From Acinetobacter wanghuae (GTDB lineage Bacteria; Pseudomonadota; Gammaproteobacteria; Pseudomonadales; Moraxellaceae), in the NCBI RefSeq assembly GCF_009557235.1, contig NZ_CP045650.1, positions 480,001-512,000 on the forward strand: a stretch of DNA of 32,000 bases, given 5' to 3'. This document shows positions 1-32,000 of this stretch, piece by piece. The position numbers and the translations under genes were made by a program. A model generated the notes under the pieces. It worked only from the letters and a program-made list of their open reading frames with translations, did not search any database and was not told the origin of the DNA. Numbering within the stretch: the stretch's first letter is position 1; each line of letters begins with the position of its first letter.

Positions 1-297
1 GCTAAGCTTGAACAGCAAGCGCATGAGGTCTTTAAAGTTTGGGTGACAGACTCTAAGTTAGCAACGAATGTTGCCGAATATGAACAAGCATGGCCTTTTA
101 GCCTGACGGATAACTTCTATTTATCTAAACAAGGTTTGGTCTTGCAATATGCTGAATATGAGATTGGACCGTATGTGGTCGGATTACCCAAATTGGTCAT
201 TCCGTATGAGCAATTACAAGGTGTATTAAAAGCACAATATTTGCCTCAAGCTGAACAAGCAGCTTCAGAGGCAAAACCAAGTACTCAAGCCCATTAA
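1..297 (+). CDS. DUF3298-domain protein, C-terminal part (5' end outside the window)
   Basis: Frame 1 is open from base 1 (AKLEQQAHEVFKVW...), so the track's GTG at 43 is probably internal. The motif LVLQYAEYEIGPYVVGLPKLVIPYEQL resembles DUF3298/RsiV-PdaC C-terminal domains from memory. The stop TAA at 295-297 overlaps the tatD ATG (TAATG). Confidence 0.6.
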   Translation, partial: AKLEQQAHEVFKVWVTDSKLATNVAEYEQAWPFSLTDNFYLSKQGLVLQYAEYEIGPYVVGLPKLVIPYEQLQGVLKAQYLPQAEQAASEAKPSTQAH

Positions 298-1124
298 TGC
301 CTTTTAAACTATTTGATACCCATACCCATTTTGATGTTCCCGATTTTGATCATGATCGGGAACAGCTTGCCTATGCTGCAAAAGAAGCAGGGGTCGAGGG
401 TTTAGTATTGATTGGTTTTTTACAGCATAGATTTAACGATTTAGTTAAAACGCATCATTTTTTGAATCAATTAACAGATGCTCCAAAAAGCTATTTAGCG
501 CCGGGTTTACATCCATTTTATATTGAAGATCATCAGCCTGAACATTTGGCTCATTTAGAGCAACTGTTGCAAACGGAGCCTTGCATTGCGATTGGTGAAA
601 TTGGTTTAGATACCTTTCTCAAACAGCATAAACAGCCTGAGATTTTACAAAAGCAAAAACAGTATTTTGCTGCGCAAATTGACCTTGCTAAACAGTTTGA
701 TAAGCCGATTTTGCTGCATATTCGTAAATCGCATGCTGATGTTTTAAAAATGTTAAAAGACCAAAAGTTTCCACATGGCGGTATTGCACATGCTTTTGGG
801 GGCGGAGTAGAGGAAGCCAAAGCTTTTATTAAACTTGGTTTTAAGATTGGCATTACCGGTCAAATCACCAATCCTAATGCACGTAAACTACATGAAGTAG
901 TACAACGTGTAGGCAGAGAGCATTTGGTTTTAGAAACCGATTGTCCAGACATGACGCCACTATGCTGTCAGTCTTCGACAGCGCATCGCACGCGAAATAC
1001 ACCGGTCAATTTGCCTTATGTCTTGGATGGTTTGGCAAAAAGTTTATCCATAGATCAAGCACAATTGGCAGAGCAACTTTGGCATAACACATTACAAGCA
1101 TTAAAGCTTGATTCAGCAGATTAA
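297..1124 (+). CDS. TatD-family metal-dependent hydrolase/DNase
   Basis: 275 aa. It has an N-terminal FDTHTHFD motif, IGEIGLD, and later H and D metal ligands (LLHIRKSH, ETDCPDM) typical of TatD/YjjV hydrolases. Confidence 0.88.
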   Translation: MPFKLFDTHTHFDVPDFDHDREQLAYAAKEAGVEGLVLIGFLQHRFNDLVKTHHFLNQLTDAPKSYLAPGLHPFYIEDHQPEHLAHLEQLLQTEPCIAIGEIGLDTFLKQHKQPEILQKQKQYFAAQIDLAKQFDKPILLHIRKSHADVLKMLKDQKFPHGGIAHAFGGGVEEAKAFIKLGFKIGITGQITNPNARKLHEVVQRVGREHLVLETDCPDMTPLCCQSSTAHRTRNTPVNLPYVLDGLAKSLSIDQAQLAEQLWHNTLQALKLDSAD

Positions 1125-1252
1125 ACTTTCCAATATTGATCTGTGAGCTGTTTTAGCAATTGATCGAACATGAAAAAAAAGATGCATTATGCAATTTCTA
1201 AAATGCGCTAGACTTGGCATCATGCATCTATATTATTTTGAGTGAGATTCAC

Positions 1253-2059
1253 ATGGCACAAGGACTTTTGGCGGGTAAACGCTTTTTGATCGCAGGTATT
1301 GCAAGTAAATTATCCATTGCTTTTGGTATTGCTCAAGCTTTACATCGCGAAGGTGCGGAACTCGCTTTTACCTATCCCAATGAGAAACTAAAAAAACGTG
1401 TCGATGATTTTGCTGCACAATTTGGTTCTGAATTGGTCTTTCCGTGTGATGTCGCTGTAGATGCTGAAATTGACCAAGCATTTGTTGAACTGGCAAAACA
1501 TTGGGATGGTTTAGATGGCGTGGTGCATTCGATTGGATTTGCACCAGCACATACACTTGATGGCGACTTTACTGATATTACCGACCGTGACGGCTTTAAA
1601 ATTGCCCATGACATTAGTGCATATAGCTTTATTGCGATGGCACGTGCGGCAAAACCGTTATTGGCTGCACGCCAAGGCTGTTTATTAACGCTAACTTATC
1701 AAGGTTCTGAGCGTGTAATGCCGAACTACAACGTGATGGGTATGGCAAAAGCATCATTAGAAGCAGGCGTGCGTTATTTGGCATCGAGCTTGGGTGCAGA
1801 AGGCATTCGTGTCAATGCGATCTCTGCGGGTCCAATTCGTACACTTGCGGCATCAGGTATTAAGTCATTCCGTAAGATGCTTGATCTAAATGAAAAAGTT
1901 GCGCCATTAAAACGTAATGTGACGATTGAAGATGTGGGTAATGCTGCATTATTCCTTTGCTCGCCATGGGCTTCAGGCATTACTGGTGAAATTCTATATG
2001 TAGATGCCGGCTTTAATACTGTCGGTATGAGTGCTGAATTGATGTTGGATGCTGAATAA
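1253..2059 (+). CDS. fabI: Enoyl-[acyl-carrier-protein] reductase (NADH) FabI
   Basis: [41 protein letters not shown]...[20 protein letters not shown]...[16 protein letters not shown] aligns along its length with E. coli FabI. ATG 1253 is preferred over the track's upstream TTG at 1214, whose 13-aa extension has no FabI counterpart. Confidence 0.95.
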
Positions 2060-2071
2060 GCCTTGTGAAGT

Positions 2072-2154
2072 CCCCCTTTAATAAAGGGGGATTTAGGGGG
2101 ATTAACACTTTATAATCTCCCCAGACCCCTCTTTAAAAAAGAGGGGCTTTGGGG
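2072..2154. repeat. REP-like intergenic hairpin cluster (G/C-stem, A/T-loop palindromes)
   Basis: Hairpin cccccttt-aat-aaaggggg lies at 2072-2090. The linker gatttagggggatta follows. A compound hairpin at 2119-2154 has the core cccctcttt-aaa-aaagagggg (2126-2146). The same architecture and the GGGATTA linker recur at 14601-14758. Confidence 0.7.
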
Positions 2155-2157
2155 CAT

Positions 2158-2186
2158 AAAAAAGACCGCAATTGCGGTCTTTTTTA
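2158..2186. terminator. Bidirectional rho-independent terminator between convergent fabI and secB
   Basis: aaaaaa-gaccgc-aatt-gcggtc-tttttt: a perfect stem flanked by an A-run and a T-run, between two convergent stop codons. Confidence 0.8.
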
Positions 2187-2203
2187 GATCTAAAGGAAAG
2201 CGA

Positions 2204-2662
2204 TTAAGCTTGACCTTCAGGTGCAGCAGCTTGTGCACGTTGCATATTCGCTTCAAATTCAGCATCGAAGTTGATTGGCGTAAGAAGCAATTGTGGGAAG
2301 CTACCTTTTGTAACCATGTCATTCACCGCTTCACGAAGGAATGGGAACAAAATGTTCGGGCAGTATGCGCCAAGAATGTAAGGCAGACGTTCTTCTTCAA
2401 CGCCATCAATCAGGAAAATACCCGCTTGAGTCACGTCAACGATGAATGCTGTATCACCTTCATTCGTTGCTTGAACAACAACTTTTAAAGCCACCTCAAA
2501 ATGAGTTTCATCAATTTTTTCTGCAGAAGAAGAAAGGTTGATGTTTAACTCAGGTTGCCATTGCTTGGTAAAAACTTGCGCCCCAGGTACTTCAAAAGAA
2601 ATATCTTTAGTATAAATACGCTCTAATGCCAATTGTGGCTGAGCTTGTTGTTCTTCACTCAT
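2204..2662 (-). CDS. secB: Protein-export chaperone SecB
   Basis: 152 aa. [33 protein letters not shown]...[18 protein letters not shown] is the SecB signature region. The rhodanese-grxC-secB context matches the E. coli yibN-grxC-secB operon. Confidence 0.95.
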
Positions 2663-2700
2663 TCTTTATTCCTTCATATGAGGTGATGTTTAAATCTAAG

Positions 2701-2954
2701 TTACGCCAATAATTCGTCAAGTTTGCCTTCACGCTCTAAGGCATAAAGTTGGTCAAACCCACCGATAAATTGATCATTAATAAAAATCTGTGGAACAGTA
2801 CGATGATTCGTACGCTGCATCAAATCAAGACGAACCTGTGGGCTTCCTGAGATAAGTTGATGTCAGTATAAGCAACACCTTTACGCTCAAGGAGTTGTTT
2901 CGCGCGAACGCAATATGGACAAACAGTGGTCGAATAAATCTTAACTTCAGCCAT
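2701..2954 (-). pseudogene. grxC: Glutaredoxin 3 (grxC) interrupted by a 1-nt frameshift
   Basis: The minus-strand ATG at 2954 gives MAEVKIYSTTVCPYCVRAKQLLERKGVAYTDINLS and then a premature TGA at 2822-2820. Shifting one base near 2848-2856 restores SGSPQVRLDLMQRTNHRTVPQIFINDQFIGGFDQLYALEREGKLDELLA* (stop at 2703-2701). The span is 254 nt, i.e. 3n-1. The ORF is absent from the ORF track because each half is short. Confidence 0.85.
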
Positions 2955-2974
2955 GATCAATCTCCTCTTGCTGA

Positions 2975-3382
2975 TTATTTGCTTTTTACCAAAGGTAAAC
3001 CTTGGGCTTTCCAGTTGCTTACACCACCGTCAAGACGGTAGCTATCTGCATGACCGACTTGTTGTAGGGCAGTTCCTGCAACTTGACCCAAATTACAAAT
3101 GAACACCAACGGGCGATCAGATGTTTTTAACTCTTCAACATGTTTTGTAAGTTGGCTATACGGAATGCTACGGCTACCGCTGATATGACCTTCGCGGAAA
3201 TCTTTCCCATCACGTAAATCAATCAACATGGCATTTTTAGCTTTTACTAAAATACCCAAAGATTGTGGAGAGATTTTACGTCCGCCACGTTGACCTTCAA
3301 TGATGAAGAATAAAACCACGAGTACCGCAAGTGCGCCAAACAAGAAGGGATGATTCCCCATAAACTCGAACCAACGTTCCAC
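2975..3382 (-). CDS. Membrane-anchored rhodanese-domain protein (YibN-like)
   Basis: 135 aa. It has an N-terminal TM helix (FLFGALAVLVVLFFII), then a rhodanese fold with an active-site-like loop (FICNLGQVAG). The GTG start has AGGTGA just upstream. Its position upstream of grxC-secB matches E. coli yibN. Confidence 0.85.
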   Translation of the reverse strand: MERWFEFMGNHPFLFGALAVLVVLFFIIEGQRGGRKISPQSLGILVKAKNAMLIDLRDGKDFREGHISGSRSIPYSQLTKHVEELKTSDRPLVFICNLGQVAGTALQQVGHADSYRLDGGVSNWKAQGLPLVKSK

Positions 3383-3476
3383 AATTCACCTAATTACAAT
3401 TTTAAAATTGCTAAGAGTATAGCTCATAAATATGGTGATCAAAATCACCGCTTCAAGGGCAGCAGCAGAATAAAAA

Positions 3477-4535
3477 CTAATTTTTTTGCTGTGCTTCCGT
3501 AATTTCATCAATTAGACGCAAATAACTGTCCAAACGACGCTGCAAGATTTCACCGTTTTCTGCGGCTAGACGCAAAGCACATTTTTTCTCATGTTTATGC
3601 GTACAGTTACGGAATTGGCAATGTCCGAGTAAATTTTCAATTTCAGGGAAGCCGGTTTGAACTTTATCTAAATTCAAATGCCACAAACCAAATTCACGAA
3701 TTCCCGGAGAGTCAATCAGTGCTGCACCTTCACCAAAACCAATTAAGCGGGTTGACGTGGTGGTATGCTGACCAAGCGCAGAATTTTCAGAAATAATATT
3801 GGTTTTCTGTGCAGCGTCCGGCACGATCGCATTAATCAGGGTACTTTTACCGACACCTGATTGACCGACAAATGCCACAGTTTCATGTTGAAGGCGTGCA
3901 GATAATTCGCTTAAATCACCTGCCGATTGCGTCTGCATCACTTCATAGCCCAAATCTTCATATTCTTTCAGAAGCTTGAGAATGTGATCATCTTCTTTGA
4001 GTAAGTCCGATTTATTCATCACTAAAAGTGCAGGAATTTTAGCATCCGCACATGCCACTAAGTAACGATCGATCAGACCTGGAGCTGGTTCAGGCAATGG
4101 TGCAAACACAATCACAATCAGTGAAATATTGGCTGCAACCGGTTTAACCTTGTGATAACGGTCAGGACGGGTCAATAAAGATTGGCGCGGATGAATCGCG
4201 GTAATAATGCCCAAACCTGTATTTGGATCGGCCTGCCATTTAACACGATCGCCTGTAACCAATAAATCGAGATTGGTACGAGTATGACAGCGCCATACAC
4301 TGCCCAGTTCAATCTCTTTCCAAGCGGGTTCAGGTTCGCCTTCTGCCACAACAGGTTTTTCGGGATGAATTGCAGGAGTAGACAGCGTCTGGACTTCAAG
4401 TTGACGCCCATAATGCTGGACCACCAAACCTTCTAAATCGTCAGAGGTATCAAGATCTTCTTGACGTGTTTTTTGCTGTTTCTGAATACGACGTTGTTGT
4501 TGTTCAGTTAAACGACGTTTACGTATTAAAGCCAT
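3477..4535 (-). CDS. rsgA: Ribosome small-subunit-dependent GTPase A (RsgA/YjeQ)
   Basis: 352 aa. It has a circularly permuted GTPase order (NKSDL ... GQSGVGKSTLIN), a C-terminal zinc knuckle (CQFRNCTHKHEKKCA), and a basic N-terminal tail. Confidence 0.93.
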   Translation of the reverse strand: MALIRKRRLTEQQQRRIQKQQKTRQEDLDTSDDLEGLVVQHYGRQLEVQTLSTPAIHPEKPVVAEGEPEPAWKEIELGSVWRCHTRTNLDLLVTGDRVKWQADPNTGLGIITAIHPRQSLLTRPDRYHKVKPVAANISLIVIVFAPLPEPAPGLIDRYLVACADAKIPALLVMNKSDLLKEDDHILKLLKEYEDLGYEVMQTQSAGDLSELSARLQHETVAFVGQSGVGKSTLINAIVPDAAQKTNIISENSALGQHTTTSTRLIGFGEGAALIDSPGIREFGLWHLNLDKVQTGFPEIENLLGHCQFRNCTHKHEKKCALRLAAENGEILQRRLDSYLRLIDEITEAQQKN

Positions 4536-4658
4536 TCAAATCCTAAAAAACCATGGGAGCGAGATGGCAAAAATAGCATGAAGCAGGGGGGTAATTACAG
4601 CCAAGTCATAAGAAATTTGCTACTATGTTGTTTTTAAGCTGATTAAGATTGCACAATT

Positions 4659-5216
4659 ATGAGCAGCACCCCTGATAGCCGATTGATTTGGATTGACCTT
4701 GAAATGACAGGTCTAGATACTGATAACGACCAAATTATTGAAATTGCGACGATTGTAACCGACGACAATTTAAACATTCTGGCAGAAGGTCCTGTGCTTG
4801 CGGTGCACCAGTCTCCAATTCTGTTAAATGCGATGGATGAGTGGAATACACGCCAACATGGTCAGTCAGGTCTGATTGAACGTGTACGCCGTAGTAAATT
4901 AACAGCACAAGACGCAGAGCAACAAACATTAGAATTTTTGAAAAAATGGGTCAATCCGAAGACTTCACCGATGTGCGGTAACTCGATTTGCCAAGATCGT
5001 CGCTTCATGCACCGTTTAATGCCTGAACTTGAACAATTCTTCCATTACCGTAATTTGGATGTCTCTTCTATTAAAGAATTAGCAAAACGCTGGCGCCCTG
5101 AAATTATGGATGGCTTAAAGAAAAATGCATCGCATTTGGCGATGGATGACATCCGTGATTCAATTGCAGAATTGAAATACTACCGTGACTATTTCTTTAT
5201 CATGAATAAAGACTAA
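4659..5216 (+). CDS. orn: Oligoribonuclease
   Basis: 185 aa. [12 protein letters not shown]...[10 protein letters not shown]...[12 protein letters not shown]...[17 protein letters not shown]...[18 protein letters not shown] is near-collinear with E. coli Orn. It is divergent from rsgA, as in enterics. Confidence 0.95.
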
Positions 5217-5230
5217 GTTATAAGAATTCA

Positions 5231-5256
5231 AAAAGGGGCGAAAGCCTCTTTTTTTA
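5231..5256 (+). terminator. Rho-independent terminator after orn
   Basis: aggggc-gaaa-gcctct stem-loop (one G-U pair) followed by a T7 run, 15 nt after the orn stop. Confidence 0.65.
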
Positions 5257-5341
5257 TTTCATAATCTTGACTTGTATTTTGTCAGAAAAAAAACATCGAA
5301 TTTGCTAAAATAGCCGCTGATTTAACTCTGCCTCAAGACTT

Positions 5342-6112
5342 ATGACTGATTTGCTCCAAGACGATGAATATGACCGCCGCTTTGCGGGTGTTGCCAAAAT
5401 TTATGGCGAAGACAGCTTTAGTCATTATGAAAAAAGTCATGTCATGGTCATTGGGATTGGTGGCGTAGGGTCATGGGCAGTGGAAGCATTGGCGCGTACA
5501 GGTGTAGGCGAGCTTACTTTGGTCGATATGGATGTGGTCGCTGCATCTAATATTAATCGTCAGTTGCCTGCCATGAGTACCACTTTAGGACATGAAAAAA
5601 TTGAAGTCATGGCAGAACGTTGCCGTGCGATTAATCCGCGCATTAAAATCAATTTGATTGATGATTATCTAACACCTGAGAATGTTAAAGACGTGCTCGC
5701 CGGCAGTCCTGACATTATTTTAGACTGTATTGATGATGTCAAAGCCAAGTTTGCACTCATGCTGCATTGCCGTTTTAACAAAATTCCATTGATTGTCTCG
5801 GGTGGCGCAGGGGGTAAACTTGATCCACTGAAAATACGTGTCGCAGATTTATCAAAAACTGAACAAGACCCAATGCTTGCAAAGCTTCGTGCACAGCTAC
5901 GTAGCAAAGGCATTTGTAAAAAACTAAAAGAAAAATTCGGTATTACCTGCGTGTATTCGATTGATAATCCGTTTTCAAGTGCGGATGTTTGTCCAAGCGC
6001 GGGCTTACGTTGTGGTGGCTATGGTTCAGCTGTGGTCGTGACGTCAAGTTTTGCCATGGTGGCTGTGTCTGAAGTCCTGAAGAAATTAGATGCTAAACGG
6101 GCAAAAGCCTGA
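5342..6112 (+). CDS. tcdA: tRNA threonylcarbamoyladenosine dehydratase (ThiF/E1-like, TcdA/CsdL)
   Basis: 256 aa. RFAGVAKIYGE...VIGIGGVGSWAVEALARTGVGELTLVDMD...NINRQ...VMAERCRAINP...SGGAGGKLDP matches E. coli TcdA (YgdL) closely. Confidence 0.9.
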   Translation: MTDLLQDDEYDRRFAGVAKIYGEDSFSHYEKSHVMVIGIGGVGSWAVEALARTGVGELTLVDMDVVAASNINRQLPAMSTTLGHEKIEVMAERCRAINPRIKINLIDDYLTPENVKDVLAGSPDIILDCIDDVKAKFALMLHCRFNKIPLIVSGGAGGKLDPLKIRVADLSKTEQDPMLAKLRAQLRSKGICKKLKEKFGITCVYSIDNPFSSADVCPSAGLRCGGYGSAVVVTSSFAMVAVSEVLKKLDAKRAKA

Positions 6113-6123
6113 TTTACAAAATT

Positions 6124-6150
6124 AAAAGCACGATCTATGTGCTTTTTTTT
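6124..6150 (+). terminator. Rho-independent terminator after tcdA
   Basis: aaaagcac-gatctat-gtgctttttttt: a short stem with a T8 run, 12 nt after the stop. Confidence 0.6.
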
Positions 6151-6210
6151 ATATGCAGTCTAAAATGAATGTATTCATTCATATAACAAAAACAATGTAT
6201 TGGAGCCGCT

Positions 6211-8034
6211 ATGTGGTTTTTATTGGTGCTGATTTTGGGGATCGCAGCCTTAAGTGTTTGGATGTGGAAGCGTCCAGATCCGGTCAAACGTGACCAAGCC
6301 AAAGCAGTTCATCATGACTTATGGATTGAACAAATTGATGCGCAGCTGAAACATGCTTTGCGTTTAATTTCAGATCCGATTCAGCCGAATTATGAACGCG
6401 GTTTCGATATTTTAAATCAATTGGCACAGCAACAAGATATCCCGCAAGCGTATATGCATATGGGGCTGATGCATTTGAATGGTTGGGGTCGACCGCAAAG
6501 TACTGAAAGTGCGATTGGTTTATTGGACAATGCCTTTCGGCTCGGTAGTGATGAAGCGGCTTATCATTTGGGGCGTATTTATGAAACAGATGACTATGCG
6601 CATCAAGATGTAGAAAAAGCCTTATATTGGTATCGACATGCGGTTGCACGTGGCAATGTTGAAGCCCAACTTAAAATCAGTGAGCTTGCGGCTCAAGACG
6701 AACATAGCATTGCCGAGCAGAAACATGAGTTATTGCAAAAAAATGCGGATCAAGGGCATGCCAATTCACAATTTCAATTATCGCAATATTATTTAAAAGA
6801 CTCAGATCAGCAAGATTTGAGCTTGGGTATTCATTATTTATTCTTAGCCGCACAGCAAGATCATTTGGCTGCCAATCAACAGATTGCACATTATTATTCG
6901 CATGGACAGATCCTTGAATACGATCCCGTTCAAGCCTTGCAATTTATGAAGCGTAGCGTGGCGTTGGGCGATCAGCAAAGTCTGTATGCTTATTATGCGG
7001 GTGTGTTAAATGGTCGAATTGATATTGATCAACGGCAACGTGTATTGCAACATTTACAGCAACAATCTCAAGAACATAAGGATTCCTCTGCAAAAACGTT
7101 ATTAGGTTTGGCTTATTTTCATGGCTGGTATGTTAAGAAAAATGAAACTATGGCTTATCGCTATTGGGATGAAGCCGCAAAACTAAAACATCCTGATGCA
7201 ATGTGTATGATTGCTGCCTTGTATTTTGAGGAGTACATTGTTGAGGGTGGAGCTGAAAAAGCGTTTGAGTTATATCAACAAGCGCTTCAGATTCATCCGC
7301 AGCATCTTCATGCCCAGATGGGCTTGGCATTGTGTTACATGAGCGGTATTGGGATTGCTAAAGATACCTATCAAGCAACACGCTTGATTCAATCCTCGGT
7401 TAAAGAGCATTGGCAGTTTAACGCATCCTCTGAAGCAGATTTGATTTATAGCGTGGGGCGTTTTTATAGTCTGCCTGAATATCCATTGCCAACGCGTGCT
7501 AAAGCTGTTCATTATCTGAATCAAGCCGTGTCAAAAGGCTCAAAAGATGCAGCGTGGTATTTTTATCAAGCATTGAGCGGTGTATTGTTAATTTTTGAAG
7601 AAAATGAAGCATTGGCAAAACGCTATTTACATGAGGCGGCACAACTTGGACATACACAAGCGCAGGCTAAAATCGGTCATATGTATTTAATGGGTGAGGG
7701 TGTTGAGCAAGATTTAGCGTTGGGTCTGAAATATGTACAGCAAAGTGCAGTACAAATGAATGGTTCCGCGTTGAATACATTGGGTGAAGCTTATGAGAAT
7801 GGTTTCGGGGTTGAGCCTGATATTCAGCAAGCGATTCGTTATTATGTTCAGGCTGCTGCTAAAGTGAACCCAGATGCGTACAGCCATTTAGGGCGTTTAT
7901 ATACCAAAGGCATTGGGGTTGAACGTGATGTCAATATCGCACGTGAATGGCTCGAAAAAGGCAGTTTACTGGGACATGAAGGCTCTCAGACCTTATTAAA
8001 AAATGTAAATGCATATTTAGAGATGAATGAATAG
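6211..8034 (+). CDS. Sel1-like repeat (SLR/TPR-family) protein with an N-terminal membrane anchor
   Basis: 607 aa. An N-terminal hydrophobic helix (MWFLLVLILGIAALSVWMW) is followed by many about-36-aa units of the Sel1 type (e.g. AQAKIGHMYLMGEGVEQDLALGLKYVQQSA, ALNTLGEAYENGFGVEPDIQQAIRYYVQAA, AYSHLGRLYTKGIGVERDVNIAREWLEKGS). Confidence 0.85.
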   Translation: MWFLLVLILGIAALSVWMWKRPDPVKRDQAKAVHHDLWIEQIDAQLKHALRLISDPIQPNYERGFDILNQLAQQQDIPQAYMHMGLMHLNGWGRPQSTESAIGLLDNAFRLGSDEAAYHLGRIYETDDYAHQDVEKALYWYRHAVARGNVEAQLKISELAAQDEHSIAEQKHELLQKNADQGHANSQFQLSQYYLKDSDQQDLSLGIHYLFLAAQQDHLAANQQIAHYYSHGQILEYDPVQALQFMKRSVALGDQQSLYAYYAGVLNGRIDIDQRQRVLQHLQQQSQEHKDSSAKTLLGLAYFHGWYVKKNETMAYRYWDEAAKLKHPDAMCMIAALYFEEYIVEGGAEKAFELYQQALQIHPQHLHAQMGLALCYMSGIGIAKDTYQATRLIQSSVKEHWQFNASSEADLIYSVGRFYSLPEYPLPTRAKAVHYLNQAVSKGSKDAAWYFYQALSGVLLIFEENEALAKRYLHEAAQLGHTQAQAKIGHMYLMGEGVEQDLALGLKYVQQSAVQMNGSALNTLGEAYENGFGVEPDIQQAIRYYVQAAAKVNPDAYSHLGRLYTKGIGVERDVNIAREWLEKGSLLGHEGSQTLLKNVNAYLEMNE

Positions 8035-8050
8035 TTAACAATTAGGCATA

Positions 8051-8080
8051 AAAAACCGAAGCCTGAGCTTCGGTTTTTTT
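8051..8080. terminator. Bidirectional terminator between the convergent Sel1-repeat gene and the efflux operon
   Basis: aaaaaccgaagc-ctga-gcttcggttttttt: a perfect GC-rich stem with flanking A- and T-runs. Confidence 0.85.
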
Positions 8081-8091
8081 CATTTTAAAGA

Positions 8092-9510
8092 TTAAGGCAA
8101 TTGTTGAATTGGACTACCACCTAAGGCTTGCATGAGTGTGACATAGGCATTGTATTGGCTTTGTTTGGTTTGAATTAAAGTTAAACGTGCATTACGCAGG
8201 GTTTCTTGCGTATCTAACAAGTTCTTTAATGCAACCGCGCCATTACGATAACGAACTTCCGTTAAACGCGCCGTTTTCTCTGCCAACTCAACATTACGTT
8301 GTTGCAGTTGGACTTGTTTGTTGATTTCGTTACGAGCTGAAAGTGCATTTTCAACATCAGCAAAGGCTTCATACATCGTTTGACGATATTGCAAAATCGA
8401 TTTTTCATAATCGAGTTCATTGACCTGCAAATCACGCTTCATGTCGTTCCATTGCAAGAACGGCAAAGTTAAACCTGCGCCTAAGGTTGCTACAGGATTT
8501 TTCAATGCGCTCGAGAGTGATGAGCTTGTTCCTACACCCGTCGACAATGCGCCAGTCAAACTAATCGAAGGGTAATAACTGGCTTTATTAGCATCTTTAT
8601 TGGCTAAGGCTTTACGCAAACGTAGTTCCGCTGCTTGTAGATCTGGACGACGTGCCAATAAACTTGCGGGTAAGCCGGCTTGAATCGTCGGTAGCTGAAT
8701 ATTGGCTAAGCGCGAAGGCTCACTAAAGTTTAGCTGTTGAACTGGCTCATTTAACAGAACTGCTAAAGCCGTGCGAGTTTCCACACGTTGCTGATCAATC
8801 TGACTCAGGTTCGATTTTTGGCTTTGAATGGCTTGTTCGGCTTGGGTTAAATCTAAACCTGATACGGCACCTGCGCGATATTGCACTTGGACTAAATCAT
8901 AGGTTTTTTGCGCAGTCGCTAAGTTTTGCTGAACCACGCTATAACGCTCATTCAGGTAGCCTAACTGCCAATATAACTGCGCTGTTGTACCAATTAGGCT
9001 TTGCGCAGTCGCTTGTAAGTCTTGCTCGGTCGCCAAGGCTTCCCAACGCGACGCTTCCGTTTGATTGGCAAGTTTGCCAAACAAATCGAGTTCATAACTT
9101 AAACCGGGATAGTTTAAGTTAATGCCACGTGAAGAGCTGCCACCACCATCCAATTCAAATGCGCGACCTGTTGAGACACTCGCATTACTGACTCGAATGC
9201 CCTGTTGGCTTGCACTTTGTTTGGCTTGAATACGCGCTTGTTGCAAGTTAATGCCAGCAACTGCTAAATCAGTATTGCGTGCGAGCACTTGATCGACCAA
9301 TGCATTTAACTGAGGATCTTGAAATAAAGTCCACCATTGATCAGCTAAAACGCGTTCATGAATCTGCTGATTCAAACCTGAACTGTTTTGGAAGTGACTT
9401 GGAATCTGAATGCTGGGTTGTTCATAAGGCGTTTTGACCACAGCAGCACAGCCGACCAAAGAACTAGCGAGAACAAGGGCACTGGCAAGTTTGGTTAAAT
9501 TCATTTGCAT
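8092..9510 (-). CDS. Efflux transporter outer-membrane factor lipoprotein (NodT/OprM-TolC family)
   Basis: It has a lipoprotein signal MQMNLTKLASALVLASSLVGC and two OEP repeat halves (e.g. ARRPDLQAAELRLRKA). It lies immediately downstream of macB. ATG 9510 is preferred over the track start at 9540, which would overlap the macB 3' end. Confidence 0.9.
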   Translation of the reverse strand: MQMNLTKLASALVLASSLVGCAAVVKTPYEQPSIQIPSHFQNSSGLNQQIHERVLADQWWTLFQDPQLNALVDQVLARNTDLAVAGINLQQARIQAKQSASQQGIRVSNASVSTGRAFELDGGGSSSRGINLNYPGLSYELDLFGKLANQTEASRWEALATEQDLQATAQSLIGTTAQLYWQLGYLNERYSVVQQNLATAQKTYDLVQVQYRAGAVSGLDLTQAEQAIQSQKSNLSQIDQQRVETRTALAVLLNEPVQQLNFSEPSRLANIQLPTIQAGLPASLLARRPDLQAAELRLRKALANKDANKASYYPSISLTGALSTGVGTSSSLSSALKNPVATLGAGLTLPFLQWNDMKRDLQVNELDYEKSILQYRQTMYEAFADVENALSARNEINKQVQLQQRNVELAEKTARLTEVRYRNGAVALKNLLDTQETLRNARLTLIQTKQSQYNAYVTLMQALGGSPIQQLP

Positions 9511-9520
9511 GACATATTCC

Positions 9521-11494
9521 TTATTCACGAGACAGAGCATCGACTGGATTTAAACGTGCGGCATTACGTGCAGGAATGAAACCAAACACAATACCAATGA
9601 GACTTGAGCAGACAAAGGCAGCAATAATTGAAGTGGTTGAATACGCCATTTGGAACGTACCACCAGCAAAATGAGTAATCAGCTGACCAATACCGAGCGA
9701 GAGCAAGACACCCAAAATACCACCAAGAATACAGACTAAAACGGCTTCAATCAGGAACTGCTGCAAGATATCACTTTGACGTGCACCAACTGCCATTCGT
9801 ACGCCAATTTCTTGAGTACGTTCAGTGACAGACACCAACATGATATTCATGACGCCAATACCACCAACCACCAATGAAATGACCGCAATGGCTGAAATCA
9901 GCAAGGTCATCGTTTTCGTGGTTTGTTGAATGGTTTCACGAATACTATCGGCATTTTGGGTAAATACATCTTGTGCGCCATGGCGTTGAACCAACAAATT
10001 CAAGATGGCATTTTCCGCAGCAGCACTTGGGTATTCATCTTTAATACGCACAATAATATTACGTACATTAGACTGACCCAGCATACGGCTCATGACGGTC
10101 GAGTAGGGCAGATACACGTTTAAAGTATCAGAACTGCCCATTCCAGCTTGTGCTTCCACAATACCAATGATTCGGCTTGGTACACTGCCCAATAACAGCA
10201 CTTGACCTACGGGATTAGTGCCATCTTTAAAGAATGTATTTTGGGTGTTGGTATCAATTACGACGTCTTGGGCTTGTTGAGTCACGCTGTGCTTATCAAA
10301 TGCTTGACCTGATTTAAAGTTCAAACCTTTCACATAGAAGAAATCAGCACTCACACCATTCACAGTTGCAGAGGCTTCGACTTCTTTAAAGCGAGCGGTG
10401 ACACTACTGGTTACTGATGGACTCACGCCATCCACATAGGGTTGTTCAGCTAAGGCATCTGCATCGGCAGGAATCAGCGTTTTGGCTTGGGATGATCTAG
10501 AATTATCACCAAAACCGCGACCTTGGAACACGGTAATGGTATTGGTGCCCAAGCTACTAATATTTTCTAAAATTTGCTTTTGCGAGCCATTACCCAGCGC
10601 AACGACGGACACGACCGATGCAATCCCGATAATAATCCCGAGCATAGTCAAGAAGGTTCGCATACGATGTGCATTCATGGCCAAGAGCGCCATACGGAAC
10701 GCTTCACCTAAGCGGTCAAATGCAGCACGCCATGCCGGAATTTTCTTTTGTGGTGCAGGTACAAGCTCCTGTTTGACAAAACCATCTTCGACTTCAGGGA
10801 CATTCGGCTGATCGGAAATAATATTGCCGTCAGAAATCTCAATAATACGCGTAGCATTTTTGGCAACGTTATGATCATGCGTGACCAAAATAATGGTATG
10901 ACCTTTGGCATTCAGCTCACGCAAAATGCGCATGACTTCAATACCACTGTTCTTATCGAGTGCGCCTGTTGGCTCATCGGCAAGAATAACATCACCACCA
11001 TTCATGAGAGCACGTGCAATTGAAACACGCTGTTGCTGACCACCTGAAAGCTGACTTGGACGGTTTTCAGTTTTTTCACCCAAACCAAGGTTGGTCAACA
11101 GTTCAGTCGAGCGCTTATTACGCTCTACCGCATCGGCACCCGCATAAATAGCAGGAACTTCAACGTTGCCCGCTGCGGTTAAATCACCGAGTAGATGATA
11201 GCGCTGGAAAATAAAACCGAAATATTCACGGCGCAATTTTGCCAATTCATCTGCTTCAAGTTCGCGTGTTTCACGCCCTTTTACCTTGTAGCTACCTGTG
11301 GTGGGTTTGTCCAAACAGCCCAAAATGTTCATTAACGTCGATTTACCCGAGCCAGACTGACCGACAATCGCGACCAATTCACCCGGATAAATTTCGAGGT
11401 TTACACCTTTTAAAATCTGAATCGTGCTGTCACCGGCAGGAAACTCACGAATCAGATTTTTGACCTCGAGTAGAGGTTGATTAGATTGGGTCAT
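9521..11494 (-). CDS. macB: MacB-type ABC transporter, fused ATPase-permease
   Basis: 657 aa. The N-terminal ABC domain has Walker A GQSGSGKST, signature LSGGQQQRVSIARAL and Walker B ILADEPTGALD. A large periplasmic domain and a FtsX-like 4-TM region follow. It sits between the adaptor and OMF genes. Confidence 0.95.
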   Translation of the reverse strand: MTQSNQPLLEVKNLIREFPAGDSTIQILKGVNLEIYPGELVAIVGQSGSGKSTLMNILGCLDKPTTGSYKVKGRETRELEADELAKLRREYFGFIFQRYHLLGDLTAAGNVEVPAIYAGADAVERNKRSTELLTNLGLGEKTENRPSQLSGGQQQRVSIARALMNGGDVILADEPTGALDKNSGIEVMRILRELNAKGHTIILVTHDHNVAKNATRIIEISDGNIISDQPNVPEVEDGFVKQELVPAPQKKIPAWRAAFDRLGEAFRMALLAMNAHRMRTFLTMLGIIIGIASVVSVVALGNGSQKQILENISSLGTNTITVFQGRGFGDNSRSSQAKTLIPADADALAEQPYVDGVSPSVTSSVTARFKEVEASATVNGVSADFFYVKGLNFKSGQAFDKHSVTQQAQDVVIDTNTQNTFFKDGTNPVGQVLLLGSVPSRIIGIVEAQAGMGSSDTLNVYLPYSTVMSRMLGQSNVRNIIVRIKDEYPSAAAENAILNLLVQRHGAQDVFTQNADSIRETIQQTTKTMTLLISAIAVISLVVGGIGVMNIMLVSVTERTQEIGVRMAVGARQSDILQQFLIEAVLVCILGGILGVLLSLGIGQLITHFAGGTFQMAYSTTSIIAAFVCSSLIGIVFGFIPARNAARLNPVDALSRE

Positions 11495-11496
11495 GA

Positions 11497-12843
11497 TTAC
11501 ATTCTCATTGGACCAGCACCTGGGCCACGGCTACCACCGCTGCTACGTTTTGCTGCGTTATTAGAAGAATCAGAGCCATCTGCAATTACAACTTGATCGC
11601 CTTTTTTCAAACCTTTGATAATTTGAGCAGTCACACGGTTGTTTAAACCAACAAGAATAGGGGTTGGTTTAGCTGTACCATCCGCTTGTACCACACGAAC
11701 CATTGCGCGCGTTGCTTTACCTTGCGCAATCAAACTACGTTCTGCATCAGATAATTCCAAACGCTGAGGACGATCGCCTGTACCACGTTCAGCATGTTGA
11801 CCACGTGCGCTAGCTTCGCTTGCTGCACCCGAACCTTCACCACGGCTACGTTGTGGACGGTTTGAGCTTTCAATCGCAGAAGCAGGAATGGTCAGTACAT
11901 TTTTCGCTTCATCAAGCACAATATACACTTGCGCGGTCATATCAATACGCAGTTTGCCGTCTTCATTCGGCACATCAAACAAAGCGTTGTAATACACGGC
12001 TGAACTTGAAGATGACGCCGTATTGGTGTCGGTATTAATAGAGTTTGGAGCAGGCTCAACTTGGCGAAGTTTCGCATAAATTTTCTTTTCACTGTTGCCA
12101 AGGGTCGTGAAGTAAACCGATTGACCTTCTTCCACTTTCATGACATCGGCTTCAGAAATTTCAGCTTTAATGGTCATGTTGTCTAATTTAGCCAGCTTTA
12201 CAATGGTTGGTGCACTTTGGTTCGCGTTCACGGTTTGACCTTCTTCAGTCACAATCGCGACAATCGTACCGTCCATCGGTGCAACAATTTGGGTATAGCC
12301 TAAGTCTTCTTTGGCTGTTGCAAGCGTTAAACGCGATTGTTCAATCTGTGCATTGATGGCCGTGATTTCAGCTTGTGCTGTTTTAAAGCTTGCCATTGCC
12401 GCTTCTAGCTCAGATTTTGAGGTTGCATCTTGAGCATACATGGCTTTTTGGCGGTTATATTCTGCTTCTACTTTCGCCAAATTCGCTTGTTTTACCGTCA
12501 ATTGCGCTTGTTGATTTTTAATGCTGGCTTCAGCGGTTTTCAATTCATTTTCTTGACGCACAGAATCAATACGCGCAATCAGTTGACCTTGTTTAACTTG
12601 ATCGCCCAACTGCACATACATTTTTTTGACCTGACCCGAGACCTGAGCACCTACGCTCACCATTTTGGTCGCTTCAAGTACACCTGTTGCCAACACGGAG
12701 TTTTCAATATCGCCTGTGGTGACTTCAGCCGTAATGAATTGCATTGGTTTTTCTTTTGGTTTGAGGAAGTACCATGCGGTCGCTGCGACAGCAATGGCAA
12801 TCACGACAGCCATAATCAGTTTAGTCGGTTTTATTTTTGGCAT
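11497..12843 (-). CDS. macA: MacA-type periplasmic adaptor (HlyD/RND MFP family)
   Basis: A signal-anchor KLIMAVVIAIAVAATAWYF is followed by a long alpha-hairpin (QQAQLTVKQANLAKVEAEYNRQKAMY...) and lipoyl/beta-barrel regions. ATG 12843 is taken as the start; the track's TTG at 12852 is an alternative. The stop is 2 nt before the macB start. Confidence 0.9.
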   Translation of the reverse strand: MPKIKPTKLIMAVVIAIAVAATAWYFLKPKEKPMQFITAEVTTGDIENSVLATGVLEATKMVSVGAQVSGQVKKMYVQLGDQVKQGQLIARIDSVRQENELKTAEASIKNQQAQLTVKQANLAKVEAEYNRQKAMYAQDATSKSELEAAMASFKTAQAEITAINAQIEQSRLTLATAKEDLGYTQIVAPMDGTIVAIVTEEGQTVNANQSAPTIVKLAKLDNMTIKAEISEADVMKVEEGQSVYFTTLGNSEKKIYAKLRQVEPAPNSINTDTNTASSSSSAVYYNALFDVPNEDGKLRIDMTAQVYIVLDEAKNVLTIPASAIESSNRPQRSRGEGSGAASEASARGQHAERGTGDRPQRLELSDAERSLIAQGKATRAMVRVVQADGTAKPTPILVGLNNRVTAQIIKGLKKGDQVVIADGSDSSNNAAKRSSGGSRGPGAGPMRM

Positions 12844-12962
12844 GATGAACAAATTTAAGTCGGAGATTTGATTGTGATTATAGAATCGAATTGAGGATAA
12901 ATCGTGAATTTTTTTAACAAATAAGAATGATTATTATTTTATTTATCTAATTTTAAAGGGAT

Positions 12963-13949
12963 TTAATGGAACAGAGATTTGCCACACATACTCGCAATTG
13001 CCTGTTGTACAAGGTGTTCAGCATTCTCGTGACCTAAGCCTTTGATGGATGCGTCGATTCTAATTAAGAGCGAAGGCCATGCTAAAAACGTTTGCGGACT
13101 TAAACGACGTAAGGCTTGTTGATACTGACTGACTTTAGTTTTCCAAATACCGAGTTGTAAAGCATTTTGCGGTTGTTCAAACAGTTGCATGAGCAAACGC
13201 ATCTCTTTACTAATACTCCACAAAATTAAACTTAAGGGTTCACCTGAAGCCATTAAATATTGAAATATTTTAATCGACTGGGCAAGATTACCCGCCAATA
13301 AGGCATCACTTAAGTCATAAGTGCTATAGCGTGATTGATCTTGTAGACATGCATATAAATGCTCAATCTCGATGACATCGACTTCAGCAAACGTATCTGA
13401 TACACGCATCAAGCTATTTTTTGCTGCCAGCAAATTATGTTCGTGATGTTGTTCAAGCCAAGCCCACGCATCATTAGCAAGTTTAATCCCAAGTTTATCT
13501 GCTTCAATGGCTAAAATTTGTTGACGATCACGAGGGTAATTGGCAGTAAGTGCGACATTGACGCCATTGGCATCAATGGTTTGGAAGAAACTGGTTTTTA
13601 AACTGCTGCTGTCTTGTTTTGGCATGACGATCAAAAGCAAGTTCTGCTCATTATGCTGTAAGAAACTTTTGAGGAGCTTAAGACCTGCTGCATCGGGTTT
13701 GATATTGCCATGTACTTCAACCGCAAGTTGGGTTGAAAACAATGACAAACTGTTTAAAGCATTAAATACAGTTTTCCAGTCACTCACCGAGCTAATGTCA
13801 TAACGTTGACGTTCAATCTCTTGCTTTTGCCAACTCGCACGGAAGGCATCCATCAAGTTCTGTTCAAGTAAAGGCTCTTGACCATGCAAAACCCATGCAC
13901 CGCGAGCGTCATCGACACGTTTAAGGGCTTGCAGATAGTCAATTTTCAT
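12963..13949 (-). CDS. holA: DNA polymerase III delta subunit
   Basis: MKIDYLQALKRVDDARGAWVLHGQEPLLEQ...LSLFSTQLAVEV... and the leuS-lptE-holA gene order. ATG 13949 is preferred; the track's 14042 start would overlap the lptE 3' end by 83 nt. Confidence 0.88.
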   Translation of the reverse strand: MKIDYLQALKRVDDARGAWVLHGQEPLLEQNLMDAFRASWQKQEIERQRYDISSVSDWKTVFNALNSLSLFSTQLAVEVHGNIKPDAAGLKLLKSFLQHNEQNLLLIVMPKQDSSSLKTSFFQTIDANGVNVALTANYPRDRQQILAIEADKLGIKLANDAWAWLEQHHEHNLLAAKNSLMRVSDTFAEVDVIEIEHLYACLQDQSRYSTYDLSDALLAGNLAQSIKIFQYLMASGEPLSLILWSISKEMRLLMQLFEQPQNALQLGIWKTKVSQYQQALRRLSPQTFLAWPSLLIRIDASIKGLGHENAEHLVQQAIASMCGKSLFH

Positions 13950-13959
13950 AATGAGGTCT

Positions 13960-14484
13960 TTATTTGGCAGCAGAAGTATTTTGGATAAGCGGTAAACGAT
14001 TTGATGAAATTTGACGTGCAATTTGCTGTGCAATGTCATCAATAATCACTTGGTTTAAGTATTTTTGTTCTTGGTCATCGGTATTCACGGTTTCGATATC
14101 ATATTGATAACTACGTGTTGCCAATAATGTACGCGGTTCAGTAAGTGGATTACCTTGCGCATCTTCAATACGGAACGTCACATTTAAACGCAGTAATGTT
14201 TCAACCAATTTACCATTGAGTTCTAAGCGGCGTGGGGTGTAATCCAAAATGCGAAGCGTGTAGGCATCGGGTTGGTTACTGAGCTGAACGCCTGCAGCAC
14301 CTAAATACATGACCAATTTTTCTTCAAGTTCTTCAGTATTGGCAGGCATAATCAAATTCAATTTTTGATATGCAATGGGTGCAACACTTGGGTTCATGCC
14401 TTTTAAATGAAAGCCACAGCCGACTAAACCTGCACTTAGACCACAAGTTAAAACAATGACTGCTAAACGGTTGCCTAAACGCAT
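13960..14484 (-). CDS. lptE: LPS-assembly lipoprotein LptE (RlpB)
   Basis: 174 aa. It has a lipobox LSAGLVGCGFHLKG (the typical LptE start) and sits between leuS and holA. Confidence 0.9.
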   Translation of the reverse strand: MRLGNRLAVIVLTCGLSAGLVGCGFHLKGMNPSVAPIAYQKLNLIMPANTEELEEKLVMYLGAAGVQLSNQPDAYTLRILDYTPRRLELNGKLVETLLRLNVTFRIEDAQGNPLTEPRTLLATRSYQYDIETVNTDDQEQKYLNQVIIDDIAQQIARQISSNRLPLIQNTSAAK

Positions 14485-14543
14485 GTTTATCCTCTTTTCC
14501 CAAACGGGAATGATTAAAAAATTCTATAGGGGATTGTAAAGTC

Positions 14544-14570
14544 AAAGCCCGTTGACTGGCAACGGGCTTT
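14544..14570 (-). other. 10-bp perfect hairpin in the leuS-lptE spacer (possible attenuator or weak terminator)
   Basis: aaagcccgtt-gactggc-aacgggcttt. There is only a short T stretch on either strand, so the termination strength is unclear. Confidence 0.4.
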
Positions 14571-14600
14571 GTTTGGGAATTGTGAAATCCTTAAGTTCCA

Positions 14601-14758
14601 CTCTTTAATAAAGAGGGTAAAGCCTCCCTTTTTTAAAGGGAGGTTTGGAGGGATTATTCCTTGAAGTTCCTTCTCTTGCGCCATATATGGCTCAGGGGGA
14701 AGGTTAGGATGAGGGGTTGTTATTTACCTCTCCCTAACCCTCTCCTGAGAGGAGAGGG
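14601..14758. repeat. REP-like intergenic hairpin cluster, same family as 2072-2154
   Basis: Hairpins: ctcttt-aat-aaagag (14601-14615), cctcccttt-ttt-aaagggagg (14623-14643) and ccctctcct-gag-aggagaggg (14738-14758). Also present are the linker gtttggagggatta, the 12-nt palindrome gccatatatggc (14680-14691), and an imperfect inverted pair ggaaggttaggatgagggg / cctctccctaaccctctcc. Confidence 0.7.
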
Positions 14759-14770
14759 AACACAAGGAAT

Positions 14771-17413
<2,643 letters not shown>

Positions 17414-17514
17414 TTAAAAATTTAAGGCACAGCATAGCGCAAAATGCACCTAAAAGTGAATTTTGCGCCGTCTTTTCTTGATGAAATGATGCGGTATTTT
17501 TTTAGAGAGAAAGC

Positions 17515-17847
17515 TTAAACGGCAGGCGTCGTAGTTTCAGCAGGTGCCGCTTGTTCCGATTCAGCGGGCTGTGGTGTGCTTTGTTGAACAGGGACTTGCT
17601 GTGGTGTATTTGATTCATACGCGGGTTGTTCTGCTGTACGTGGCAGCGTTGGTGCCGAATTTTTCCAACCATAGGTTTCAACTTTGGCTTTTTTCTTTGC
17701 AGAAGCAGGTGGCGGTGTCTTGGTGTAATGCGTCGTGCCTTTGGAATCGACCCATTTATAATAGTCGGTGGCGAAACTTGTACTACTCACTGACCTTAAA
17801 AGCACAGCACAGCTTAACCCGAAGCAAGAAGATAATAATTTTGGCAT
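17515..17847 (-). CDS. DUF4124-domain secreted protein with a Pro/Gln-rich tail
   Basis: 110 aa. It has a signal peptide, then YKWVDSKGTTHYTKTPPP (the DUF4124 signature as I recall it), then a low-complexity P/Q/A/E tail. Confidence 0.7.
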   Translation of the reverse strand: MPKLLSSCFGLSCAVLLRSVSSTSFATDYYKWVDSKGTTHYTKTPPPASAKKKAKVETYGWKNSAPTLPRTAEQPAYESNTPQQVPVQQSTPQPAESEQAAPAETTTPAV

Positions 17848-18216
17848 GACCCTGAATCCTCATTATTTTAATGATCATATAACCCATATTGTATTTAAAT
17901 TTGACGCATGCCAGTGCAATGTTTATCTGTTTTTTTGTGACGTTGAGCGGATTGATCTTCAAAATCATTCCGCATTGAACACAATTTTAAAATTCCACTT
18001 TTGAGATGCTGATATCGCCCTATATTCATTTATAAAAAATCATTCATTTTTTTTATATAAAACATATTAAAAATTTATAAAATAAAAATGTTAAACATAT
18101 GAAAAATAAATATTTATTACTATTTTGAAATGAAGGTTTTAAGAGGGTAAATCATAGATTGGATGGAAATGCAGCAGATCTATACTTTTTTTCTTGAAAT
18201 TGCTTGTTTTTTAAAC

Positions 18217-18245
18217 TTGACATTAATGGCTGAACACACAAGAAT
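18217..18245 (+). promoter_or_regulatory. Candidate sigma70 promoter for ilvIH-ilvC
   Basis: Consensus -35 TTGACA (18217-18222), a 17-nt spacer, then -10-like AAGAAT (18240-18245). It lies about 285 nt upstream of the ilvI start. This rests on sequence pattern only. Confidence 0.3.
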
Positions 18246-18528
18246 GCTGCAATAGTTTTATATGCCTTATCTCGATCACCCTTCGAATAAGTGACATTTC
18301 ATGCAATGGGCGATTTCTCTAGCCGAGAGATTGAACAAAGCGACCAAAATGTGTTTATCCCAACATGTTTTAGATCTTGTATTGCTCGAACAGCAGAGAG
18401 ATCAGATTTTTTTCCTATTGCTTTGAAAACTATGAAATTTATGTGCTATAACAGTGCATAGAGTTAACAAATGAAACACGGCAAATGCCTCCCATTTGTG
18501 CAGTGAAATAATATTAGGGTGAATCACG

Positions 18529-20256
18529 TTGGAACTTCTATCTGGTGGTGAAATGCTTGTTCGTGCATTAGCGGACGAAGGCGTTGAACATGTTTTTGGA
18601 TACCCAGGCGGCGCAGTACTTCATATTTATGATGCGCTTTTTCAGCAAGATCGAATTAACCATTACCTCGTTCGTCACGAACAAGCTGCCGGTCACATGG
18701 CGGATGCTTACTCGCGCGTAACAGGTAAGACCGGTGTTGTCCTTGTGACATCGGGTCCGGGCGCGACCAATACCGTGACGCCAATTGCAACAGCTTACAT
18801 GGACTCAATCCCAATGGTGATTTTGTCAGGTCAGGTTGCAAGTCATTTGATTGGTGAGGACGCGTTCCAAGAAACCGATATGGTCGGTATTTCTCGTCCA
18901 ATCGTAAAACACAGTTTCCAAGTGCGTCACGCAAGCGAAATCCCTGCGATCATTAAGAAAGCGTTTTATATCGCATCCTCTGGTCGTCCGGGTCCTGTTG
19001 TGATCGACATTCCGAAAGATGTCACTAATCCGATCGATAAATTTGCGTACGAATATCCTGAAAAAGTGAAGATGCGTTCGTATCAACCACCGTATCGTGG
19101 TCACTCAGGTCAAATTCGTAAAGCCATTGAAGAACTTATTCACGCAAAACGTCCTGTAATTTATTCAGGCGGTGGTGTGGTTCAAGGCAATGCATCAGCA
19201 CAATTGACTGAGCTTGCACATTTACTTGGTTTCCCTGTGACCAATACCTTGATGGGGCTTGGCGCATTCCCAGGTGATGATGAACAGTTCATCGGTATGC
19301 TTGGTATGCACGGCACGTATGAAGCCAATATGACCATGCACAATGCAGATGTGATTTTGTGTGTGGGTGCGCGCTTCGATGACCGTGTCACCAATAATCC
19401 TGCAAAATTCTGTCCAAATGCGAAAGTGATTCATATTGATATCGACCCAGCGACGATTTCAAAAACCATCATGGCGCACATTCCAATCGTAGGCGCAGTT
19501 GAGCCGGTATTGAATGAAATGTTGGTACAGTTGAAACAGCTTAATGTATCTAAGCCGAACCCTGAAGCAATTGCAGCTTGGTGGTCTCAGATTAATGAAT
19601 GGCGCAAAGTGCATGGTGGACGTTTTGAAGCGGCTGTTGACGGTGGTATGAAACCGCAACAAGTGGTTCAAGCTTTAGATAAAGTAACCAATGGTGATGC
19701 AATCATTACCTCTGACGTGGGTCAGCATCAAATGTTTGGTGCAATGTATTACAAATACAAACGTCCGCGTCAATGGATCAACTCAGGTGGTCTAGGTACC
19801 ATGGGTGTGGGCTTGCCATATGCAATGGCTGCGAAACTCGCGTTCCCAGATCAGCAAGTGGTATGTATCACGGGTGAAGCATCGATTCAGATGTGTATCC
19901 AAGAGCTTTCAACCTGTAAGCAATACGGCTTGAACGTAAAAATCTTGTGCTTGAATAACCGTGCATTAGGTATGGTAAAACAATGGCAAGACATGAACTA
20001 CGAAGGTCGTCATTCGAGCTCTTATGTTGAGTCACTGCCTGACTTTGCGAAATTGATGGAAGCTTATGGGCATGTTGGCATTCAAATTGATCATGCTGAT
20101 GAGCTTGAATCGAAACTTGCTGAAGCCATGGCAATTAACGATAAATGCGTATTTATTAATGTAATGGTTGACCGCGCTGAACATGTTTATCCGATGTTGG
20201 TAGCGGGTCAATCCATGCAAGATATGTGGTTAAGCAAAGGGGAGCGCACAGCATGA
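18529..20256 (+). CDS. ilvI: Acetolactate synthase (acetohydroxy-acid synthase) large subunit
   Basis: 575 aa. [37 protein letters not shown] aligns with the E. coli IlvI N-terminus, which supports the TTG start (AGGGTGA upstream). It has a ThDP motif region [19 protein letters not shown]...NNRALGMV. Confidence 0.95.
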
Positions 20257-20744
20257 GACATATCATCTCTGTACTTGTTGAAAACGAAGCTGGCGCGCTT
20301 TCACGTTTAGTGGGGTTGTTCTCTCAACGTGGTTATAACATTGAGACCTTGAACGTTGCTCCAACTGAAGACCCAACGCTTTCGCGTTTGACCTTAACCA
20401 CTTATGGCGATGACCATAAGATCGAGCAAATCACCAAGCAACTCAATAAATTGGTTGAAGTGGTGAAAGTGGTTGATTTGTCTGAAGGTGCGCATATTGA
20501 GCGTGAACTCATGCTCATTAAAGTAAAAGCCTTGGGTTCAGCACGCACTGAAATTAAAAATACCGCAGACATTTTCCGTGGTCAGATTGTCGATGTGACA
20601 CCAACGACATATACCATTCAAATTGCCGGTACAACTGAAAAAATTGACGCGTTTATTGAAGCCTTAGCTGAAAATACCATTTTAGAAGTGGTGCGTTCAG
20701 GTGTTTCAGGCATCGCACGCGGTGAAAAAGTTTTAACTATCTAA
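20253..20744 (+). CDS. ilvH: Acetolactate synthase small (regulatory, ACT-domain) subunit
   Basis: [48 protein letters not shown] is the classic IlvH/IlvN ACT domain. ATG 20253 overlaps the ilvI TGA (ATGA), and the track's earlier start at 20226 is inside ilvI. Confidence 0.93.
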
Positions 20745-20813
20745 TTTAAATATTTCCTCATCCCAATAAGAAGAGGGTATCAGGCAATGTTTTATAACAG
20801 GGTCATTGCCTGA

Positions 20814-21866
<1,053 letters not shown>

Positions 21867-21884
21867 GTTCTAATTTCTAAATCG

Positions 21885-21914
21885 AAAAGCCCTTGTTTTT
21901 ACAAGGGCTTTTTT
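21885..21914 (+). terminator. Rho-independent terminator after ilvC
   Basis: aaaagcccttgt-tttt-acaagggctttttt: a 12-bp stem plus a T-run, 18 nt after the ilvC stop. Confidence 0.85.
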
Positions 21915-21970
21915 ATGACTTATAAAAACTGACTTATGTGATGTGATCTGCGAGTTGAACTTCGTGCCTC

Positions 21971-22001
21971 AAATAGATGAAAGCAGTGCTTTCATCTATT
22001 T
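21971..22001. other. Perfect 14-bp stem / 3-nt loop hairpin of unknown role
   Basis: aaatagatgaaagc-agt-gctttcatctattt. There is no clear U-tract after it on either strand. It ends 5 nt before the ilvC 3' relic. Confidence 0.6.
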
Positions 22002-22006
22002 TCGTA

Positions 22007-22051
22007 CCTTGGATTCAAGCAAATAAAATCGTTGATAAAGAAAAGAACTAA
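22007..22051 (+). pseudogene. Relic second copy of the last 14 codons plus stop of ilvC
   Basis: cct tgg att caa gca aat aaa atc gtt gat aaa gaa aag aac taa encodes [14 protein letters not shown], identical to the ilvC C-terminus (21822-21866). 40/45 nt are identical, and all 5 differences are synonymous third positions. Homology stops upstream of 22007. Confidence 0.85.
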
Positions 22052-22080
22052 TTTTCTTATCTAGCTGATTTTTATGCTAT

Positions 22081-22109
22081 AAAAAACCCTGCGTAAGCGG
22101 GGTTTTTTT
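22081..22109. terminator. Terminator-like hairpin following the ilvC relic
   Basis: aaaaaa-ccctgc-gtaa-gcgggg-ttttttt. The T-run ends at 22109, directly abutting the ATG of the next ORF at 22110. Confidence 0.7.
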
Positions 22110-22961
22110 ATGGATCAGATTAAACAAAAAGAAAAAGCATTAAGAAAAAGGGAAAGAGCATTTGACCATGTCTATTACATAGTATTGGGTATAGTGGCGA
22201 CGGTTGTTAGTTTTTACACATATTATTTTCATGATTATTATATTTCTTTAGATCCAAACGATTGGGGTGTCTTTGGGGACTTCTTAGGTGGTACGTTAAA
22301 TCCGCTTTTGGCATTTTTTAGTTTTATGCTTTTATTATTAAATCTTAAACTTCAGCGTGAACAATTGGATAATGCTGAAGAACAGTTGAAATTGAATCGT
22401 GAGGAATTAGCTGAGACAAGGAAAGCTTTAGAAAGATCAGCTCAGGCTCAAGAGGATTCAAAAAGAGTTATGGATGAGCAGTTAAGAACTCAGACTTTTC
22501 AACAAAGTGATAATTTGTTTTCGGTTATGTTTAAGCAAATCTTAGATTGTCAGATTGAGGTTGTTAAAGAATGTAATCGCCGTAAGTACTATTCAGATGG
22601 AAATCTAGATAGGCTGAGAAATGAAATAAATAAAAGAATAATTTTCAAAAAATATTTTAGATTGTTATTTCAAACATTTTCTATGTTGGAAGATATCCTT
22701 GGGTTAGAAAATACAGAAAAGTTAAAACAATATATAAAAGTTATTAGGAGTCAGCAGGAAGATGTAGTTCTGGAATTTCTGTTTATTTATATATCTGAAA
22801 ATAGGGAAAAACCATCGCACTTTCATACCTATTTAAGAATGAGTAATTTTTTCAAACATTTAAAATTAGAATTTAGAACACTTGAGTTTAAGGAAGTGTT
22901 GAAGGCATATGATGATTTTAATTTCACAGATAAAGATGAGTACTTTAAGAAAGTTGGTTAA
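22110..22961 (+). CDS. Membrane protein resembling the putative phage abortive-infection family putAbiC (candidate defence gene)
   Basis: 283 aa. Two hydrophobic helices (HVYYIVLGIVATVVSFYTYYF and LNPLLAFFSFMLLLLNL) bracket WGVFGDFLGGTLNP. A charged coiled-coil-like stretch QREQLDNAEEQLKLNREELAETRKALERSAQAQED follows. The C-terminal region has YIKVIRSQQEDVVLEFLFIYISENREKPSHFHTYLRMSNFFKHL. These motifs match my memory of the Pfam putAbiC profile (G-DFFGG-LNP ... Q-EL; Y-ILRSQLS--EL-LLFYN). The ORF is clearly more AT-rich than its neighbours and has no recognisable SD. Confidence 0.6.
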   Translation: MDQIKQKEKALRKRERAFDHVYYIVLGIVATVVSFYTYYFHDYYISLDPNDWGVFGDFLGGTLNPLLAFFSFMLLLLNLKLQREQLDNAEEQLKLNREELAETRKALERSAQAQEDSKRVMDEQLRTQTFQQSDNLFSVMFKQILDCQIEVVKECNRRKYYSDGNLDRLRNEINKRIIFKKYFRLLFQTFSMLEDILGLENTEKLKQYIKVIRSQQEDVVLEFLFIYISENREKPSHFHTYLRMSNFFKHLKLEFRTLEFKEVLKAYDDFNFTDKDEYFKKVG

Positions 22962-23035
22962 TGATAATGTGTTGTTCAAACTGTCAAAAATAAAGTTGTG
23001 CTAAAATCCCACCTTATTTTTACTTCTCCCAAAAA

Positions 23036-23830
23036 ATGAGGCATAGCGTGAAAGCTCATGTTTTATTGGGCGCGCTCGCGCTCAGCATTTCTACAATCTC
23101 TTCTGCTCAAAACACCACATCAAACGACACATTACAGCCACTCAAAAATGTCAAAGTTTCGATGCAACGTATGCTGAAAAGCAGCGATGGTCGTTATTTT
23201 TTAGATCTGTATGCGGGGATTCCTGCACCAAACGCACATTTGACCGATACACAGCAAAAGCAAAAAATTGACTTTAAAGGGCTGCAAAAGTGGCAGCAAC
23301 TCACACTACGTTCCTATGCTGTGAATGACAAAGCAGTGGCAAGTACAGAGTACGCCTTAGATGGTAATTTAAATATTATCAGTAGCCAGTTTTCAGCGCA
23401 GTTGAACGGTAAAGGCACAAATAAAAAAATCCAATTCGGACCTGCATTTAAAGCAGTAGATAAACCTGCATTACAGTTTAATTTCTTTGGTGATAAAACC
23501 TTAAAACGCGTAGATGTGATTAACAAAGCCAATGGCAAAGTGATGCAAATCCTGAAAGGGTTTAGTGCATTTCCAAATACGATTGGCTACTTAGATATTA
23601 ACTTTGATGGTTATTACGATGTAGTACTGTCAAATTTAGATGGTCATAAAGTGGAAGATCAACGCTTTATCTATTGGGTGTATAACCCAAGTACACGTCA
23701 ATTCCAACGCTCGCCACAAATGGAAAAAATCGTTGGTTTCCCAAAACTCGATGCGCAGAAAAAACAAATTCATTATGACGATAAAGTTGTTTATCAAGTT
23801 AAAGATGGGCTTTTAACTTTGGTGAATTAA
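23036..23830 (+). CDS. Secreted protein of unknown function (signal peptide; DxNxDG-type loop near the C-terminus)
   Basis: 264 aa. The signal peptide is KAHVLLGALALSISTISSAQ. The C-terminal part has YLDINFDGYYDVVLSN and FIYWVYNPSTRQFQRSP. The alternative start GTG 23048 has a better SD (GAGG, 6 nt upstream). Composition is host-like. Confidence 0.6.
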   Translation: MRHSVKAHVLLGALALSISTISSAQNTTSNDTLQPLKNVKVSMQRMLKSSDGRYFLDLYAGIPAPNAHLTDTQQKQKIDFKGLQKWQQLTLRSYAVNDKAVASTEYALDGNLNIISSQFSAQLNGKGTNKKIQFGPAFKAVDKPALQFNFFGDKTLKRVDVINKANGKVMQILKGFSAFPNTIGYLDINFDGYYDVVLSNLDGHKVEDQRFIYWVYNPSTRQFQRSPQMEKIVGFPKLDAQKKQIHYDDKVVYQVKDGLLTLVN

Positions 23831-24057
23831 GTGCGTTTAAAGATGTAGTCAAAGCGACAGGGAGGTCTGCTTTAGGGTCTTAAAATCTTGTAAAAATTAC
23901 ATTATTTATGTCTGATGAAGTTTGAAAGAGACGGGCGTAAAAATCAGAAAAAGCTTTTTTTTGGATAGAATATAAGGTGCATCACGCTCGAATCGCTCGC
24001 AGATTTTTAAAAATTTGTTAAAGTACAGCATCGAAGCACATCGCATAAGGAATAGAC

Positions 24058-24258
24058 ATGGGTTTACGTTGGACAGATACACTTGATATCGCCATTGAAC
24101 TATACGAAGCACACCCAGATGTTGACCCGCAATGGGTACGTTTTACCGATTTACATGCATGGGTATGTGCGCTTGAAAACTTCAGTGATGATCCGACAAA
24201 ATCGACTGAAGGCTTGTTAGAAGGCATTCAAATGGCATGGATTGATGAAGCGCGTTAA
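24058..24258 (+). CDS. iscX: Fe-S cluster assembly protein IscX (YfhJ)
   Basis: 66 aa. MGLRWTDTLDIAIELYEAHPDVDPQWVRFTDLHAWVCALENFSDDP matches the IscX family almost motif for motif. It has an AAGGAA SD, and ndk follows as in Pseudomonas. Confidence 0.9.
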   Translation: MGLRWTDTLDIAIELYEAHPDVDPQWVRFTDLHAWVCALENFSDDPTKSTEGLLEGIQMAWIDEAR

Positions 24259-24320
24259 TCGCTATATCGAAAAAATGCATTTTTTTACAGAGTAAAAGCA
24301 GAAAATAAGCCATTATTCGG

Positions 24321-24326
24321 TATAAT
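24321..24326 (+). promoter_or_regulatory. Candidate -10 element for ndk
   Basis: Perfect TATAAT lies 44 nt upstream of the ndk ATG, but the -35 region is poor (gcagaa). A strong SD AAGGAG is at 24358-24363. Confidence 0.35.
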
Positions 24327-24369
24327 GCGGCAAAATTTTCATGTCAACAATTGACTTAAGGAGCCTATC

Positions 24370-24801
24370 ATGGCTATCGAACGTACTTTATCTATCGTAA
24401 AACCAGACGCAGTTGCTAAAAACCACATCGGTGACATCTTTGCTCGTTTTGAGAAAGCTGGTCTTAAAATCGTTGCAACTAAAATGAAACACTTGACTCA
24501 AGCTGAAGCTGAAGGCTTCTACGCTGAGCACAAAGAACGTGGTTTCTTTGCTGACCTCGTTGCATTCATGACTTCTGGTCCAGTTGTTGTTTCAGTTCTT
24601 GAAGGCGAAAACGCTGTTCTTGCTCACCGTGACATCCTTGGCGCGACAAACCCTAAAGAAGCTGCTCCTGGTACAATCCGTGCAGATTTCGCTGTAAGCA
24701 TCGACGAAAACGCTGCTCACGGTTCTGACTCTGTAGCATCAGCTGATCGTGAAGTTAACTACTTCTTCGCTCAAACTGAGATTGCTCCACGTACTCGTTA
24801 A
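24370..24801 (+). CDS. ndk: Nucleoside-diphosphate kinase
   Basis: 143 aa. [15 protein letters not shown]...[14 protein letters not shown]...TIRADFA...NAAHGSDS, with the catalytic His in NAAHGSD. Confidence 0.97.
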
Positions 24802-24813
24802 TTCGCAGTATTC

Positions 24814-24851
24814 AAACCAGATAAGTGTTATTATACTTATCTGGTTTTTTT
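24814..24851 (+). terminator. Rho-independent terminator after ndk
   Basis: aaaccagataagt-gttattat-acttatctggttttttt: a 10-bp stem plus a T7 run. Confidence 0.85.
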
Positions 24852-24923
24852 ATTCTCTGAATAATCCTTCGCTTAAATATTGAGCTTCTCCTTTCATCTT
24901 TAGACATGGTTTAGGTAATACAC

Positions 24924-26147
24924 ATGAGTACTGAAGTCGTCGCTACATCAGCAATTTCTGCTGAACAGCAACCATCTCCATCCGCTCCAGCGCAGGAAAA
25001 AGTGAACCTACTTGGCATGTCACGTCCACAAATGGAAAAATTCTTCGAAGACATGGGCGAGAAGAAGTTCCGTGCTGGGCAAGTGATGAAATGGATTCAC
25101 CAATTCTTCGTGACTGATTTTGCGCAAATGACCAATATTTCAGGTAAATTGCGTGAAAAATTAGAAAAGCTTTGTGTGATTGAAGCACCAGAAGTTGTCC
25201 ATAAAAATTACTCAAAAGACGGTACCCGTAAATGGGTGTTCCGTGTTGGCGATGGTGACGGCTCACTGGTTGAAACCGTTTTAATTCCGGCTGAACACCG
25301 CAGTGGCTTACGCCGTACTTTGTGTATTTCTTCACAAGTCGGTTGTGCTTTGGACTGTTCATTCTGTTCGACAGGAAAACAAGGTTTCCAACGTGATTTA
25401 ACCCAAGCCGAAATTATTGGTCAGTTGTGGATGGCAAACTATTCTTATATGGAAGATGTGCCTGTCCTTGAACGTGAGCGTTCAGTGACCAATGTGGTGA
25501 TGATGGGAATGGGTGAACCACTCCTGAACTATGATGCTGTTTTAAATTCAATGCGCATTATGCTCGATGACTTTGCTTATGGTATGTCGAAACGTCGTGT
25601 GACTTTGTCGACTTCAGGTGTCGTACCAAAAATTGATCAATTGGTGAAAGACATTGATGTTGCTTTAGCCATTTCTTTACACGCACCAAATGATGAATTG
25701 CGTAACGAACTTGTACCGATTAATAAAAAATATCCATTAGAACAATTGATTGCCGCATGTCAGCGCTATATTGCCAAAGACGGCAATGAAAGTTCACGTA
25801 AACACGTGACGATTGAATATGTGATGCTCGATGGGGTAAATGACCATCCTGAACATGCACAACAAATGATTAAGTTATTAAAGAACTTACCAAGCAAAAT
25901 TAATTTGATTCCGTTTAACCCGTTCCCGCATGCGCCATATGGTCGTTCAAGCCGAAACCGCATTATTTCTTTCCAAAAAACTTTGTCTGATGCTGGTTTT
26001 GTGTGTACGATTCGTCAGACACGTGGTGATGACATTGATGCTGCGTGTGGACAACTGGTCGGACAAGTCGCTGACCGCACCCGTCGTGCGGAACAGTGGA
26101 AAAAGAAAATTGCGCAGTCCAATGAGATTATGCGCTCACAAGGATAA
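24924..26147 (+). CDS. rlmN: Dual-specificity 23S rRNA/tRNA adenine-C2 methyltransferase RlmN (radical SAM)
   Basis: 407 aa. It has [11 protein letters not shown], the radical-SAM cluster motif [11 protein letters not shown], and a C-terminal DIDAACGQL. Confidence 0.95.
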
Positions 26148-26161
26148 TAAGAGGTCGCCAA

Positions 26162-26962
26162 TTGACTAAGCTCATGTCTCAACTTGTTTTAACGTCAACA
26201 CTTTGTGTGTCTATTGCTTTAACTGCATGTCAAACACAGGATATCGCCAAGAAAGATCCTGAAAAAGCGGTCTTAGTACGCACCCAAATGGCTGTTGAGT
26301 ATTTAAAAAGTGGTGACTTGGATGCAGCTAAACGTGTTTTAGATGAAGCATTGGCGCTTAGTTCTCGTGATTCTCAAGCCAATATGATGATGGGCGTATT
26401 ACTGCAACAAGAAGGCAGTAAGGTCAATCTTGATAAAGCAGAAGGCTACTTTAAACGTGCGATTGCGAGCGATCCAAAGAATGCCCAAGCGCGCAATAAT
26501 TACGGCACTTACTTGTTCCAAGTGGCGCGTTATAATGATGCGATCCAACAGTTTCAAATTGCGGGCACAACCTTGGGTTATGATCAACGCTCACGTGCGC
26601 TTGAGAACATGGGACGCAGTTATCTTAAGTTGAATGATGTTGCGAATGCTGAAAAATCGTTCAACCAAGCCTTACAAGCCAATCGCGATTCTTATATTTC
26701 AATGTTAGAGTTGGCAGAGCTGGCTTATTTAAAGCAAGATTTCCCCGCTGCGACGCGTATGTATGAACAATTCGTGCGTGTCGTTGGACAAAAAAACCAG
26801 AATGCACGTGCACTCTGGGTCGGCATACGTCTTGCGCGTGCTGATGGCGATCAGATGGGTATGCAAGTATTGGTGAACCAATTACGTGCTTTGTTCCCGG
26901 AAAGCCAAGAATACCAACGTTATTTGCAATTACAGTACAGTACTGAGGCCGTATGGAAGTAA
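26162..26962 (+). CDS. pilW: Type IV pilus biogenesis/stability TPR lipoprotein PilW (PilF of Pseudomonas)
   Basis: 266 aa. A lipobox IALTAC is followed by TPR repeats (AVEYLKSGDLDAAKRVLDEALALSSRDSQA...). The rlmN-pilW-rodZ-ispG order matches Pseudomonas. The TTG start at 26162 has AAGAGG 7 nt upstream; ATG 26174 is the alternative. Confidence 0.8.
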   Translation: MTKLMSQLVLTSTLCVSIALTACQTQDIAKKDPEKAVLVRTQMAVEYLKSGDLDAAKRVLDEALALSSRDSQANMMMGVLLQQEGSKVNLDKAEGYFKRAIASDPKNAQARNNYGTYLFQVARYNDAIQQFQIAGTTLGYDQRSRALENMGRSYLKLNDVANAEKSFNQALQANRDSYISMLELAELAYLKQDFPAATRMYEQFVRVVGQKNQNARALWVGIRLARADGDQMGMQVLVNQLRALFPESQEYQRYLQLQYSTEAVWK

Positions 26963-27738
26963 ATCCTAATTCACAATCGAATCATTCGAGCGTCGCTCCA
27001 AATGCATTAGGAAATGTTCAGCGTCCTGGTGAGTACTTGCGTCAAATTCGCTTGAATAAACAGCGTGAGCTGGCAGACGTCGAGCGTGAACTGAATATCC
27101 CTGTCAAAACACTCATTGCGCTTGAGCAAGATGATTATAAAGTGTTGCCTGAAGCGACCTTTATTAAGGGGTATTATCGTACCTATGCCAAATATTTAAA
27201 TGTTGATGCGTCAAATATCATTCAGCGTTTTGATGAAATCTATGCCAATGACACCGGTCTTTTGCCGAATCATGCCCTGAACAATTCACCGATTAAAATC
27301 ATGGGTAAACTCCCAGGTTCAAATCGTGATCGTAACCGTAAATGGTTAAAACGTGGTGTGATTGGCTTGGTGATTATCTTGATCATCGCTGCCATTGTCG
27401 GTATTGCACAAAACTGGTCAAGCAGTGCAGATGTGACTGAAGAAACTGAAGTTGAAACGTCGAATGTTGAAGTGATTAACATGGATGGTGATGCAGCCGT
27501 GTCAGGCAATCAGCTGAAATTGGAATTTAATCGTCCAACGTCTGTTCATATTGTGGATTCAACGGGTAAGGTTTTGGCAACAGGTCGTCAATCTTCAGCA
27601 CTGTCACTCAATGGTGAAGCACCGTTCCAAATTCGCTTAGATGATGCGACTGCTGTGTCATTGACTTTAAATAATGAAAGTATTTCATTGTCTCCATATA
27701 CCGTGAACGGAAAAGCAGAATTCCGTTTGTCACGTTAA
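26953..27738 (+). CDS. rodZ: RodZ-like cytoskeleton protein (HTH-TM-DUF4115 architecture)
   Basis: 261 aa. It has an N-terminal XRE-type HTH (GEYLRQIRLNKQRELADVERELNIPVKTLIALEQDDY...FIKGYYRTYAKYL), one TM helix (VIGLVIILIIAAIVGIA) and a C-terminal beta-rich domain. It overlaps the pilW stop by 10 nt. Confidence 0.85.
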   Translation: MEVNPNSQSNHSSVAPNALGNVQRPGEYLRQIRLNKQRELADVERELNIPVKTLIALEQDDYKVLPEATFIKGYYRTYAKYLNVDASNIIQRFDEIYANDTGLLPNHALNNSPIKIMGKLPGSNRDRNRKWLKRGVIGLVIILIIAAIVGIAQNWSSSADVTEETEVETSNVEVINMDGDAAVSGNQLKLEFNRPTSVHIVDSTGKVLATGRQSSALSLNGEAPFQIRLDDATAVSLTLNNESISLSPYTVNGKAEFRLSR

Positions 27739-27761
27739 TGGATCGAGAGTAGAACCAAATC

Positions 27762-28883
27762 ATGATCGTAAATCCAATTCAACGCCGTCCAACACGTAAA
27801 ATTCGTGTCGGTTCAGTGTATGTCGGTGGTGATGCGCCGATTAGCATCCAAAGTATGACCAATACTGAAACCTGTGATGTGGCTGCAACGGTTGCGCAAA
27901 TTCAGCGTTGTGTGGATGTGGGTGCGGATATTATGCGTGTTTCTGTGCCAAGCATGGAAGCCGCTGCTGCCTTTGGTGAAATTCGCAAGCAAGTGAGTGT
28001 GCCATTGGTGGCAGACATTCATTTCGATTATAAAATTGCACTGGCTGTTGCCGATTTGGGCGCAGACTGTTTGCGTATTAACCCAGGTAATATTGGTTCA
28101 GAAGCCAAAATCCGTGAAGTGGTTGCTGCCGCACGTCATAATGATATTTCAATGCGTATTGGTGTCAATGCTGGTTCTTTAGAGAAAGATATTCAAAAGA
28201 AATATGGCGAACCAACAGGTCAAGCACTGCTTGAATCTGCAATGCGTCATATTGATATTCTAGACCGTCTGGATTTCCAAGAATTTAAAATTTCGGTGAA
28301 AGCATCGAATGTATTCTTGACCATGGACGCTTATCGTTTGCTGTCTCAGCAGATTGATAATCCACTGCATTTAGGTGTGACTGAAGCAGGTGTTTATCGC
28401 ACAGGTTCAATCAAATCTGCGATTGCTTTGGGCGGTCTGCTCATGGAAGGCATTGGCGATACCATGCGTATTTCATTGGCAGCGGAACCTGAAGAAGAAA
28501 TTAAAATTGGTTTTGATATTTTAAAATCATTGGGTCTGCGTTCAAACGGGATTAACTTCATTGCTTGTCCAAGCTGTTCACGTCAAGAATTTAACGTGAT
28601 TAAAGTGATGCAAGCGCTAGAAGAGCGTTTGGAAGATATTCGTACCCCAATGGATGTGTCTGTGATTGGTTGTAAAGTCAACGGTCCGGGTGAAGCCAAA
28701 GAAGCAGATATTGGTGTGGTCGGTGCAAGTCCACGTTCACTGGTCTATCGTAATGGTGAAAAGAGCCATTTAATTGATACCAATCAATTGGTTGATGAAA
28801 TCGAGTCGATGGTTCGTCAGCGTGTTGCTGACCTCGATGAAGCTAAGTCTAAAGAGATTATTCGCACAAGTTTTTCTGAGTAA
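27762..28883 (+). CDS. ispG: 4-hydroxy-3-methylbut-2-en-1-yl diphosphate synthase (flavodoxin)
   Basis: 373 aa. [24 protein letters not shown]...[12 protein letters not shown]...LRINPGNIG...[10 protein letters not shown]...[11 protein letters not shown] are all IspG/GcpE hallmarks. Confidence 0.97.
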
Positions 28884-28886
28884 ATC

Positions 28887-30182
28887 ATGAGTTCAATTGT
28901 AGCAATTAAAGGTTTTAATGACATTCTGCCAACGCAAACACCTGCGTGGAGACGTCTTGAACAGCATTTGTCGGGTTTGATGGATGCTTATGGTTATCAG
29001 CAAATTCGTTTGCCAATCGTTGAGCAAACCAATTTGTTTAAACGTTCTATTGGTGATGCAACCGATATCGTTGAAAAAGAAATGTACACGTTCTTGGACA
29101 AAGGTAATCCACCTGAGTCGTTGACCTTACGTCCTGAAGGGACTGCGGGTTGTGTACGTGCCATGCTTGAACATAACTTGCTGCGCGGTGCAACACCACG
29201 TGTGTGGTACATCGGACCTATGTTCCGTTATGAAAAACCACAAAAAGGTCGTTACCGTCAGTTCCACCAATTTGGTGTAGAAACTTTCGGTGTCGCAACA
29301 CCTGACCAAGACGCTGAACTCATTTTAATGACTGCGCGTTTGTGGAAACGTATGGGCGTGGCAGATAAAGTTCAACTTGAACTCAACACACTGGGTGAGT
29401 CTGATGAACGTGCAAATTACCGTGCGGCATTGGTTGAATTCTTAGAAGCACACAAAGCCGATTTAGATGAAGATTCACAGCGTCGTTTAACCACGAATCC
29501 GCTACGTATTTTGGATTCTAAAGATACCAAAACCCAAAGCATTTTGGAAAATGCGCCAAAACTTCATGACTTTATGGGTGAAGAAACGCTTGCGCATTTT
29601 GCACAGTTACAACAATATTTGACCGATGCAGGTGTCAGCTTTGTCATCAATCAAAAATTGGTACGTGGTCTTGACTACTACAACAAAACAGTCTTTGAAT
29701 GGACAACCACACATTTGGGTTCACAAGGTACAGTATGTGCTGGCGGTCGTTATGATGGCTTAGTGGGTCAATTGAAAGGTAAAGCAGATCAATCTGTGCC
29801 TGCGGTTGGTTTTGCGATGGGTATTGAACGCTTATTGCTCTTACTGGAGCAAGTTGAAGACAATACACCTGTTCGTGATTGCGAAGTCTTCTTGGTGTCA
29901 GAACAAGCATCACAAGGTCAAGCTTTAGTGATTGCAGAACAAATTCGTGACCAACTTGAAGCGGCAGGCAGCAACATTCGCTTAAAAGTCGGTTCACAAG
30001 GTTCAATGAAATCGCAAATGAAAAAAGCCGATCAAGCGGGTGCTTTATTTGCTGCGATTTTAGGTGAGCGTGAGCTTGAAGCGAAAGCATTTACCGTCAA
30101 AGAGCTGGCAACAGCAGAACAATTTGAAGTGCCATTTAATGACTTTGTGGCATTTTTTAATACTAAAATTTCTTCAAAATAA
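28887..30182 (+). CDS. hisS: Histidine--tRNA ligase
   Basis: 431 aa. It has class II motifs ([54 protein letters not shown]) plus a C-terminal anticodon-binding domain. Confidence 0.97.
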
Positions 30183-30211
30183 TCCATAACATTTAGGAAA
30201 GAGATAATCAC

Positions 30212-30913
30212 ATGAGCGCAATTGGTGGTGATGAACAACTTGAAAGCTTAAAGTCCTTCACGAAGAAGTACGGTTCTTCAATCATTACAGGGATTTTAAT
30301 TGCGCTGATTGCCTTTTTCGGATGGGAATATTGGCAGAAGAAAACCTTGGCGGAATCGCAAATGCGTACCGCTAAGGTACAACAGTTGATGGACGATGCA
30401 CGTGCCAGCAATAATGGCGAAGCATTTGCAAAATTATCAGATACAGCCGATAAAATTGTAAAAGAAGCACCTGATTCAGTTCAAGCGATTCAAACCCAAT
30501 TGGTCATGGCTAAATTGGCGTATGATAAGTTTGATTTTGCAGCGGCTGAAAAAGCATTACAAAAAGTTGAAAACTCAAAACTTGATGATGCTGGTCTTAT
30601 ACATGTGGTAAAACTACGTTTAGCTTATGCACAGTTGGCTCAGAAAAAATATGATGCAGCGTTAAAAACTTTAGATGCAGTGACAGATCCTGCATTTAAA
30701 GCCACAGCGGATGAAGCGCGTGGTGATATTTATGTTGCGAAAAACGATATTGAAAATGCTAAAAAAGTATATCAAAGTGCATGGGATGCTTTGATTGAAC
30801 GTAAAGAAGAACGTCAAATTTTACAAATTAAACTCGAAAGTGTAGGCGTATTGGTAGATGATCCTGAGATCGAACGCCCAATTATAGATACAGCAGCGGA
30901 AGCAACTGAATGA
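30212..30913 (+). CDS. YfgM-like membrane-anchored TPR protein (ancillary SecYEG translocon subunit family)
   Basis: 233 aa. The N-terminal LESLKSFTKKYGSSIITGILIALIAFFGWEYWQ (TM anchor) is followed by a TPR-like periplasmic domain. It sits between hisS and bamB, as yfgM does in E. coli. Confidence 0.8.
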   Translation: MSAIGGDEQLESLKSFTKKYGSSIITGILIALIAFFGWEYWQKKTLAESQMRTAKVQQLMDDARASNNGEAFAKLSDTADKIVKEAPDSVQAIQTQLVMAKLAYDKFDFAAAEKALQKVENSKLDDAGLIHVVKLRLAYAQLAQKKYDAALKTLDAVTDPAFKATADEARGDIYVAKNDIENAKKVYQSAWDALIERKEERQILQIKLESVGVLVDDPEIERPIIDTAAEATE

Positions 30914-32000
30914 ATCAAAAATACAAAATCACATGTGCCTTGACTGTTTTAACCCTTGCTTTGGCAGGTTGCGCAGGTAAAAGCGCAAAAGTGCCTGAAG
31001 TGAAGCCGAATCCGCTTCCTAAATTGACACAAGCCTCATCATTGGTTCCTGTATTTTCGACCAGTGTTGCTGCCACTGATGCAGCAGATCCATTACGTTT
31101 ACGCTTAGATGCTGAAAATGGCGTGGTTTTTGCGGTGAATCCAAATGGTGAAGTGACTGCATTTAGCGGCAAGCAAAAACTATGGCAGAAAAAAATTAGT
31201 AAGGACGGCTTAAGTGCTGGTGTTGAAGCAAATGATGGTGTTTTGGTGGTAGGGAACCAAAAAGGTCAATTATTTGCGTTAAATCAACAAAGTGGTGAAC
31301 AAGTCTGGACTGCACAATTGACAGGTGCACTCCTTGCGCCGTCACTTATTCATGCTGGTCGTGTGATTAGTGTGACCAATGACGGTACTGTGTACGGTCA
31401 TGAAGTGGCAACAGGTAAGCAAGTTTGGACTTATAACCTGCCTAATGTACAATTTAGCTTACGTGGTATGTCTGCGCCTGTGGTACTCGATCCGCGTAAT
31501 GTTTTAGTGGCGTCATCAAATGCGTATGTTTACGTACTCGATGCCTTAACAGGTACACCAAAAATGCAACGTCGTGTTGCAGTATCGGATGGACGTTCTG
31601 ATATTCAACGTCTGATTGATATTGATGGCGAACCTGTGGTTGCAGGTCAATTTGTCGTGACGACAAGTTACCAAGGGCAGGTAACTGTACTGGATTTGGC
31701 TTCACAACAAGTGATTTGGAGTCAAGATGCAAGTAGTACACAGCGTCCTGAAGTCGTCGGAAATGCTGTTATCGTTGCACAAAATGATGGCAAGATCACC
31801 GCTTTTGATATCACAAGTGGTCAAACCATTTGGGAAAATGACCAGTTACTGAATCGTCAATTGAGTAATCCTGTCATGCTGGCAGGTCAATTGGTGGTGG
31901 GTGATTTAGATGGTGTTTTACACCTGATTGATCCATCGACTGGACAACTTATTGGTCGCTCAAAAACCTCTGGCGAGGTGCGAACTTTACGTGTCATCGA
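30910..32000 (+). CDS. bamB: Outer-membrane protein assembly factor BamB (3' end outside the window)
   Basis: It is not in the ORF track because no stop is reached. ATG 30910 overlaps the yfgM TGA (ATGA), and my hand translation is open to base 32000. It has a lipobox LTLALAGC and PQQ-like beta-propeller repeats (DGVLVVGNQKGQLFALNQQSGEQVW, NDGTVYGHEVATGKQVW, NDGKITAFDITSGQTIW, DLDGVLHLIDPSTGQL). Confidence 0.92.
   Translation, partial: MNQKYKITCALTVLTLALAGCAGKSAKVPEVKPNPLPKLTQASSLVPVFSTSVAATDAADPLRLRLDAENGVVFAVNPNGEVTAFSGKQKLWQKKISKDGLSAGVEANDGVLVVGNQKGQLFALNQQSGEQVWTAQLTGALLAPSLIHAGRVISVTNDGTVYGHEVATGKQVWTYNLPNVQFSLRGMSAPVVLDPRNVLVASSNAYVYVLDALTGTPKMQRRVAVSDGRSDIQRLIDIDGEPVVAGQFVVTTSYQGQVTVLDLASQQVIWSQDASSTQRPEVVGNAVIVAQNDGKITAFDITSGQTIWENDQLLNRQLSNPVMLAGQLVVGDLDGVLHLIDPSTGQLIGRSKTSGEVRTLRVI

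Follow-up and report, generated by a model that had tools for sequence, protein, structure and literature searches.

The open reading frame at 22110-22961 on the forward strand of the window, the 32,000-nucleotide stretch of Acinetobacter wanghuae DNA analysed here, probably represents an antiphage determinant of the AbiC/AbiP group that consists of one intact gene and resides in a one-gene hypervariable slot behind the ilvC terminator. We place the probability of this reading at roughly 0.6. The gene (ATG start, 283 aa) encodes a membrane protein assigned to PF16872 and phrog_8999, and alignment with its homologues revealed an intact, full-length ORF. The first-pass annotation had proposed an Abi-type gene at this position, and its overall reading is supported by the PF16872 match, the foreign-looking composition and the variability of the slot. 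An Abi-type HMM does match the protein, and the gene is not a core gene of host-like composition in related genomes. The protein is a member of an already labelled family, and no new kind of system emerges from it.

The AT-rich character of the 283-aa ORF, first judged by eye, is borne out by its composition. The G+C content is 0.302 (GC3 0.261), compared with 0.420 for the whole window, and lies far below the values for ilvC (0.430), ndk (0.454) and the neighbouring 264-aa ORF (0.387). Stretches of 852 bp that are equally poor in G+C make up 0.26% of the window's total, and every one of them overlaps 22110-22961. The ORF is thus clearly foreign-looking relative to ilvC and ndk, and all alleles found in the slot share this property, with 25–30% G+C versus 43% for ilvC. 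The conserved left flank is formed by ilvC itself (20850-21866, forward strand), a 338-aa ORF for ketol-acid reductoisomerase, for which KARI_N/KARI_C (Pfam) are on record at the identical locus L001. To the right, a co-directional gene starts 74 bp downstream (23036-23830, forward strand) and encodes the 264-aa envelope-type protein, which carries a signal peptide and an XAC2610-related domain (NCBIfam NF047539, 47.6 bits versus a cut-off of 35). The right-hand housekeeping anchor is iscX (24058-24258, forward strand; Pfam Fe-S_assembly, E 3.5e-32). No adjoining integrase, transposase or phage gene was detected among the window ORFs scanned or on record, all others of which are housekeeping genes. 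An Rfam scan of 21500-24400 yielded only sub-threshold matches, driven by the terminator.

A survey of the ilvC–iscX gap revealed that the slot is variable among close relatives, in which the flanks are 97–100% identical and the tenant differs. Specifically, IlvC is 96.7–98.8% identical to the IlvC proteins of L004, L005 and L012, the 264-aa neighbour protein is 96.6–97.7% identical in L004 and L005, and IscX is 100% identical in L003-L011. In one relative, the tenant shares 50.2% identity with the window protein, versus 98.5% for IlvC, 96.6% for the neighbour protein and 100% for IscX. The tenants of close relatives are either an allele with 50% identity or a DUF2971 gene, which is unrelated and occupies precisely this position in L003, L004 and L045. 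The break-points of the swap lie at approximately 22116-22123 on the left and 22984 on the right, the boundary of the variable segment where blastn homology with L003/L004 resumes on the forward strand. The tenant swap is ORF-exact between near-identical flanks. The DUF2971 tenant matches the PADLOC candidate PDC-S31 (E 1e-25) and is predicted to adopt an ADP-ribosyltransferase fold; DUF2971 is also the domain found in Aristaios, a validated system. This tenant resembles the window gene as a single, AT-rich, antiphage-type gene in the same slot; it is unrelated to the window protein and informs on the slot, not on the action of the protein. Divergent tenants of the same family were also identified (P0003, P0004, P0010 and P0021), and at least five divergent alleles of the family directly follow ilvC in different lineages. 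Because of this allelic spread, the locus is better described as a long-standing hypervariable slot than as the horizontally acquired islet originally proposed. Different, unrelated defence-type genes of atypical composition lie between the same core genes in close relatives, and in one Acinetobacter clade the family behaves as the hypervariable occupant of a single-gene slot, in which an Aristaios-type gene is an alternative. A 632-aa gene in L005-L011, considered as a defence ATPase, proved to encode a 7TMR-DISM/HATPase_c sensor kinase.

Family membership is established by profile searches. The protein passes the gathering score of PF16872, which is indeed the accession of putAbiC, with 27.6 bits versus 22 (E 4.1e-6); the slot alleles of L005 and L013 reach 33.1 and 34.7 bits, respectively. 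The full-length match that had been anticipated was obtained only in part, as the alignment covers residues 178-254 (profile positions 5-78 of 80), approximately 77 of the 283 residues, and the model does not extend to the TM2 motif. The putAbiC layout given in the first-pass annotation therefore holds for the C-terminal block, Y-I-K-V-I-R-S-Q..L-E-F-L-F..F-F-K-H, which falls within the PF16872 alignment; the N-terminal motif lies outside the 80-position model, though it is nearly invariant in full-length members. The Pfam name is itself a prediction. In contrast to the Pfam model, phrog_8999 is matched over the full length (residues 25-279 to positions 13-268 of 270, E 2.5e-18). It comprises prophage and phage proteins, and its prophage members follow tail-fibre or head genes, in the manner of accessory genes; one relative is located directly after tail-fibre and tail-fibre-assembly genes. 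Unlike these members, the window copy is chromosomal, without a surrounding prophage. Relatives are also encoded on 60 IMG/VR contigs, and those in RefSeq plasmid records are labelled "putative phage abortive infection protein". The two-TM branch of AbiC/AbiP is very large, exceeding 15,000 clusters of 50% identity: the profile search retrieved 15,343 at E ≤ 1e-3 and 7,108 at E ≤ 1e-10. Relatives of about 400 aa, considered to share only the N-terminal half, were identified by profile search as full-length homologues with a C-terminal extension. An NCBIfam match of the protein was a chance coiled-coil match. No paper was found in the literature under the names putAbiC or PF16872, and the "AbiC" literature on SadR and Taranis concerns the unrelated Abi_C/AbiJ HEPN domain (PF14355).

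The protein exhibits the full-length putAbiC-type architecture, with two N-terminal TM segments and a motif (residues 53-65) that starts TM2. As first described, a basic N-tail (pI 10) precedes two hydrophobic helices, the only two hydrophobic segments, with Kyte–Doolittle peaks at residues 17-35 and 59-77. TM1 (22170-22229, forward strand; residues ~21-40) is defined by the hydropathy peak and an AlphaFold2 helix. The element WGVFGDFLGGTLNP, thought to lie between the two helices, is instead the start of TM2, in which the motif W52-G53-x-F-G56-D57-x-x-G60-G61-x-L63-N64-P65 runs into the helix, with TM2 extending to about residue 81 (22263-22352, forward strand). Within it, G56-D57-x-x-G60-G61-x-L-N64-P65 is conserved more strongly than any other element across the family. 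Its positions are invariant in alignment A1, and across 159 diverse representatives G56 and G61 are conserved in 100%, D57, G60 and P65 in 99%, and N64 in 96%. The invariant feature of the family is accordingly a membrane motif, not the domain modelled in Pfam. TM2 is followed by an acidic helical stalk (22353-22529, forward strand; residues 82-140, pI 4.7) with a leucine heptad repeat (L86, L93, L100, L107 and M121), in which E99, L100, T103, Q124, Q131 and F137 are conserved. The heptad-like charged segment noted earlier corresponds to this leucine repeat; the second core position is weak in the heptad count, and the segment is not a textbook coiled coil. Residues 141-283 form an all-α, basic domain (pI 9.0), predicted to be cytoplasmic, which encloses the PF16872 region (22641-22871, forward strand; residues 178-254). 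In the AlphaFold2 prediction, residues 49-158 form a single long helix (pLDDT 80-96), and the helical C-terminal domain comes after it; residues 120-283 were modelled with a pLDDT of 90.6 and a pTM of 0.86. A sequence search of the PDB with the family profile returned nothing, and no fold in the PDB matched.

The alleles differ unevenly along this architecture. The N-tail, TM1 and the loop at residues 41-52 are the most divergent, with 17-30% identity between alleles, and residues 141-180 share 28%, in contrast to 73-76% in the stalk and the PF16872 domain. The slot thus offers, in a naturally transformable genus, a natural series of at least five alleles within the same flanks. Most of their differences fall in the N-tail, TM1, the loop and residues 141-180, and the series could serve to map specificity determinants.

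AbiC has been known since 1992 and AbiP since 2004; we know of no mechanism or solved fold for either protein, and of no experiments outside Lactococcus. The window protein appears to be linked to AbiP transitively, through homologues. Four proteins (P0025, P0027, P0030 and P0035) are 24-28% identical to it over the full length (phmmer E 5.7e-17 for P0025), and these match the PADLOC AbiP model at HMM positions 25-207 of 223 (E 2e-7 to 4e-9), an alignment that leaves out the TM region. The window protein itself does not match the AbiP model. An hhalign comparison of the extramembrane domains of the window clade and the AbiP-matching clade gave a probability of 96.3% (E 1.6e-9). Among the PADLOC models, none bearing the name AbiC matched a family member. 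AbiC, with two TM helices, and AbiP, with one, have been grouped as "AbiC/P", and the extramembrane domain of AbiC superimposes on that of AbiP (PMC13064643). AbiP binds RNA more strongly than ssDNA in a sequence-independent manner, its TM is essential, and it disturbs the phage transcription switch, while AbiC lowers major capsid protein production (PMC13064643). The toxicity of AbiP is triggered by the major tail protein (PMC12184496). The window protein resembles AbiP as a single-gene system in which a helical extramembrane domain follows a predicted N-terminal membrane anchor; it differs in having two TM segments and the G-D-x-x-G-G-x-L-N-P motif. It resembles AbiC, the namesake of Pfam putAbiC, in the succession of two TM helices and an extramembrane domain, a likeness of layout as compared by description.

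The following topology and mechanism can be proposed. The basic N-tail would reside in the cytoplasm, TM1 would cross outward, and, after a short variable periplasmic loop, the invariant motif would re-enter the membrane as TM2, placing the acidic leucine-repeat stalk and the basic all-α PF16872 domain in the cytoplasm. By analogy with lactococcal AbiP and AbiC, the protein may be harmless at rest. A late phage protein, corresponding to the major tail protein in the AbiP case, could engage the cytoplasmic domain, and the activated protein would then arrest the development of the phage, sacrificing the infected cell. The membrane motif is better conserved than any other part of the family, and for this reason we tentatively assign the effector role to the TM hairpin, which would oligomerise via the stalk and perturb the membrane, in preference to a hairpin acting as a passive anchor.

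The same family and defence role could also be realised by an AbiP-like effector, in which activation by a phage protein causes the basic cytoplasmic domain to bind RNA or ssDNA, blocking the early-to-late switch or late protein synthesis, and the TM hairpin does no more than anchor or localise the protein. The nucleic-acid preference of AbiP and its effect on the transcription switch, the reduction of the major capsid protein by AbiC, and the basic C-terminal domain with its pI of 9.0 are all consistent with such a mode, and the extramembrane domain is the very part that is homologous to the AbiP model. We nevertheless regard it as rather unlikely. Were the hairpin a mere anchor, a family of 15,000 clusters would not conserve it more strongly than any other part. 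In addition, searches of the domain returned no known nucleic-acid-binding fold, and the AbiP model does not align to the TM region of the homologues.

Sie- and Imm-type prophage proteins block phage DNA entry. The window protein is small, with two TM segments, and its relatives are frequent as prophage accessory genes, so that superinfection exclusion at the inner membrane can be envisaged, with the N-tail, TM1 and the periplasmic loop, the parts most divergent between alleles, choosing the phages excluded. This role is improbable, as AbiC and AbiP act after DNA entry and the AbiP trigger is a late structural protein. In addition, it would leave the large conserved cytoplasmic domain without a role, and the cytoplasmic residues 141-180 are as variable as the segments invoked.

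Several observations count against the antiphage reading. PADLOC (PADLOC-DB v2) returned no family for the window protein even at E ≤ 1, and the direct defence call envisaged in the first-pass annotation was not obtained. In large contigs, family members are solitary genes adjoining housekeeping operons (ilvBNC, nrdAB), not part of multi-system defence islands. No recognisable catalytic or nucleic-acid-binding fold was found, the co-directional envelope-type gene follows closely, and a lactococcal "AbiC-like" protein, 38% identical to AbiC, conferred no protection in the phage panel tested. The surroundings of iscX were compared across 80 Acinetobacter species representatives, of which only about 11 have a locus that reaches the ilvC 3′ end: no family member occurs within 6 kb upstream of iscX, and GT4 and PAP2 genes are near-universal around iscX. 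The gene could instead encode a fast-evolving or decaying accessory membrane protein, with, for example, an envelope function tied to GT4, PAP2 and the secreted protein next to it, or could be a prophage remnant kept by chance. This would agree with the missing PADLOC call, the envelope-type neighbours, the recurrence of family members at the same position in several lineages and the putative nature of the label putAbiC, but it has little likelihood given the intact full-length ORF, its ORF-exact replacement by an unrelated DUF2971 gene, the restriction seen in the 80-species comparison together with the lack of GT4 and PAP2 at this locus, and homologues that match AbiP or hold accessory-gene positions in prophages.

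The left border of the gene is occupied by terminator-like and repeated elements. Immediately after ilvC, a terminator-like hairpin with a T-run (hairpin 1; 21885-21912, forward strand) consists of 12-nt arms, 100% complementary, and a 4-nt loop; the automated terminator scan reported no site, hairpin 1 included. A 5-codon ATG remnant follows (21915-21932, forward strand), and in a repeat comparison GGGCTTTTTTATG near hairpin 1 and this remnant parallels the junction at 22100-22112. A second inverted repeat (hairpin 2; 22081-22108, forward strand) ends in a T-run that abuts the start codon. No canonical Shine–Dalgarno sequence precedes the ATG at 22110; the sole similar sequence, TAAGCGGGG at 22094-22102, is buried in the loop and 3′ arm of hairpin 2. 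RNAfold gave -22.5 kcal/mol for 22052-22125, and hairpin 2 is lost when the RNA begins at approximately 22090. The sequence TGCTATAAA (22075-22083, forward strand) is a candidate extended -10-like element; it is kept in the window, L004, L005, L012 and L164, with TGTTATAAA in L038. The consensus promoter scan found no promoter and did not list TGCTATAAA. The missing Shine–Dalgarno sequence and promoter also count against the antiphage reading, since they leave expression of the gene in doubt. Expression is probably low, and may arise from terminator read-through or from the TGnTATAAA element overlapping the terminator. In L004, L005, L012 and L164, a nearly identical hairpin 2 module precedes different genes. 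Because the nrdAB-linked clade of the family has an ordinary Shine–Dalgarno sequence, the start codon abutting a terminator is Acinetobacter-specific and not a family trait.

Between the two hairpins, the recombination scar described in the first-pass annotation proved to be real. The last 48 nt of ilvC (21822-21869) are repeated with 88% identity at 22007-22054 (forward strand), where the conserved left module of the slot begins. This pseudo-ilvC end aligns to the true ilvC end of L012/L013, in which a gene of the AbiC/AbiP family directly follows ilvC. Homologous recombination within the conserved flanks is the most likely route by which new alleles would enter the slot. The repeats were also compared by eye with pdif (XerC/D) and integron attC/GTTRRRY sites and fitted poorly, with no integrase nearby. 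It is quite doubtful that the post-ilvC position is a dedicated single-gene exchange site, as opposed to a random islet, with the palindrome and pseudo-ilvC units as the footprint of a specific recombination. Such a site would imply that antiphage genes, both AbiC/P alleles and Aristaios-like DUF2971, are shuffled downstream of an essential operon without an integrase, and the terminator would also set the low expression of the tenants. The pseudo-ilvC end is preceded by an AT-rich perfect palindrome (21971-22001; 15-nt arms, 100% complementary). The unit of hairpin and pseudo-ilvC end was found again in other Acinetobacter species, and the palindrome and pseudo-ilvC-end units are tandemly repeated in several of them.

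The window ORF at 22110–22961 (+), which starts with ATG and encodes 283 aa, is read here, with a probability of roughly 0.6, as a single-gene antiphage protein of the AbiC/AbiP group residing in a hypervariable slot behind ilvC. Its G+C content is 0.302 (0.41, 0.24, and 0.26 at the three codon positions), as against 0.430 for ilvC, 0.454 for ndk, 0.387 for the neighboring 264-aa ORF, and 0.420 for the whole window, bearing out the AT-richness noted in the first-pass annotation. Equally AT-rich stretches of 852 bp amount to 0.26% of the window's total, and every one of them overlaps this gene. It is flanked by ilvB, ilvN, and ilvC on its 5′ side, and by the 264-aa ORF, iscX (Pfam Fe-S_assembly, E 3.5e-32), ndk, and rlmN on its 3′ side. 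The remaining window ORFs scanned or on record are housekeeping genes (TatD, FabI, SecB, RsgA, an RNase T-family exonuclease, ThiF, a MacAB-TolC-type efflux set, LeuS, LptE, and HolA), with no mobile-element gene among them. Contig WITK01000001.1 of GCA_009601085.1 carries a sequence identical to the window, and the nearest matches of the window's IscX and Ndk are from Acinetobacter species. On the 5′ side of ilvB, the intergenic region 17800–18400 is very AT-rich (G+C 0.275–0.29) and may serve as a leader or regulatory region for ilv.

The window protein matches Pfam PF16872 (putAbiC) with 27.6 bits against a gathering score of 22 (E 4.1e-6). The putAbiC assignment holds above threshold, but not over the full length, as the model comprises only 80 positions and spans residues 178–254. 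In PHROGs, phrog_8999 matches over the full length (E 2.5e-18), and phrog_33781 and phrog_9267 match the N-terminal part; all three are without assigned function in that database. PADLOC and NCBIfam scans of the protein returned no relevant match, so the direct PADLOC support sought for a defense gene did not materialize. A word-indexed search found only 36 relatives (best identities 85, 68, 64, and 51%). A profile search with 15 members against 1.84 billion cluster representatives retrieved 15,343 clusters at E≤1e-3; tightening the threshold to E≤1e-10 and E≤1e-30 left 7,108 and 401, respectively, which makes this a large and diverse family. In an alignment of the window protein with 158 retrieved homologues (240–450 aa, mostly profile-search representatives), G56 and G61 are conserved at 100%, D57, G60, and P65 at 99%, and N64 at 96%; L63 and G53 are likewise highly conserved. 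Because of this conservation, the G-DFFGG-LNP motif proposed earlier is real and marks the family as a near-invariant signature, even though the Pfam model does not include it. Gln82, Glu99, Leu100, Gln124, Gln131, Phe137, and Tyr208 form the next tier (91–97%). The cytoplasmic domain contains no enzyme-like conserved constellation of His, Cys, Asp, Glu, or Lys.

Four homologues (P0025, P0027, P0030, and P0035) share 24–28% full-length identity with the window protein, with a phmmer E of 5.7e-17 for P0025. The PADLOC AbiP model matches all four at E 2e-7 to 4e-9, from position 24/25 to 182–207 of 223, which corresponds to the entire extramembrane part. An hhalign comparison restricted to the sequence beyond TM2 aligned the Acinetobacter clade with this AbiP-positive clade at 96.3% probability (E 1.6e-9, 151 columns). 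AbiC has two TM helices and AbiP one, and their extramembrane domains superimpose over 93 residues at 0.91 Å, justifying an 'AbiC/P' group (2026 review, PMC13064643). By way of the four homologues, the window protein is a putative member of this group. AbiC lowers production of the major capsid protein (PMC13064643), while phages escaping AbiP carry mutations in the major tail protein, which triggers AbiP-dependent toxicity (PMC12184496).

Hydropathy analysis places two TM segments in the window protein, with peaks at residues 17–35 and 59–77. The protein has a basic N-tail (pI 10) and an acidic loop (residues 41–61) devoid of Lys and Arg, and the region beyond TM2 is rich in charged residues. 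By the positive-inside rule, both ends are predicted to be cytoplasmic. The AlphaFold2 model based on a 15-sequence alignment (pLDDT 81) comprises a helix (2–40), a loop (41–48), a continuous helix (49–158), and a helical bundle (166–244); residues 120–283 modelled alone reached a pLDDT of 90.6 and a pTM of 0.86. In the stalk, a leucine occurs at each seventh residue (L86, L93, L100, and L107), followed by M121. The heptad-like segment recognized at first is this leucine repeat, but its second core position is weak, and the stalk is accordingly termed leucine-zipper-like rather than a proven coiled coil. Neither model gave a significant match in PDB and BFVD fold searches, nor did a PDB sequence search with the family profile, in line with the review (PMC13064643). 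Of three modes of action, we favor one in which the membrane hairpin would be the effector, switched by the cytoplasmic domain, since the TM2 motif is the invariant core. Ranked second, by analogy with AbiP, which has a higher affinity for RNA than for ssDNA and depends on its TM (PMC13064643), the cytoplasmic domain might bind nucleic acid, with the hairpin serving as an anchor only. Exclusion of superinfecting phage at the membrane ranks third. A non-defense role for the window gene is unlikely.

Among compared contigs with identical IscX, the ilvC–iscX interval exhibits four states: that of the window; a 273-aa putAbiC allele with an additional sensor-kinase gene (L005–L011); a 276-aa DUF2971 gene (L004); and a disrupted DUF2971 gene (L003). 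In a comparison of the window with L005, identity is 98.5% for IlvC, 96.6% for the 264-aa neighbor, and 100% for IscX, but only 50.2% for the tenant, with 17–30% in the N-tail, TM1, and loop, 76% in the stalk (residues 96–140), 28% in residues 141–180, and 73% in the PF16872 domain. The blastn break-points against L003 and L004 lie at 22076 and 22123 on the left and at 22984 on the right; therefore, exactly one ORF has been exchanged. The same slot directly behind ilvC holds the genes for P0003 (282 aa, 64% identical, 58 bp past the ilvC stop), P0010 (283 aa, 47% identical), and P0021 (394 aa), the last on a contig with the order ilvC – family gene – 264-aa-like gene – GT4 – PAP2 – iscX – ndk. 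All slot alleles have a G+C content of 25–30%, versus 43–44% for ilvC. The alternative DUF2971 tenant matches the PADLOC candidate PDC-S31 (E 1e-25), and DUF2971 is the domain of Aristaios, an experimentally validated single-gene lactococcal antiphage system (PMC11381338). In L003 (3983–4290), a deletion bounded by two TTTTTATG repeats has removed the terminator and −10-like module, and the DUF2971 gene is broken into parts of 71 and 201 aa, representing a decaying tenant of the post-ilvC slot. In L005–L011, the contigs with the 273-aa allele, a 632-aa 7TMR-DISM and HATPase_c sensor kinase lies between the 264-aa gene and iscX (e.g., L005 3154–5052), which marks a second variable point of the interval.

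A survey around iscX covered 80 Acinetobacter/Moraxellaceae species representatives, about 11 of whose loci reach the ilvC 3′ end. A tblastn search with the 15 members of the family alignment found a family member within 6 kb upstream of iscX in 0/80 species. In those approximately 11 loci, the slot contains a DUF2971 gene (L045), a remnant with IS-like ORFs (L035), or an unrelated 319-aa ORF (L038), or is empty. The slot variation and this survey therefore indicate that the window gene is not core, consistent with the first-pass annotation. The islet proposed there is, however, not a single isolated insertion: in one clade, members of the family occupy this slot repeatedly and turn over rapidly.

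The window gene adds a member to an already known, mechanistically dark family and is of modest interest; its most unusual aspect lies beyond the ORF itself, in a conserved left module and in tandem palindrome-plus-pseudo-ilvC-end units that recur in several species. The start codon lies directly against the T-run of a hairpin, AAAAAACCCTGC-GTAA-GCGGGGTTTTTT (22081–22108), and the sequence preceding the start is TAGCTGATTTTTATGCTATAAAAAaCCCTGCGnAAGCGGGGTTTTTTT-ATG. The left module is near-identical in the window, L004, L005, L012, and L164, irrespective of the following gene, and includes TGCTATAAA, which is similar to an extended −10 element. The hairpin could not form in an RNA starting about 7 nt downstream of TGCTATAAA; such a hairpin-free RNA would leave TAAGCGGGG accessible as a weak ribosome-binding site. 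The module may thus combine a TGCTATAAA promoter with a TAAGCGGGG ribosome-binding site, which we put forward as a working hypothesis because consensus scans of this region listed neither promoter nor terminator. Family genes of the nrdAB-linked clade have ordinary AGGA-type sites. Several Acinetobacter species have pseudo-copies of the final 45 nt of ilvC beyond its real stop codon; such copies are present in the window (21822–22054), L003/L004 (3 copies), L005–L011, L035, L038, L041, L045, L046, L167, and L093 (3 copies, 170-bp tandem). In front of most extra copies stands an AT-rich palindrome (core AAAGCAnTGCTTT) with TCGTA, joined in several cases by GTTACGTGCC, itself ilvC sequence. With this layout, a copy resembles an ilvC 3′ end in which a hairpin of about 35 nt has taken the place of about 7 nt. 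The junction to the copy falls at the same position in different units, and the copies may mark an att-like site or the footprint of recombination. Right behind the T-run of the first terminator lies a 5-codon ATG...TGA remnant (21915–21932), whose junction mirrors that at 22100–22112 and which has a related stump in L004; an earlier slot tenant probably left it behind.

In another lineage, the AbiP-positive P0025, P0030, and P0035 are encoded by solitary genes directly behind nrdAB (L098 10001–10942, L169 8001–8921, and L101 10001–10849, respectively). The P0025 and P0035 genes have 22% G+C versus 33% for nrdB, about 11 points lower. These tenants repeat the post-ilvC pattern of a hypervariable gene behind a housekeeping operon. 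Relatives are also encoded on 60 IMG/VR viral contigs. In L120, the family gene lies 3′ of tail-fibre and tail-fibre-assembly genes, and in the prophage-like IMG/VR contig L108 (5866–8469) two paralogues of 428 and 390 aa, each assigned to phrog_8999, lie in tandem behind portal, minor head, and neck genes. Shewanella phages, Leptospira phages, and plasmids also encode weak relatives. 'Hypothetical proteins' of small E. coli, Salmonella, and Klebsiella plasmids (hits H33–H47) match the TM2 motif region only (residues ~47–90 of P0035, 44–48% identity), and the TM2 membrane motif may, from such matches, also be joined to other C-terminal parts.

Upstream of iscX, a GT4 glycosyltransferase (~427 aa) and a PAP2 phosphatase (~183 aa) are present in 77/80 and 79/80 species representatives, respectively. 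Both are missing from the window, where just 227 bp (23831–24057) separate the 264-aa gene from iscX, and from L003–L011, which suggests that this near-universal pair was lost in a particular lineage. The 264-aa protein (23036–23830) combines a signal peptide with a domain related to XAC2610 (NCBIfam NF047539, 47.6 bits, cut-off 35), and is conserved at 97% in close relatives and 32–51% in other species. Since XAC2610 confers immunity against a type IV secretion effector of Xanthomonas, the 264-aa protein could be an orphan immunity-type protein.
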